From assembly GCA_050949565.1 (NCBI GenBank), contig JBMNFY010000017.1, positions 1,344,001 through 1,408,000 on the forward strand: DNA of 64,000 nucleotides, in the 5' to 3' direction. The translations under genes and the position numbers were made by a program. The notes beneath the pieces are model-generated. The model ran no database searches, was not told the origin of the DNA, and saw nothing but the letters and a program-made list of their open reading frames with translations. This stretch comes from Kiritimatiellia bacterium (lineage in GTDB: Bacteria; Verrucomicrobiota; Kiritimatiellia; RFP12; UBA1067). Shown here one piece after another: positions 1-64,000 of this stretch (position 1 is its first letter; every line of letters begins with the position of its first letter).

Positions 1-117
1 CTCCGGATGGTTCAGGTGATCCACCACCAGAATGTCATCGATTCCCCGCGCATTCAGCGCCGCGATCAGATTGCTTCCGATCAGTCCCGCCCCGCCCGTT
101 ACAATAAACTGCTCCAT
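1..117 (-). CDS. rfaD: ADP-L-glycero-D-manno-heptose 6-epimerase, N-terminal part (runs off window)
   Basis: Minus strand reads [35 protein letters not shown]: a Rossmann TGGAGxIG motif plus the RfaD-like 'LNARG..DILVVD'. Confidence 0.75.
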
Positions 118-231
118 GTCGGTTTCTTTTTTCATGACAGGAGAAGAGTGTACCAATCCGTGCGGGGTTAGGCAAAGTTGATCATGACAGTCTTACAGCC
201 TTACAGCCTTTTGCCGCAGGCTCTGCCCGTG

Positions 232-1086
232 TCAGGAGTAAAACTCCTGCACGCGCATCAACACGTCGAAATCGCTGAGAGCGAGACAGTCATCAAAGCA
301 TTGGAGCGCGGGGTGGCCTTCGGGCAACGCGCCGTAGGCCAGCTTGGCGGAACCGATGATCATGTCGAGCCCGAGCGGCATGGCACGCGTGAGAAAGGCG
401 TTGGCAAGCGGCAACTTGACCGGCGACCCGTCGGCGCGCCGTGACGGCAGCATGACGGTGAAGTTGCTGAGCCCGACCGACATGTGGACACCCGCGAATG
501 CGGGGTCATCGTGGATCAGCCGTAACGCCCCCATCAACCGGTGGATGTTGTTTTCCGTGTCGGCGCCAATGGGCGCAATGCCGGGATCGATGATGCAGTC
601 GTCGTTTGACAAGCCGTGGCTACGGGCCGTCTCCAGCAACAGACGTGCCGCGTCGTAGGTCTCTTCGGCGGTCCGGCAGGGAGCCTCGTCCCCGTCGATC
701 AGATTTTCCGACGCCAGCAGGATCGGGCGGAAGCGGTGGGACTGCAACAGATCAAACATCTCCAGACGCAAGGGCGAAATGGAGTTTAAGATCGGGGTGC
801 CGCAGGCTGGATCGCAGGCGGCGAGTCCAGCCGCGGCCAAGGCATAGTCCGGCGAATCAATCGAGAGCGGTTTGGGCGTCACGGCCTGCACAGCGCGCAC
901 GACGGCGGCCATGAAGTCCGCGGGACGCGGCCCGACGTTGACATCGATATAATCGGCACCGAGTTCAGACTGCGACCGTGCCAGGCCAGTGATGGCCGCA
1001 AGGTCGTTCGCCTCGAACAAGGCGTGTGTCGAGGGCACTGAATCGTTGATGCTTTCGCCGATCAGTGTGAGTGGCACACGTGACAT
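232..1086 (-). CDS. Pterin-binding (DHPS-like) methyltetrahydrofolate:corrinoid methyltransferase family protein
   Basis: IGESIN, GADYIDVNVG, PLSIDS, ILNSIS, IIDPG and GLSN motifs; start taken at MSRVPL because the ORF extension runs through a REP element. Confidence 0.8.
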   Translation of the reverse strand: MSRVPLTLIGESINDSVPSTHALFEANDLAAITGLARSQSELGADYIDVNVGPRPADFMAAVVRAVQAVTPKPLSIDSPDYALAAAGLAACDPACGTPILNSISPLRLEMFDLLQSHRFRPILLASENLIDGDEAPCRTAEETYDAARLLLETARSHGLSNDDCIIDPGIAPIGADTENNIHRLMGALRLIHDDPAFAGVHMSVGLSNFTVMLPSRRADGSPVKLPLANAFLTRAMPLGLDMIIGSAKLAYGALPEGHPALQCFDDCLALSDFDVLMRVQEFYS

Positions 1087-1109
1087 GACTTGCCCTCTTC
1101 CTGTTTGAA

Positions 1110-1207
1110 GCTCTTGCAAAATCCTTCGCTTGCAGGTGTGGCACGGGCATCTTGCCCGTGCTCCATGGGCGGGACGCCCATGCCACGAGAGACTTTGCAA
1201 GGCCCCT
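1110..1207. repeat. REP-like palindromic element, family A (GTGGCACGGGCATCTTGCCCGTG...CATGGGCGGGACGCCCATGCCAC)
   Basis: Two nested GC-rich hairpins; near-identical copy with the same flanks at 16707-16805, other copies at about 2904-2948, 17537-17557 (half), 61994-62099 (two) and 62603-62646. Confidence 0.85.
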
Positions 1208-1211
1208 GTTT

Positions 1212-1790
1212 TTACCAGTTGGTCGGAAGCAGCTCGAAGTGCGCCTTCGGATGTGCGCACGCCGGGCAGACATCCATCGCTTCCTTGCCGACGTGGGTGA
1301 AACCGCAGTTGCGGCAGCGCCACACGGTCGTCGCGTCATCGCGCAGGAAAACGGTGCCCTTCTCGATGTTGGCCGCCAGTTTGCGATAGCGCTCCCCGTG
1401 GAACTTCTCGGCCACGGCGATCGCCTCCATCGTCTTCGCGATTTCCTCGAAGCCTTCTTCGCGTGCCACTTTGGCAAACTCGGGGTACATCTGCTGCCAC
1501 TCGTACTCCTCGCCCTCAGCCGCCGCGACCAGATTGTCCAGCGTCTTGCCGATCACGCCGGCCGGCAGGCCGACCTGAATCTGCACCTCGCCGCCCTGCA
1601 AGAACTTGAAGAGGCGCTTGGCGTGCTCCTTCTCGTGGTTGGCGGTCTCTTCAAAAATCGCCTCGATCTGAACAAATCCATCCTTCTTGGCCTGAGCCGC
1701 CCAGTAGGTGTAACGGTTGCGCGCCGCCGACTCTCCCGTGAATGCCGACAGCACGTTTTTCTCAGTCTTCGTACCTTTAATTGAAACCAT
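1212..1790 (-). CDS. rbr: Rubrerythrin
   Basis: AFTGESAARNRY, EKEHAKR and E..H diiron motifs; C-terminal CRNCG...CPAC rubredoxin-like domain. Confidence 0.95.
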   Translation of the reverse strand: MVSIKGTKTEKNVLSAFTGESAARNRYTYWAAQAKKDGFVQIEAIFEETANHEKEHAKRLFKFLQGGEVQIQVGLPAGVIGKTLDNLVAAAEGEEYEWQQMYPEFAKVAREEGFEEIAKTMEAIAVAEKFHGERYRKLAANIEKGTVFLRDDATTVWRCRNCGFTHVGKEAMDVCPACAHPKAHFELLPTNW

Positions 1791-1954
1791 GGTGTAATTC
1801 CTCCTTTTTGAGAACCCTCACGGTAGCAAAAACGGGTCATGCCGACAAGGCAAAGCGCAACGGAACTGTCGTCAAATTTTTTGATGCGTCTGCCTGGCGT
1901 ACAGCGCGGCTTGTCTTTGCATCGGACCGCACCTGTGCTTTAATACACCTCGTC

Positions 1955-2872
1955 ATGAATGCAGAGCACGCTTCGCATAGCGGCGGGAAACCGCCTTGGA
2001 TCAGAGTCTCGATCGGGCAGAACGACACCTTTAACGCCACCAAAAACCGGTTGCGCGCCTACGGGCTCCACACCGTCTGCGAAGAGGCTTTCTGCCCGAA
2101 CCTCGGCCGCTGCTGGAAGCACGGACGCGCGACGATTATGCTGCTCGGCGACCGTTGCACGCGAGGATGCCGCTTCTGCAATGTGGACAAACAGCGCGTG
2201 CTGCCGCCCGATCCCGATGAGCCCGCGCGCGTCGCCGCCGCCGTCAAAGAGACCGGACTCAAAGAGGTGGTCCTCACATCGGTCACGCGCGATGACCTGC
2301 CGGACGGCGGCGCGGCGCACTGGGCGCAAACCATCGAGGCGGTCCGCGCCGCCGTGCCCGGCATCCTGATTGAAGTGCTGGTGCCGGATTTCAACGGCGA
2401 TCCCGACGATATCGCGACGGTCGTACGCGCCCGGCCTGATATCTTCGGCCATAATCTGGAGACTGTGCCTCGCCTCTATCCGCAGGCGCGGCCGCAAGCC
2501 GATTACGCGCAGTCGCTCGCTGTTTTGCGGCAAGCGGCCGATGCCGACATGATCACTAAAACCAGCCTGATGCTGGGGCTCGGCGAAACTTCTGCCGAAA
2601 TCGAACAGACGCTGCGCGACGCCCGCGACGCCGGATGCGACATCTTTTACGCCGGACAGTACCTCCAGCCCAGTCCGCGCCACCTGCCGGTCGAACGCTA
2701 TGTGGAGCCCGCTGAATTCGACCGGTTGCGCGAGACGGCCCTTGCGCTTGGATTCGGCTACGTGGCCAGCGCGCCGCTTGTCAGAAGCTCCTACCACGAA
2801 GATGGTCAAACCGAGTTCGTCCGCAGCCGGGCGGGCGGACGAGCGGATTTGGGATTTGGGATTTGGGATTGA
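1955..2872 (+). CDS. lipA: Lipoyl synthase
   Basis: VCEEAFCPNLGRCW, radical-SAM CTRGCRFC, TSVTRDDLPDGGA and PLVRSSYH motifs. Confidence 0.95.
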   Translation: MNAEHASHSGGKPPWIRVSIGQNDTFNATKNRLRAYGLHTVCEEAFCPNLGRCWKHGRATIMLLGDRCTRGCRFCNVDKQRVLPPDPDEPARVAAAVKETGLKEVVLTSVTRDDLPDGGAAHWAQTIEAVRAAVPGILIEVLVPDFNGDPDDIATVVRARPDIFGHNLETVPRLYPQARPQADYAQSLAVLRQAADADMITKTSLMLGLGETSAEIEQTLRDARDAGCDIFYAGQYLQPSPRHLPVERYVEPAEFDRLRETALALGFGYVASAPLVRSSYHEDGQTEFVRSRAGGRADLGFGIWD

Positions 2873-3162
2873 TCGCGGGCACTGCGGGTGCTGCGGGTCT
2901 TACGGCATGGGCGGGGGCCCATGCTCACGGGCAGGATGCCCGTGCCACACCGCCCGCAGTACCGGCAGGATCGGCAGCCCCAAAAATCTTCGCGGCTATC
3001 CCCGCAACCGTGCCCGCATAATTCGCGGTTAAAAAAGCAGAGCTATGCTTTAGCCTAAAAAGAGCAGTTGAGCATGCAGATTTTGAGCAAAGCCCCGTAA
3101 ACATTGGTTTCCGTTGAGATCCGCGCCGCACCTATTTGGTGCAGAACGCAATTTCTGATTGG

Positions 3163-3233
3163 AACCACGGAACACACTAAACACACGGAAAAAGAGCCAT
3201 GCCTTTCCGTGTGTTCGGCGTGTTCCGTGGTTA
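3163..3233. repeat. Single copy of the family-B hairpin repeat (ACCACGGAA-CACACTAAA-CACACGGAA ... TTCCGTGTG-TTCGGCGTG-TTCCGTGGT)
   Basis: Same 3x9-mer inverted arms as the arrays at 29.6, 33.1, 34.5 and 36.5-38.8 kb. Confidence 0.8.
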
Positions 3234-3337
3234 AACAATCGATCCCGATAGCGATCCCGATCCCGATTTGGATGAAACCATGAAACCTTGAAACCAGAAA
3301 CCAAAGAGAGTTGAAGGTTCAACTGCTCTTTTTAGGT

Positions 3338-6300
3338 TTAGTCGCGCAGGCGGATCTGGAAAAAGCCGCGCGGACCGGCAGGCAAGGAGGGATGGCGTAG
3401 ATCGACATCCAGTCGTCCGCCATTCAGTGACCACGCCTCCGGTGCGCACGGTTGCCAAATGACGAGGTCGTCGGAGAACCAAAGTTCGACCGTGCCTTCC
3501 AGTCCCGACGCGTCGAGTTGCAACGTCCCCTCTTCATCCATGCGCACAGCGGTAAAGATCGCGGCGTCCGGCAGGCCCGGCGTGCCGGACGCGACACGGC
3601 TGGGGCGCCAGTTGTCCGCGCTGCTCCAGAGCGGCTCCGGCGCGGCGGCATCGACCACCACCAGCGAGCGGCCGGTGTTGTAGGTTTCCGGATACCAGAC
3701 GTTTGAATAGGTGAAGGTCAGGATGTTGCTGCCGTGCGGATCGACCAACGCCAGCGTCTCGCCTTTACGCGCTAGATTGCCGCTCTGCCACGCTTCAACT
3801 GCCATGCCGTCACCGTGACGTTCGGCAAAGGCCACAGGGTTTTTGGCGAGTACCAGACGCGCACCGGGCCCCAACGCGACCACCCCGAAGGTATGGCTGA
3901 TACCGGACACGAACTGCACACCTTCGAGCGCCAGCGGGACGGCTCCGGCATTGCGCAATTCAAGCCAAGCGAAGTCGTCGTTCTTGTAGGGGCTGCCCGC
4001 CTCAGGCGCATAAGGCGCGTACATCAATTCGGAGACGTGCAGCGGCGCGTAGTAGTCGGCCGGACGCGCCACACTGAGAGCGACTTCGGCCAGAGCACTC
4101 CACTCGTTACCGTTGTAGGCGCGCGCCAGCACCGTGACCGCACGGTCCACCGTTACAGTCGCACAATGGCTGTCGGCCAGTGCCGCCGGCGACACGGTGG
4201 AGAGTGCGAGATCGAAGTAGAGGTCACTGCTCGTGGCATTGCACTGGTGCAACTCAACAGCCAGCACATTCTCGCCGGTGCGCAGCAGATGCGCAACATC
4301 CAGAGTTTTTTCGAAATAGGTGTTCTGAGCGGGCGAACCGACCACAGCGGAGGCCCAGGTAGCGTACGACACCGCACCGGCAGGCATGTTGTCGCGCAGG
4401 ATTTCCGTGCCGTTGAGCGAAATAATCGCGCCGTCATCGCGCAACAGTTCCAGCTTGAGTGCGGCAATGTTTTCGGTCGATGCCAGTGAGAAGGTGTGGC
4501 GGAAGTAGGTGGTCGTAACCTGCGTGCCTGAAACGCCGTTCACATAGCGCCGCGTGACGGTAGCAACGGAGTTGGCGGTGGCGCTGCCGGCGAAACCGAG
4601 CAGCGCGGGGCCCTGCGCCCATGCGGCGGCGTTGTACGTTCGATCGCGCCAAGTCAACGCACCTTGCGTAGCGGGCTCCACTCCCAGATCGTAATAGCGC
4701 CAGACCGCACCGCGTGCGACCAGGCTTTGCGGCGGAGTGGGCGTTTGCGCGACATCCACCACAATGGCCGCCGGATGGATGCTGCCGTCCGGCAGGCGCG
4801 GATCGGTACCATCGGTCGTGTAATAGAAAGTATTGGTCGTGCTGACCAGTAGCTGGTAGCCGGGCGGCACGGCGGCGCTGTTGGTGGAGAAGCGCGGTGC
4901 GGCAAGTGCGGGTAGCCAGCCGCGGGCGCGGAACTGCGCGGCCACGATGTCGCGCCGCTGCGTCAGATAGGTGTTGAGCACGCTGTTGCAAGCGGGCAGC
5001 CAAGTCGCGTCGCGTGTGCGACCGCGCCCCCAACGGGCCGATTCGCCGATGATCGCCAAGTCGATCTCGTCCATGCGGCTTTGGAAAAGTGCCTGCGCAC
5101 GTTCCGGCGTGAAAATGCCGTCCCCGTAGAGATGACGCTGAACGAGGTCGGCGAAGCGCAGACGGTAGGCGGGATGCGCGCAGAGCTGGTGGTGCAGCGT
5201 GGCTGGATTGAAGAGATCCTGAGACAACAAGTTGGCACCAAGATGGGTCGTATCGGCAGTGACTCCGCCGTTAGCACCGAGCGAGTGTTCGGCGTCGTGA
5301 CGTAGCCACTTGAAGCCGTCAGGTTGTACGCGGTTGTAGAGCGCGTACATGTTGTTGGGCTTGGTGCCGCTACAGCCGATGGGCGCATCGGGGTCGCCGG
5401 TGTAGTAGGAGCACAGCATGTAGCAGATCAGGTTGTCTTCGTCGAGGTAGACCGGATAAGCGGGATTACGCGAACCGTCTGGGTTGAGACCTTTGACGCG
5501 CATGTAGTTGTTGGCGTATGCGCCGGAGAACCCTTGGTTAACGGCGATTTCGTGGAAGGCGTTGAAGGCGTCGAAGGTGCCGTCAGATGCGGTTGTTGTG
5601 TAACCGGGACTTGAGGTTTTGATACAGTCCCAGTCGTCGCTGTCACCGCCCATATAGGTCGCCGCGAAATCAGCTTCGCCGCGTTCTTGGGTTTGGTAGA
5701 GACCCCAATACTGACCGTTGATGTAAAGGTGGTAGTAGCGGCTGCGCGTGTAGGGCATGCCCATCTCGCGTTGGGCATCGCGTGAGAAGGTCTCGCGCAC
5801 GAAGGTGTCGCGGTCGCTGTTCTGAAACGCCCACGAATAGTTCTGCGAGGTGCGCAGATCGACCTTGTCGAAGACCGATGCCCCTTCGCTGTCAAAGAGC
5901 GGGAAGCGCAATTTACTTTCGCCGTAAACCGAGCGGAAGAAGAGGCGCAGCGAATGCTTGGGATTGTCAACGCTACGGCTGAACGCACCGCGGATGCGCA
6001 GCCCGGCATCAATGTGGAACTCGGCGGCGGCACCGCGCACCGGATCGATCAGCTCGACCGATACCGGTCGCTCCCATCCGATGCCGTCATTGCCGGGATA
6101 GGCATAGATGCCGGTCTGCGGTCCAAACAAGTGTGCAAGATCAGTGACCAAGGAGATCGACGGGATTGCGTTGGTCATGCCGGCGCGCAACCGCACGGGA
6201 TCGCCGTCAACGATCTCCTGGCGCATGCCGTACTCCATCTTGTGGTTATTCACCGCGCGGTCTGCGGGCCAGCCCGGCGGGGGCGTCGTACCCTGTCGCA

Positions 6301-8122
6301 GTACATCTTCCAGAAAGAGCCAAGTGACGGTGGTGACGCGTTGGCGCACGCTCTCCGGATCGACGACCGCAGCGCGCAGCGTGGTGGTGGCGGTCACGGA
6401 CAACGGGGCCGTGTAGAGCGGGCTGTCGGCTGCGGGCGTACTGCCGTCGAGCGTGTAACGGATCTCGGCATCCGGGCGTTCGGGGCAGATGAGCGTGGCG
6501 GTGAAGGGCGCCGTCTTATAGCCGCGCGGTTCGCTGACCACGACTAGGGGCGTCGGGACGGTGTAGCCGCGACTGTTCGCGGCACCGGGGGTCGGCGTCT
6601 TGAAATAGAACGGAAGCTCAGCGGCGGTACGCCACGTCAGCACAGGTTGAATTAAAAAGTCCCCGTCGCTAGCGGCTTGGTTGAGCGCAGTGACAGTCAG
6701 CACGTTGGTGCCTGCGGTGAAAAGGTCTGGCGGCAGGACAAAGGCCAGCGGCTCGATTGCCGTCGCGATCGGACGCGCTGCAGTGGCGGTGCTGTTCCAA
6801 AAAAGCGTTGCGGGCATGTTGAGCGACGCGACCGGCGTGCCATTCAGCGAGGCACTGAAACCGTCTGCAACGCGCACGGCGAGCAGCAACGTGTCACCCG
6901 GTGCGGGTATGGTGTCGAGGACAAACTGCCACTCAGCATCGAGACGGGCGTTGATGCCCAGCATCGTATCGGAGACATCGGTGTCGGCGAAGGCACCGAT
7001 GGCACCGGCATGCAGCAGGCCGCCGGCGGGGTCGCCCACCAGCTTGAAAGCGGTCGCATCAAACGCGCCGTGGCTACCTTGCGCGGCAGAGAATTCGAGT
7101 GCCGCTCCGCCCGTGTTTTCGAAATAGGAGAGCGTAAGCGCATAAGTACCGGCCACGGGGAAATTAAAGACGCCCAGCGTGTTGCCGAATCCGCGTCCGG
7201 CCGCAAACTCAGTGGAGAAAGAAACTCCATGCCCATCGATCCGCAGGCGGAAGCCATCATCGCTGCCGACACAGAAGGTCCACGTTCCGGCCTGCGGCAC
7301 ATAGAGCGTGGTCTCGGCTGTGACCACAAAGTAGTTGATGTTCTCTCCGACATTCAATCCTGGGAAGGGCAGGTCGTGGGTGAAAGCCCCCGAGTCACTC
7401 GATTCGTAGAAGTCGATGACCTCGTAGGCACCGGCCACCGGATAGGTTCGGTCGGTAGCCCAAGCGGACGGATTCGCGACCATGCTTTCGGCGACATCGA
7501 TATTCGCGATGGCACTGGTCATCCGGTAGAAACGCACGGTGTAAGCGCCGACATGGCTACTGAAACCCAGCGCACCGTTGGCCTCTTGCCAAGGCGCATT
7601 GCCGGCGGCGTTCGGTACGCGGTAGCGCACAGGCGTTGTGGCATCAATCGGCGTGCACACGCGCGGCGCGCGGCCATACGAGACCCCTTTTATCTGCGGC
7701 GGATAAGCGGGCTGGTAGGCATCGTGCAACGTCGTGCCGTCGGGACCGATCAGACCCAAAAACTCACCATCCTTCGAGAGGCTGAACGATGCGTGCAGTT
7801 CACCGTTGGTGACAGCAACGGGCGAACTGTCTGCGAACACCACGAGATAGCCGTTGGACGCCAGCGACGTGCCGTCCGGGATGCGCCACTTGGTGAGGTC
7901 CGATGCGTTGTCGCTCAGGAACCAACCACCGAGGTCAACCGGATCGGGACCGCTATTATGCAGTTCAATCCAGTCGCTGGCCTCGCCCGCGGCCGTCAGC
8001 AGTCCGCCATCGTTATCGGCGACAAACTCGCTGATCGTGACCGCCGCGCGCGCCGACGAAAGCACTAGCAACGCCAGCACCAACCAGCACGATCGCCGCA
8101 TGATGTGAAGAATGCTTGCCAT
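3338..8122 (-). CDS. Large secreted CotH kinase-family protein with lamin-tail, PA14-like and chitobiase/Fn3-like domains
   Basis: Signal peptide; ISEFVADN..DWIELHN lamin-tail domain; GSDDGFRL PA14-like segment; IRYTLDGS; YINGQYWGLY..ER CotH motif; second lamin-tail domain (SELMY..WLELRN). Confidence 0.85.
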   Translation of the reverse strand: MASILHIMRRSCWLVLALLVLSSARAAVTISEFVADNDGGLLTAAGEASDWIELHNSGPDPVDLGGWFLSDNASDLTKWRIPDGTSLASNGYLVVFADSSPVAVTNGELHASFSLSKDGEFLGLIGPDGTTLHDAYQPAYPPQIKGVSYGRAPRVCTPIDATTPVRYRVPNAAGNAPWQEANGALGFSSHVGAYTVRFYRMTSAIANIDVAESMVANPSAWATDRTYPVAGAYEVIDFYESSDSGAFTHDLPFPGLNVGENINYFVVTAETTLYVPQAGTWTFCVGSDDGFRLRIDGHGVSFSTEFAAGRGFGNTLGVFNFPVAGTYALTLSYFENTGGAALEFSAAQGSHGAFDATAFKLVGDPAGGLLHAGAIGAFADTDVSDTMLGINARLDAEWQFVLDTIPAPGDTLLLAVRVADGFSASLNGTPVASLNMPATLFWNSTATAARPIATAIEPLAFVLPPDLFTAGTNVLTVTALNQAASDGDFLIQPVLTWRTAAELPFYFKTPTPGAANSRGYTVPTPLVVVSEPRGYKTAPFTATLICPERPDAEIRYTLDGSTPAADSPLYTAPLSVTATTTLRAAVVDPESVRQRVTTVTWLFLEDVLRQGTTPPPGWPADRAVNNHKMEYGMRQEIVDGDPVRLRAGMTNAIPSISLVTDLAHLFGPQTGIYAYPGNDGIGWERPVSVELIDPVRGAAAEFHIDAGLRIRGAFSRSVDNPKHSLRLFFRSVYGESKLRFPLFDSEGASVFDKVDLRTSQNYSWAFQNSDRDTFVRETFSRDAQREMGMPYTRSRYYHLYINGQYWGLYQTQERGEADFAATYMGGDSDDWDCIKTSSPGYTTTASDGTFDAFNAFHEIAVNQGFSGAYANNYMRVKGLNPDGSRNPAYPVYLDEDNLICYMLCSYYTGDPDAPIGCSGTKPNNMYALYNRVQPDGFKWLRHDAEHSLGANGGVTADTTHLGANLLSQDLFNPATLHHQLCAHPAYRLRFADLVQRHLYGDGIFTPERAQALFQSRMDEIDLAIIGESARWGRGRTRDATWLPACNSVLNTYLTQRRDIVAAQFRARGWLPALAAPRFSTNSAAVPPGYQLLVSTTNTFYYTTDGTDPRLPDGSIHPAAIVVDVAQTPTPPQSLVARGAVWRYYDLGVEPATQGALTWRDRTYNAAAWAQGPALLGFAGSATANSVATVTRRYVNGVSGTQVTTTYFRHTFSLASTENIAALKLELLRDDGAIISLNGTEILRDNMPAGAVSYATWASAVVGSPAQNTYFEKTLDVAHLLRTGENVLAVELHQCNATSSDLYFDLALSTVSPAALADSHCATVTVDRAVTVLARAYNGNEWSALAEVALSVARPADYYAPLHVSELMYAPYAPEAGSPYKNDDFAWLELRNAGAVPLALEGVQFVSGISHTFGVVALGPGARLVLAKNPVAFAERHGDGMAVEAWQSGNLARKGETLALVDPHGSNILTFTYSNVWYPETYNTGRSLVVVDAAAPEPLWSSADNWRPSRVASGTPGLPDAAIFTAVRMDEEGTLQLDASGLEGTVELWFSDDLVIWQPCAPEAWSLNGGRLDVDLRHPSLPAGPRGFFQIRLRD

Positions 8123-8197
8123 GTTTCTGCAAGTATGCCACACACCGCTCCCAAATGACAAGTCCGTTCTAGTCCCAGTTTTTTAAAATCTTTGCCT

Positions 8198-8226
8198 TTG
8201 ACATTGGGCGCAGATTCGCTAATCTA
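8198..8226 (+). promoter_or_regulatory. Sigma70-like promoter of tRNA-Pro
   Basis: TTGACA-N16-TAATCT about 40 bp upstream of the tRNA. Confidence 0.55.
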
Positions 8227-8263
8227 TGCGCTTATTCAATTCAGCCCTTGCTGTCTTTCACGT

Positions 8264-8340
8264 CGGAGCGTAGCGCAGCCTGGTAGCGCGTTTGGTTCGG
8301 GACCAAAAGGTCGAGGGTTCAACTCCCTCCGCTCCGACCA
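8264..8340 (+). tRNA. tRNA-Pro (anticodon CGG)
   Basis: CGGAGCG acceptor stem, anticodon arm TTTGG-TTCGGGA-CCAAA, GGTTCAACTCC T-arm, encoded CCA. Confidence 0.97.
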
Positions 8341-8366
8341 TTTCTTTTCAGAGAGTCGTATTTTCG

Positions 8367-11285
8367 TCACTGCCGCTTGAAGACGTAGTTGAACCGGCGC
8401 TCTGGAGCATCGTCGCCTTGGATCGTTGGATGACGGTCAAGGCTTTCGGGGTTGTCCTTCCAATGGAACTCGAATTTGAGTGGAGAAGAACCGAAGAGTT
8501 TTTGCGGCAACAGCAGTTCGACCTCGCGGGCACCGATGCGAATCGGCACGAAACTCACGTTTTCCCAGTGTCCTGCGATCGGAGAACCGCGCCACACGTC
8601 CAGCGAGGCGCGCGTGCCGTCTGCGGAAACCATGCGGTTCACGCGCAGATCATATCCGTACCACCCCGTCTCCGCCTGCGCATCGGCATTCACGAAAAGA
8701 ACCATCCAATTGGGGTCCGTGTGGGGTGAAAGGAAGTTTGCCGTCTGCGCATAAAACGCCACTTGTCCTTGCGGCGTTTCAGCGACCTTCAACTTCGCAA
8801 TGTCGTTGCGGCCGCTCGTATCCGTGTAGTGAACCTGACCGCATCCCCTGTGGTTGCGGTGAATCACATCGCCAATGGCATCGCGGTACGTGGGTTGGAC
8901 TGCCGCCCAGTCGTCAAACGATCCGTCCACGCTGATGGCATACGTGTTCGTTGCGACGGGCACGGAACGCGCTCCCTTGTAGCGGCGGATGTTGGCCGCA
9001 AGCTGATAGTAGTAGTTGTCGCCATGGCCACCCTTCATGGGTTCGCAGTCGCGGCTGTACTCCTGATTATACTGATCCACGAAGAGACCGCCGGGGAAGT
9101 AGCAGTCTGTCTCGGCGTCGAATCTGCTCCACTTTGTCATGCGTCCGGCGCGCCACTCGTTCCAGCCCGTCACGAAAATGAAGAGCGGGTCGTGCTTCAG
9201 CGCCCAATCCCACTGGTTCTGGAAAAAGATGCCGCGATTCACAGCCGCCGGGTCGGGATCAATCGCGCCGTCGTGCCAGCTACGCCCCATCGCACCGTCC
9301 TTGTGGGACATCGGCGCGGGGCCAGGTTGCCCCGGCAAGGCGTTTACCGCCACGCCCACACTCATCTGCTCGGCCTGTCCAAGGCTGTTCGTGAACACAT
9401 GTTGCGGCGAGACTTCAAGCCAGCTCCACTGGTCGGGAGCCCAAGGGCCGCGCCGATAGTCGGCCTCGGGGTAACGGAACGTGAAGAACTCCTTCATGCC
9501 GGGCAACTTGGCGCAGCGCGGATCGGCTAAGACGAGCGGCTTCCCCTGCCAGCGATACCATAGGTCCTTCCACTTACCGGGGCGATAAAGATCGTACCAC
9601 AACTGATCCAACACAATTGCCGCGCGCTCGGGACGGCCGCTGAACGTGAACGGACAGATGAAAGCAATCTGCGGAGTGGGGGTGCCCTGTTCGCGTAGGC
9701 GTGTCCAGGCCCGGCACAGCGCTTCGTACTGCTCCTTGAAGGTCCACGGCGGGTTCGTGGTGTCGAAAAACACCGCATCCACGCCGGCGGCGGCAAGAAG
9801 GATGGCATGGTGCGTGAGCACGTATTCGTCGGTCGCCCGGTAATAGCCATACTCGCTCTCGCCCCACCAGTGTGATGTACATGGTGGCCAGCTCACAATG
9901 CCGTCGCGGGCATTGGCCGTAAGCTTCGTGTTGTCGTAGGGGCCAAGCTCGTCACGGTGCCACGTCCAGTAGAAGATGCCCACGCTGCGGTCCGTGCGTG
10001 GCGCACCACAGGCCGCGGCATCAGGCAGCTCTCGTCCGAGGCCATCGACGGCTGCCCAAGTGTCGCACATCAAGTCGTACAAAACGGGAGCCTCATCCAC
10101 TACCTGCACGGAAGCTGATCCGAAGGTGTTCTTCTTCGCTGTCACGCGAATGGGTGCCTGCGCTGCACGCGGATCGTCACACAACTCAATACTGAGCCCA
10201 TAGAGATGGTAACCACGTGCGGGGTCGAGATTGCAGATGCGCAGTGTAAGCGAGTCCTCCTCGACCGCGTAAAACGGATACGTGATGCGCGAGACGGGAT
10301 GGAAGTTCTGCCATGTGGTGATCGAGGCGGGCGGCAAGGGGCCGTCCCCGTCCATATCGAACGAAAGAACGGCGGGACGCCCACGACTGCCGGAGGCTTC
10401 AAACGCGCGCTGGTAGATCGTGATGCGGTGCCAATGCCCTTTCTTTAGTCCTTTGAATTCAATTGGCTTCTCCGGGGTGAATCCCCACGCGAAGTCACTG
10501 AAAAGCGAATAGAGACCATGATGCCGCGGCACACCTACATTCTCCATCCGCATCAGATTTCCGCTGCTTCCCGGAAGACCGCTCACGCCAGCCGCACCCG
10601 GACCGTTCACATGACGGAACGTCACCCAGCATGCCACAGCGTTCGTGGGGTTCGGCCCGAAATCAAGCAGATGCGTATACGTTTTATTCGTGGAGAGGCC
10701 GCTATCAAAATCGTTTTCGAACGGGATCTCCTCCGGTCTCGGGAACTCGCCCGTCCACAGGCGTCCCGTCCCTGAAAGTTCCTCGAACGCAAGATCCTTC
10801 GTCGCATGCAAACAGGCGGCAGCGCCGATGTGCACCTTCGCCGTCACGCCGTCATCTGCAAGGCGCACAAGGCCCTCTTCTAGATTAAGCGCGACGAAGC
10901 GAGCACTTTGGGCGCACACGACCATGCCGCCGCCGCGCACGGTTACACGCGGTGCCGTATCCACGAGTGCCACGGCATTGGACGTTCCCGCGTCTGCAAT
11001 CCATTCGGGAATTTCGGCCAGACCCTCAAGGCAGAAGCCGTTCGAGCGGAATCGCACCCGTGAGGCCGTCACGCCCTCAAGTACACGCACACGGCACGCC
11101 GAACCGGCGAACACGGCCTCAGCGCCATTCTTCCAAGCGCACGCCGTTCCTTTGTCGTCCATCCAGTTCTGCGCCGCGCCGCCCCATGTGTCGCCGTCAA
11201 CGCCGTTCCACGTCAGCACTTCGGCCTGCACACCAACCGCGCACAGGTACCCACAAATCATCTTTTTAAGCATGCTACATCTCAC
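8367..11285 (-). CDS. Secreted putative glycoside hydrolase (GH99/GH71-like TIM barrel) with an N-terminal beta-strand-repeat region
   Basis: VGIFYWTWH, HWWGESEYGYY, AGVDAVFFDTTN and FVTGWNEW motifs; N-terminal 'LTWNG...W...NW' passenger-like repeat. Confidence 0.6.
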   Translation of the reverse strand: MRCSMLKKMICGYLCAVGVQAEVLTWNGVDGDTWGGAAQNWMDDKGTACAWKNGAEAVFAGSACRVRVLEGVTASRVRFRSNGFCLEGLAEIPEWIADAGTSNAVALVDTAPRVTVRGGGMVVCAQSARFVALNLEEGLVRLADDGVTAKVHIGAAACLHATKDLAFEELSGTGRLWTGEFPRPEEIPFENDFDSGLSTNKTYTHLLDFGPNPTNAVACWVTFRHVNGPGAAGVSGLPGSSGNLMRMENVGVPRHHGLYSLFSDFAWGFTPEKPIEFKGLKKGHWHRITIYQRAFEASGSRGRPAVLSFDMDGDGPLPPASITTWQNFHPVSRITYPFYAVEEDSLTLRICNLDPARGYHLYGLSIELCDDPRAAQAPIRVTAKKNTFGSASVQVVDEAPVLYDLMCDTWAAVDGLGRELPDAAACGAPRTDRSVGIFYWTWHRDELGPYDNTKLTANARDGIVSWPPCTSHWWGESEYGYYRATDEYVLTHHAILLAAAGVDAVFFDTTNPPWTFKEQYEALCRAWTRLREQGTPTPQIAFICPFTFSGRPERAAIVLDQLWYDLYRPGKWKDLWYRWQGKPLVLADPRCAKLPGMKEFFTFRYPEADYRRGPWAPDQWSWLEVSPQHVFTNSLGQAEQMSVGVAVNALPGQPGPAPMSHKDGAMGRSWHDGAIDPDPAAVNRGIFFQNQWDWALKHDPLFIFVTGWNEWRAGRMTKWSRFDAETDCYFPGGLFVDQYNQEYSRDCEPMKGGHGDNYYYQLAANIRRYKGARSVPVATNTYAISVDGSFDDWAAVQPTYRDAIGDVIHRNHRGCGQVHYTDTSGRNDIAKLKVAETPQGQVAFYAQTANFLSPHTDPNWMVLFVNADAQAETGWYGYDLRVNRMVSADGTRASLDVWRGSPIAGHWENVSFVPIRIGAREVELLLPQKLFGSSPLKFEFHWKDNPESLDRHPTIQGDDAPERRFNYVFKRQ

Positions 11286-11367
11286 TGCAAGATAAGGACC
11301 AGACCTCGTGTACTGTACAGGTTGGCGGTCAACGTGTTAGCACAGGAATCCACACCACCTCTTACCC

Positions 11368-12873
11368 TCAGTGCGGACGGACCACGCCCTCGACAGCTAC
11401 AGAGGGCACACGGACGACGATCGAACGACGGAACGCCGGCAACCGCGGCGCCTTGACCGTGACCCGGCGGTCCTCCCAAGGCAGATAGCAGTCGAGATCG
11501 CAGTTCCGGAACGGCACGTCCTGATCCGAGAGAACCTGTGCGCGGTTCCCCTCAACGAGTTCACTCCGCCAGTCGCTGACCTTGTCGCGGCACCAGATGA
11601 TGGACGTCTTCTTCCCGCGCAGACCGTACATCCGCAACCGCCGCGATTCGGTGTAGAACGGCTTCATCTCTTCGGCAACTGGATCAAGGCCCTCGATCGC
11701 CTTCGCGAAGCGTCCGAAATGCCACCAGAGATTGTTGCCATCGATGTACTGGTGGTCCCAGTGCCAGAACTGGCCGCAACCCGCCGACCCCGCGAAAAAC
11801 GCTGCAAAGACGGCATCGTGCAAAAGCGTGCCCTCTTTGTCGAAGGGGTAGTAAGGGAAGGGGCCGGCATGATTCGCCTGAACAGCGCCGACCTCCGCGA
11901 CGATCGCTGGCTTCGGCGAGCGGTCGAGCAATTCGCGTGTCGCGCTCGCGGCCACCACGTCCATCGACGCGCGACAGACATCGAGGCAGGCTCCGGTGTC
12001 GAGGTAGCGGTGAATCTGCATGAAGTCGTTGCCCTTCTCCTGCGCGAGCGCGTCGTACATCTGATAGGCGCCCACGTCGGAAAAGCTGCCGAGGTTGTTG
12101 ACCGTGAGTTGACGCGGGAACATCCGCTTCAACTCATCGAGCGCCCACTCGGACCATTCCGAATACTGGGCGATTGAGCCACAGCAGTTGATCTCGTTCC
12201 AGAGCTCCCAGCAGTAGACCGCAGGCGAATCGGCGAAGCCAAGGTCCTTGAAGTACTGCGCCTTGCGAAGGTAAATCGCACGGCACTCCGGCGAACGGAA
12301 GAACTCGGCAACGTTCTTCGCGTACGGCGCGTAGAGCGGACGGTTGAAGATGCCGTTGTAGTCGAAGTTCACCTTCGGCTGCGCCGTCTTCGCCTGCACC
12401 TCGGGCGAGAGACACATCCGGAAGCTTTCGAAGGTGATCTTCACCTTGATGCCGAGCTCCTCGCAGAGGGCGACGATGCCCTTCATCGTCTTCGTCTTCT
12501 CGGCGTCCCACACGCCGGGCTTCTCGGGCATCACCTCGAGCGAGCGGTGTCCGGCCCAGAGGCGGATGCAGTTGCCGCCGTTCGCGGCAAAGCGCCGCAG
12601 CCAGCGTTCGAAATTCGCGCGCACCTCGGCGTCCGAGACGTTGAGCCGGTCGAAGCAGACGTTGCAGCCGATTGGAATCCACGTCTTCTCCGTGGCACCC
12701 TCGACGAAGTAGCGCGGATGCTTCCGCGAGACCTCGATTAGTTTCGGAGCCACATGTCCGGAATCATCGGCACCATTCACGGCCATCGGCACGCCCGCGA
12801 CCATCCCGCACAGCAGCACAATCAGACAACCGCATTCAGCTAAACGACTTTTCATTGTTTCTCCTTGCCGCAC
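11368..12873 (-). CDS. Secreted clan GH-A (GH5-like) glycoside hydrolase
   Basis: Signal peptide; NGGNCIRLW; WELWNE acid/base motif; KPAIVAEVG nucleophile motif; FWHWD. Confidence 0.65.
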   Translation of the reverse strand: MRQGETMKSRLAECGCLIVLLCGMVAGVPMAVNGADDSGHVAPKLIEVSRKHPRYFVEGATEKTWIPIGCNVCFDRLNVSDAEVRANFERWLRRFAANGGNCIRLWAGHRSLEVMPEKPGVWDAEKTKTMKGIVALCEELGIKVKITFESFRMCLSPEVQAKTAQPKVNFDYNGIFNRPLYAPYAKNVAEFFRSPECRAIYLRKAQYFKDLGFADSPAVYCWELWNEINCCGSIAQYSEWSEWALDELKRMFPRQLTVNNLGSFSDVGAYQMYDALAQEKGNDFMQIHRYLDTGACLDVCRASMDVVAASATRELLDRSPKPAIVAEVGAVQANHAGPFPYYPFDKEGTLLHDAVFAAFFAGSAGCGQFWHWDHQYIDGNNLWWHFGRFAKAIEGLDPVAEEMKPFYTESRRLRMYGLRGKKTSIIWCRDKVSDWRSELVEGNRAQVLSDQDVPFRNCDLDCYLPWEDRRVTVKAPRLPAFRRSIVVRVPSVAVEGVVRPH

Positions 12874-13002
12874 GTTATACCATATCTTCGAGATTTATTC
12901 GTCCTCCAATTCAAGGCACTTCACGGCGCAGTCGAAATACACGGGGTTCCCGCATTTGGCTTTCCATCAAACGCTGTATGATGGGCTTGTGACCCGACCC
13001 CG

Positions 13003-13947
13003 TTGTTTGTTACTCTGAGGGCCATGCGATATTTCTGGCCTATTTATTTGACGGCGTTTGTGGCTGGCACGGTGATTGTCTTTATGGCGGCACCTCTGGC
13101 TCGGCCATACGTTCCTGAATGGATGAAAGTCTCGACACCGTCGGCGACGACGAATGTTGTACGGCCTGTTGCTGCCGCGCGCATCCAGAGTTCCGGTCGC
13201 ACGGCGTCCGCAAATTCGACTGCCGCCGGGCAAGCATCCACCGCCATCCAAGAAATGCACCCTGACGAACTGCCGCCGGCCTTGCATGGCATCTATCTGG
13301 CACAGCGTAGCGAACGGCCCGGCTGGGGCATCACGCACCAACGTGCCGCCTATTACACGCCCGACGGCTCGCGCGTCGGCCATGTGGAAGGCGGCGTGCT
13401 GTTCGACTTCCAAGGTGTGCGTACCTCTTCCAAAGGCAGTATGGTCGAGTGTATCCTGCATGAGGATAACATCCCGGCCACGCCTATGCTGATCAGCGCG
13501 TCTGACGCCTTCCTCTTCACCGGCGACCACAAGAAGCTCTCGCAGCGGCAGCGTAATGACCTGAAGGCTTATTATACGTTGACCGGAAAAATAGCGGGCC
13601 GCAGGAAAGAGATTCTCCAGCAGGCGGCTGACAAGAATCCCTTTTTTTCGGAGTACCAAGCAGCCTACAAGACGCTCATGACCCACGTCGAAAAGGCCAA
13701 ACAACTTTCGAGAAAACGTGACAAGGCTACCGATCAGGAGAAGATACAGATCGAGGACACCCTGCGGCAAATGAAGACGACCGAAGCGCAACTCCGCAAA
13801 ACATATGATGCGATCCACCTGAAGTTCCGCACTTGGAAGGAGCAGCACGCCGACGAGATCCCCAAGCCGGAGGACGACGCGCAGATTCAGCAATGGACCC
13901 AACAGCGGCTCGCCCTAATCCCGCGCGTACCGGGTCTGGCCTACTAA
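13003..13947 (+). CDS. Hypothetical membrane-anchored coiled-coil protein
   Basis: 314-aa ORF with an N-terminal TM helix and helical C-terminus; likely start at MRYFW (13024). Confidence 0.6.
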   Translation: MFVTLRAMRYFWPIYLTAFVAGTVIVFMAAPLARPYVPEWMKVSTPSATTNVVRPVAAARIQSSGRTASANSTAAGQASTAIQEMHPDELPPALHGIYLAQRSERPGWGITHQRAAYYTPDGSRVGHVEGGVLFDFQGVRTSSKGSMVECILHEDNIPATPMLISASDAFLFTGDHKKLSQRQRNDLKAYYTLTGKIAGRRKEILQQAADKNPFFSEYQAAYKTLMTHVEKAKQLSRKRDKATDQEKIQIEDTLRQMKTTEAQLRKTYDAIHLKFRTWKEQHADEIPKPEDDAQIQQWTQQRLALIPRVPGLAY

Positions 13948-13953
13948 CGCATA

Positions 13954-14796
13954 TCACTCACCGTGATGCGGTGTGTGCATCGCTGGCGTCGGATCAAGCA
14001 CATGGCAGTCGGCCCCGTGGCGGATCGCCGTCAGACTGCCGCCGAATGCCTCGGTGAAGGTCGCCGAGGCCACCTCGCCCAAGGCGTGCATGCCCGCCGT
14101 ACCGTTGATGCAAAGCACATGGGTCGCGTGTCCAGTCACCACGCTCAAATTGTGTGAGACCATCATCACCGTGATCTCTTGCGTGAGTGCCTTGAAGAGC
14201 TCATACAGACGGCTGGCATGCTCCGGATCGACATTCGCCACCGGTTCGTCCAGCAACAGCAACTCGGAGCCGCCCGCCAACGCCTGCGCGATCAGTACGC
14301 GCTGACGTTCGCCACCGGACAACTCGGCAAACGCACGCCGCCCGAAACCGGATAGCCCCACCCGCTCCAACGCCAACTGGGCCGCCGCGCGGTCGGCCCG
14401 GCCGTAGTGCCCGAAACGGCTCTTGGCCACACGCCCCATCAGCACCACCTCATTCACCGAGACCGGAAAAGCCGGATCGAACGGCGCGGCTTGAGGCACG
14501 TAGCCGACGCGCGTACGCGCCACTGCAGGATCGGCACCCAACACGCGGATCGTGCCGTAACGCGGCGCGTACTCGCCCAGCAGCAGTTTGAGTAGCGTGG
14601 TCTTGCCCCCGCCGTTCGGACCGACCACCGCCACCAACGCATGCGGTGCCACACTGAAGGTGACATTGTGCAACACCTCCTGCCCATTGTAGGAGAAGCA
14701 GACATCGCGCACATCGATGACTGGCTCTGCAGCAACACTCACGGCGCGTCTCCCGCCGCCAGTTTCGCCGCCACGTCGCGCATCATTTCCGGCCAC
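13954..14796 (-). CDS. Zn/Mn ABC transporter ATP-binding protein (ZnuC-like)
   Basis: GPNGGGKTT, LSGGERQRV and LLLLDEP motifs; His-containing tail. Confidence 0.9.
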   Translation of the reverse strand: MAGNDARRGGETGGGRRAVSVAAEPVIDVRDVCFSYNGQEVLHNVTFSVAPHALVAVVGPNGGGKTTLLKLLLGEYAPRYGTIRVLGADPAVARTRVGYVPQAAPFDPAFPVSVNEVVLMGRVAKSRFGHYGRADRAAAQLALERVGLSGFGRRAFAELSGGERQRVLIAQALAGGSELLLLDEPVANVDPEHASRLYELFKALTQEITVMMVSHNLSVVTGHATHVLCINGTAGMHALGEVASATFTEAFGGSLTAIRHGADCHVLDPTPAMHTPHHGE

Positions 14797-15611
14797 GCCT
14801 CGGCCAGCGGATCAATCACCTCGACACGCGCGCCGATCTGCCGCGCCAGCGTCACCACCGGCCGCCGATCATACTGCGGCTCGGCGAATACAGTCCGCAC
14901 GCCAGCCTCCCGCGCTTGCCGGATGACCGACGCCAAATGCCGTGCGGAGGGCGTTCTGCCTTCCTCTTCAACCGCCAGCAACACGAGCCCGTAGCTCTCC
15001 GCAAAATATGACCACGATGGATGGTAGACCACCCATGTGCGCGTCCGCAACCCCGTCAACCGTTCACGCACCGTAACATCGGTCGCCTGAATCTCGGCCA
15101 CCGTCGCCGTCAGCCGCTCCGCCAGCCCCGGCCGCGACGTTGACAATGTTCGCTCCAGGGCCGTCACAGTGTTCGAGGCCATGACACACATCAGATGCGG
15201 TGCCAGCCAGATATGCGGATCGCCTCCCGCCGTGCAGCAGGCATGCCCCGGCGCACCGTGATCGTGGCCTTCATGGTGACCGTGCACGTGTGAGCCGCGC
15301 TTAGCGATACCGGCGTCCATCGCCGCCACCACCAGCGACGGATTGAGCGTTGCGGCGCGCGTGATCAGCGGCGTCTCGAACGGCATGCCGACCGTCAAGT
15401 AGAGCGAGGCCTCCGACAGCTTGCGGAGTTGGCGCGAATCGGGCTCGTACGTATGCGGGTTCGCTCCTGCGGCCAGTAGCGTCTGCACCTCGGCTGCATC
15501 GCCGGCCAACCGCTTGACCAGCCACGCCTGCGGCGGGATCGACACGAACACCACAGGCCGTGCCTGCACACCGAGCACCGCGAGCAACAGGAAGAGCGCA
15601 CAGAACCTCAT
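14739..15611 (-). CDS. Zn/Mn ABC transporter substrate-binding protein (ZnuA-like)
   Basis: NPHTYEP, His-rich loop, DPHIWL and YHPSWSYFA motifs. Confidence 0.9.
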   Translation of the reverse strand: MRFCALFLLLAVLGVQARPVVFVSIPPQAWLVKRLAGDAAEVQTLLAAGANPHTYEPDSRQLRKLSEASLYLTVGMPFETPLITRAATLNPSLVVAAMDAGIAKRGSHVHGHHEGHDHGAPGHACCTAGGDPHIWLAPHLMCVMASNTVTALERTLSTSRPGLAERLTATVAEIQATDVTVRERLTGLRTRTWVVYHPSWSYFAESYGLVLLAVEEEGRTPSARHLASVIRQAREAGVRTVFAEPQYDRRPVVTLARQIGARVEVIDPLAEAWPEMMRDVAAKLAAGDAP

Positions 15612-15859
15612 CCGCGCTCCTTGGCCAGCGCGGACTTCACCGACACCCCGGCGATCTTGCCGAGACGTCCGGAGAGCGCCCCCAGTTCGTCGGTCGTGGT
15701 CTCCACCACCAACGTGATCACCGAGATGTCCTTATCTTGGCGCGGCAGACCCACGCGCGCCAAGATGATCTCCGCGTGTTCAGACAACACGCGGTTGACC
15801 GCCTCGACGCTTTCGCGATTCTCTAGGATGATGCCGACAAACCCGATGCGCCGCCCCAT
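15608..15859 (-). CDS. TM1266-family ACT-like regulator (iron-only hydrogenase system regulator / NikR C-terminal-like)
   Basis: RIGFVGII..VNRVLSE...IILARVGLP...LSGRLGKIAGVSVKS pattern. Confidence 0.75.
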   Translation of the reverse strand: MGRRIGFVGIILENRESVEAVNRVLSEHAEIILARVGLPRQDKDISVITLVVETTTDELGALSGRLGKIAGVSVKSALAKERG

Positions 15860-15869
15860 TCCGCGCCCC

Positions 15870-16673
15870 CTACGCCTTGCTCAGCTCGCGGCTGCGCGCG
15901 GCGGCCGCCGCCAGCGTCTGATCGATGACCGTGCTCACGTCCGAAGCTTCCAGCACCGCCAGGCCCGCTGCAGTCGTGCCCTTCGGCGAGGCAACCGCCT
16001 GAATGAACTCGCCGATGTCATCTCCCGTGGTCTGCAGATGGACGGCGGTGCCAATCAGCGTCTGCTCCGCCAACAGGCGCGCGTCCTCCTCCGGCAGACC
16101 AAGCGCCACCGCCGCCTTGATCATCGCCTGCAGCACGTACGCCACAAACGCCGGTCCTGAGCCGCTCAACGCAGTGACGGCGTCAAAGTTTTGCTCCGGC
16201 AGTTCCAGTACGGCGCCTGCCGCACCGAAAAGCTCCATCGCGGCATCCTTGTCGTCTTCCGTGACGTTCTCAGCCGCGCAAAAGACACTCATGCCCTCAC
16301 CTACGCTCAGCGCGAGATTGGGCATCACACGCACCAGACGCGGCTTGGTTCCAATGACCCCTTGCAGCGCTGCGAGCGTCTTGCCCGCCGCGATCGAAAT
16401 CACCAGATGCTCCTCGTTCAATTGATCTTTGACTCCAGCCAGCAGCGCATCAACATCCTGCGGCTTTACCGCGACCACCAACACATCGCACTCTTCAACG
16501 ACCTCCGCCGCATCGTCCGTGACCGCCACCTCATACTGCTCGGCCATCCAGTCGCGCCGCTCCTTCGAGATATCGCAAACGATAATCTCCCACGGCTCGC
16601 ACAGTTCATCCAGCACCAGCGAAGACAAAAGCGCCTCCGCCATCTTGCCCGCACCCAGAAATCCGATTGCCAT
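15870..16673 (-). CDS. proC: Pyrroline-5-carboxylate reductase
   Basis: GFLGAGKMA, AVKPQ, RVMPN, TALSGSGPA and SPKGTT motifs. Confidence 0.95.
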   Translation of the reverse strand: MAIGFLGAGKMAEALLSSLVLDELCEPWEIIVCDISKERRDWMAEQYEVAVTDDAAEVVEECDVLVVAVKPQDVDALLAGVKDQLNEEHLVISIAAGKTLAALQGVIGTKPRLVRVMPNLALSVGEGMSVFCAAENVTEDDKDAAMELFGAAGAVLELPEQNFDAVTALSGSGPAFVAYVLQAMIKAAVALGLPEEDARLLAEQTLIGTAVHLQTTGDDIGEFIQAVASPKGTTAAGLAVLEASDVSTVIDQTLAAAAARSRELSKA

Positions 16674-16706
16674 TGCTTACTCCTCTCGTTACCGTTTCTC
16701 TTGTGA

Positions 16707-16805
16707 GACCCTTGCAAAATCCCTTACTTGCAGGAGTGGCACGGGCATCTTGCCCGTGTTTCATGGGCGAGACGCCCATGCCACGAGGGGCTTGCAAGAA
16801 CCTCT
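16707..16805. repeat. REP-like element, family A
   Basis: Near-identical to 1110-1207, including the TTGCAAAATCC...TTGCAAG flanks. Confidence 0.85.
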
Positions 16806-16816
16806 TTGTTTTTCTC

Positions 16817-17329
16817 TCACGCATAACCGTGACGACGCAACTCCGCACGCAGTTCAAGCTGGAAGGCCCGCATGTCGGCAGGTGCTGGTTGGTAACCCGG
16901 CGTTTCCGGATCCAGACCGAAGCGCCCATACTGGTCAATCAGCCAACTCGCCTTTGCGCCGTCCGAAAAGGTCACGGTGCCGCTTATCACCGCGCCGGGA
17001 CGCATCACGCGATCCAACGACAGCGACACCTTTGCCGCCTGCTCACCATCGGGCGTCGTTTCGTCGTTGAACGACTCATCGGCGTAGGGATCGTCAGCAT
17101 AAGGATCATCGTCATCCATCGACGGCGGCGGTGGTGGTTTCGGTTTGGCCTCTTCCGGATCGGGCTTGTCCTTCACGGCGGCACCGATCTCCAACACCAG
17201 CAGGCGGACATCCATATAAGTCAGGGCGATCCCGAACTCGCTTTTCAGGTTCCCCTGGACATCGGCGAGCGAGGCCCCTGCGGCCAGCCATTCTTTCACG
17301 CTCTGACGCTGTTGTTCAGTTAACTCCAT
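16817..17329 (-). CDS. Hypothetical protein
   Basis: 170-aa ORF with two folded segments joined by an acidic/Pro-rich linker. Confidence 0.65.
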   Translation of the reverse strand: MELTEQQRQSVKEWLAAGASLADVQGNLKSEFGIALTYMDVRLLVLEIGAAVKDKPDPEEAKPKPPPPPSMDDDDPYADDPYADESFNDETTPDGEQAAKVSLSLDRVMRPGAVISGTVTFSDGAKASWLIDQYGRFGLDPETPGYQPAPADMRAFQLELRAELRRHGYA

Positions 17330-17673
17330 CGTTCAAAATCTCCTATCTAAGATAAACGCACATCGGCGTGCGATCCAACGCAGTCGAATCCACGCCCGAG
17401 GGAAAGGCCGGGAGTTGCGACATCCCGAACCGGCAACTACCCCGCCCCCAAAATTACTCGAAATGATAACACTAAAGGTCACGATGGTGGAAGCCGTTTC
17501 TAGCTTCTCTGCGTGGGCGCGTTCTTGCTTACGAATGTGGCACGGGCATCTTGCCCACTTATTACCTATTACCTCTTACCTATTACCTATTACCTATTAC
17601 ATCTTACTTACTACTTCCGTCTTGCCGCTATTTCGTTATTCACTGTTCACCCCCTCAGGTTTTTTGCTAAAGT

Positions 17674-18525
17674 TTGGGCATGTTCGCTGTGCTTCCAACT
17701 TCTTTCCGGGCGGCATCCGGGGTGGCGGTGTGCGCGTTGACGGCCTGCGTGTCGTTCGCGTCGCTGACGCAAGCCGACGACAGCCCTTACCGGCTGCCGC
17801 CTTTTGAGCATTATCAGCCGATCTTGGATCGCATGCCCTTCGGTGCGATGCCTGCGGTCGCGCCTCCGGTGTCGCCGGAGCAGGCGGCCGCTGCCGTCAC
17901 TGAGGCCGAAGCCGCTGCCGAACAGCAAGCCCTCGCCAAGCAGGTCACGGTGTCCGCCGTGAATATCACACCCAAAGGACACACCACCGTCGGCTTCACT
18001 GACCGCTCGGTGAACCCGCCCTCCAATTACTACCTGCGCGTCGGCGAGAGTGCAGACGGATGGACGGTGAAGGACGCCGATTTCGACGACGAGATCGCGA
18101 CGCTCGAAAAAGACGGCGTGGCCATCACCCTCAAATTAGGCGAGGGCCTTGTCGAAACTCCCGCCGCATCCTCTCAGCCTGCCGCTCCTGCCGCTGGCGC
18201 ACCCTCCGCGACCGTTACTGCTGCTCCCGCCACCGCCGCGCCTGCCCCCGCGCCCACCGCAACTGCCGCCCGGCACCCGCCGGGCCTTCTCTCCGCGTCC
18301 CGTAGACAGCTCTTGACCGCCAATGCTTCGGAGCCCTCTTTCGCCGATCGGCTACGTGAACGTACCGTACAGAAAACTCAGGCCCAAAAGGAGACCGAGG
18401 CGCGGATGCGTGAACAGTTCGAACGTCTCGCCCGTGAAACCGCCGCCCGTGAAATCCAGCGCCGCCAAGAGGAGGAAGCTCTCGCTGCTGAGGAGAACGC
18501 GTTGCTGGAACAACAGGTACAATAA
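17674..18525 (+). CDS. Hypothetical exported protein (possibly secretion-system GspC/PilP-like)
   Basis: Signal peptide; 'YYLRVGESADGWTV' beta segment; Ala/Pro linker; coiled-coil tail. Confidence 0.45.
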   Translation: MGMFAVLPTSFRAASGVAVCALTACVSFASLTQADDSPYRLPPFEHYQPILDRMPFGAMPAVAPPVSPEQAAAAVTEAEAAAEQQALAKQVTVSAVNITPKGHTTVGFTDRSVNPPSNYYLRVGESADGWTVKDADFDDEIATLEKDGVAITLKLGEGLVETPAASSQPAAPAAGAPSATVTAAPATAAPAPAPTATAARHPPGLLSASRRQLLTANASEPSFADRLRERTVQKTQAQKETEARMREQFERLARETAAREIQRRQEEEALAAEENALLEQQVQ

Positions 18526-18543
18526 TGTCCTTGGAGAGCGTCT

Positions 18544-19230
18544 GTGCATACGCGCACCGAACAGTTGCTGGGGAGTGACGCCGTCAAGCGCCTTGGCGTC
18601 AGCCGTGTCGCGCTTTTCGGTCTCGGTGGCGTCGGCTCCTTCACCGCCGAAGCGCTGGCGCGCGCCGGTATCGGCCACCTCATGCTGGTGGATGGCGATG
18701 TCGTCGCACCCGCCAATCTCAACCGCCAGCTTATCGCGCTGCACAGCACGCTGGGCCGCCCCAAGACCGAAGTCATGGCGGCGCGCATCCACGACATCTC
18801 GCCCGCGATCCAAGTTGATGCGCGTCACACTTTCTATCTACCGGAAAACGCCGACGCCTTTGACCTCGCTGACTTTGACTATGTGATCGATGCCGTCGAT
18901 ACCGTCGCGGCCAAAGTTGAACTCGCAGTCCGCGCACACGCCGCCGGCGTCCCGCTCGTAAGCTGCATGGGGGCCGGCAACAAACTCGACCCCACACGCT
19001 TTGAGGTGGCCGATCTCTTCGCGACCTCCGTCTGCCCGCTCTGCAAGGCGATGCGCAAGGCGTTGAAAGCGCGCGGCGTCGACGCGCTCACCGTGGTCTA
19101 CTCGCGTGAAACACCCGCAACCACCTGCCATCCGCCGGGCAGTGTTTCGTTTGTACCGTCCGTCGCCGGCTTGATTTTGGCCGGCGTCGTCATCCGCGCC
19201 CTCGCCGGGCGTGACCAACCCCAAGCCTGA
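18544..19230 (+). CDS. tcdA: tRNA threonylcarbamoyladenosine dehydratase (ThiF family)
   Basis: GLGGVGS, NLNRQ, DAVDT and CMGAGNKLDP motifs. Confidence 0.85.
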   Translation: MHTRTEQLLGSDAVKRLGVSRVALFGLGGVGSFTAEALARAGIGHLMLVDGDVVAPANLNRQLIALHSTLGRPKTEVMAARIHDISPAIQVDARHTFYLPENADAFDLADFDYVIDAVDTVAAKVELAVRAHAAGVPLVSCMGAGNKLDPTRFEVADLFATSVCPLCKAMRKALKARGVDALTVVYSRETPATTCHPPGSVSFVPSVAGLILAGVVIRALAGRDQPQA

Positions 19231-19251
19231 ATGCAAGGAAACTGATACCGT

Positions 19252-20961
19252 ATGCTGCGCACACGTACCGCTTGGTTGTTGTTTGGACTGCTGACCGCCG
19301 TGTTCGGCCTGCTACTGATCTGGCCGGTGCTCACGGTGGTCGGCGGCGGATTTTGGGTCAACGGCCGCTTCACGGTGCGTTATCTGGCGGGTGTCTTCCG
19401 CAACCCGATCTACGCTGAGGGACTGGCCAACAGCTTGCGCCTAGCAGTAAGTGCGACGGGCCTCGCGGCGCTGCTGGCCATTCCGCTAGCGTGGCTCGCG
19501 CACGTCTACACCTTTCGCGGTCAGCGTACACTCACCGCACTGCTGCTGGTGCCGATGGTGCTGCCGCCCTTCGTAGGTGCGATCGGCGTGATGCAGATGC
19601 TCGGGCCTTACGGTTCTCTGAATGCGCTGCTCGGCTGCGGACCGATCGACTGGCTCGGTCGCGCGCGCATGGCGGGCGTCGTGCTCTTACAGGCGCTTGC
19701 CTTTTATCCGATCATCTACCTGAATGTCGCGGCGGCGCTGGCCAACATCGACCCGGCGCTCGACGAGGCCGCGCAGAATCTCGGCGCGGGTGCTTGGACG
19801 CGCTTCCGCCGCATCACCCTGCCACTGGTGATGCCGGGCCTCTTCGCCGGTTGCACGCTGGTCTTCATCGCGGCCTTCACCGAACTGGGCACACCGCTGA
19901 TCCTCAACTACTCGCGCTGCGCAGCGGTGCAGGTCTACGACGAACTTAAAGAGATCAGCGCCAGCCCCTTCCCCTACGCGCTGGTGACGGTGGTGCTCAC
20001 GGCGAGTGTCACGCTCTACGCCGTCACACGTCTGCTTTTCGGCGGACGCGCCTACGCCATGCAAGCCAAAGCTGTGATTCCCCACGCGCCGCGTCCGCTA
20101 CGCGGCGGTGCTGCTCTACTGGCCGCGCTGCCGTTCGTGGCTGTCATCCTGTTGGCGTTGATGCCGCACATCGGCGTGGTGCTGACGAGTATCTCGGTGC
20201 CCGGCACCTGGTACCGCACGGTGTTGCCTGGCGCGTTCACCACCGCCCATTACGCTGCGGCACTGGGTCATGACATGACCCTCAGTGCGATCCGCAACAG
20301 CTTGCTCTTCTCCTCGCTCGCTGTCGCCGTCAATCTCACGCTCGGCATCGCCGTGGCATGGGTCGTGACGCGCTCGCGCTTGCGTGTGCGCCATGCGCTC
20401 GACGCAATGGCGATGATCCCGCTCGCCGTACCGGGTTTGGTGATGGCCTTCGGCTTTCTCGCGGTCAGTGCGTCGCTCGCTGAACACCCCGCCATCAAGG
20501 CGCATCCCGCCCTCGCCACACTGCTCGACGTGCGCGAAAATCCGACACTCTTCCTCGTGCTGGCCTATGCCGTGCGCCGTCTGCCATTCATGGTGCGCGC
20601 CGCTGTATCGGGCTTGCAGCAAACCTCCGTCACGCTGGAGGAAGCCGCCGCCAATCTCGGCGCACCGCCGGTCACCACGTTGCGCCGCGTGACATTACCG
20701 CTGATTACCGCCAACTTGATCGCTGGTGCGTTACTGGCCTTCGCCTTCAGCATGCTGGAGGTTTCAGACAGCTTGATGCTGGCGCAGAAAAAGGCCTTCT
20801 ACCCAATCACCAAGACCATCTTCGAACTCTTCCAGCTCGTGGGGGTCGGACGCTATCTCGCGTCGGCACTCGGTGTCTGGGCGATGCTCTTCCTGACCGT
20901 CACGCTTATCGGCAGCAGTCTGCTGCTGGGCAAAAAGCTGGGCGCTCTATTCCGCGCTTAG
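19252..20961 (+). CDS. Fe3+/thiamine-type ABC transporter permease (FbpB-like, duplicated)
   Basis: Two EAA..LGA motifs and about 12 TM helices. Confidence 0.85.
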   Translation: MLRTRTAWLLFGLLTAVFGLLLIWPVLTVVGGGFWVNGRFTVRYLAGVFRNPIYAEGLANSLRLAVSATGLAALLAIPLAWLAHVYTFRGQRTLTALLLVPMVLPPFVGAIGVMQMLGPYGSLNALLGCGPIDWLGRARMAGVVLLQALAFYPIIYLNVAAALANIDPALDEAAQNLGAGAWTRFRRITLPLVMPGLFAGCTLVFIAAFTELGTPLILNYSRCAAVQVYDELKEISASPFPYALVTVVLTASVTLYAVTRLLFGGRAYAMQAKAVIPHAPRPLRGGAALLAALPFVAVILLALMPHIGVVLTSISVPGTWYRTVLPGAFTTAHYAAALGHDMTLSAIRNSLLFSSLAVAVNLTLGIAVAWVVTRSRLRVRHALDAMAMIPLAVPGLVMAFGFLAVSASLAEHPAIKAHPALATLLDVRENPTLFLVLAYAVRRLPFMVRAAVSGLQQTSVTLEEAAANLGAPPVTTLRRVTLPLITANLIAGALLAFAFSMLEVSDSLMLAQKKAFYPITKTIFELFQLVGVGRYLASALGVWAMLFLTVTLIGSSLLLGKKLGALFRA

Positions 20962-21820
20962 TGAGATCGCCAAAGGTATCGATGCGGCGGTCGCGGAAAA
21001 AGGGCCACATGCGGCGCACTGTCTCAGAGCGCGCGAGGTCGATTTCCACCACCAGCGCGGCCTCCTTATCGGTGGGTGCCTCCAAGAGCATCTCGCCCTG
21101 CGGTCCGGCAACGAAACTGCTGCCCCAGAACTGGATACCGCCCGTCACGCCGGATGGATCGGGCTCGAAACCGGTGCGGTTGACGCTCACGACCGGCAGA
21201 CCATTGGCGATGGCATGCGCACGCTGCACGGTGATCCAAGCATCGCGCTGACGCGCTTTTTCAGGCGCACTGTCGCTGCTCTCCCAGCCGATCGCGGTGG
21301 GATAGATGAGCAGTTCCGCGCCGGCCAGCGCCATCAGACGCGCGGCCTCGGGATACCACTGATCCCAGCAGACCAGCACCCCAAGCCGACCGACCGAAGT
21401 GTCGATCGGCGCGAAGCCCAGATCGCCGGGCGTGAAGTAGAACTTCTCGTAGTAGGCAGGGTCGTCGGGAATGTGCATCTTGCGGTACTTGCCCGCCATC
21501 GAGCCATCGCGCTCCAGCACCACGGCGGTATTGTGATAGAGCCCCGCCATACGGCGCTCAAAGAGCGAGAGCACCAGCACCACGCCCAGCTCACGCGCCA
21601 ACGCGCCGAAGGTCTCCGTGCTCGGCCCGGGGATGGGCTCAGCCAGATCGAAGAGCGCGGGATCTTCGGTTTGGCAGAAATAGAGGCTGTTGTGCAACTC
21701 CTGTAACACAATCAACTCCGCGCCCTGCCGTGCGCAATCGCGGATCATCTCCGCATGCCCTGCGATGTTGGCATCCCTGTCCGGTCCGCAACTTCTCTGT
21801 ACAATTCCAAGTTTCATCAT
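20906..21820 (-). CDS. aguB: N-carbamoylputrescine amidase (carbon-nitrogen hydrolase)
   Basis: LQELH, KYRKMHIPDDP.YYEKFYF and VCWDQWYPE (E-K-C triad); near agmatine deiminase. Confidence 0.85.
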   Translation of the reverse strand: MMKLGIVQRSCGPDRDANIAGHAEMIRDCARQGAELIVLQELHNSLYFCQTEDPALFDLAEPIPGPSTETFGALARELGVVLVLSLFERRMAGLYHNTAVVLERDGSMAGKYRKMHIPDDPAYYEKFYFTPGDLGFAPIDTSVGRLGVLVCWDQWYPEAARLMALAGAELLIYPTAIGWESSDSAPEKARQRDAWITVQRAHAIANGLPVVSVNRTGFEPDPSGVTGGIQFWGSSFVAGPQGEMLLEAPTDKEAALVVEIDLARSETVRRMWPFFRDRRIDTFGDLTKRGIERPAFCPAADCCR

Positions 21821-21996
21821 TCCCATCCAATCAAGATTTCGATGCGCCCATAATCTCGTTTTGTGGGCGGCGTTTACGCCGCTACTACCGCCACTGCCGC
21901 CACTGCCGATCCTACCGGTACTACCCGCAGTCTCGGCAGTACCGGTAGCCCCCAAAAACTCTGCGTCTCTGCGTCTCTGCGTTAAATAAACCCGGC

Positions 21997-23616
21997 CTAC
22001 TTTTCCGCTTTTTCTGCAGCGGCGAGCTTACGCGCAACCGCAGCGAGGTGCAGGAATTCCGCGCGTCTGCCATCCGGATCATCGCCCACATTTGCTTGGG
22101 CGCGTTTGATGGCAGCGGCGTAGTCCGCATTGCCCTTGTTCGGCGAATCGCGCAGGAGCAGAGCGACTTCAGCAACAGCCGACGCCCAGCCCCAGTTCTC
22201 CGTCGCCTCCGGCTGTGCCGGCAGGACGAACTCCAGCAGCTTGCTGCCCGCATCGCCCTCCGGCTCCTGATAGCGGAGCTTGAACGTGAGAATGTCGTTG
22301 GACTGCGCCGTACCCGCCTGCGCAACGGGAGACTGGTATTTGAGCGCGTCCACGTCGCCGACCGCCTCTTTCTTTACGGCCTCCGGCGCGTCGGCCATCA
22401 CCATCTCGTAGAGCACGGTGATCTGGTGCCCCACGCCGACCTCTCCGGAGTCCTTCGTGTCGTCGTTGAAGTCGCGATCTTCCAGTTTGCGGAACTCATA
22501 GCCCACAAGACGGTAAGCAAAGACACGGGCCGGGTTGAACTCGACCTGGAACTTGACATCGCGCGCCAGCGTGAACATCCTGCCGCTCATCTCGTTGACC
22601 AGCGCATGACGCGCCTCCCGCAAGGAGTCGATGTAGATGTAGTTGCCGTTACCCTTGTTGGCCAGCATCTTCATCTTGTTGTCTTTATAGTTGCCAAAGC
22701 CCATGCCAATGACTGTGAGATAGACCCCCGTCTCCCGCTTTTTCTCGATCAGCGAGATCAACTCCGATTCGCTGCTGACGCCAACATTGAAGTCGCCATC
22801 GGTCACAAGCACGACACGGTTGTTGCCGCCCTTGATGAAGTTCTTTGCCGCCAGATCGTAGGCCGTTTTGATGCCGGCCGCCCCCGGAGTGTGCCCTCCG
22901 GCAGTCAGTCCCTCAATGGCGGATTGAATCTTCTTGCCATCGTCTCCGGTGGCCGATTTGATCAACACCTTGGCGCCGCCGCCGTAGGTGACGATGCCGA
23001 TATTGTCCTGCGGCCGCAACTGTTTGGCGAGCATGGTCATCGACTCACGCAGCAGCGGCATCGCGTCCGTCATTGAGCCGGAATTGTCGATGAGAAACAC
23101 AAAGCTCGACGGCGGCAAGTTCGCCAGTTCCGTGCTTTTCGCCTGAATGCCGACGAGCAGGAGTTGGCGCTGCGCATTCCACGGACATGTGCCCATCTCG
23201 AACGTGGTAGCGAACTTCCCGTCTTTGGGCGGTTGCGGATAAGCGTACTCGAAATAGTTCAGGAACTCCTCCACGCGCACGGCATCTTTGGGCGGCAGAC
23301 GATTTTCATCCCTCAGCATCCGGCGCATGTTCGTATAGCCTGCGGTATCGACATCCGCCCCGAACGTGGAGAGCGGCGCATCCTTCACCAACTTCAGCCG
23401 GTTTTCATCGTAGTTCTTATACTCCTCCGTGTTGAAGTCCATGCCTTCCATGTACTCGCGCTCATAAGCCTCACTAACACAGGCTGCGTACTTCTTGTCA
23501 TACCCTGTTGGCGCATCGGTGGCATGCCATCGAGGGGAGCAGGACGTGTCGCACGATGCAAGGAACATCGCCGCGATTACGGTAAAGAGACAAGTAAAAA
23601 CGTTATTTTTGTTCAT
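21997..23616 (-). CDS. YfbK-like vWA-domain lipoprotein
   Basis: Lipobox FLASC; STFGADVDTAGY, DNSGSM MIDAS, TDGDFNVG and DSGEVG motifs. Confidence 0.85.
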   Translation of the reverse strand: MNKNNVFTCLFTVIAAMFLASCDTSCSPRWHATDAPTGYDKKYAACVSEAYEREYMEGMDFNTEEYKNYDENRLKLVKDAPLSTFGADVDTAGYTNMRRMLRDENRLPPKDAVRVEEFLNYFEYAYPQPPKDGKFATTFEMGTCPWNAQRQLLLVGIQAKSTELANLPPSSFVFLIDNSGSMTDAMPLLRESMTMLAKQLRPQDNIGIVTYGGGAKVLIKSATGDDGKKIQSAIEGLTAGGHTPGAAGIKTAYDLAAKNFIKGGNNRVVLVTDGDFNVGVSSESELISLIEKKRETGVYLTVIGMGFGNYKDNKMKMLANKGNGNYIYIDSLREARHALVNEMSGRMFTLARDVKFQVEFNPARVFAYRLVGYEFRKLEDRDFNDDTKDSGEVGVGHQITVLYEMVMADAPEAVKKEAVGDVDALKYQSPVAQAGTAQSNDILTFKLRYQEPEGDAGSKLLEFVLPAQPEATENWGWASAVAEVALLLRDSPNKGNADYAAAIKRAQANVGDDPDGRRAEFLHLAAVARKLAAAEKAEK

Positions 23617-23751
23617 GATATTCTCCTCCTCCATCTTGCGCCCGAGGAAGCAGCACCCCGCTACAACCCACTCGCAAACCACACCACATCATGCTTCGCG
23701 TCGGTTGAAAATGCAAGCCTCGACTACAATTTTTTGATAACCGCAGTTTAA

Positions 23752-24861
23752 TTAACGCAGAGGCGCAGAGGCGCAGAGTTTTTTTTGGGGGCATTGCTCG
23801 GCTTTTTGGACTTTTAAGAAGCCTGAAGGAATATGCATGGTGACGCAATGAAGCGAGCCGTGCTGGCGGATGAGCGGGCGGCAGTCGATGCCGACGATCT
23901 CGCGTCCGGGAAACGCCCCGTCCAGACGCTCAAGAGCCAGCACGTCTTTCGGCGACGCGTATGTCGGCACGAGAACAGCGCCATTGAGGATCAGAAAGTT
24001 GGCGTAGGTCGCCGGCAGGCGATGGCCGTCCTCGGGATCGTGGACGGGATCGGCCATGGGCAGCGAGATCAGCGTGTAGGGATGACCGTCAACAGTGCGG
24101 AAGGCGCGCAGCTCTTCCTCCATACGCCGCAACGCATCGTCATGTTCGTCCGTCGGATCGTCGCTCTGTACGTAGGCGATCGTACGGGCGTCGCAGAGGC
24201 GCGCCAGCGTGTCGATATGGCTGTCGGTATCGTCGCCGGCCAGATAGCCGTGACGCAACCAGAGGATGCGGTCGAGACCGAACGCCTCCTTGAAGAACGT
24301 CTCAAGCTCCGCCTTTGAATAGTGGTCGTTGCGGTTGGCCGACAGCAGACAGGTCGCAGTAGTGAGCAGCGTGCCTTGTCCATCCGACTCGATGGCGCCG
24401 CCCTCGAGCACGCGATGCAACTGGTTGCGGTAGGCGACTTGCGGTTGGAAGAAACCGCGACGGTACAACTCGCGCGTGATGAGATTGTCGTGGGCGGCCG
24501 CGAACTTCATGCCCCAGCCATTGAAGGTGAAGTCAAGCAGACAGGGACACCCGTCCTCGAACACACTGATGGGGCCGTGGTCGCGCGCCCACGTATCATC
24601 CGTCTCCAGTTCGCAGATCAAAAGTTCGGCATAGAGGTCAGGCAGCGCACGGCGAACCTCCGCCGCATCGCGGCAGACAATCAGACAGCGTTCACGCTTA
24701 ACGATCTCGCGCACAATCGCGGCAAAGCAAGCAACCGCCGTATCAAGCATCGGCGCCCAGTCCGTGCCCGCATGCGGCCATGTGAGCATCACGCCATCCT
24801 GCGGCTCCCATTCAGCCGGCAGGCGGATACGTGGTGAGGCGGCTTCAGTGGTTGGTTTCAT
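23752..24861 (-). CDS. aguA: Agmatine deiminase family protein
   Basis: PAEWEP, WARDHGP, LEGGAIESDG, DDTDSHID and GSLHCVT motifs. Confidence 0.9.
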   Translation of the reverse strand: MKPTTEAASPRIRLPAEWEPQDGVMLTWPHAGTDWAPMLDTAVACFAAIVREIVKRERCLIVCRDAAEVRRALPDLYAELLICELETDDTWARDHGPISVFEDGCPCLLDFTFNGWGMKFAAAHDNLITRELYRRGFFQPQVAYRNQLHRVLEGGAIESDGQGTLLTTATCLLSANRNDHYSKAELETFFKEAFGLDRILWLRHGYLAGDDTDSHIDTLARLCDARTIAYVQSDDPTDEHDDALRRMEEELRAFRTVDGHPYTLISLPMADPVHDPEDGHRLPATYANFLILNGAVLVPTYASPKDVLALERLDGAFPGREIVGIDCRPLIRQHGSLHCVTMHIPSGFLKVQKAEQCPQKKLCASAPLR

Positions 24862-25499
24862 GGTTGGGTTCTCCGTTTGGCGGTTCGCACCCGATAGAGG
24901 CGCTCGGTAAAGCCGCCTTCGTTTTCGAAATCTGCAGCCAGCCGCGCCACCTGACGGTCGAGCAGTGTGCAGGCCACGGCCAGCAAGGCGAGTGCGGCAT
25001 TGGCGGAGAGCGCGGGGTAAAGGTCGGCGGGGTCTGTGGACACGGTGGACAGAGTGGACTTGGTGGACATTTCAGAAGCTTGTCCGCGCTCCACGCTTCT
25101 CTTCGCGGCCTGTACCACCCACGCTGCCACCTCATCGGCGGTTCGGCACCGCCGATCAATCAGTTCCTGCCGCAGTGGATGCTCCCGCTGCCACTGCGCT
25201 GCATTCCGCTGACGCAAAAAATCCTCGTAGTCAAGCTTCAGTTCTTCCAAGCTAGCACGAGCCACCTGGGTCAGCTTGAGTTCCGTCTTCTTCGAAGTGG
25301 CCGATGCCTGGGAACCCTCGGCGATATTCTGCACGCCGGAACGGGCCGCCTGCACCATCTGGTCGTGGGTGCGGCTGCGCCGGTCTATGTAACGGTCGCA
25401 AAAACGCACCGTCACATCATAGACCAGTTGCGCGACCTGAAAACTTTTCAGCTTGCGGTAGCCGCCATGCTTAGGAATCAAAGGCTCCTGCCCAGCCAT
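24858..25499 (-). CDS. Four-helix-bundle (23S rRNA IVP/Avd-like) protein with suffix domain
   Basis: GGYRKLKSFQ, DQMVQAARSGVQNIAEGS, ARASLEEL..DYED, and GGFTERLY suffix. Confidence 0.85.
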   Translation of the reverse strand: MAGQEPLIPKHGGYRKLKSFQVAQLVYDVTVRFCDRYIDRRSRTHDQMVQAARSGVQNIAEGSQASATSKKTELKLTQVARASLEELKLDYEDFLRQRNAAQWQREHPLRQELIDRRCRTADEVAAWVVQAAKRSVERGQASEMSTKSTLSTVSTDPADLYPALSANAALALLAVACTLLDRQVARLAADFENEGGFTERLYRVRTAKRRTQP

Positions 25500-25627
25500 A
25501 AAGCACCCTCTACGTCTACTCTGTCCACTACGTCCACCAAGTCCACTGTTCCCCAGCGTAACCCAAACACCAACGGCGGGCAAGGAAAGAAAGCCAAGCC
25601 TGCAAAACCAAGTTTTTCCCCCGCGTC

Positions 25628-26353
25628 CTAAACCATGCTGAGTTCGAGTTTCTGCTTCATCCTTTCCCAGCCTGGAACGAGCGATTCGAGGAGCTTGTAA
25701 AACTCTGGACTGTGATCGCGATGTTTCAGATGGCACAACTCATGGGTCACAACATAGTCAATGCACTCTTTGGGTGCCCTGATCAGATCCACATTGAGGG
25801 TTAATGTGCCCTTCTCTGAAAGGCTTCCCCACCTTTTTCGCATTCGCCTGATGGCAAGCTTGGGGCGACAGACATCGAGACCATTCAGTTTTTGCCAACA
25901 GCGTTCCATGCTTTCGGCAAATTGAACCTGCGCCTTTTTTGAATACCAGTCGCTCAGCAGTTTTTTGGCAACGGTGGGAGTCGGCGCGTCTCGGCAGGTG
26001 ATGCGGAAAAATCCGCGAGATAATTTAACAGCGTTTTCTCCGCCTTTTTCCAGCCTCAAGCGGTATTGCTTTCCAAGATACAGGTGGGTCTCGCCATTCA
26101 CATAACAACGCTTTGGCGTCCTGGGGTCAAACTGCTTGAAATAGTTCAGTTGCTTGAAAACCCAGCGTGCTCGCTTGATGATTTTCTTTTCTACCACCGC
26201 AATATCGGTGCGCAAAGGCACTTTGACCACAACCGAAGCATCAGGACAAACCGCAATTTCCATCGTCTTTCGGTCACAGTACAGCAAACTGAAATCGATG
26301 GTCTTCCGTCCATAAACAACCGAGTGCTGGCTACTAGGGATTGACGCGCCCAT
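25628..26353 (-). CDS. M48/DUF45 (YgjP-like) zinc-dependent hydrolase, the usual hsdR neighbour
   Basis: RWGSLS and YVVTHELCH (HExxH) motifs; directly downstream of hsdR. Confidence 0.85.
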   Translation of the reverse strand: MGASIPSSQHSVVYGRKTIDFSLLYCDRKTMEIAVCPDASVVVKVPLRTDIAVVEKKIIKRARWVFKQLNYFKQFDPRTPKRCYVNGETHLYLGKQYRLRLEKGGENAVKLSRGFFRITCRDAPTPTVAKKLLSDWYSKKAQVQFAESMERCWQKLNGLDVCRPKLAIRRMRKRWGSLSEKGTLTLNVDLIRAPKECIDYVVTHELCHLKHRDHSPEFYKLLESLVPGWERMKQKLELSMV

Positions 26354-29300
26354 TACTTGTAATCCCTGTGCTTGGCCACCTGCAATACTTTCTTGATGAT
26401 GTCATCCATCTGCTCAAGCGATAATTCGATGCCTCTCCCTGCCCCGAGTTCATCGTAGAGATAATCGTCAATGTCGTTGATCACCTGTTTCTGCGCGTCT
26501 TCGTCATCCCAGAAGTGAACCTTCCGGTGTTTTTCCAAGATGCCATGAAGAGCGATGGCTGTGTCAGCCGCAGCCGCTTCAACATCTTCTTCGGTCAACC
26601 CATGGGCGGTAAGGAACGGTTTGACCACGCCAAAATACGCCATGGCATCTTCATTGCCGGAAAGGATGTCCGGCACATCATCGTGGACTTTGTCGACGAC
26701 CTTGTTGCGGATTTCAACGACCTTTTTCAAGTAGTCCATGTCGGATAGCCGTTTGACCCTGAAATCTTCAATCGCCTGCTGGATCAGTTTTGAAAACTTC
26801 TCGTAAAACGCAGGGTCTTCGCCCATCTTTTCGGCGATGACCTTTTTCGTGGCGTAAGCAATCGCGTCAGCCTTTGAAGCCGTTGTTTTTCCGGTCTGGT
26901 AAACGCCCTGCTCCTCCTTGACCGTCATAAAGGCGTCGTCGTCAAAGATATTGACCGGCTCATTGAGCCGCAAAACTTCGTTGGCCTGGATATGCGTGTC
27001 CAACAGCTTTTTGATCTTAGGCTCATAATCCCTGTAATCGACGGCCTCTGCATAACGGAGCCTGACGGATGCCTTGAGTGACTGGAACTTTCGGAGGTCG
27101 GCCTTGTATCTGGACAGGGTGTTTTCATCGGTTTCGGTCAGGAATTTCTCTGAAGAAAGCGCGATGCTCAGAGTTTTTCCGAACTCCAAAAGACGGCTGT
27201 AAAACTCTTCTCGGAGTTCATCGTCAGCCAGCAGTACTTCGTATGCCTCTTCGTCGTAAGAGTGCTTCACCGTTTTGAAGAGATCCCAAAGATCGGAATA
27301 ACGTCCCGGCAGTTTTTCGATTTCTCTATGGATGGATGTCAGAATGCCGACCAGATCAGACTCGTCGAAACGTTCAAATGCGTTATACATGGTCAACGCT
27401 TTGTCCAATTCACCGAGAACGCTCACGTAATCGATAATAAAGCCGAACTCTTTGCCCTCGTGCAACCGATTGACCCGCGCAATGGCCTGAAGCAACCTAT
27501 GCTCTTTGAGAACCCGGCATAAATAGAGAACCGTATTGCGCGGCGCATCAAAACCTGTGAGCAGCTTGTCAACGACAATCAGGATTTCAGGCTCATCGCC
27601 GTGTTTAAACTGGTTGATGAGCTGCTTGGTATACTCCTCTTCGCTACCATAGCGCCTCATCATTTTTTCCCAGAACTTGACCACCTCATCTGTAGGCTCG
27701 TCATCGGTCTCCTCGTGGCCTTCGCGCGTGTCCGGTGCTGAGATAACCACCTCGGAGCTGACCATGCCGATCTCGTTCAGGTACGCGTTGTACTTGAGTG
27801 CGGTTGCCTTGCCCGGTGCCACCAGTTGCGCTTTGAAGCCAGTGCCCTGCCAGTTTGCACGGAAGTGCTCGCTGATATCAAAAGCCCTCATGTAAACGAC
27901 TTGATCGGCTTTATTCAACATCTCCGCCCGCGCATATTTTCGCTTCAGATCCGCCTGCTGCTCTGTGGTCAGCCCCTGCGTGTACCGTCCAAACCATAGA
28001 TCGACAGCCTCTTTGTTTTGCGTCATCTCCACATGCCGCCCCTCGTACAGAAGCGGAACCACCGCACTGTCTTCAACGGCCTGCTTGATGGAGTAGTGGG
28101 GCTCCACCAACTTGCCGAACTTGGCGAAGCTGTTCTTTTCCTTCCTTAGCAACGGCGTGCCGGTAAAGCCCAAGTAGCAGGCGCGGGGCAACATCCGTCT
28201 CATTTGGGCGGCGAAAGAGCCGAATTGGGTACGGTGCCCCTCATCCACCAGCATGAAAATGTCAGGCGAGTCATCCTGATATTTTTTTACTGCATAGGCC
28301 TTGTCGAACTTGTGAATGAGGGTTGTGATAATCCCCGCTTCCTTTCTTTCGATCAGCTCCAGCAGGTTCCGCCCCGACGTGGCGCTGTTTGCCGCAAGAC
28401 CGCAAGCGGCGAAGGTGTTCCCCAGTTGCTTGTCGAGATCGTCACGGTCGGTCACCAGAATAATTCGCGGTGCCGGAATTTCCGAGTCCAAGACCAGATT
28501 GCGAACCAGCATCACCATGGTCAGGGATTTGCCTGAACCCTGCGTGTGCCAGATCACACCGCCCTTGCGCACGCCGTTGTCATCGAACTGCTTGACCCGG
28601 CTCAATATGGACTTGACGACAAAATACTGCTGATAACGGGCAATCTTTTTGAGACCGCCGTCGAACACCGTGAACTTCCACGCCAGTTCCAGAAGCCGAT
28701 CCGGACGGCAGAGCGAGAAAAGGGTTTTGTCCTGTTCGGTCACCAGCCTGTTGCCGGTGAAACACTCCGGCCTGACGCCAAAGGTCGTTGCGATATTGGC
28801 GACATCTTCCACGCTCAAGGGCTGATTGACGCAAGCCGCGAGTTTTTCATATTCGCACTCGCCGCATTTCATCTGGGGCTCTTTCCAGACGCTCCAGAAT
28901 TTTGCGGCGCTACCCGTTGTGGCGTACATCGCGCTGTTTTTGTTCAACGCCAAGACCATCTGGCTGTAGATGAAAAGTTTCGGAATGTAGTCGTCGCTCT
29001 GATTTCTGATCGACTGTGAAACAGCTTGCTCTATCTCAATCTGCGGTGCCTTGCACTCAATTACGCAGAACGGAATGCCGTTGACAAAGAGAACGATGTC
29101 CGGCCTGGCGGTTTCCGTTGAACGGGAACGTTCGACGCCGTACTCCACCACGACATGAAACGCATTGCGGTCGGGATTGCGCCAGTCGACATAGTTCATG
29201 GTAAAGCTTTTAGAGTCGCCTTCGATGGTCTGCTCCAAGGCTGTTCCCAGCGTGATCAGGTCGTAAATGGCCTCGTTGGTTTTCAAGAGCCCATCGTACT

Positions 29301-29553
29301 TGATGTTCTTCAGTTTTTGGATGGCGGACTGCACATTCTCCTCGCTGAAGAGATACTCGCCGCCTTTGTAGCGGATGCGGTTGATTTCTTTGAGCTGCTT
29401 GCGCAGGATATTTTCCAGTAGGACGTTGGAGTAGCGCCCCTGCCGCTCGCTGAGTGCCTTGGCGGGAGTCAAAAACTCAAAGCCCAGGTTGATCAGAAGC
29501 TGTAACGCCGGGATTTGAGAGAGGTGTTTTTCGTTGGTCGCAAAGTCACACAT
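26353..29553 (-). CDS. hsdR: Type I restriction enzyme R subunit
   Basis: PDIVLFVNGIP..IECK nuclease motif; HTQGSGKS, DEGHR, FTGTP, LLTGFD and QAIARVNR helicase motifs. Confidence 0.97.
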   Translation of the reverse strand: MCDFATNEKHLSQIPALQLLINLGFEFLTPAKALSERQGRYSNVLLENILRKQLKEINRIRYKGGEYLFSEENVQSAIQKLKNIKYDGLLKTNEAIYDLITLGTALEQTIEGDSKSFTMNYVDWRNPDRNAFHVVVEYGVERSRSTETARPDIVLFVNGIPFCVIECKAPQIEIEQAVSQSIRNQSDDYIPKLFIYSQMVLALNKNSAMYATTGSAAKFWSVWKEPQMKCGECEYEKLAACVNQPLSVEDVANIATTFGVRPECFTGNRLVTEQDKTLFSLCRPDRLLELAWKFTVFDGGLKKIARYQQYFVVKSILSRVKQFDDNGVRKGGVIWHTQGSGKSLTMVMLVRNLVLDSEIPAPRIILVTDRDDLDKQLGNTFAACGLAANSATSGRNLLELIERKEAGIITTLIHKFDKAYAVKKYQDDSPDIFMLVDEGHRTQFGSFAAQMRRMLPRACYLGFTGTPLLRKEKNSFAKFGKLVEPHYSIKQAVEDSAVVPLLYEGRHVEMTQNKEAVDLWFGRYTQGLTTEQQADLKRKYARAEMLNKADQVVYMRAFDISEHFRANWQGTGFKAQLVAPGKATALKYNAYLNEIGMVSSEVVISAPDTREGHEETDDEPTDEVVKFWEKMMRRYGSEEEYTKQLINQFKHGDEPEILIVVDKLLTGFDAPRNTVLYLCRVLKEHRLLQAIARVNRLHEGKEFGFIIDYVSVLGELDKALTMYNAFERFDESDLVGILTSIHREIEKLPGRYSDLWDLFKTVKHSYDEEAYEVLLADDELREEFYSRLLEFGKTLSIALSSEKFLTETDENTLSRYKADLRKFQSLKASVRLRYAEAVDYRDYEPKIKKLLDTHIQANEVLRLNEPVNIFDDDAFMTVKEEQGVYQTGKTTASKADAIAYATKKVIAEKMGEDPAFYEKFSKLIQQAIEDFRVKRLSDMDYLKKVVEIRNKVVDKVHDDVPDILSGNEDAMAYFGVVKPFLTAHGLTEEDVEAAAADTAIALHGILEKHRKVHFWDDEDAQKQVINDIDDYLYDELGAGRGIELSLEQMDDIIKKVLQVAKHRDYK

Positions 29554-29579
29554 AACGCTTCCTTCTACTTACCATTTTG

Positions 29580-29875
29580 AACCACGGAATACACTGAATA
29601 CACGGAAAGAGAGAAGCGCGGCGGCGGGCACTTTCTGTGTGGTCTGTGTGTTCTGTAGTCTTGTTTGGAACCACTGAATACACGGAAAGGGAGAAGCGCG
29701 GCGGCGGGTGTTTTCTGTGTGATCCGTGTGGTCTGTGGTTTTTGTTGGAACCACGGAATACACTGAACACACGGAAAGGGATAGTGCGCGGCGGCGGGAG
29801 CTTTCTGTGTGGTCTGTGTGGTCTGTGGTTTTTGCTGGAACCACGGAATACACGAAATACACGGAAAGGGAGCTT
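29580..29875. repeat. Family-B hairpin repeat, 3.5 tandem copies (80-90 bp, loop containing GCGCGGCGGCGGG)
   Basis: Copies start at 29580, 29669, 29749 and 29839 (left arm only). Confidence 0.85.
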
Positions 29876-29921
29876 GCCGGGATTTGAGAGGGGCGCTTTT
29901 CGGTAGTGTGGAAGCTGGTCA

Positions 29922-31805
29922 TCATGTCTCTCCGTTTTCCGTCTCTTCTTTGGTGTTTTCGGGCAGTCTTGCAGCATTCCAGAACACATTAAAAACAAGT
30001 CTCAAGATGAGCCACCACGTATAAACGCCATGCAGTGAGTTGCAGCTATTATATTCAAGCAATCCATGAGCAAGTTTATTTCGGAAGTTTGCTCCAATGG
30101 GATCGCAAAACAAAGCCTTGATCTCGAAGGTCAGATCGTCCCTAAAAACAGCCTTCATTTCAGGAAGGCCAACAAGCGTACTGAGTCCATTCTCGGTTTC
30201 GATACCACGGTCATCTAAAGTTGTTGTTTTTGCCCCCACATTTTTAAGGTGGTAGCGAACCATGTTCTCGACTTGGGGTACTAGAAGATGAAGAGCCGTA
30301 ACGTAGTCATAGTCATATCCAGAATAAAGTCCTTTAGCAAAGAAGACTTCGCGCCCCGGCGGAACAATTGGGGACTGTTTGACAATGCTGAGAAAATCGA
30401 TTTCGCGTATTCGATGTTCTAAGTGAAGGATTTCCAACGCCGGCAAAATATTTCCCTGAACTATCAAGGTGAGATAGAGGCCATGATTTCGCATGACCGT
30501 CGCTTGGACATTGGGGTGATTCCCGTCCAGAGTTTCGTCAAAGTTGATGCCATTTATTTTGGCGATCACGCGACCATCACGACTCATGTAGGTGCCACCG
30601 AACAATGATGATAACGGATGTTGCTTCAATTGCTTTATTGCCGAATCCTGCATTTCGGAGATACGCATACCTTGGGAAAGATTGACGAATGCCTTTAGTG
30701 CGTCAATTGGTGTCTTCCCAGAGACTTCAGATCTGGAAGCCTCCACTATCTGAGTGATATCTATTCCATCGGATGAGAAAACTTTTATTTCATCAAGGGC
30801 CAATTGACCAGCCTCATTCAGAAGTTGATGTAACTCCGCAATACGTTCATCCACCTTTAAGGCAAGACGATCTGCTTTGGGGATCGTCCTGAGAATCTGA
30901 ATGGCGTTTTCATAAAAACTTGCGGCAGCCATGTTACTTGAGTGTTCTGTGGCTGTACGAGCCTTCGCTTCTTTTACAAAAGCTTCAGCGTGGCAGATGG
31001 TCATTTTCGCCGACTTTGTTTTATCCCCTGCGGATGCATACCATTTTGAAGAGTTGTCGAAACAATCCCGTGCCCTATCTAAATCACCGCCAGCATCAAA
31101 AGTTCTCGCCAATGATTCCAGTTTTCCACCGATATCATACGCATTGCTTTTACCGAGACCGAATTTGGCCATAAGTTCGGCTAACCACAAGGCAAGGTAG
31201 CCGTCAGATTCCTTGCAGGAGTCAAATGCTTGCTGAATATCACGTTCCATCTCTTGAATACGGCTGCCTGCCCCAGTTCGAAGCATGGCGGCTAAACCAA
31301 GCGCCCGGCACCAACATTCGCGTCCATCAAGGATCCACGTTTTGGCATCAAGAGGTATCTGGCGGTATGCATCAATTGCGACAAGGGCATTGTTCAAATC
31401 TCGCTTCGACGCCTTTAGCCAAGCGAGATCGGCTAAACGGGCCTTCAATCGGACATTTGTTATTTCTGGCACGATGTCAGAAAAGAAAGAGATGGCCTCC
31501 GAAGAAAAGTCATCCACTACGGCAGAACGCCAGCCATGAAAAACGGCTAATGGCTTGAATGGCTCGCTCTTATCGTTAGACGACAGCCTCATTGAGCAGG
31601 CATCAGAAAGCAGTCCATAAATTTTGGCCTGTTTCAGATTGCCTTCATCACACGATTTACGAGCCGCATCTGAAAAAGCATTGTGGATAGAGTAGTAGTC
31701 ATCTCTGGTTGAGCTATCCAGAATCCTCTGGCAATCCTCTTTATCGAAATCACTTTTATCGACAACCGTATCCGCCAGATCCTTTTCGTCAGTCATAGTG
31801 GCCAT
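29922..31805 (-). CDS. DUF4209-like protein (C-terminal HEPN-like RNxxAHG), defence-island passenger
   Basis: PQVENMVR...NFRNKLAHGL; lower GC than the host genes; GGAGG RBS. Confidence 0.65.
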   Translation of the reverse strand: MATMTDEKDLADTVVDKSDFDKEDCQRILDSSTRDDYYSIHNAFSDAARKSCDEGNLKQAKIYGLLSDACSMRLSSNDKSEPFKPLAVFHGWRSAVVDDFSSEAISFFSDIVPEITNVRLKARLADLAWLKASKRDLNNALVAIDAYRQIPLDAKTWILDGRECWCRALGLAAMLRTGAGSRIQEMERDIQQAFDSCKESDGYLALWLAELMAKFGLGKSNAYDIGGKLESLARTFDAGGDLDRARDCFDNSSKWYASAGDKTKSAKMTICHAEAFVKEAKARTATEHSSNMAAASFYENAIQILRTIPKADRLALKVDERIAELHQLLNEAGQLALDEIKVFSSDGIDITQIVEASRSEVSGKTPIDALKAFVNLSQGMRISEMQDSAIKQLKQHPLSSLFGGTYMSRDGRVIAKINGINFDETLDGNHPNVQATVMRNHGLYLTLIVQGNILPALEILHLEHRIREIDFLSIVKQSPIVPPGREVFFAKGLYSGYDYDYVTALHLLVPQVENMVRYHLKNVGAKTTTLDDRGIETENGLSTLVGLPEMKAVFRDDLTFEIKALFCDPIGANFRNKLAHGLLEYNSCNSLHGVYTWWLILRLVFNVFWNAARLPENTKEETENGET

Positions 31806-31807
31806 GA

Positions 31808-33059
31808 TTACACCTCCTTGTGTTGGTTGATGATTTCGGGTTTGATTCGCCATTCGCCGGTGAGCAGTTTCTGCATCAGCCCGCGTTTCTGGGTTTTGAA
31901 CTTGTCTGCAAGCTGTTTCAGAAGGTCAATTTCGTCCATAGCAATATTTAGCAAAAATTGGATTTTTTCTTGTTCTTCGCGGCTTGGCAGCCAGAATGTG
32001 ATTCCAAAGAAATCAGATTTCGTGATGTTCAGGTCCATGACTTCTCGCGCCTTCTTGACAGACTGCGCGCAATTCACGGTTGACCGCCCCAGATTCAAAC
32101 AGGTGAAGAAGAAAATCGGATTCGCATGGAGAACTCGGTTTTAATGCGAAACAGAGGTACAATGTCGATAAAACGCCTTTGTCATATCTATCCAAACGCT
32201 TTGTCGCGCCATAGGGATACCCCTTGGCGGCACTTCGGTTGTAGGCGAACTCTCCTTTTTTCAGAAGGTAGTAACCGGTCACATTATCAGCCGACACACT
32301 TTTATTGTAAAATTCAAGCTGGTTGATTAATCCGGTTTCGGCTGATGAAGTCAGTACGTTCGTATTATTTTCGCTGTTCTTGCGAGTTACCGGACTGCAT
32401 ATCTCCCCCAACCGCACCTTTTTCCACGCTGTGCCTTTCCGTGTGTTCTGTGTATTCTGTGGTTCTGAAATTAGCTTCCGTAACAGCCATTGGAACCTTT
32501 TCTCCTTCGCCTGAATCAGCCGTTCGGTTTTCTCGATGGCCTCGTCCCAAGTGGACAACAGGTCAGCAATGGCCTTTTGTTCGGGAAGCGAGGGAAGCGT
32601 GATAGGCATTTTTGATATTATTTCGGTATTCAGATTCAGCATTGTCTGACCGAGAGCGTTTCTCTCAAGCCATTTACCAACAGAATCCAATTGCAAATAC
32701 TGATGTAAATAACCTGGGAAGACATCGTTTTTCACCCTGGCTCTAAGACAGCCACTGCCGCATATCCAGCCATTGTTTTCATCACGAGCAACACCAATCC
32801 GCCGTAAATCCCCCCTCCTTGGAAAGATTATATCGCCGGAAATTATTTTATGTTTTTTTAGCTTCCGTGCTTTGGTTTCAGAAATTCTAGCGACAGTTTC
32901 GCTTGAAAGAAATCCTCCAAGAATATCTTTCGGCATAACGACAGGAATACCGACATCCACATATTCCTCGGCTTTCAGTTGGCTCCCAAATGGACCTGTT
33001 TGAATTCCTTTGGGGATAGCAATATCCTCAAGAAGAATTTGATTGTATGGTCTGCTCAT
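31808..33059 (-). pseudogene. hsdS: Type I specificity subunit, frameshifted near 32031-32036
   Basis: TGPFGSQL, TRD1 and P..EQKAIA..L..D conserved region; TRD2 breaks after GARSHG and resumes in another frame as LNITKSDF..LPSREEQEKI..KRGLMQKLLTG. Confidence 0.85.
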
Positions 33060-33114
33060 CGCTGAACCTCCCCGGGTTCGCCGACCCTTTCGTTGGCATC
33101 GACAAACATGCATT

Positions 33115-33198
33115 CAACCACTGAATACACTGAACACACTGAAGGCTCCTTTGCGGATCGGCTTTCCGTGTATTCCGTGTGTTCCGTGGTTCCTTTCA
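33115..33198. repeat. Family-B hairpin repeat, single copy (loop GGCTCCTTTGCGGATCGGC)
   Basis: Same subtype as the 4 copies at 34525-34850. Confidence 0.85.
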
Positions 33199-33218
33199 TG
33201 ATGTCGGCTCCACTGGGT

Positions 33219-34379
33219 CTATTTCTTAGAGTCGTCATTTCGCTTTGTTTCCGTGGCCGATTCGACCTGGATGGATTCATCGGTTTTCGATTCACGAGGC
33301 AGATTGACAAACAGCTCCACCAGAGGTGTGTTGATGTAGTAGTTTGTACGACCGTGGCGGTGCTTCTCAAGAAATCCGGCATCCACAAGTTTTTCCAGGT
33401 AGCGCGTGGCGGTCAGGCGAGAGACGTCTAGATCCCGTTGCAGGAAGCTGATCTTGGTGTAGGGGTGGCGGAAGAGGTTGTTGAGCAGATCCTGGCTGTA
33501 GAAACTGGGGAACTGTTCGCGGATGCGGTGCTTGTAGTCCAGCATGATGTCGCGGATGCGGGTGATGAGCTGGATTGTTTGCCGCGAGGTTGTCGCGATG
33601 CCTTCGAGCATGAACAACACCCATTGTTCCCAGGCCTGTTTGGTGCGAACCTCCTGAAGTAACCGATAGTAGTCGCCTTTGTTCTGAATGATGTACCGGC
33701 TCAGATAGAGTACCGGCAGGTTGAGCAGGCCGTTTGCCACGAGATACAGGATGTTGATGATGCGGCCTGTGCGCCCATTGCCGTCGTAGAACGGGTGGAT
33801 GCTCTCAAACTGGTAATGGATGATCGCCATCTTGACGAGTGGGTCTACGTCAAGGCGTCCCGGATCGTTGATAAATAATTCGAGATCGCTCATCAGCTCG
33901 GCGATTTGCGCAGGATGCTGGGGGGGCGTATAGACCACTTCGCCTGTCGCTTTGTTTCGCAGCGCCGTTCCCGGCAGTTTGCGGAACCCAGCGGTGTTTT
34001 GCTCAAGCTCGCGCTGGATGTCGAGTATCTGATTGAGCGTGATCAAGCCTGTTTTCCGTACGGAAACAAATCCCACCCGGAGTGCGTTGACATAACGCGA
34101 GACCTCTTTTGCCGCAGGGCTGGCGGACTCGTCGGCCAATTCTGCCTTGAACAGATCGTCATGCGTGGTGACAATGTTCTCGATTTCCGAACTGTCTTTC
34201 GCTTCCTGAAGCGCAAGGGTTTGGATCAGGATGTTTTCGTTGGGGATCGTGGCCGCAACGCCCTTAAGTTCAGCAAGATGCCGATTCGCTTCGACCAGCT
34301 TTTTCAGTATGGCCTTGGTTTCGAAGTCGACGGAAGGGGGCAGCAGGGGAAGATTGAAACCATCCACATCCTGTGTCAT
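33219..34379 (-). CDS. Fic/DOC family protein with C-terminal HTH
   Basis: HPFYDGNGRTGR Fic motif; EAKDSSEIENI inhibitory motif; winged-HTH tail. Confidence 0.92.
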   Translation of the reverse strand: MTQDVDGFNLPLLPPSVDFETKAILKKLVEANRHLAELKGVAATIPNENILIQTLALQEAKDSSEIENIVTTHDDLFKAELADESASPAAKEVSRYVNALRVGFVSVRKTGLITLNQILDIQRELEQNTAGFRKLPGTALRNKATGEVVYTPPQHPAQIAELMSDLELFINDPGRLDVDPLVKMAIIHYQFESIHPFYDGNGRTGRIINILYLVANGLLNLPVLYLSRYIIQNKGDYYRLLQEVRTKQAWEQWVLFMLEGIATTSRQTIQLITRIRDIMLDYKHRIREQFPSFYSQDLLNNLFRHPYTKISFLQRDLDVSRLTATRYLEKLVDAGFLEKHRHGRTNYYINTPLVELFVNLPRESKTDESIQVESATETKRNDDSKK

Positions 34380-34407
34380 ATCGAACCTCCTGTTCTTCTT
34401 TTTTGGA

Positions 34408-34503
34408 AAAGTATACACGTCATCCTTGAAGTGTTCAAGAAACAGCAGAAAGTATACACGTCATCCTCGATGTGTTCAAAAAACGGCAAAAAGTATACAC
34501 GTC
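34408..34503. repeat. 41-bp-period direct repeat with core AAAGTATACACGTC (3 copies) upstream of fic
   Basis: GTATAC at 34411, 34452 and 34493. Confidence 0.8.
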
Positions 34504-34524
34504 GCAAGCGACCTGTGTACGTTC

Positions 34525-34850
34525 AACCACTGAATACACTGAAGGCTCCTTTGCGGACCGGCTTTCCGTGTATTCCGTGTGTTCTGTGGTTCCTTTCTCC
34601 AACCACTGAATACACTGGACACACTGAAGGCTCCTTTGCGGACCGGCTTTCCGTGTATTCCGTGTGTTCCGTGGTTCCTTTCTCCACCACTGAATACACT
34701 GGACACACTGAAGGCTCCTTTGCGGACCGGCTTCCCGTGTATTCCGTGTGTTCCGTGGTTCCTTCTCCAACCACTGAATACACTGAACACACCGAAGGTT
34801 CCTTTGCGGACCGGCTTTCCGTGTATTCCGTGTGTTCCGTGGTTCCTTTC
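34525..34850. repeat. Family-B hairpin repeat, 4 tandem copies (about 76-85 bp)
   Basis: Copies start at about 34525, 34601, 34686 and 34769; loop GGCTCCTTTGCGGACCGGC. Confidence 0.9.
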
Positions 34851-36444
34851 ACTTTCCAACTCCCAGCTCCTCCAGCTTTTCCGCCATCTTCGCCCGTACC
34901 GCGACCAACTCTTTTTCCAGCGCGTCGATTTCGGCCTGCACGGCGTCGATATCGATTTCCTCCTCCTCTTCAAAGGTGTCCACATAGCGGGGGATGTTGA
35001 GGTTGAAGTCGTTTTCCTTGATCTCGGCGAACTCGGCCAAATGGGCGTATTTTTCTTCTTCGGCCCTGGCGGTGTAAGTCGCCATAATCTTGTCAATGTG
35101 CGCTTCGGAGAGAGTGTTTTGATTCTTGCCCGAGACAAACTCACGGCTGGCATCGATGAAAAGGACGTTCTTGCACTCCTCACGGGTGCCGCCCTTTTCT
35201 CGGGAGCGGTCAAAGACCAGAATCGCCACCGGAATATTGGTGGTCGGGAACAGGTTGCCCGGCAGGCCGATCACGGCATCCAGCAGATTTTCCTCGATCA
35301 TTTTCCGGCGGATACGGCCTTCGGCCGCGCCACGGAACAGCACGCCATGGGGAACCACCACGGCGACGCGGCCCTGCTTTTCAAGGGCGGTTTCCACCAT
35401 GTGGCTGATAAAGGCCCAGTCGCCCTTGCTCTTCGGCGGGATCCCGCGCCAAAAGCGATTGTACGGATCGCTCTCCGCGTTTTCGGCGCCCCATTTATCC
35501 AGAAAGAAGGGCGGATTGGCCACCACGCAGTTGAACTTCATCAGCCGGTCTTTTTCCACCAAGAGCGGACTGTTCAGGGTGTCGCACCACTCGATGCGGG
35601 CGCTGTCAAAGCTGTGCAGGAACATGTTCATACGGCAGAGCGCCCAGGTGCTGCCGTTGGACTCCTGCCCGAAAAGGGCGAAGTTGCGCTTCCCTTGGGC
35701 GTCGTCCGCATTGCGCGCGACTTCGCGGGCGGCCTGAATCAAGAGCCCGCCCGATCCACACGCCGGATCGCAGATACGATCGCCGGGCCTGGGGGCAGCG
35801 AGCCTTGCCACCAACTCGCTCACCTTCGGAGGCGTGAAGAACTCCCCGGCCTTTTTACCCGAATCCGAGGCAAAGCGCTCAATCAGATAGATGTAGGTGT
35901 TGCCGATCACGTCATCATCAACCCGGCTGGGGCGCATATTAAGCTGCGGCTTGTGAAAATCCTCCAGCAATTGTTTGAGGCGGCGGTTGCGATCCTTGGT
36001 TTTTCCGAGATTGGCTTCACTGTTGAAGTCGATATTGCGGAAGACCCCTTCGAGCTTGCTCTTGTTGCTCGTCTCAATGTGGTCGAGTACGATGTTGATC
36101 AACTCGCCGATGTTGGCAGCGGCACGGCGTTCGTAAAGGCTGTAGTAGGTGGCGGGAAACTCATCCAACACCGTCTCGACACCTGTTTCTTCGTCCTTTT
36201 CGGTAAGCTTCACCACGGGGAGGACAAACCGTTCGCGGCTGAGCTTGCGGCGGATACGGACGTCGTCATCGCCATGCAACTCCTGATATTCCTCGTAATG
36301 GTCTTGCCAGACGTCAGAGATGTATTTCAAAAACAACATCACGAGGATGTAGTCTTTGTACTGCGCTGGATTAACGACTCCTCGAAAGGTGTCACACGCC
36401 GCCCATGCTGCGTTGTTGATGTCTTTTTGATCGATTTTACTCAT
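34849..36444 (-). CDS. hsdM: Type I methyltransferase M subunit
   Basis: GEFFTP, DPACGSGG, NPPF (m6A) and PHGVLFRG motifs. Confidence 0.97.
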   Translation of the reverse strand: MSKIDQKDINNAAWAACDTFRGVVNPAQYKDYILVMLFLKYISDVWQDHYEEYQELHGDDDVRIRRKLSRERFVLPVVKLTEKDEETGVETVLDEFPATYYSLYERRAAANIGELINIVLDHIETSNKSKLEGVFRNIDFNSEANLGKTKDRNRRLKQLLEDFHKPQLNMRPSRVDDDVIGNTYIYLIERFASDSGKKAGEFFTPPKVSELVARLAAPRPGDRICDPACGSGGLLIQAAREVARNADDAQGKRNFALFGQESNGSTWALCRMNMFLHSFDSARIEWCDTLNSPLLVEKDRLMKFNCVVANPPFFLDKWGAENAESDPYNRFWRGIPPKSKGDWAFISHMVETALEKQGRVAVVVPHGVLFRGAAEGRIRRKMIEENLLDAVIGLPGNLFPTTNIPVAILVFDRSREKGGTREECKNVLFIDASREFVSGKNQNTLSEAHIDKIMATYTARAEEEKYAHLAEFAEIKENDFNLNIPRYVDTFEEEEEIDIDAVQAEIDALEKELVAVRAKMAEKLEELGVGK

Positions 36445-36461
36445 GACATACTCCCGTTTTT

Positions 36462-38778
36462 AACCACGGAATACACGGAATACACGGAAAGGAACAGGCT
36501 TCTGTGTATTCAGTGTGTTCTGTGGTTCCATCCTTAAACCCAAAGTCTCTCCGCGTGGTCTGCGGGTTTGTTTCTAACCACGGAATACACGGAACACACT
36601 GAAAGGAACAGGCTTCTGTGTATTCAGTGTGTTCTGTGGTTCCATCCCTAAACCAAAAGTCTCTCCGCGTGGTCTGCGGGTTTGTTTCTAACCACGGAAT
36701 ACACGGAACACACAGAAAAGGACAGCTTCCGTGTATTCAGTGTGTTCTGTGGTTCCACCTTAAACCCAAAGCCTTTCCGCGCGGTCTGCGGGTTTGTTTC
36801 TAACCACGGAATACACGGAACACACTGAAAGGAACAGGCTTCCGTGTATTCAGTGTGTTCTGTGGTTCCACCCCTAAACCCAAAGCCTTTCCGCGCGGTC
36901 TGCGGGTTTGTTTCTAACCACGGAATACACGGAACACACTGAAAGGAACAGGCTTCCGTGTATTCAGTGTGTTCTGTGGTTCCACCCCTAAACCAAAAGC
37001 CTTTCCGCGTGGTCTGCGGGTTTGTCTCTAACCACGGCGCGGTCTGCGGGTTTGTTTCTAACCACGGAATACACGGAACACACTGAAAGGACAGGCTTCC
37101 GTGTATTCAGTGTGTTCTGTGGTTCCACCCCTAAACCCAAAGCCTTTCCGCGCGGTCTGCGGGTTTGTTTCTAACCACGGAATACACGGAACACACTGAA
37201 AGGAACAGGCTTCTGTGTATTCAGTGTGTTCTGTGGTTCCATCCCTAAACCAAAAGCCTTTCCGCGTGGCCTGCGGGTTTGTTTCTAACCACGGAATACA
37301 CGGAACACACTGAAAGGAACAGGCTTCAGTGTATTCAGTGTGTTCTGTGGTTCCATCCCTAAACCCAAAGCCTTTCCGCGTGGTCTGCGGGTTTGTTTCT
37401 AACCACGGAATACACGGAACACACTGAAAGGAACAGGCTTCGTGTATTCAGTGTGTTCTGTGGTTCCACCCCTAAACCCAAAGCCTTTCCGCGCGGTCTG
37501 CGGGTTTGTTTCTAACCACGGAATACACGGAACACACTGAAAGGAACAGGCTTCCGTGTATTCAGTGTGTTCTGTGGTTCCACCCCTAAACCCAAAGCCT
37601 TTCCGCGCGGTCTGCGGGTTTGTTTCTAACCACGGAATACACGGAAACACACTGAAAGGAACAGGCTTCCGTGTATTCAGTGTGTTCTGTGGTTCCACCC
37701 TAAACCCAAAGCCTTTCCGCGCGGTCTGCGGGTTTGTTTCTAACCACGGAATACACGGAACACACTGAAAGGAACAGGCTTCCGTGTATTCAGTGTGTTC
37801 TGTGGTTCCACCCCTAAACCCAAAGCCTTTCCGCGCGGTCTGCGGGTTTGTTTCTAACCACGGAATACACGGAACACACTGAAAGGAACAGGCTTCAGTG
37901 TGTTCAGTGTGTTCTGTGGTTCCACCCCTAAACCCAAAGCCTTTCCGCGCGGTCTGCGGGTTTGTTTCTAACCACGGAATACACGGAACACACTGAAAGG
38001 AACAGGCTTCAGTGTGTTCAGTGTGTTCTGTGGTTCCACCCCTAAACCCAAAGCCTTTCCGCGCGGTCTGCGGGTTTGTTTCTAACCACGGAATACACGG
38101 AACACACTGAAAAGGAAACTTCCGTGTATTCAGTGTGTTCTGTGGTTCCACCCCTAAACCCAAAGCCTTTCCGCGCGGTCTGCGGGTTTGTTTCTAACCA
38201 CGGAATACACGGAACACACTGAAGGACACGTGTTTCGTGGTGGGGAACAGGCTTCCGTGTATTCAGTGTGTTCTGTGGTTCCACCCCTAAACCCAAAGCC
38301 TTTCCGCGCGGTCTGCGGGTTTGTTTCTAACCACGGAATACACGGAACACACTGAAAGGAACAGGCTTCAGTGTGTTCAGTGTGTTCTGTGGTTCCACCC
38401 CTAAACCCAAAGCCTTTCCGCGCGGTCTGCGGGTTTGTTTCTAACCACGGAATACACGGAACACACTGAAAAGGGGAAACTTCCGTGTATTCAGTGTGTT
38501 CTGTGGTTCCACCCCTAAACCCAAAGCCTTTCCGCGCGGTCTGCGGGTTTGTTTCTAACCACGGAATACACGGAACACACTGAAAAGGGGAAACTTCCGT
38601 GTATTCAGTGTGTTCTGTGGTTCCACCCCTAAACCCAAAGCCTTTCCGCGCGGTCTGCGGGTTTGTTTCTAACCACGGAATACACGGAACACACTGAAAA
38701 GGGGAAACTTCCGTGTATTCAGTGTGTTCTGTGGTTCCAACCTTAAACCAAAAGCCTTTCCGTGTTTTCTGTGGTTTC
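36462..38778. repeat. Tandem array: 20 full 114-bp units plus one 30-bp truncated unit, each full unit carrying the family-B hairpin
   Basis: Units start at 36462, 36576, 36690, 36802, 36916, (37030 partial), 37060, 37173, 37287, 37401, 37514, 37628, 37742, 37856, 37970, 38084, 38196, 38329, 38443, 38557 and 38671. Confidence 0.97.
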
Positions 38779-39181
38779 ATTTGGCAATTCTCTCGATTGT
38801 TGCCATCGGGTAATGGCCGAAGTTCACCAAAAGTCCAAGTTGAAGCCTGCCCGCTTTCAAGTAGTTATGCACCTGCGCACGATGCTCGTCGCAAATTTCT
38901 TTGACCGCCTTGATCTCGACAATGATCTTCCCATAGCAGATAAAGTCCGGCCTATAGGACTGCTGAAGTCTTTCCTGTTTGTAGAACAACTCCAATTCAG
39001 GTTGAGACACAAACGGAATATGCTGTCTATGGAGTTCTTTCTCCAAGCATTCCTGATAGACCGCCTCTAGAAAGCCACACCCCATTTCACGGTACACCTC
39101 AAAAACTGCGCCTCGCAGCAGATAGCTCTCTTCCTCAAACAAAAAATTCTTCCGTGTATTCAGTGTATTCTGTGGTTCCAT
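38777..39181 (-). CDS. GxxExxY protein (PD-(D/E)XK nuclease fold)
   Basis: GCGFLEAVYQECL (GxxExxY), YRPDF..IIVEIKAV, HRAQVHNYLK and GLLVNFG motifs. Confidence 0.92.
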   Translation of the reverse strand: MEPQNTLNTRKNFLFEEESYLLRGAVFEVYREMGCGFLEAVYQECLEKELHRQHIPFVSQPELELFYKQERLQQSYRPDFICYGKIIVEIKAVKEICDEHRAQVHNYLKAGRLQLGLLVNFGHYPMATIERIAK

Positions 39182-39765
39182 AACCCTTCCCTCCCAGTGG
39201 TCGCATCCTGCATGAGTACCGCCGACACATATCGCGCGCGTTTGTCCGCCAGCGCGTGAAGCAGCTCTTGCTCACGAGCCGAAAGCGCGGCCAGTTCGAC
39301 GATACTTTTCTGCTTTTCCACACTCGGCAGCGCCACCTCCAGCTCCTCGACCGTTCGCTTGCTGATCATTTTCTGGGCCGACCCTTTGGCCCGGCTGTTC
39401 AAGAAGATCTGCGCTTCCCGCTGGCTGATGTACCAGTTCAGATACTCCGGCAAAATCACATCCGGCCTTTTCACCCTTATCCTCAGCAAAGGGGCGGCAA
39501 CAACAGCCTTGCCCGGATCATCCAGAAGCACCGCAGATGTGGCCATCTGGCCGCGTGACCTAAAAACCAGATCACCTTTTTTTACAAAATGATGCTCCTT
39601 CTCTTCCATATCGACCCTCATCAAGTCGTCACAACTCACCGTGTTGCTGTCGAGGAGATCCTTCATCTGGATAACCGCAAGGTTGCCGTCCTCAACCGCC
39701 TCAAGACGGGATCGGAACGAGTATCCCGTCTGCACGGTTGCTAACTCTTTAACTCTCTTTTTCAT
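39160..39765 (-). CDS. Small single-TRD type I specificity (HsdS-like) subunit
   Basis: GDLVFRSRG, PEYLNWYI, GSAQKMIS and LPSVEKQKSIV motifs. Confidence 0.8.
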   Translation of the reverse strand: MKKRVKELATVQTGYSFRSRLEAVEDGNLAVIQMKDLLDSNTVSCDDLMRVDMEEKEHHFVKKGDLVFRSRGQMATSAVLLDDPGKAVVAAPLLRIRVKRPDVILPEYLNWYISQREAQIFLNSRAKGSAQKMISKRTVEELEVALPSVEKQKSIVELAALSAREQELLHALADKRARYVSAVLMQDATTGREGLWNHRIH

Positions 39766-39944
39766 CCGCCAATCACCCAGAATACAGTATCGCCGTTTCA
39801 GCAAACCATATAAAATCCCAGAGGCGTCCGTCAAACGCGTTTTGCAAAAACATCGTTACTGTGTTTTTTGCTTTGGGGGATAGGGCTCATTTTGGTATAA
39901 AACGCTCTGTGTATCTGGTACAGTTATGCGTGAAAGGAAATAAG

Positions 39945-40880
39945 ATGAAGAAAACGTTAGTGCCTTACCGGCCGATAAAAACAAGTTGTCTAACCACGGA
40001 ACACACAGAATACACGGAAAATAGTACAGTGCCCTTTCGGGTATTTCGTGTTTTTTGTGGTAAGGAATTTGGGTTGCGGGTGCCGTCCGCGTTAATCGCT
40101 GGCGCTGTGATGCTGGCAGTGGCATGGGGACATGCGGCCGACGCACCGCGGCTGCTGGCGCACCGGGGCGGCGGACACGAATACGATGAGAACAGCCTGG
40201 GCGCTTTCCGCGCGAGTTATGACAAAGGGCTGCGCGGCTTTGAGACCGACATCCGTTTGACGAAGGACAACGTGCTCGTGCTCCTGCACGATAATACGCT
40301 TGATCGCACCACCACTGGGACCGGCGCGATCGAAGATCTGACTGTGGACGAGGTCAAAGCGCTCAAGCTCAAAAAGTCCGGCGAACCAATCCCGCTCGTA
40401 CGAGACCTCTTCGAATATTTCAAGGACAAGGCGGACATCTTCATCGAATTGGAGATGAAGACCAGCACCAAACTGTACCCAGAGGAACGGCTGGAAATCT
40501 ATTGCAAAGCCCTGTACGAGGCGGCTACGACCACCCTGCCGCGCGGCACCTACATCTTCACCTCTTTCGACAAGCGTACGCTGGGCACGATGAAGCGGCT
40601 CTATCCAGATGCCGACATCGGATTGATCGTCGGCGGAGGACTGGACGAGAAGGTGATCAAGACCGCGCTCGAACTGGGCTGCAAGCGGATCGCGCCGACG
40701 ATGGACACGACCACCCGTAAAGCCGTTAGAGACGCCAAAAAAGCCGGGTTCGGACTGACCGGCTGGCCCACGCTGTCCGAGGCGGACTACAAGCTGGGTG
40801 CGGCGTTGGGCTTCGACTGCCTGACCACGGACTATCCGGTTAAACTGCACGAAAGCGTGAAAGCGGGTACATTGCGGTAA
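39945..40880 (+). CDS. Glycerophosphodiester phosphodiesterase (GDPD family)
   Basis: AHRGG, ENSLGAF, ETDIRLTKD..VLLHD, ELEMK and TTDYP motifs; GAAAGGA RBS before ATG 39945. Confidence 0.9.
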   Translation: MKKTLVPYRPIKTSCLTTEHTEYTENSTVPFRVFRVFCGKEFGLRVPSALIAGAVMLAVAWGHAADAPRLLAHRGGGHEYDENSLGAFRASYDKGLRGFETDIRLTKDNVLVLLHDNTLDRTTTGTGAIEDLTVDEVKALKLKKSGEPIPLVRDLFEYFKDKADIFIELEMKTSTKLYPEERLEIYCKALYEAATTTLPRGTYIFTSFDKRTLGTMKRLYPDADIGLIVGGGLDEKVIKTALELGCKRIAPTMDTTTRKAVRDAKKAGFGLTGWPTLSEADYKLGAALGFDCLTTDYPVKLHESVKAGTLR

Positions 40881-41436
40881 GAACAAAAACCGCCCCTCGC
40901 GCGCGTACGCCCGAACAACTTAACGCAATTCTTACACGAGCCCAATAAAGCACTCGCAGTAAGGAGATATCCTTAGCGCCGAACCCAGTACATACCAAGT
41001 TGTTTCTCGCGAAGGTACGGAGGGGCACGAAGGGCGATACATTTTTAAAGGCCCCCTTCGTGCCTTCGCCTTTATTCCGCGCTACGCTTGTCACTATGCC
41101 CCCGTTCATGTATAGTCCCCGCTTATCTATGTGCTCAACGCTCACGCTGGTGCATTGAGCGTCTGTTTGCCGAGCGCAACGAGAAAGGTAAAGGGGAGCA
41201 GGGAGTCGGATAAGCGTGGGCGTCCCCGCCCGCAACAACGTTCCCTGCAAAAGTCTGATGCGCATATCTACTGAGAGACAAACCGCGCACCTGAATCATG
41301 CATGGTGCGGACGAGCAGACGCTCGTCCCTCCCGCCCCGTGACCGGGCTTGCGAAGCACCGGGAGGGGCAAGCGTCTGCTTGCCCGCAGTGCGGGCGGGG
41401 ACGCCCGCACCCCCGACAGAAACTAAGGACTAAAAA

Positions 41437-41649
41437 ATGCTCGATATCGATTATCTCTTATGGTGGCAGCATATCCGGGAACTGACCGGCCATCGATTTG
41501 ATGAGGTGGCCTGGCACCTCTCGGATATCGGTCACTGGTTTGAAAGTTTTTTTATCCCGGCGATCGTCTACTGGGCCATCGACCGCAAAACCGGTGTGTT
41601 CTGTAATCTGGCGATATTTGGCACCGGTGAAAACAAGGAGACAGAATGA
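41437..41649 (+). pseudogene. Probable N-terminal remnant of a PAP2-family phosphatase
   Basis: MDIDYLLWWQHIRE...IPAIVYWAIDRKTG resembles PAP2 N-termini; ends after 70 aa, overlapping the next start. Confidence 0.4.
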
Positions 41650-42905
41650 CTGCCGAGCAACAGAAAAAATTCAAATACTGGCAGCGGCGCACGATCATCG
41701 CGACCATGTTCGGTTATGCGCTCTTCTACTTTGTCAGGAAGAACCTCAGCGTCGCGATGCCCGCGCTGTCAGAGGACCTGGGGATTTCCAAGGCCGACCT
41801 GGGGATTTTCCTGACGCTGCACGGATTGCTGTACGGCTTGTCGCGCTTTGTAAACGGCTATTGGGCGGACCGCATGAATGCGCGGATATTCATGACCGCA
41901 GGACTCGTGCTCTCCGCCATCATGAATATCGCGTTCGGTTGTCAGTCGCTGCCGGTGCTGCTGGGCGCGGCGTGGGTGTTGAACGGCTGGGTGCAAGGCA
42001 TGGGCTTCCCGCCGTGCGCGCGCTTGCTGACCCACTGGATACCGCCGGAACAACTGGCTACAAAGATGTCGTTCTGGAACACCTCGCACTCCATCGGGGC
42101 GAGCTTGGTCGTGGTTTTCTGCGGCGCGCTGGTGGGCTTCGGTTGGCGCTGGTGCTTTTTTGTACCTGCGGGTATTGCACTGGTCGGCGCGGGCATACTG
42201 TGGCTGGCGCTGCGTGACACGCCCTCATCGGTCGGACTGCCGGAACTGGGCGAAGTCGAGGCGCGCACAAAACAAAAAGAGAACACCGCCGAGTTCCGCG
42301 CCTTTTTGCGCAAGCATGTGTTTCGCAACCCGTCCATCTGGTTTCTCTCCTTCGCCAACTTCTTCGTCTACATCGTGCGCTATGCAGTGCTGGACTGGGG
42401 CCCCACCCTGCTGAAAGAATCGAAGGGACTCTCGATCGTCCACGCGAGCTGGATGGTGGCCGCCTTCGAGATCGCGGGCGTCGTGGGGATGGTCGCCGCA
42501 GGCTGGGCGACCGACCGCTTCTTCGGCGGACGCGGACCGCGCACCTGCGCGGTGTGCATGACGATGACCGCGCTGTTCGTCTTTCTTTTCTGGTGGCTGC
42601 CCTCGCCGTCGATCTGGCTGGCGACCGCCCTGCTGATGGGCGCCGGCTTTTTCATCTATGGTCCTCAGGCACTGATCGGCATCTCGGCGGCGAACCTGGC
42701 GACCAAACGCGCGGCGGCGACAGCCTCGGGCTTCACAGGCATCTTCGGTTATTTGAGCACGATTGTTTCGGGCTGGGGTCTGGGCTGGATCGCACACCAC
42801 CGTGGATGGGACGCGGTCCTTATGACCATGCTGGGCGCGGCGGCCATCGGCTTGCTGATGTTCATCTGCATCTGGCGCGAGAAACCCCACGGATATGAAA
42901 CGTGA
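41646..42905 (+). CDS. OPA-family MFS transporter (GlpT/UhpC-like)
   Basis: GYALFYFVRKN, NGWVQGMGFPP, WNTSHSIG and IYGPQALIG motifs. Confidence 0.9.
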   Translation: MTAEQQKKFKYWQRRTIIATMFGYALFYFVRKNLSVAMPALSEDLGISKADLGIFLTLHGLLYGLSRFVNGYWADRMNARIFMTAGLVLSAIMNIAFGCQSLPVLLGAAWVLNGWVQGMGFPPCARLLTHWIPPEQLATKMSFWNTSHSIGASLVVVFCGALVGFGWRWCFFVPAGIALVGAGILWLALRDTPSSVGLPELGEVEARTKQKENTAEFRAFLRKHVFRNPSIWFLSFANFFVYIVRYAVLDWGPTLLKESKGLSIVHASWMVAAFEIAGVVGMVAAGWATDRFFGGRGPRTCAVCMTMTALFVFLFWWLPSPSIWLATALLMGAGFFIYGPQALIGISAANLATKRAAATASGFTGIFGYLSTIVSGWGLGWIAHHRGWDAVLMTMLGAAAIGLLMFICIWREKPHGYET

Positions 42906-43723
42906 CACAGGAGAAAACGCTTCACATGTCTTTTGATCTCAACAAAAAAAAGGTGTTTGTGTGTGACCTCGACGGCACGCTGTTTATGGGACCGCACCCG
43001 ATCGAACCGGCGGTCCGCTTCGTGATCGACTCATGCAACAGCAAACGATTCGCCTTTTACTATCTGACCAACAACACTTCAAAGACGCCGGACGCCTACA
43101 TCAAAAAGATCGGCGGTGCGGGCATACCGGTCACCGAAGAGCAGATCCTGACGCCGTTGATCACACTCGAGAACTACATCCGCGAACAGGCTTGCCGCTC
43201 AGTGTATATGGTCGCCAGCGAAGCGGTGGTCGCCCATCTGCAAGGGCTGCTGCCGGATGTCTCCTTCGAGTTCGCGCCCGATCGCAACGAACTGATGGTA
43301 CTGGCGTATGACGCGGAACTGACCTACGAAAAGCTGCGCCGCCTGGCCGTCCTGTACAATGCCCGGCCTGAACTGGACTTCGTCGCTACGCACCCCGACA
43401 CCTGTTGTCCGAGCGAGCACGGTCCGATTCCAGATGTCGGCGGCATGCTCAAGCTGCTCAAAGCCACCAACGGCATGACGCCCAGACATATCTTCGGCAA
43501 GCCCTCACCCAGCCTGATGGACCCCGTGCTGAAACGCTTCGCACGCGAAGAGATCGCGGTGGTCGGCGACCGGCTCTATACCGACAAAGCCATGGCCGAC
43601 CGCGCCGGCGTGGACTTCGTCTGCGTGCTCTCCGGCGAAACCACCCGCGAAAGCCTCGCCGCCTACGACGGCCCTCCCCCCGCCGTGGTAGTTGAACAAT
43701 TCGGAGAATTGTTAGCTCATTAG
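42902..43723 (+). CDS. HAD-IIA (NagD-like) phosphatase
   Basis: DLDGT, LTNN, GKP and VGDRLYTD motifs. Confidence 0.9.
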   Translation: MTQEKTLHMSFDLNKKKVFVCDLDGTLFMGPHPIEPAVRFVIDSCNSKRFAFYYLTNNTSKTPDAYIKKIGGAGIPVTEEQILTPLITLENYIREQACRSVYMVASEAVVAHLQGLLPDVSFEFAPDRNELMVLAYDAELTYEKLRRLAVLYNARPELDFVATHPDTCCPSEHGPIPDVGGMLKLLKATNGMTPRHIFGKPSPSLMDPVLKRFAREEIAVVGDRLYTDKAMADRAGVDFVCVLSGETTRESLAAYDGPPPAVVVEQFGELLAH

Positions 43724-43974
43724 TGCGTTAGTGCGCCGCAAGTCGCAAGTCGCGGGTCGCCCGTCAACTTCTCTTGTTGCGACCACGCAGTGGCGCACAA
43801 CAGTGAGAGTAAAAGCAGGGCGGACGCGCTTTATTTAACGCAGAGGCGTAGGAGAGTTCTGAGTTCGGCGTTCGGCGTTCAGCGTTCAGCGTTCGGGCGC
43901 GGCGCATCTCGCGCCGCGCCCAAATCCTCCTTGCAGTTTAGGACCTCAGTCCGTAATATAAGAACCCGTTTTAC

Positions 43975-44051
43975 GCGCCTGTAGCTCAATTGGATAGAGT
44001 GTTGGCCTCCGAAGCCAAAGGTTGTGGGTTCAATCCCCGCCAGGCGCACCA
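43975..44051 (+). tRNA. tRNA-Arg (anticodon CCG), prophage attachment site
   Basis: GCGCCTG/CAGGCGC acceptor stem, TTGGC-CTCCGAA-GCCAA anticodon arm, CCA end; upstream TTGCAG-N17-TAATAT. Confidence 0.97.
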
Positions 44052-44560
44052 TCCGGAAATGAACCCGCGTTTGCAGACGTAAGTATCGTGTATACCGAGT
44101 CTTGCGCGGGTTCAATCTTTTTTTCGGGGGTGAGCGTAAGTTTGCCGAAAACGATCCGAACCAGGTCTTTTGTTTGGGCGACCGTGAGCCCCTCGATCAG
44201 CTCGGCTGGATTTGTAAACACGCCGATCAGGATGTCGATGCACTCGGAACGGTGGTCGGATGAAGCGTCGTGGGACTCCAGCCAGACGCGGTGTTCGGCC
44301 AGTTCGGAGGTCAGCCGGTCTTTTTCGGCGGCGTACTCTTCGGCCGAAAACACACCCTCCAGCAGTGCGCTGCGCAGCCGGGCAAGCTGCGGTTCAATCC
44401 GTGAGACGGCGCGCTGCCGACGGGCGCGCTCCGCACGATCCGGATCTTGCAGATCAAGGTCGTTAACGGCTCCTTTCAGAAGCTCCAAAAATGATGCGAT
44501 CTTGCCGAGGTCGGACAGCATGGCCTCGATCTGGGCGTGGATGTCGTCGCGGTTGCCGGG
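44030..44560 (-). pseudogene. C-terminal coiled-coil remnant of a large serine recombinase
   Basis: RLRSALLEGVFSAEEYAAEKDRL...KDLVRIVFGKLTL pattern; ORF ends inside the tRNA 3' end; no catalytic N-terminus. Confidence 0.65.
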
Positions 44561-44765
44561 AGACAAGAGCGCAAAACTGGCGGCTTTAGAACCGTCGTTT
44601 GAAAATGGAGATGTCCACGTCTACGCGCCGGGATGCGGGAAGTGGCTCGATCTGTGGCGGGAACAATTCGCGTCCTTCCCTGACGGGAAGAAAGACGACT
44701 TCTGCGACGCAACGGCGGTCATGTTCCATTCGCACGCCAAGGGCGGCTCGACGATGCTGATTTGA
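44550..44765 (+). pseudogene. C-terminal remnant of terminase large subunit (nuclease domain)
   Basis: GDK..KL..LEP.FENGDVH...QFASFPDGKKDDFCDA directly before the portal; no start codon or ATPase domain. Confidence 0.8.
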
Positions 44766-44781
44766 CCGCGCGGCCATTGCC

Positions 44782-46302
44782 ATGAGCAACATCATCAGTA
44801 CACGGATTCACCGCATCCTCGCGGCGCGGCGCGAACAGATCGCGCGGAACATCGCCGCGTGGAGGGGCGGCCAGCCGTACATCGATCTGCGGCTGTGGCG
44901 CGCTCCGAACGAATCAGAACTGTCGTGGACGGGCACGCGGTCAGAGAGCGGCAAGCAGGTGTTTGTGAGCGTCGGGCGGAAGCAACGCGCGGCGATGATC
45001 AACGACGCCGGCCGGGTGGTCAGCAAGATCACGCAGTATCTGTTCAAGACTCACGCTGACAGGACCGGCATCGACGATGCGTGGGGCAAGGACGTGACCG
45101 GGCGCGGGCAGAGCGTCGGCAGCTTCTGGGTGGATGTTTCGGAGTTACTGACCGCCGGGCAGTGGGTGTGGCTACAGGTGGACCGGCTCGGGCAGATCAA
45201 GGACCCGATCACGGGGGAGATGCGGCAGCGCACACTGCTGGAGAAGCAGCGCGACAGCGACCAGGTGCGGTGGACGGCGTGGCCGAGCCTTTCAGTTCCG
45301 GACTGGTCGTTTGACTCGGCTGGCAGGCTGCAGTGGGTGATCACCGAGGGCGAGCAGTACGTGAACGACGACCCGAAGGTCGAGGCGGAAACGTACAAGC
45401 TGCGTACGCTGTGGGAGCGGACGGCGGGCGGGTACCGTGTGACGCAGTACCGTTCGGGCAAGGACGGCGAAAGCGTCCAGATCGGCGATACGGTGGCCGT
45501 CATCGGCGACGGTTTGCCATTCGTGCTGGTCGGGAAGCCAGATGAAGCCCCGTGGTGGTTCGATGACGTGGAATCGATACAGGCGCAACTGCTGAACCTC
45601 GACAGCCTGCATTACGAGAACCTGGTCCGCACCGTTTTTCCGCAGCTCGTGATCCCGACCGGCATGCTGGATTCATTGCAGTCCAAGCTGATCGAGCGCG
45701 TCGGTGCGCAGAACGGAGAAAAGATCGTCGAGCTGGTCAAGGAGATCGTCCGCGGGCTCGACGCGCCGATTGTCGAGTCAGCGGACGAGGCGGGAGTGAC
45801 GCGGTTCATCATGCCCGCTGCGAGCGACCAGAAAACGATTCCGGACGAGCTTCAGCGCAAGCGGGCGCTGCTGTTCGATATGGTTGGCCTGTCGCTGTTC
45901 AACAAAGAGACGCGGCAGATTCAGACGGCGGAATCTAAGCAGTTTGACCAGCTTGACACTGAATCGACGCTGAAGCACCGCGCCATCATCATGCAGGCGG
46001 CAGAGGAACGTCTGGTGGAAATCACGCTGAAGGTTGACCCGACGTTCGCGAAGTACACTCCGGTATGGCCGACATCGTTTGACGTGGTGGACGTGGAGTC
46101 CGACAGCGCGGCGATCGCCATGATCGGCAACCTGCCGGACATCACGCTGAGCATGCGCAAGATCGTTCTGCTGGCAGCCCTCCGGATCATCTCCGAGCGC
46201 GGCGGGTACGATCAGGACCTCATCGAGAAGGCGCGCCAGGAGATCAAGGACATCGCGGAAGAGCCGCCCGTAGAAGCAGGCGGCGACGGCCTCGATTTTT
46301 GA
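44782..46302 (+). CDS. Phage portal protein
   Basis: 506 aa, directly after TerL; SPP1-like C-terminal 'QTAESKQFD...L...E..L' helix. Confidence 0.75.
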   Translation: MSNIISTRIHRILAARREQIARNIAAWRGGQPYIDLRLWRAPNESELSWTGTRSESGKQVFVSVGRKQRAAMINDAGRVVSKITQYLFKTHADRTGIDDAWGKDVTGRGQSVGSFWVDVSELLTAGQWVWLQVDRLGQIKDPITGEMRQRTLLEKQRDSDQVRWTAWPSLSVPDWSFDSAGRLQWVITEGEQYVNDDPKVEAETYKLRTLWERTAGGYRVTQYRSGKDGESVQIGDTVAVIGDGLPFVLVGKPDEAPWWFDDVESIQAQLLNLDSLHYENLVRTVFPQLVIPTGMLDSLQSKLIERVGAQNGEKIVELVKEIVRGLDAPIVESADEAGVTRFIMPAASDQKTIPDELQRKRALLFDMVGLSLFNKETRQIQTAESKQFDQLDTESTLKHRAIIMQAAEERLVEITLKVDPTFAKYTPVWPTSFDVVDVESDSAAIAMIGNLPDITLSMRKIVLLAALRIISERGGYDQDLIEKARQEIKDIAEEPPVEAGGDGLDF

Positions 46303-46400
46303 CGCACAGGCCATCATTACCCAATCGCTGGCTCCGCAGGGCGTGTCTACTGCGGTGAAACGACGCGGCGTATTCCGCGCGACAACGGAGACAGGTATCC

Positions 46401-47093
46401 ATGAACATCAAGGACATTCTCGCCAAACTTGCCAAGGGAGAGGAACTCACGGACGCTGAGAAAGCCTTCCTGAAAACGTACGATCCCGACAAGGAAAAGA
46501 ACGATGCGGCGGCGGCCGCCCGGCGCAAGGCCGAAGAGGAAGCGGCAGCGCTGAAGGCGGAAAACGCCGAGCTGAAAAAGAAGGCCGACGAGGCGAAGAA
46601 GGCGGAGGACGAAGCGAAGAAATCGCAGATGACCGCCGACCAGAAACGCGACGCCGAGTTCGCCGAACTGAAGGCGAAGATCGAGGGTTTGGAGAAGGCC
46701 AAGACGGACGCCGAGCAGAAGGCGGCAGCCGTTCAGCGGTCGCAGACCATCCGCGACGCGGCGAAGGCCGCGGGCATCGCGCTCGCTCCGAAAACCGTAT
46801 CCGAGACACTGTTCTACCAGATGCTGGAGGCGACACTCTCCGGAATCGACATCACCAACCAAGAGGCGCTCACGGCGGCGCTCGACAAGTTCAAGACCGA
46901 GAACCCCGGCATTATCACCGCCCCCGGCAACGGCAGCGGCGTGAATCCCGGCGACCCGGCGAACAGCGACAAGTCGGGCAAAAACCCGTGGGCGAAGGAC
47001 ACGTTCAATCTGAGCGAGCAGGTCACGCTGCTCGAAAAAGACCCGGACAAGGCGCGCGCGCTCGCGGCCGAGGCCGGCGTCAAACTTGAGTAA
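46401..47093 (+). CDS. Phage capsid scaffolding protein
   Basis: Lys/Glu/Ala coiled coil ending in KNPWAKDTFNLSEQ..L..DP.KA.ALAAEAG; directly before the MCP. Confidence 0.85.
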   Translation: MNIKDILAKLAKGEELTDAEKAFLKTYDPDKEKNDAAAAARRKAEEEAAALKAENAELKKKADEAKKAEDEAKKSQMTADQKRDAEFAELKAKIEGLEKAKTDAEQKAAAVQRSQTIRDAAKAAGIALAPKTVSETLFYQMLEATLSGIDITNQEALTAALDKFKTENPGIITAPGNGSGVNPGDPANSDKSGKNPWAKDTFNLSEQVTLLEKDPDKARALAAEAGVKLE

Positions 47094-47107
47094 AGGAGCA
47101 AGTCGTT

Positions 47108-48100
47108 ATGGCTGCAACAGTACTACAGGACATTGTATTCAACAACGCATTCGCGTTGTATTTCCACCGCGCCGTGACCGAGCTTTCGGCGCTGGTGCAA
47201 TCCGGCATCGCGGCGGTCGATCCGCGCATCGCGGCGTTGTGCGCCGAGGCCGGATTCGGCGGCAAGACGGTAAACCTGCCGTTTTGGAATGCGCTCGACG
47301 GCGACGACGAAGTGACTCCGGACGGAGAGGATATCGGCGTCAGCCCGCTGACCGCCGGGCAGGACGTGGCGGTCATCCTGCGCCGCAGCAAGGCATGGGG
47401 CGTCACAGACCTGGCGGTCGAGATCGCCGGCGACGATCCCATGAAAACCCTCGCCGACAAACTCGCCAACTATTGGAACCGCCGCCGCCAGAAAGCGCTG
47501 TTCGCCCAGTTGACGGGTGTGTTCGCGAACAACGTCGCCGAAAACGACAGCGACCTTGTGCTCGACATCAGCGGCGAGACCGGAGATGACGCGCTGCTGT
47601 CGAAAGACACGCTGTTGTATGCGGCTCAACTGCTTGGCGACGCCAAGGGCGGTTTGACCGCCGTCGCTATGCACTCGATGTGCGAGACGGTTCTGAACAC
47701 CGGCAACACCGGCAACCTGTTCAAGCCGGCCGATTCTCCGGCCACGCTGCCCACCTACAACGGCCGCAAGATCGTGATGGACGACGGGTGCCCGTACAAC
47801 CCGACCACCAAAGTCGCCGACATTTACCTGTTCGGCGCAGGTGCTGTCGCGTTGAACCCTGTGCCGTCGCGAAGGCCGTTCGAGGTTGGACGCGCGCCGC
47901 TCTCAAGCACGGATCTGGTTGTTTCGCGGCAGGCGTGGATTTCGCACCTGCGCGGCATCAAATGGAATCCGGCTCAGGGGGTGCCTGCGGGCGCGACGCC
48001 CACTAACGCGGAGCTGGCCGATGGCGCCAACTGGTCGCGTGTGTACGACAAGAAGGAAATCCGCGTCGTCAAGCTGCGCTGCAAGCTCGCGGCGTCGTAA
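47108..48100 (+). CDS. Major capsid protein
   Basis: QSGI, GGKTVNLPFWNAL, R.KAWG..DLA..AG.DPM, MHS, Y.GR..V.DD and LA.GANW.RVY.K motifs. Confidence 0.9.
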   Translation: MAATVLQDIVFNNAFALYFHRAVTELSALVQSGIAAVDPRIAALCAEAGFGGKTVNLPFWNALDGDDEVTPDGEDIGVSPLTAGQDVAVILRRSKAWGVTDLAVEIAGDDPMKTLADKLANYWNRRRQKALFAQLTGVFANNVAENDSDLVLDISGETGDDALLSKDTLLYAAQLLGDAKGGLTAVAMHSMCETVLNTGNTGNLFKPADSPATLPTYNGRKIVMDDGCPYNPTTKVADIYLFGAGAVALNPVPSRRPFEVGRAPLSSTDLVVSRQAWISHLRGIKWNPAQGVPAGATPTNAELADGANWSRVYDKKEIRVVKLRCKLAAS

Positions 48101-48102
48101 TC

Positions 48103-48147
48103 CGCACGGGGCGGCGTCTGCCAATTCCGGACGCGCCCCGCTTTTCT
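48103..48147 (+). terminator. Putative intrinsic terminator after the MCP
   Basis: CGGGGCGGCGTCTG...CCGGACGCGCCCCG followed by CTTTT. Confidence 0.5.
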
Positions 48148-48169
48148 CACTCCAACGGAGACGAATTGT

Positions 48170-48589
48170 ATGAAAAAGATGTTCCTGATTCTGGCGTTTC
48201 TCGTGGCCGTCGCGGGCTACGTGGACATGGCCGCGGCAGCGCCGGCGGCAAGCGACGTAGTATGCAACGACAAGCTGATCCCGACCAACAAGGTCGTGAG
48301 TTTCACGCTGTCGCAACGGTACACCTCGCGCCCGATCTGGCTGAACGTGGACGCGGCCTATCCCGACAACGGGACGGTGACCGTCCGCTGGTTGCACCAC
48401 CGTGCCGACGGCACGGTGCAGACCAACACGGCCGGCGCGATCTCGCTCACGTCCGGAGCGGTGAGCACGAACCTCGCGTCGCTGTTCACGCAGTACTGCT
48501 ATCCCGGCGAACCGGTGAGCGTGATTTTCAGCACGGCGACCAACGGCGCTTTGCAGGTGGTCGGCGAACTGTACGGATCTCGGAAATAG
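48170..48589 (+). CDS. Phage hypothetical protein with Sec-type signal peptide
   Basis: MKKMFLILAFLVAVAG...AAA followed by a beta-rich domain; GGAG RBS. Confidence 0.7.
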   Translation: MKKMFLILAFLVAVAGYVDMAAAAPAASDVVCNDKLIPTNKVVSFTLSQRYTSRPIWLNVDAAYPDNGTVTVRWLHHRADGTVQTNTAGAISLTSGAVSTNLASLFTQYCYPGEPVSVIFSTATNGALQVVGELYGSRK

Positions 48590-48598
48590 GAGGCTTCC

Positions 48599-48853
48599 AT
48601 GGCTGAGAAGAAACCCAACGACACACTCTCACTCTACCGGTCGCACTGCCAGGCGGCGCGCAACCGGGCAGACGCGGCGCTTGCGAAAGCCGTTGCCGCC
48701 GTTCTGCCGAAGCAGCTCGCTGCCGACGGCGACAAGCCACCCATCCCCCCGCCCGGCGGGGATAAAACGAACCCTGACCCGGACGCGGACAAATCCGCCG
48801 ACGCGCCGAAGCCTGCGCCGAAGCCTGCGCCGACGGGCAAGAAGCGCGGGTAA
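48599..48853 (+). CDS. Phage hypothetical protein (Pro/Lys-rich tail)
   Basis: GGAGG RBS; in operon; followed by a terminator-like hairpin. Confidence 0.6.
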   Translation: MAEKKPNDTLSLYRSHCQAARNRADAALAKAVAAVLPKQLAADGDKPPIPPPGGDKTNPDPDADKSADAPKPAPKPAPTGKKRG

Positions 48854-48875
48854 CCAAATTAACCCCCCAATGAAC

Positions 48876-48920
48876 GCGCCGCTCCGGCATGGGACCCCCC
48901 GTGACGGGGCGGCTTTTTTG
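48876..48920 (+). terminator. Putative intrinsic terminator
   Basis: GCCGCTCCGGCATGGG...CCCGTGACGGGGCGGC followed by TTTTTT. Confidence 0.6.
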
Positions 48921-48929
48921 TGAGGCACC

Positions 48930-49316
48930 ATGATTTCTTTCGACAGAGCGCAAACCTACTTCGGAGCAGAGAACCACCACAAGGCGGCCGTGTGGTCGGC
49001 GTTCGGACAGGCGCACAGGACAGGCGCGATCGCGGCGGCGCGGCGCGTGTTGTCGCGCGGGCTCGGCCGCTCGATGGATGAAAACGAACCTGCCTACAAA
49101 GAGGGCGACAGGACGCGCGACGAGTACGCCGTGTACGAACAGGCGTTGTGGATGCTGGAGAACGGGCAGGTGGCCGACGCCGACGGAAACGACCCTGTGC
49201 CGGTCTTGACCGGACGCCCGGACACGGAAGACGTGCGCAGCACAAGCGCATCGGTGTACGCGCCCGAGGCATTGCGATGGCTAGGCATGACAGGCGGCGC
49301 GGTGATCAGGGGGTGA
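48930..49316 (+). CDS. Head-tail adaptor-like protein
   Basis: S.D.A.TYF...W......A...A.R.L and A.YEQALW pattern typical of adaptor proteins; position. Confidence 0.6.
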   Translation: MISFDRAQTYFGAENHHKAAVWSAFGQAHRTGAIAAARRVLSRGLGRSMDENEPAYKEGDRTRDEYAVYEQALWMLENGQVADADGNDPVPVLTGRPDTEDVRSTSASVYAPEALRWLGMTGGAVIRG

Positions 49317-49319
49317 GAC

Positions 49320-49505
49320 GTGACGAGCATCAGCGTTAGGTTCACGCCCGGTCAGACGGTCGTTATTTTGGCTCTGAATGTCCAGGGATTCATCGAAAAC
49401 GTGCTGATCAGTCGCGGCAATGTAATCCGGTATGACGTGACCTATTGGTTCAACGGCAATCGCGAAACAAAATGCCTGACAGAGGAAGAGATCGATGCCG
49501 TCTAG
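49320..49505 (+). CDS. Small phage hypothetical protein
   Basis: 61-aa ORF coupled to both neighbours; SH3-like 'F..GQ.V....G.I....YDV.YW'. Confidence 0.5.
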   Translation: MTSISVRFTPGQTVVILALNVQGFIENVLISRGNVIRYDVTYWFNGNRETKCLTEEEIDAV

Positions 49506-51219
49506 TCTCCCGCCACCTCTCCGGAAGCTACGCGCGTACCAGACGCGCACGATGGCCGATCTCATGCGCGAACTGAAACGCGCCCGCAAAGAGGTGCGCG
49601 CGGCGATCGCGCTGGCCGCGGCGAAGGCAAAGGCAGCATCGAGCGCGAAGGAACGCGAGGAACTGTACGCGGAGATCGAAGAGAAGTACAGGGAGCTGGC
49701 CGAAAACATTGATGCGCAGATCAGAAAACTGACCGGCATTGCGGCGAAGGCGGGACATGACACGGCGTTGGCGGACATTGCGGATCGCGCGAAAATAACA
49801 GCTTACGACCCGGAACGCGCCGAGCGTTATTTCCAGCTCGTCCACCCGTCTAACGCGCAAAATCTGGCAGCCGTGTTCACCGACCAGATGAGCAGGCGGA
49901 CGGTCGAATCGTTACGGTTCGCCGTTGTTGATGCGTTCCGGCGCGGCGCGATCGAGGGCCTGTCCGCCAACGAGATGCAGCGGGCGATCCGCGACAAATG
50001 GGACGCGCTCGCCGGCAGCGAAGACCCGTTCCGGTTTGTTGATCGCGCGGGGCGCCGGTGGGAGGGCGCGCGATACCTGCAGATGGTGACGCGCACAACA
50101 GCGCAGCGCGTGGCCATCGAGAGCAGCATCGACACTTTTACGGCCAACGGCTACGAGTTGGCGCAGATCAGTCGAGGCGGCGACGGCGAATGCCCGATCT
50201 GCGCAGCGTGGGAAGGGCGTATCATCCAGATGGCCGGAAAATCGAAACGCTGGCCGACGTATGCCGAGGCGCGCGCGGCGGGCATGTTCCATCCCAACTG
50301 CGTCCATCGGCTGCTTCCCGTGGACAGCCTGGTGGACGCAGACGAGATCGAGCAGCAGGGGCGGATCACCAAGCCGACGGCCGACCAAATGGCAGACCCG
50401 GAGTTCATGCAGGCGCAGCACGACCAGATCGACGAGGCGCGATACATGGCCACAGGATTGACGGAAGAGGACGCCAGACGCGCCGTGACCGCCGACCGGC
50501 TGGAGAAGGCAATCAGAAGCGGGACATTTTCCGACGCAGCAGCAGAGGCAGCACGCATGCTTTCGCCGGAGCAGATCGACATGATCAGAGAGCGCGGCAT
50601 CCCGAAGTTTGAACAGGCGCGAAACAACGAGCAGCCGGGGACAAAATTTCAAGGCCGGCTTTTGACACCGCGCAACCCAAACGCCGACGACATTTTGCGG
50701 GTGCTCGGGCTGCCCAAGAGCGGGGGCGACACATCTCCGAAGCCGACACCGAAACCCCCTCCAAGCCTGAAACGCCTGGAGGGGAAGATCGGCGACTGGA
50801 AATCGTTGGGACTCGAAAAAGGGGAGTCCATGAAGGCCGACAACCGCGAGCCGCTCGTATCGGCAAAAGATGCCAGAGCGCGCATCGCCGCCGGTGAGAG
50901 TGTCGAGAATCCGATCGGGGAAACGTTGGCGTTTGACACCGTGACGCTCAAGTACTTGCTGAAATCAGACAGGAAGCCAAGCGATGTCCAGAAACGTTTG
51001 GCCGAGATGGATCAAGCGAAGGCGACGGTGGCGGCTCCGCATGAAATCTGGAAAGACCCGAAGACGGGGCGCAAGAAGTACATCCGTTTCGTCAAGGGCA
51101 GCGGCGGCAACATAGTCGTCAATGTCGTGGATCACAAGGGCAGGCATATCTATAGCTGGCACACGAACGAGCGCAGCCTGAACCATTGGAGAAAAGGGAC
51201 GCTGGTCTACGTCAGGTAA
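49495..51219 (+). CDS. Minor capsid (MuF/Phage_min_cap2-like) protein fused to a C-terminal PBECR2-like ribonuclease domain
   Basis: DRAGRRW...Y.QMV.RT, CPICAAWEG and FHPNCVH MuF motifs; Pro linker; C-terminal P.EIW.D...KKYIRF...W.....L..WRKG.LVY. Confidence 0.8.
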   Translation: MPSSLPPPLRKLRAYQTRTMADLMRELKRARKEVRAAIALAAAKAKAASSAKEREELYAEIEEKYRELAENIDAQIRKLTGIAAKAGHDTALADIADRAKITAYDPERAERYFQLVHPSNAQNLAAVFTDQMSRRTVESLRFAVVDAFRRGAIEGLSANEMQRAIRDKWDALAGSEDPFRFVDRAGRRWEGARYLQMVTRTTAQRVAIESSIDTFTANGYELAQISRGGDGECPICAAWEGRIIQMAGKSKRWPTYAEARAAGMFHPNCVHRLLPVDSLVDADEIEQQGRITKPTADQMADPEFMQAQHDQIDEARYMATGLTEEDARRAVTADRLEKAIRSGTFSDAAAEAARMLSPEQIDMIRERGIPKFEQARNNEQPGTKFQGRLLTPRNPNADDILRVLGLPKSGGDTSPKPTPKPPPSLKRLEGKIGDWKSLGLEKGESMKADNREPLVSAKDARARIAAGESVENPIGETLAFDTVTLKYLLKSDRKPSDVQKRLAEMDQAKATVAAPHEIWKDPKTGRKKYIRFVKGSGGNIVVNVVDHKGRHIYSWHTNERSLNHWRKGTLVYVR

Positions 51220-51380
51220 AAAAATGGCGGGCCCCCTTTCAAGGTCCCGCCTGAAGGTTAGACTCGCGCCCCCTTCCATGGACACGGGGGACTGTGCCGC
51301 CCCCCCCCAGCAACATCCGGTCGCAGCCTGGCACGGCTACCGGATCGCCCCTTACGGGTAGTCGGAGACTTTCCCGTAGC
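51218..51380 (-). ncRNA. Candidate structured small RNA convergent with the MuF-nuclease gene
   Basis: Own promoter (TTGACA-N18-TATCTT with extended TG), four hairpins, and terminator GGCGGGACC-TTGAAAG-GGGGCCCGCC-ATTTTTTT. Confidence 0.6.
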
Positions 51381-51386
51381 AGTGTT

Positions 51387-51416
51387 AAGATAGCATTTAT
51401 CCGGCCTTTGTGTCAA
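51387..51416 (-). promoter_or_regulatory. Sigma70-like promoter, antisense to the late operon
   Basis: Minus strand TTGACAcaaaggccggataaaTGcTATCTT. Confidence 0.7.
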
Positions 51417-51529
51417 CCGCTGATTTTGACAAATTCCGCCCCGCGTTCCGCCCCCTTGATTTTGACGCGCCGGCCATAGTTGCACACTGTACACGCCGAC
51501 ACTCGCATGTCGTGTTGATTCCTTCACTA

Positions 51530-51570
51530 GCCTCCCCCGTCTGACCACAGGCGGGGGAGGTTTTTGTTTT
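51530..51570 (+). terminator. Intrinsic terminator
   Basis: CCTCCCCCGTCTG-ACCA-CAGGCGGGGGAGG-TTTTTGTTTT. Confidence 0.8.
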
Positions 51571-51587
51571 ACCGTATGGCCATAGCT

Positions 51588-52085
51588 ATGGACGTGATCG
51601 TAACAGGGACAGAGGAACTGCTCGCCGCATTAGACAAGTTGCCTGCGACAGCCCGGGCTGCGGCCGTACGCGGAATCACGCGAGCCACTACGCTCGTGTG
51701 GCGCGAATCGGTGAAGAACGCGCCGAGATCGCCGACGGCGGCGCAGAAGGCCAGATTCACGCGCAAGACGCGCCGCGACACATCGGCAAGACGAAAGGCA
51801 ACGGCGCACACACGCGCGAAACCGGGCGGTCTGGAACGCTCAATTTCGATGGACGTGAACGCATCCGCAATCGCGGGTGCGGTGTTCGTGGCTCGGAACG
51901 CGGAGGCCGGAAAGTACGCCAAGCGTATCCACGATGAAAAGGGGGCTTCGTGGCAGAACAGAGGCCCGGGAACAATCGCCAAGGGTCCGCGAGCAGACGA
52001 ACTGTTCATCTCCCGTGCGCTTGAAGATAACCGCCCGAAGATCGACGCGATCATGGCGGAAGAAATGCGGAAGGTGGACCTATGA
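51588..52085 (+). CDS. HK97 gp10-like tail completion protein
   Basis: V.G.EEL.AAL..L..., GGLERSI, YAKRIHDE and FI.RAL pattern. Confidence 0.7.
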   Translation: MDVIVTGTEELLAALDKLPATARAAAVRGITRATTLVWRESVKNAPRSPTAAQKARFTRKTRRDTSARRKATAHTRAKPGGLERSISMDVNASAIAGAVFVARNAEAGKYAKRIHDEKGASWQNRGPGTIAKGPRADELFISRALEDNRPKIDAIMAEEMRKVDL

Positions 52086-52555
52086 TTGACCCGGCATCAT
52101 TCGAGACGGCATGGACAGAGGCGGAGCGGCGCGCGTTCGAGGTGCTTATTGCAGCCGCAGGCGGCACTGAAAACCGCGACGCATTTCTCGGGCGCAACCC
52201 CGGCATCCTGAACGCCTGGCATTTTACGAGCCTCGACGTGACCAACATCGGCGAGAGCGTGCTGCTCGCCCGCGACCTCCCGTCCCTCGGCATCCCCTAC
52301 TACGCCGAGTGCGCGTACCTGAACCGCGACCGCTGCCAGGAGTGGGCGATGCGCGTGATCGCCGGACTGCCGCTGGTGCAGGATGAAATGTCGAACATCG
52401 CCTTGTTCCGGATCAACGGGATCGGCGGGATCGACCATATCACCGTGGACGTGCCGAACGAGAAGCAGCCGGTTGACGTGTGGGGCCTGCGCTTGACGTT
52501 CGATCTCGTGTTCGCTACCGGCGGCAAGCAGAACGCCGTCACGGCCACGGCTTGA
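52082..52555 (+). CDS. Putative tail terminator protein
   Basis: 157 aa, between the gp10-like gene and the tail tube; call from position. Confidence 0.45.
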   Translation: MIDPASFETAWTEAERRAFEVLIAAAGGTENRDAFLGRNPGILNAWHFTSLDVTNIGESVLLARDLPSLGIPYYAECAYLNRDRCQEWAMRVIAGLPLVQDEMSNIALFRINGIGGIDHITVDVPNEKQPVDVWGLRLTFDLVFATGGKQNAVTATA

Positions 52556-52584
52556 CGGCGCGGCCATAGGAAAGGAGAAAACCT

Positions 52585-53313
52585 ATGACCACAACCCCAA
52601 CTTTTTTCAGTCCCACCGACGCAATCGACATCAACACGCTGCTGGGGCTCGGCGAAACCGACCCGAAGTGGGTCATCCAGACCGCCGGACCCAGCACACA
52701 GAAAGACCGCGCGTCCGGGCTCGGCGCCGACGGCGATGAGGTCGCGAAAGAAGAATACAACAAGCGCAAGTCCGTCTCGCTGACCTACAAATGCTTTTCG
52801 GCGACAGGGAACCTGTCGCTCCCCTCCGCAGGCACTATTTCAGGCGGCTACCACATCGACAGCGTCGCTCTGGCCTATTCGCCGACCGACTGGCCGACGC
52901 TGACCGTGACCGCCCACAAGCACGACGACGGCGCGACGCACGCGGCCGATTCCTGCCGGACATACACGACCGACCTTGTGTTCCCCGCCCAGTTCGGAGT
53001 GCCGTCCTCGATCAGCGACGGGACAGCGACGGTCATGTTCGCGATGTCTGTCGCGGGGATCGGCATGCGCTCGCTGTCGTTCAGCCTCGCCTGCACCCAC
53101 GTCGACGAGCAGGGAAGCGCGGGCAACTGGCTGGCCGGCGAAAACCACGACGGCGTGGAAACACTAGACGCCGAGTTCACTGGTGTTCCGGCGAGCGGAG
53201 ATTTGACGATCCACGCCGACTGGACAATGACCAGTGACGGCGAAACGAGCGGCAACACGGCCGTGGATTCCCGCACCGTCTCGCTGACACGCCACATCGC
53301 CAAGGACGATTAA
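52585..53313 (+). CDS. Putative major tail (tube) protein
   Basis: Strong AAAGGAG RBS; Thr/Ser/Gly-rich beta protein; position. Confidence 0.5.
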   Translation: MTTTPTFFSPTDAIDINTLLGLGETDPKWVIQTAGPSTQKDRASGLGADGDEVAKEEYNKRKSVSLTYKCFSATGNLSLPSAGTISGGYHIDSVALAYSPTDWPTLTVTAHKHDDGATHAADSCRTYTTDLVFPAQFGVPSSISDGTATVMFAMSVAGIGMRSLSFSLACTHVDEQGSAGNWLAGENHDGVETLDAEFTGVPASGDLTIHADWTMTSDGETSGNTAVDSRTVSLTRHIAKDD

Positions 53314-53318
53314 TCGCT

Positions 53319-54047
53319 GTGATCGCAAAGCCGACCATTCATCCGATGGCCGAACAGCACCTGCGCGAACTGCGCGAGCGCTGGGGCATCGAGCCTGATC
53401 TGAGCGAGGCGCTCTGGATCGTGCAGCTTTGCGACAGGGTGCTCCACCCGACCGGCGACCGCGCCGACCTGTGCGGACTCCCCGTGCGGGCCGGCGTGTC
53501 CGATGTCTGGCTCTGGCCGGTCACGATAGGCGCAGGCATCTTTATCGAGGACAGGCTCCAGCGGTGGTACGGCGGCGACAACCGCCGTGGGACGCTCGCG
53601 CTGGCATGGGTGCTGGCACACGCGAGAGATTCTCAAGCCCTGCGGCAGGCGGCGCGCGGCAGGGAGTTCGCCGACGCGCTGATCGACGAATGGACCGCCG
53701 GGCTGACATGCACCGTCCCCGAGCTTGAGGTGGCGCTTGACGAATTGCTGCCGCCGTCCCCCGAGAAAAAAGACGAACAGGAACCGGCCGAACCGGCGGG
53801 CGCCAACTGGCCGGAGATCGTGCGCGAGCTTGAGGTCATCACGGGACTTCCGGCAGACCACTGGCTGTGGGACATCTCGCGCGACGGCACGGTCAGCGCA
53901 TGGCTGAAAGCGCGCGCGGTAGTCGCGGCGAAAGCCGGCGGTCCAGCGCCGCGCATGTTGTCAGAGATCGATGCCGCGCTACAGGATCTCGCCACTGCCA
54001 AAGCTGCGATCATCAAAGCGCACAAGGAAGCCGACAGTGAGCAATAA
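53319..54047 (+). CDS. Putative tail assembly chaperone
   Basis: Helical protein between the tube and tape-measure candidates. Confidence 0.45.
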   Translation: MIAKPTIHPMAEQHLRELRERWGIEPDLSEALWIVQLCDRVLHPTGDRADLCGLPVRAGVSDVWLWPVTIGAGIFIEDRLQRWYGGDNRRGTLALAWVLAHARDSQALRQAARGREFADALIDEWTAGLTCTVPELEVALDELLPPSPEKKDEQEPAEPAGANWPEIVRELEVITGLPADHWLWDISRDGTVSAWLKARAVVAAKAGGPAPRMLSEIDAALQDLATAKAAIIKAHKEADSEQ

Positions 54048-55368
54048 AGTCCTTGAATACATCATCCGCGCGATCGATAAGACACGCGGGGGAACCAGCT
54101 CGGCGCGGAAGAACGTCGAGGAAATGGCCGACGCCGGTGAGAAGGCATCGAGCAGGTGGGGCGACGCGATGGCCGGACTTGGCGCGAAGATCAGCCTCGT
54201 CACGCTGGCGTTCAAAGTGGGGTGGGACATCGGCAAAAAGATAAACGAATGGATCTCCCCCACTCAGCGGCTGGCCAAGGCATGGGAAAAGGTCGCCGAG
54301 CGCGCTAAACAGGCGCAACAATATATCGCTGGGCACATCCGAGAACTAAAAGAGGTGTTGCGGCAAGCAAGGGATGCGGATAATGCTGACGAACGGCGTA
54401 TTCGGAGGGCTGCAGATTTTAAGGTGGGCATGTTGAATGCAGACAAGACCAGCATCAGCCCAGAAGAGGCCGCCATTCGCAGGGATGAAGCCAGCTACCT
54501 CAAGAATCTGGCGGATCGCCGCGTCAAAGAAACTCAAAAACAACTCGATGAAGCGCGTCGTGAGCAAGAGCAGGCCAGAAGTAGAGCACAAAGCCTTGTG
54601 CGTCCAGAAGGCATATCTGATAAAGACTGGGAGACACGCAAAAAAAATGTCGTCACGGCAGGCAAGCTCGCGGATGAAAAGGTCGCACTCCTAGAAAAAT
54701 CGCTTGCCGAAGTTTCAGAAACGGCGGCAGAGGCGGAAGGAGACCTGATTCTCGCAGAAGCTAAACTTGCCGGCTCTATCAAGAAGAAAAATGAAGACGC
54801 GATCAAAGCTCAAGAGGCAGAGACTCAGAAACGGCTAAAAGCAGAAGAAGCTGTAGCCAAAAAACGTGAGGCGCAGCTTGCAAGAGAAGCCGAACTGATG
54901 CGTAGAGCAGCGGCAAAAGAAGCAGCCGAACGGGAGCGGGCGGCGATCAAGGCAGCCCAAGCCGAACATCGCGTCAGAGTCAACAACATCCGCAAAGAGA
55001 TAACCGTCTCGTCCGAGGCACAATCCCGCGCATCTGATCGGTTAGCCCGCGCGCAAACAGCGGCGCAGCAGGCGTGGCAGTGGTACCGCGATCCGGATGC
55101 GTTCGAGTCGCAGCTAAAAAGAGAACGCGAGGACGCCGACGCGGAGGCGCAGTTCCAGCGCGACTTCGAGTGGCTCAAAAAACAGCGCTACGGCAAATGG
55201 GGCGAACAGGACTGGAGGACAGCAGAATTGAGGGGCGAAAGCGAGGCGATCAAGCGTGTCGCGCTCGCACGCGAGGAACAGGAAAATGCGCGCAACGAGC
55301 TGAAAGAGATCGCGGCGAACACCAGGGGGCTTTCCGACAAGCTCGACGAAATCATGAGGGCTAAGTAA
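54037..55368 (+). CDS. Short tape-measure-like coiled-coil protein
   Basis: 'YIIRAIDKT' N-terminal TMP-like motif; Ala/Glu/Lys/Arg helical body; GTG start overlapping the upstream stop. Confidence 0.6.
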   Translation: MSNKVLEYIIRAIDKTRGGTSSARKNVEEMADAGEKASSRWGDAMAGLGAKISLVTLAFKVGWDIGKKINEWISPTQRLAKAWEKVAERAKQAQQYIAGHIRELKEVLRQARDADNADERRIRRAADFKVGMLNADKTSISPEEAAIRRDEASYLKNLADRRVKETQKQLDEARREQEQARSRAQSLVRPEGISDKDWETRKKNVVTAGKLADEKVALLEKSLAEVSETAAEAEGDLILAEAKLAGSIKKKNEDAIKAQEAETQKRLKAEEAVAKKREAQLAREAELMRRAAAKEAAERERAAIKAAQAEHRVRVNNIRKEITVSSEAQSRASDRLARAQTAAQQAWQWYRDPDAFESQLKREREDADAEAQFQRDFEWLKKQRYGKWGEQDWRTAELRGESEAIKRVALAREEQENARNELKEIAANTRGLSDKLDEIMRAK

Positions 55369-55787
55369 TGGGATGGATCGACCAGGTTTCATTCAGCATC
55401 GTCGAGCACAGCAAAATCCCGTCGCTATCGTTCCAGAGTCGGCAGGACCCCCGTGTGCGCGGCGAAACGCGCCATTACTACATCAACGGCGTCCAACAAG
55501 AGAGAACTTATACCGTCTGGGTCCCGTATGAGCAAGAGCAGCGGCGGTGGGTGAAAACGGTGACGGAAACAACGGTGTCAGAGGCTGTCGGGTTGACGCG
55601 GGCTGCGGCTCAAAGCTACGGACAAGAAAGCGGACAAATAAACGCCGGAACAGAGGAATGGTCGTCGACCTATTATACATCACAAAAAATGAACGATGCC
55701 GACGGATGGAAGGTTGTGAAAATCGAAACCACGGTGACTGTCACCCGTGGGCAATGGATGGACTATAATCCGCCGCCGGCGGGGTAA
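55368..55787 (+). CDS. Phage tail-region hypothetical protein
   Basis: Translationally coupled (TAATG). Confidence 0.6.
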   Translation: MGWIDQVSFSIVEHSKIPSLSFQSRQDPRVRGETRHYYINGVQQERTYTVWVPYEQEQRRWVKTVTETTVSEAVGLTRAAAQSYGQESGQINAGTEEWSSTYYTSQKMNDADGWKVVKIETTVTVTRGQWMDYNPPPAG

Positions 55788-55803
55788 CTTCGGGAGATCG
55801 TGA

Positions 55804-56220
55804 ATGATCAAGAAGGTAAAGCGCGGAGAGTTTCTGGCGACGGCCTGGGGGTCGCGCGACTACAACGAGGTCGCAGACTTTGTGAACGGTGCGGAGGGCG
55901 GCGATGGCGTAACAGTAAAGCGCGGCAAAAACGGCGGACTGCAGATCAACCTGGGAGACGGCTCGTTCCAGTTCAGGCATGTCACCATAGTCGATCAGAC
56001 GACGACCGGCGACGGGCGCAACGCGCTGGCGTTCAGGCGCGTCTGTGTCCTCTGCACGACGCCATCCGATCCATTCGCGATAATTCCGTTACCAAACACG
56101 GAAGCAGAAGAGGGCTGGAGCGTGACGCCGGAATTCAACTCTTATGACGAGCTCGTAAGCCTGACTTTCACGCAGGGCGAAACGGTAAAGGTTGTCGATG
56201 TTGAACCGTGCGACGAATAG
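55804..56220 (+). CDS. Phage tail-region hypothetical protein
   Basis: 138-aa ORF in operon with GGAG RBS. Confidence 0.6.
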   Translation: MIKKVKRGEFLATAWGSRDYNEVADFVNGAEGGDGVTVKRGKNGGLQINLGDGSFQFRHVTIVDQTTTGDGRNALAFRRVCVLCTTPSDPFAIIPLPNTEAEEGWSVTPEFNSYDELVSLTFTQGETVKVVDVEPCDE

Positions 56221-56233
56221 GGGGACGTTGTAA

Positions 56234-56677
56234 ATGGCAGAGCCGGGCGGTTCAAGTGCCCCATGCGGAGGGCTGAGACGGAATCAGGCGGGTGCCCTGC
56301 TCAGGAACGCCGTGACGGGGGCGTTGCTATCGCAATGCCCATCTGGCGGCGGTACGCCTCCCGATCCTCCTGAAACGAAGAGCTACAAGTGTTCGTGGAC
56401 TCAACGCGAGATTGTGCGTGCTGGTGTAGCGGGGCCGGTGATTTCCGAGTATAGCTTCGATAGAGATTATGTAGAAAGCGTCCGCGAAGATTTGTCGCCG
56501 AAGGAATTTGATATTGCGGTAGTCCAAGATCCAGATGGCACTGTATATTGGGCAACCGGATCGCTTTCGTTCAACGGAGATTTCACAATAACACCAAATT
56601 TCATTGAGTTCGACAGCGGACCTCTGCATCACGAGATAACCATGATCAACATCAGTAGTGTGCTGTGGGGATCATGA
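56234..56677 (+). CDS. Phage tail-region hypothetical protein
   Basis: 147-aa ORF in operon; lower-GC 3' half. Confidence 0.55.
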   Translation: MAEPGGSSAPCGGLRRNQAGALLRNAVTGALLSQCPSGGGTPPDPPETKSYKCSWTQREIVRAGVAGPVISEYSFDRDYVESVREDLSPKEFDIAVVQDPDGTVYWATGSLSFNGDFTITPNFIEFDSGPLHHEITMINISSVLWGS

Positions 56678-56874
56678 GCATGAAGGTCCGCGAGTGGATA
56701 GCTTTGACCGAGGCCATACGCGCGAGCGGCAACGCTGAGCTGAACAGATTGCTCGACAGGTATCACCGTAAGCTTTTTACGGACGACAAGACATGTTGGG
56801 TGGCCGGGGCTCGCAGACACATTGCGATGCGGGCGGCCGCGCTAGGGGTTACGAAAAAAACGAACTCCGTTTGA
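56674..56874 (+). CDS. Small phage hypothetical protein
   Basis: ATGA overlap with the upstream gene. Confidence 0.45.
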   Translation: MSMKVREWIALTEAIRASGNAELNRLLDRYHRKLFTDDKTCWVAGARRHIAMRAAALGVTKKTNSV

Positions 56875-56890
56875 CCGCGCGGCCAATAGC

Positions 56891-57859
56891 ATGAGAGCCA
56901 TTGCAATTTTCCTGACATGCGCCATGACGGCATGTGCCATCGCCGGGCGCGTCGAGCAGATCACGCTCGACCTCGAACGCCCGGCGCGTCCGTTCGCGCT
57001 GACGGTCACCGAGGCGACGGACGTAACCGTCCGCGCGAACCTGCTGTCGGCCGGAGCGGAGTTTGACCCGACCGGCTGGACAGGACTCCTGTGGATCGGC
57101 GACCGTGGCGGCGACGGCGGCGGCATGACGCTGACCAACGGCACGGCCGTCCACGGACGCATGACATGGGAGCTCGCGGCGGCATCGACGCCGACCAACG
57201 GCAGATACGACGCGATTGTCCTAGGGGCACAGGACGGGCGGATCGAAGAGTGGGGGCGCGGCGCGGCCGTGGTGCGGCTGAACCCGGCGCGCACGTCGCT
57301 CCCCGCCGAATGGTCGTACGGCGACCTCTCGTATGTGATCGCGACGCAGGCGCTCGCGGCCGCATCCGCCGCGGCGACCACGCAGCGGGTGGATGAGCTC
57401 GAAGCACTGCTGGCTGAGAGCTATATGCAACGAGAGGAATCGGACGCATGCTACATGCTCCGGACGGGGCGCGTCGATGTGGCCGGCGACTGGATGGTGA
57501 GCGTCCCGGGCGGATCGTCGTTGTCGTTGAGGTCTAGTCCGAGTCTTAATCTGATCGACACGAGCAACTCTAACTTGCGTCGTAGCGTGGCACTAGACAC
57601 GATGCGTTTAAGATTTGCGATAAGCACTATATCTCCTCCGTCTGGTCATATGTGGACGTACAGTTTTGCGCCCGGCAATCCAGACACAGTTATTCGCAGA
57701 GAGGACATGCCGGAGTTCACCGACCCGCTGGCGACGAAGGTGTACGTTGACAATTCGATTCTGAACATGTCCGCGCCGATGCTGATAATCGATGGAGTGA
57801 CATACCGGCAGTACTGGGACACGAACCTACTCACGACAGCATGGGAGCCGGTGCAATGA
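56891..57859 (+). CDS. BppU-like baseplate/fibre protein with N-terminal signal peptide
   Basis: MRAIAIFLTCAMTACAIA leader; 'FDPTGWT...G...WEL....T...GRY' BppU-N-like segment; short coiled coil. Confidence 0.55.
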   Translation: MRAIAIFLTCAMTACAIAGRVEQITLDLERPARPFALTVTEATDVTVRANLLSAGAEFDPTGWTGLLWIGDRGGDGGGMTLTNGTAVHGRMTWELAAASTPTNGRYDAIVLGAQDGRIEEWGRGAAVVRLNPARTSLPAEWSYGDLSYVIATQALAAASAAATTQRVDELEALLAESYMQREESDACYMLRTGRVDVAGDWMVSVPGGSSLSLRSSPSLNLIDTSNSNLRRSVALDTMRLRFAISTISPPSGHMWTYSFAPGNPDTVIRREDMPEFTDPLATKVYVDNSILNMSAPMLIIDGVTYRQYWDTNLLTTAWEPVQ

Positions 57860-58674
57860 GGCGAATCATTTTCATGATAGCGGCGTTGATCGCGGCGGGC
57901 GCGGCACAGGGGCAGATCAGCGGCGGGTGGTTTGACTTGACCGTTCACGACGCGGTGTTCGGCGACGGCGGCAGCAATCTCGTGTCGGGCACAATACACC
58001 CTCTCGGCGTGGTGCCCACGATGCAGGAATTTCGCGAGGCAGAGGCGGCGATCATCCAGGCCGACGCCGTGGCCACGCAGGCGCTCGCGATCGCGGTGGC
58101 GTCGAGCAACCGGGCGGCGACCGCGTGGCACGACGTGGCGGATCTCACGTCGAACGGCGTGTGGGAGATCGCTTTTACCATGAGCGCTCTGCGGGGAGTC
58201 GGCGCGGCGGACGACATCGCCAGCGAGACGGTCGGGTTCAGCGTCGAGGACACGGCGGACGGGCGGCAGTGCCACATCATCCAGTGGTTCGCCGAGGTTC
58301 CTCCGCAGATGCCTGATTTTGTCGCCACGCACACGACCAACCTGCTCGAAAACGGGTTCGAGGAAATCACGGTGACGAACACGTTCCCGAATCAAATCGG
58401 GACACCGGCAGACTACGGGAAAACGGGCGGCGCCTGCTACCGCGTGACGGCGACCGTCCCGTTGTCTTGGGGGCAGTGTTTCTTCAAACTGCTCGCAACC
58501 GGATTCGTGATCCGGGGTAACGCGCTGCCCATCGTGCGCGGCGTAGCTGGAGGCGCGCATCACGACATAGTCGCACTCGACGCGGTGGGCTTGACCAACG
58601 TCGTTTTGAACATCCGCGGCGGGTTCGCGGTGGATACCAACAACCCGCTCGTGATCATGATGATGGAACCGTAA
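57856..58674 (+). CDS. Phage hypothetical protein with signal peptide
   Basis: MRRIIFMIAALIAAGAAQG leader; ATGA overlap. Confidence 0.65.
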   Translation: MRRIIFMIAALIAAGAAQGQISGGWFDLTVHDAVFGDGGSNLVSGTIHPLGVVPTMQEFREAEAAIIQADAVATQALAIAVASSNRAATAWHDVADLTSNGVWEIAFTMSALRGVGAADDIASETVGFSVEDTADGRQCHIIQWFAEVPPQMPDFVATHTTNLLENGFEEITVTNTFPNQIGTPADYGKTGGACYRVTATVPLSWGQCFFKLLATGFVIRGNALPIVRGVAGGAHHDIVALDAVGLTNVVLNIRGGFAVDTNNPLVIMMMEP

Positions 58675-58676
58675 CG

Positions 58677-59675
58677 ATGACAATCCACGAACAGTGCCAG
58701 CTTGAACTCGCCGCGTGGCTGTTTGTGCTCGCGGCCGTACCGCTCTGTCTCGCGGCGCGGTGGCTGATACGGCGTCGCCGCTGGCACCCGCTACCGACCA
58801 TGGGCGTTGTGTTGATCGGTGGTTTGTGCGCGGCGGCGTTCGCACTGGCCGACGGCGAAAGAGGAAAGCCTGTGCCACCGCAGGTGTACCGCTACATGAG
58901 AGTCCGGAAAGAATGGCTTAAATGGACGCAGGCGGTGAAAGCGTCGTGGCTGGAAATGCTTTCCGGCATAACGTTCGTCCGTGAGCGCGTCGAGGTGATA
59001 GATACCGAAATCATCGCGATCACGAACGCGGTGAAACGGCCGGCGCGGAAACCGCCGGTAATGCAGTTGCGGCCAAACCTGCTCAACAACCCGAACAATC
59101 AGAACATCAAACTGCGGCCGAAAAATCTGACCAACAACGGCGATGGAACGTGGACGGTTGAGGTGCAGGCATCGCGAGAGATCACAGACGAACCCGCCGT
59201 CATGATGTACCTGCGTCGGCGGCGCGACGGCGCGACATGGTGGGTAGAGCACGAAAGTACGAGCTACCCCAGCAACACATCCGTCAATGCGTACACTTAC
59301 ACGTTCCGTCCACCCGTCGGCGTGGACGGGTACATAGCGGCTGCGGATGAGATTCTGCTTGGAGGTCCGAACGGTTGCCAGATCGAGGGCGTCGTGCTGG
59401 TCGATCCAGTGAGCGGCAAGATGTATGAGGGCATCACCGGAGACTACATCATCGATGGCCGACCGGTGCAGATCAAAGGCGGCGTGTTCAAGATGGAACC
59501 GAAGGTCGCGACGCAGGGCGAGGGCGGTGATCCTGAACCGATGGCGAAATCGGCGGGAGGTACGGGCGCGTTGACAGCACGTGATCTCATTCCTGATGTG
59601 GTAGCAGAGGAACCGGATGTGCCGAGGCTGAAACTGGCCATGCCTCCGCTCGACAACATGAGGACGATCAAATGA
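58677..59675 (+). CDS. Phage membrane-anchored protein (TM-RRRR-TM N-terminus)
   Basis: LAAWLFVLAAVPLCLAARWLIRRRRW followed by a second hydrophobic stretch and a beta-rich body. Confidence 0.65.
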   Translation: MTIHEQCQLELAAWLFVLAAVPLCLAARWLIRRRRWHPLPTMGVVLIGGLCAAAFALADGERGKPVPPQVYRYMRVRKEWLKWTQAVKASWLEMLSGITFVRERVEVIDTEIIAITNAVKRPARKPPVMQLRPNLLNNPNNQNIKLRPKNLTNNGDGTWTVEVQASREITDEPAVMMYLRRRRDGATWWVEHESTSYPSNTSVNAYTYTFRPPVGVDGYIAAADEILLGGPNGCQIEGVVLVDPVSGKMYEGITGDYIIDGRPVQIKGGVFKMEPKVATQGEGGDPEPMAKSAGGTGALTARDLIPDVVAEEPDVPRLKLAMPPLDNMRTIK

Positions 59676-60124
59676 TGGAGCTTGTTTGCAGGATCTACGC
59701 TTGGACTGTCGCCGCCGTCTTGTCCGGTGTCGGCTGGGACATGCAGGCGTTCGGGAACGTGATCGTCTGCGGCGGAACGGCCGTGCAAGTACAGCCGGGG
59801 TGCCTCGCAGCCCGGGCCGTCGGCCTGGTCGGCCTGGTCGGCCTGGTCGCGTCAGCCGGGCTGCGGCAGGCGTGGCCGTTCCCCGCTGCGCTGGCCGCCG
59901 GCACGGCGATGAGCTGGCTTAGATGTTTCACGCTTGTCGCACTCTGTTTGCGCCATCCGGCCATATTTGAGCGCGTACACGGGCAGTGCGGCTATGCAGT
60001 GTTTCTTGCATCGACCTTGGTGCTCTTGGTGCTCTTGGTGATTTTCCGGCGGACACGGTGTCGGCCGGCATCGCGCGGTTCCTTCGGAGTTCCACCGCGC
60101 GATGTAACTTTTCGGCCATTATAG
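59672..60124 (+). CDS. Exosortase/archaeosortase-family membrane protein (minimal)
   Basis: GNVI..GG..VQV..GC (Cys), SWLRC (Arg) and FERVHG..G (His) in the correct order within TM segments. Confidence 0.65.
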   Translation: MMELVCRIYAWTVAAVLSGVGWDMQAFGNVIVCGGTAVQVQPGCLAARAVGLVGLVGLVASAGLRQAWPFPAALAAGTAMSWLRCFTLVALCLRHPAIFERVHGQCGYAVFLASTLVLLVLLVIFRRTRCRPASRGSFGVPPRDVTFRPL

Positions 60125-60136
60125 AGGAGTTTTTTC

Positions 60137-60472
60137 ATGGTTGTAAAATCGTTCAAAGAAGAAGTGCGGTACGGGACGATACGCATTTTTGCCGTCATGC
60201 TGATTGCTTCGCTTTTCGCCGTCTCGCTGGTGGTGGCCACGGAGATGCCCGATCCGTTCACAGCGGCCGAGCGTATCGAAAAACTGAGCGCCACCGGCAT
60301 ACTCGCATTCGGGTTCATTCTGAGCTTAGGAACGACAGCCTATTTGATCAAGCTACAGTTCAGTAAATTTGACACGATCATCGAAGCGAACACCAGAGTG
60401 ATCGCGGAAACTTGCCGCGCGATGGAGCAGGTGCAATCTGCGATAAATCACTGTCGGCGCAGCAACGAGTAA
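60137..60472 (+). CDS. Holin-like membrane protein
   Basis: Two TM helices plus a short coiled coil; GAGGAG RBS; end of the late operon. Confidence 0.45.
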   Translation: MVVKSFKEEVRYGTIRIFAVMLIASLFAVSLVVATEMPDPFTAAERIEKLSATGILAFGFILSLGTTAYLIKLQFSKFDTIIEANTRVIAETCRAMEQVQSAINHCRRSNE

Positions 60473-60519
60473 CGACGATTTCATCCACGGCGCGATGCCG
60501 TGGCCAACAGGAGAAACAC

Positions 60520-60867
60520 ATGAACGAACTACTGAACAACGTGCAGGTCCAGACTGCGCTCATCACGCTGATCGTGCTAGCGCTCAACGCTCTGGCGCAA
60601 TGGCTGAAGAGCAAGACGCGCGGATCGCTGCTCGAATACGTGTGGTGCTACGCGCAGCCGATCATCGCGGCATTCATTGCGGCCGCGCGTGAGGTGATGC
60701 AAGAAGGCGGCGAAGGATCGGCCGCGATACGCGGGATCATGGATAAATCGCTGGCCGAGTTCGCCGACCAATACGAACTGTTCGAGGGCCGTCCTCCGAC
60801 CGAGGCAGAGATCGCTGCGGTGCGGAATGAACTGGTCACGCAACTAAAACGCATTATCGGAGGCTAA
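60520..60867 (+). CDS. Holin-like protein (LL-H type pattern)
   Basis: Single N-terminal TM helix, then an amphipathic helical domain; AGGAG RBS. Confidence 0.5.
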   Translation: MNELLNNVQVQTALITLIVLALNALAQWLKSKTRGSLLEYVWCYAQPIIAAFIAAAREVMQEGGEGSAAIRGIMDKSLAEFADQYELFEGRPPTEAEIAAVRNELVTQLKRIIGG

Positions 60868-60869
60868 GC

Positions 60870-61052
60870 GTGGAAAAATACGATCAGATCACATCGCCTG
60901 ACGACAAGGGCAAAGCAGAATTTATTCGGAGGTCCGACAACAAATCGGCACGGGTAAAAATCACATGGTTCAAGGCTTCTCCGGACGGCGACGGCATGGT
61001 GGCTGTTAGCCGAGTCAAGGCGATCCGCCTGTCGGGGTTGCATTGGGCGTAA
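60870..61052 (+). CDS. Small phage hypothetical protein
   Basis: 60-aa ORF in operon. Confidence 0.4.
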   Translation: MEKYDQITSPDDKGKAEFIRRSDNKSARVKITWFKASPDGDGMVAVSRVKAIRLSGLHWA

Positions 61053-61069
61053 TCAGGAGGGATACCATC

Positions 61070-61813
61070 ATGATAAAACGGTTCACGAATTGGCTGGTTG
61101 CGCTGGCACTGGTTGCGGTGTCCGGGGTAACGGCGGGTTGCTACACAAAAGCGGTCGCATTCTCAAGGGTGCATCCGGACGGAGTGCGCGAGTGCGAAAT
61201 GCGTGTTATCGGCACCGGCGACAAAGCATCGCAGGTCGCGGCCGACGGCATGTTTGCCGATGGATCGCTCGATGACTTCGGGGCGGGTGTTCGGAGCACG
61301 TCTGCCAGCCAGCAGTCGTCGGGAGTAGACGGCACCATCAACGCACTCGGGTCGCTCATGAGCATCATGGCGCAGTTCATGGCCAACGGACAGCAATACA
61401 GGGTTGGCGTCGGCACGCCCGCCGCATCCACCATGACGGACAGTTCAACGGATAGCGTATCGGCACCTGCGCAGCGGACTACATCAGTTGTTTTAAGCGG
61501 CAAGGTTGCAGAGGCTAAGGCGGCGAACAAAACGCTGATCGTCGTGGCAGGGAATCCTGCGTGTTCGTACTGCACAAAATTCAACGAGGCGGTCGCCGCC
61601 TCGACTTTGTCGACCAGGAGCGACATTATCTTCGTTAGCGAATCCGCTCCGTGGGCTGAAAACAGCGCACTGGACTGGACCGGAGGCGGGAACGCCCCTA
61701 TCGTCCGGATAACGCGATGGAATGCCGACGGATCGATAATGTGCGACCAGAAACTCAACCGCCCGAGCATTGCGGAGATTGAGGCCGCGATCACGGCCTG
61801 CGTAGCAAAGTAG
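61070..61813 (+). CDS. Lipoprotein with C-terminal thioredoxin-like CxxC domain
   Basis: Lipobox VTAGC; 'AKAANK..IVV.G...CSYC.KF'; AGGAGG RBS. Confidence 0.65.
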   Translation: MIKRFTNWLVALALVAVSGVTAGCYTKAVAFSRVHPDGVRECEMRVIGTGDKASQVAADGMFADGSLDDFGAGVRSTSASQQSSGVDGTINALGSLMSIMAQFMANGQQYRVGVGTPAASTMTDSSTDSVSAPAQRTTSVVLSGKVAEAKAANKTLIVVAGNPACSYCTKFNEAVAASTLSTRSDIIFVSESAPWAENSALDWTGGGNAPIVRITRWNADGSIMCDQKLNRPSIAEIEAAITACVAK

Positions 61814-61993
61814 CCGCAACACCGACTATGCTGCTCTGGCCAGCCGGTCGTACGAAGCGCGACGACGCAACAAGGCCGCCCGTAAAGCGGCCGGCAAATC
61901 TACGCCGCCCTCAGCAACGACTTGATGGCCATCGCTGCTTCTGCTACTATCGAGATCACGGTTTCAATTTTTTTACCGTGATCCGCACCATCT

Positions 61994-62099
61994 GTGGCAT
62001 GGGCGTCTCGCCCATGAAACACGGGCAAGATGCCCGTGCCACACCGCCTCGTGGCATGGGCGTCCCGCCCATGAAACACGGGCAAGATGCCCGTGCCAC
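61994..62099. repeat. Two tandem REP-like family-A copies
   Basis: GTGGCATGGGCGTC(T/C)CGCCCATGAAACACGGGCAAGATGCCCGTGCCAC, twice. Confidence 0.9.
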
Positions 62100-62125
62100 A
62101 CCCGGTTGCGGCGTCAGGAGTCTTT

Positions 62126-62524
62126 TTGCTTAGCCCGGAAACGATAGACAAAATCAAAGCGCGCATGGCCCTGGCCTCGGTCTTCGAGGAGGACCTTCAG
62201 GAGTCGTTTATTCTGGGTTCAGGCCCCGGTGGGCAAAAGACCAACAAAACCTCATCGACCGTCCGCCTCTATCACGCGCCCAGCGGCATGACGATCAAGT
62301 ATGGTCGCAGCCGTTCGCGCGAGGCGAACCGCTGGCTCGCGCGCCGCGAACTGGCCGAGAAGATTTTAGAGCGCGCGAAAAGCGAGCTTTCAGCGCGCCG
62401 TCAGGCCGCTGAAAAAATCCGCCGCCAAAAACGACGCCGCTCCCGCCGCCAGAAAGCGCGCATGCTCGACGAAAAGCGCAAGCACAGCGAGAAAAAAGCC
62501 GCACGCGCACGCGTCGAGTTTTGA
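62126..62524 (+). CDS. Peptide chain release factor-like protein (ArfB/YaeJ-related)
   Basis: GSGPGGQKTNKTSS and SREANRWLAR motifs; basic tail; AGGAG RBS with TTG start. Confidence 0.85.
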   Translation: MLSPETIDKIKARMALASVFEEDLQESFILGSGPGGQKTNKTSSTVRLYHAPSGMTIKYGRSRSREANRWLARRELAEKILERAKSELSARRQAAEKIRRQKRRRSRRQKARMLDEKRKHSEKKAARARVEF

Positions 62525-62724
62525 TTCCGCGTATGGCGCGGAGCCAAAACTCGAGTTGACATTTAGGAATTAGGATTTAGGAGTTAGTTCTGCCGGGTTT
62601 GCGGCATGGGCGGGTGCCCATGCCCACGGGCAGGATGCCCGTGCCACACCACCCGCAGGATCGGCAGTACCGGCAGTCCCCAAAGCCGAGCCATGCAAAA
62701 CTCCTAACTCCTAACTCCTAAATT

Positions 62725-64000
<1,276 letters not shown>

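Follow-up and report, generated by a model that had tools for sequence, protein, structure and literature searches.

A nuclease-like PBECR2 domain at the C terminus of a phage minor head protein and a small RNA gene lying directly behind it are best explained as the two parts of one cassette. Such an RNA gene is found after related nuclease domains in many genomes, and for this reason the RNA is probably the partner or antidote of the nuclease. The pair lies in a 64,000-nt stretch of DNA from a Kiritimatiellia bacterium (assembly GCA_050949565.1, contig JBMNFY010000017.1, positions 1,344,001-1,408,000 of the forward strand), here called the window; all coordinates below are positions in the window. 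Polymorphic toxins and BECR RNases are, to our knowledge, restrained by proteins, and we know of no partner for PBECR domains. An RNA partner would explain phage nuclease genes that have no immunity ORF, and it makes testable both the role of virion-borne PBECR nucleases and how the producer cell stays protected.

The PBECR2 domain and its host protein

The gene at 49495-51219 (plus strand) encodes a 574-aa protein that PHROG assigns as a minor head protein (7.9e-25), and it is surrounded by genes for portal, scaffold, capsid, and neck proteins. Pfam places Phage_min_cap2 (PF06152, 1.4e-15) at residues 10-275, a MuF-type head-morphogenesis domain within the phage late region of the window, and PBECR2 (PF18810, 5.8e-8, 33.4 bits; cut-off, 27.1) at residues 494-572. 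The PBECR2 match is above cut-off, in agreement with a preliminary description of this DNA, which had recognized a minor-capsid/MuF gene ending in a PBECR2-like domain. The part that recurs together with an RNA gene is a C-terminal module of 145 residues (residues 430-574; 50782-51216, plus strand), which by itself scored 36.3 bits against PF18810 (gathering cut-off, 27.1). The same family was matched by 12 of 12 aligned relatives and gave 0 matches in 14 control genomes.

Three residues of the domain (R72, E88, and W90, in domain numbering) are invariant across the family, and three more (Y100, R137, and G139) are nearly so. An RNase active site made up of a C-terminal polar residue and, in the first core helix, a His or Arg is described in the available portion of PMC5512222. 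The AlphaFold2 model of the 145-residue domain (pLDDT 95.5, pTM 0.90) has helices at residues 66-84 followed by strands; the BECR fold was defined here as an N-terminal helix plus a meandering four-stranded sheet. The structural search of residues ~430-574 that had been proposed for this region gave a divided answer. Foldseek returned no match to the domain model at E <= 0.001, and the top rows obtained with VIA-align were BECR-type RNase toxins, all of them weak neighbors with Z scores of 3.0 to 4.5 and none of 5 or above (7m5f_C, 4.5; 7vd7_A, 4.0; 6cp9_A, 4.0; 5znm_B, 3.5; 3u97_A, 3.4; 3ao9_A, 3.0). A profile of the domain had no match among PDB sequences, and PADLOC, run on 4 proteins, reported no defense family. 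We predict that the PBECR2 domain is an active RNase.

A convergent RNA gene behind the nuclease gene

The next late gene, tail completion/Neck1-like (51564-52085, plus strand; PHROG 5, 2.7e-5), is separated from the nuclease gene by a spacer of 344 nt (51220-51563). The spacer had been given as 370 bp without a credible immunity ORF; the length is corrected here, and the second part stands, in that none of the six small ORFs compared is conserved as a protein immunity ORF in L003, the one diverged relative. Five of the six are frameshifted, have lost their start, or have changed frame in L003; the sixth (51224-51361, plus strand) has lost its stop codon there, and its 45 codons contain 2 non-synonymous substitutions. 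No tRNA or tmRNA was found in the spacer.

A consensus scan of 50800-51900 found exactly one promoter-like site, where 0.2 would be expected from shuffled sequences. It is the near-consensus minus-strand site noted earlier, a sigma-70-like promoter at 51387-51416 with a -35 hexamer TTGACA (51416-51411), an 18-nt spacer, a -10 hexamer TATCTT (51392-51387), 10 of 12 consensus matches, and a TG upstream; in L003 both hexamers are weaker (TTGACG and TACCTT). The predicted product is a small RNA of ~160 nt (51218-51380, minus strand; both ends predicted), closed by a terminator hairpin at 51226-51251. Seven A residues at 51218-51224 supply its U7 tract, which touches the toxin stop codon as had been claimed, two of the seven belonging to the TAA at 51217-51219. 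The hairpin was missed by the terminator scan because its loop is longer than 8 nt. The idea of a self-contained minus-strand RNA gene is thus borne out by the promoter and terminator signals and by the recurrence at related loci presented below.

Minimum-free-energy folds of the minus-strand RNA contain the same four hairpins as were named before: H1 (51378-51353), H2 (51345-51315), H3 (about 51306-51286), and the bulged hairpin H4 (51276-51253), which precedes the terminator. The complementarity between the H2 loop GUGCC (51334-51330) and the H3 loop GGCAC (51298-51294) is likewise as described, and three sequence types preserve Watson-Crick complementarity between the two loops while using different letters. 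The fold has an energy of -78.7 kcal/mol (z = -1.71, 10 of 200 shuffles folding as well), compared with z = -0.89 for the RNA core without the terminator and z = +0.29 for the plus strand. Only four sequence variants of the window RNA exist; together with the folding energy they weakly support its own fold, and since the variants are so few and the thermodynamics weak, the structure of the window RNA is argued by analogy to the other classes.

The cassette (50800-51500) is more conserved between the window phage and L003 than its flanks are. The RNA region is 95-96% identical in DNA sequence, against 55-80% for the flanks, and the PBECR2 module is 87-92% identical, against 70-80% for the N-terminal part. 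The identity of the next gene, 51564-52085, is only 55-65%, and by this comparison the drop marks the right edge of the putative conserved cassette. Short direct repeats that are kept in L003 lie upstream of the RNA promoter at 51421-51466: TGATTTTGAC occurs twice (51421-51430 and 51457-51466), as does TTCCGCCCC (51434-51442 and 51446-51454). They are possibly regulator sites and may or may not be part of the cassette. The scan also identified a plus-strand terminator-like hairpin (51529-51571) of 15 pairs with a T-run, placed just ahead of the next gene; the plus-strand fold of 51400-51575 has z = -3.2, and in L003 one change converts a G-U to a G-C pair, the remaining changes falling in the loop. 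Contigs from public RNA libraries of four studies cover the RNA region, without strand information, and two of them end at 51358 and 51365.

Recurrence with the PBECR2 domain and covariation of the RNAs

We compared 45 distinct loci with a PBECR2 domain, all from the phylum of the window. On the strand opposite the gene, the promoter score was at or above the background 95th percentile at 26 of the 45 loci, compared with 0 of 45 on the gene strand and 7% of random windows; at the 99th percentile the count was 9 of 45, versus 1.1% of random windows. A simpler regular-expression search gave 26 of 39 loci, versus 0 of 39 on the gene strand and 4.3% of random windows. Terminator-like hairpins no more than 75 nt from the stop codon were found at 24 of 45 loci on the opposite strand and at 1 of 45 on the gene strand, with stems ending -4 to +14 nt from the stop codon. 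At least one of the two signals was present at 36 of 45 loci and both at 14, and 9 had neither by the criteria used; when one locus was counted per RNA sequence cluster, the figures were 19 of 26 for either signal and 7 of 26 for both. The spacers of related loci, 70-180 nt long, are occupied by the convergent RNA unit.

Across the loci, the PBECR2 domain has Phage_min_cap2, Phage_Mu_F, or Portal_Mu as its fusion partner (the fusions of relatives including PF04233 or PF06074), or it stands alone, as in the 161-aa gene of L078. Tandem cassettes occur in L008, and three copies were found on one contig. Because the arrangement follows the domain in every fusion context and when it stands alone, the results support a specific link of the RNA gene to the PBECR2 domain and not to MuF. 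In the Pseudomonas Mu-like phage PM105 the F gene is followed by no spacer, and in Leptolyngbya phage Lsp-JY19 no promoter was seen by eye in a gap of 141 nt. The phage database gave no match at the DNA level or, by tblastn, with the domain, and a MuF-PBECR2 relative (P0004) matched it mainly through the MuF part. A metagenome scan returned only near-identical relatives; scans of viral contigs returned the phage of the window itself, nothing, or one other RNA class.

The RNAs of related loci fall into 26 blastn clusters, and covariation, which the preliminary description had named as a check, was found as compensatory changes in two subfamilies. In A8 (5 sequences), 96.4% of cells were paired, compared with 36-48% when the partners were slid, and 13 pairs were altered on both sides, compared with 0-2 in the slid controls. 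The corresponding values for A6 (6 sequences) were 94.1% versus 34-44% and 8 pairs versus 0-2. In these subfamilies the stems vary and the unpaired letters are conserved. Judged from these alignments, RNA structure is under selection in both. The A8 loop-loop helix is 100% paired and includes one U-A/G-C switch, and a third letter combination is found there in the window. A tally of the pair tables for the two structures gave 35 G-U cells against 4 A-C cells, which indicates that the structures fold on the strand of the RNA gene and not on the mRNA strand. Two variants of another RNA class (L099 and L100) show a stem-breaking change.

A covariance model of one RNA class, R1, gave 6 matches in 4 of 33 genomes, 5 of them beside a PBECR2 gene and 1 at a contig end; no free-standing copy of the RNA was found in the 33 genomes. 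The model finds only its own class, leaving the window RNA and the other classes unmatched, and for that reason the common ancestry of the RNA classes is unproven. The search for a known Rfam family was negative: covariance models had no match at E <= 10 in the window spacer, and 18 related loci gave 0 matches at gathering score. The classes would then be several uncatalogued structured RNAs. A generic bulged-hairpin descriptor performed no better than dinucleotide shuffles and was dropped as evidence; a whole-RNA MAFFT alignment of the long class was misaligned and yielded no usable consensus.

Possible roles of the RNA and relation to known systems

By analogy with type III toxin-antitoxin systems, it is quite possible, and our tentative view, that the folded RNA neutralizes the nuclease by binding it. 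The RNA, ~160 nt long in the window and 70-180 nt in its relatives, would start at a host-type promoter of its own and run towards the end of the nuclease gene, and transcription would halt at the hairpin whose U-tract overlaps the nuclease stop codon. The RNA would then adopt a compact shape, with several hairpins, the H2-H3 loop-loop helix, and a bulged hairpin before the terminator, and would bind the nuclease domain and hold it inactive, as an RNA antitoxin or immunity factor. Having its own promoter, the RNA can be made while the late genes are silent; we infer that it is produced in lysogens and that it contacts the protein. We regard as doubtful the fuller scenario, in which a folded RNA made continuously in lysogens binds the virion-delivered PBECR2 domain, whether this enters with the DNA of a related phage or leaks from the resident prophage. 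If that were true, nuclease-RNA pairs would set immunity and kin discrimination among these phages, and they would diversify and be stockpiled as orphan cassettes, like the protein toxin-immunity pairs of Rhs/CDI loci.

The main alternative, which we consider somewhat unlikely, is that the RNA is a cis-antisense regulator of the type I kind, pairing with read-through late or nuclease mRNA with no need for RNA-protein contact, such that the duplex is cut or blocks expression and leaky nuclease or late genes are silenced in the lysogen. Any read-through transcript is necessarily complementary to the RNA over its full length, and the 3' end of the RNA overlaps the stop codon; prophage type I systems are known in which a convergent antisense RNA overlaps the 3' end of the toxin. 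The RNA shares only a few nucleotides with the coding sequence, however, and the toxins of type I systems are small membrane peptides rather than nuclease domains of 145 residues. At L012-type loci the ATG of the next gene lies 5 nt beyond the -35 hexamer of the RNA promoter, so that a polycistronic mRNA must cross the RNA gene. In at least these loci, lytic late mRNA would pair with the RNA just when the nuclease is made, which fits antisense regulation as well or better. On the other hand, the conserved unpaired letters, the internal loop-loop helix, and the invariant G-U pairs argue for selection on the three-dimensional shape of the RNA itself. No extra pairing of the RNA core with cognate gene start regions was detected at 19 loci (mean, -37.1 kcal/mol for cognate and -38.6 kcal/mol for non-cognate regions). 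In the four RNA libraries no contig crosses 51366-51561, a weak hint of little plus-strand read-through, given that the contigs are strandless and that variable sites or the C9 run at ~51300-51308 can interrupt assembly.

A role as cofactor or cargo, in which the PBECR2 domain uses or carries the RNA as a guide, as a specificity factor, or packed in the capsid for delivery to the next cell, is improbable. The available text of PMC5512222 proposes RNA binding as the way in which the inactive PBECR domain of Mu F acts, and packaging and injection for the MuF and portal fusions, both of which would suit such a role. The co-occurrence and structure data that speak for neutralization by binding also speak for this role, but nothing in the data points to packaging or guiding, the conserved R72, E88, Y100, and R137 suit an enzyme as well as a binder, and the stand-alone copies have no head-protein part. 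We consider very improbable an independent moron-type small RNA, acting in trans on host or phage genes or as a transcriptional boundary between late-gene blocks: promoter-gene-terminator units are common between phage late genes and the RNA sequence classes are very diverse, but the unit follows PBECR2 in four contexts, including stand-alone, and in tandem copies, is always convergent and always adjoins the stop codon (at the 24 loci with a terminator-like hairpin), and R1 found no free-standing copy in the 33 genomes.

Neutralization by binding has precedents in systems that, in the available portions of the reports, pair an endoribonuclease with a structured, pseudoknotted non-coding RNA (type III; PMC8860590, PMC5772629) or in which RCd22 neutralizes AbiF through direct binding, in cis and in trans (10.1101/2025.04.15.648962). 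Like ToxIN, CptIN, TenpIN, and AbiF/RCd22 as portrayed there, the present pair combines a nuclease-type protein with a folded RNA on mobile elements or prophages. Unlike the type III RNAs, this one is encoded downstream, on the opposite strand, from its own promoter, and in single copy, with no tandem repeats found in 51150-51620; unlike the ToxN and AbiF types, the nuclease is BECR-type (PF18810) and, in the window, forms the tail of a virion protein. Of the type III parallel drawn earlier, the folded RNA with a loop-loop helix remains, and the upstream, same-strand, tandem-repeat layout does not; the likeness to type III antitoxins is one of functional analogy only. With type I systems, which are frequent in prophages, the pair shares a small RNA whose own promoter directs transcription at the 3' end of the toxin gene. 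It differs in that the overlap is limited to the stop codon, in the conserved internal structure and unpaired letters of the RNA, and in the candidate toxin, modeled as a 145-residue alpha/beta domain rather than a short hydrophobic peptide.

The BECR-fold RNase toxins that are weak neighbors of the domain model (CdiA-CT/CdiI, colicin D/ImmD, colicin E5, BrnT/BrnA, and the RelE family) were, by their entry titles, solved with protein partners; here an RNA gene takes the partner's place. Literature searches found no paper on this nuclease-RNA pair, supplementary gene-neighborhood tables aside, and the available portions of PMC5576092 and PMC5512222 do not mention an RNA partner. The latter, in that portion, describes PBECR domains of polyvalent proteins and their fusions to MuF and portal proteins; such fusions recur here, next to stand-alone copies that resemble cassettes. 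Like the MuF polymorphic toxins of temperate phages (PMC5576092), the window protein joins a head-morphogenesis or portal protein to a variable C-terminal toxin-like domain. In those systems a small immunity ORF usually lies directly downstream, whereas here that position is held by the RNA gene. If an RNA gene is conserved in the place of the immunity gene, the rule of protein inhibitors would be joined by a solution based on RNA.

Late region and the gene for a capsid-PBECR2 protein

The window contains a phage late region in which genes for the portal (44782-46302), the scaffold, the major capsid protein, a 574-residue Phage_min_cap2-PBECR2 protein (49495-51219, plus strand), and a tail-completion/Neck1-like protein (start at 51564) follow in order. 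The 574-residue product matches Pfam PF06152 (1.4e-15) and, C-terminally, PF18810 (5.8e-8, over the Pfam cut-off). Across 44782-52085 the gene order is unusual in that the scaffold, the capsid, and three small genes separate the MuF-type gene from the portal. Among the head genes, a 139-residue ORF (48170-48589, plus strand) has a signal-peptide-like N terminus and no PHROG match, and may be a moron. A tRNA-Arg (ccg) gene (43975-44051) overlaps the start of an ORF (44022-44765) whose C terminus weakly matches the terminase large subunit; the overlap may mark a site of integration or the edge of a module.

The C-terminal 145-residue module with the PBECR2 domain (residues 430-574) gave a confident predicted model (pLDDT 95.5, pTM 0.90). 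A Foldseek search with this model returned no significant match. In an exhaustive structural comparison, BECR-type RNase toxins ranked highest, all with Z scores of 3.0-4.5 and none at 5 or above; the neighbors were three CdiA-CT toxins, 7vd7 (a Salmonella toxin from a toxin-antitoxin complex), colicin D, BrnT, and colicin E5. R72, L73, P86, E88, and W90 are invariant in the domain family, and Y100, R137, and G139 nearly so, a pattern compatible with an active, or at least an RNA-binding, site.

A cassette of nuclease domain and opposite-strand RNA gene

The spacer between the capsid gene and the next late gene (51220-51563, 344 nt) is present in one copy in the genome, matched no Rfam family, and yielded no tRNA or tmRNA when searched. 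The preliminary description had placed in it a minus-strand RNA gene and no immunity ORF, and our results agree: none of six spacer ORFs withstands comparison with the related prophage L003, where five are frameshifted or have lost the start and the sixth has lost its stop. The proposed near-consensus promoter (51416-51387, minus strand; TTGACA, 18 nt, and TATCTT preceded by TG) is the only promoter-like site found in 1.1 kb by a consensus scan, against 0.2 expected. The predicted terminator does reach the stop codon of the capsid gene; the TAA (51217-51219) is followed by five A and a hairpin (51226-51251), which read on the minus strand as a hairpin and then U7, with two U opposite the stop codon. 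The predicted RNA spans 51218-51380.

The spacer is 94% identical in the related prophage (L002/L003). Compared with L003 in 100-base bins, 51200-51500 shows 93-96% identity and the C-terminal domain 87-92%, against 69-82% for the N-terminal two-thirds of the capsid gene, 53% for the linker near 50700 (with a 48-base indel), and 55-65% for the next gene; given this high identity between diverged flanks, domain and spacer act as one well-conserved cassette. Four distinct variants of the window RNA were found among 14 copies collected. Substitutions within it fall in loops or change G-U to G-C (variant L024), but in L003 the -35 and -10 hexamers of the promoter are both weaker. Also conserved in L003 is the stretch separating the RNA promoter from the next gene (51421-51571). 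It carries TGATTTTGAC twice, TTCCGCCCC twice, and a strong hairpin on the plus strand whose T-run ends where that gene starts.

Genomes of the same phylum were searched with the domain, which matched 16 of 401 with a single-sequence query and 22 of 401 at E <= 1e-6; with a profile, 35 of 301 genomes in the order matched. Adding the remaining loci that had been retrieved brought the set to 45 distinct downstream regions, all from the one phylum. Promoter scores at or above the 95th percentile occurred on the opposite strand in 26 of the 45 and on the gene strand in none (random 210-nt windows, 7%); at the 99th percentile the counts were 9 and 0 (background, 1.1%). A plain regular expression gave 26/39 versus 0/39, with 4.3% of random windows matching. 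Terminator-like hairpins within 75 nt of the stop were present on the opposite strand in 24/45 loci and on the gene strand in 1/45, the stems ending -4 to +14 nt relative to the stop codon. Either signal was found in 36 loci, both in 14, and neither in 9; when each RNA sequence cluster was represented by a single locus, 19 of 26 had either and 7 had both. Near-consensus promoters seen by eye in several missed loci were left out of these counts.

The RNA gene is linked to the PBECR2 domain, not to MuF, being present behind several fusion types and stand-alone proteins. Pfam searches of 36 of the 45 ORFs (near-duplicates omitted) identified PBECR2 in 25 at E <= 0.001, with Phage_min_cap2 (two), Phage_Mu_F (three), or Portal_Mu (two) as N-terminal partners; one protein is longer than 1049 residues, and many others stand alone, with 130-300 residues. 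Locus L008 has two tandem cassettes, and one contig of G435 has three stand-alone PBECR2 genes (L078, L076, and L069), the first behind a sigma-70-region-4/HTH gene and each with an opposite-strand promoter-like site (scores of 9, 8, and 9). Orphan toxin-immunity cassettes occur in polymorphic toxin loci, and these tandem and multiple copies may be analogous. The Portal_Mu-PBECR2 class (L012, L013, and L088-L100) comprises 13 viral contigs and two genomes; its RNA body of ∼80 nt is near-invariant over eight variants, while promoter spacer and protein vary. We conclude that the conserved cassette consists of a predicted nuclease domain and an RNA.

Structure of the RNAs

Predicted RNAs in the relatives are 70-180 nt long and contain no conserved ORF (longest complete ORFs, 0-47 codons). 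For the window, folding energy gave z = -1.71 on the minus strand (10 of 200 shuffles equally good), -0.89 for the RNA core, and +0.29 on the plus strand, which by itself is not convincing proof of structure. The hairpins described earlier are those of the minimum-energy fold, and the loops of the second and third hairpins, H2 (GUGCC, 51334-51330) and H3 (GGCAC, 51298-51294), are complementary.

The RNAs are very diverse, forming 26 blastn clusters, whereas 41 of the 45 domains fall in one protein cluster; covariation was tested in the two clusters large enough, A8 and A6. In A8 (five sequences), 96.4% of cells were paired, compared with 36-48% when partners were slid, and 13 pairs had changed on both sides (0-2 when slid); in A6 (six sequences; L046, L048, L049, L053, L055, and L059), the values were 94.1%, 34-44%, and 8 (0-2). 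The covariation score was reached by 0/500 shuffles in each, counts that overstate significance because the sets are small and their members related. Class alignments hold indels whose lengths are not divisible by three, in A8 of 1 and 5 columns. The pair tables contain 35 G-U cells versus 4 A-C cells, so the structures belong to the RNA-gene strand, not the mRNA.

In A8, the H2 loop pairs with the H3 tip through five base pairs, 100% paired, with a U-A/G-C switch at one position. The window RNA shares this H2-H3 architecture and carries a third combination of letters at the two middle positions, which supports, over three sequence types, the loop-loop pairing put forward for it. An internal loop, GAAA/AGUA, is invariant throughout A6 and lies between covarying stems; it may resemble the loop E / sarcin-ricin-type motif, to which proteins commonly bind. 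When a covariance model was built from A8, it returned six sites in 4 of the 33 genomes searched from that family; five adjoin a PBECR2 gene and one sits at a contig end. The model detected none of the other RNA classes and did not detect the window RNA.

Expression, possible action, and known systems

Eleven RNA-labelled runs, taken from anaerobic digesters and comparable habitats, contain part of the stretch. Contigs from four of these (four studies) span the capsid gene end and enter the spacer as far as 51301, 51358, 51365, and 51308; none covers 51366-51561, and cover returns at 51562 or 51600. Two contigs therefore end 15-22 nt inside the RNA, whose predicted start is near 51380, a weak hint, since contigs carry no strand and assembly may break at variable sites or the C9 run. 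One contig (run X6) joins 50930-50983 to 51206-51308 on opposite strands, which may be an assembly or template-switch artifact.

We tentatively favor a mechanism in which the RNA would bind the PBECR2 domain and neutralize the nuclease. Four features point this way: both the shape of the RNA itself and its unpaired letters are conserved, it sits outside the coding sequence, its own promoter is kept in stand-alone and tandem copies, and it shows no special pairing with the start region of its own gene (19 loci; cognate, -37.1, and non-cognate, -38.6 kcal/mol). The main rival, antisense action on read-through late mRNA, is judged somewhat less likely; for it speaks the layout of L012-type loci, where the ATG of the following gene is 5 nt past the -35 hexamer, forcing the mRNA to run across the RNA gene. 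That the RNA is a cofactor or cargo of the domain seems unlikely, and an unrelated moron RNA very unlikely.

Full-text searches of the literature brought up no account of an RNA partner for PBECR. Iyer et al. 2017 (PMC5512222) treat PBECR domains fused to MuF or portal proteins as injected RNases and name no partner in those passages; Jamet et al. 2017 (PMC5576092) report a small ORF downstream of 89.4% of 191 muf toxin genes. The words "sRNA" and "antisense" are absent from the text of a 2026 preprint on BECR RNases. Type III systems and AbiF/RCd22 (10.1101/2025.04.15.648962) act much as the RNA-nuclease pair proposed here would, but the window cassette does not have the layout that defines them.
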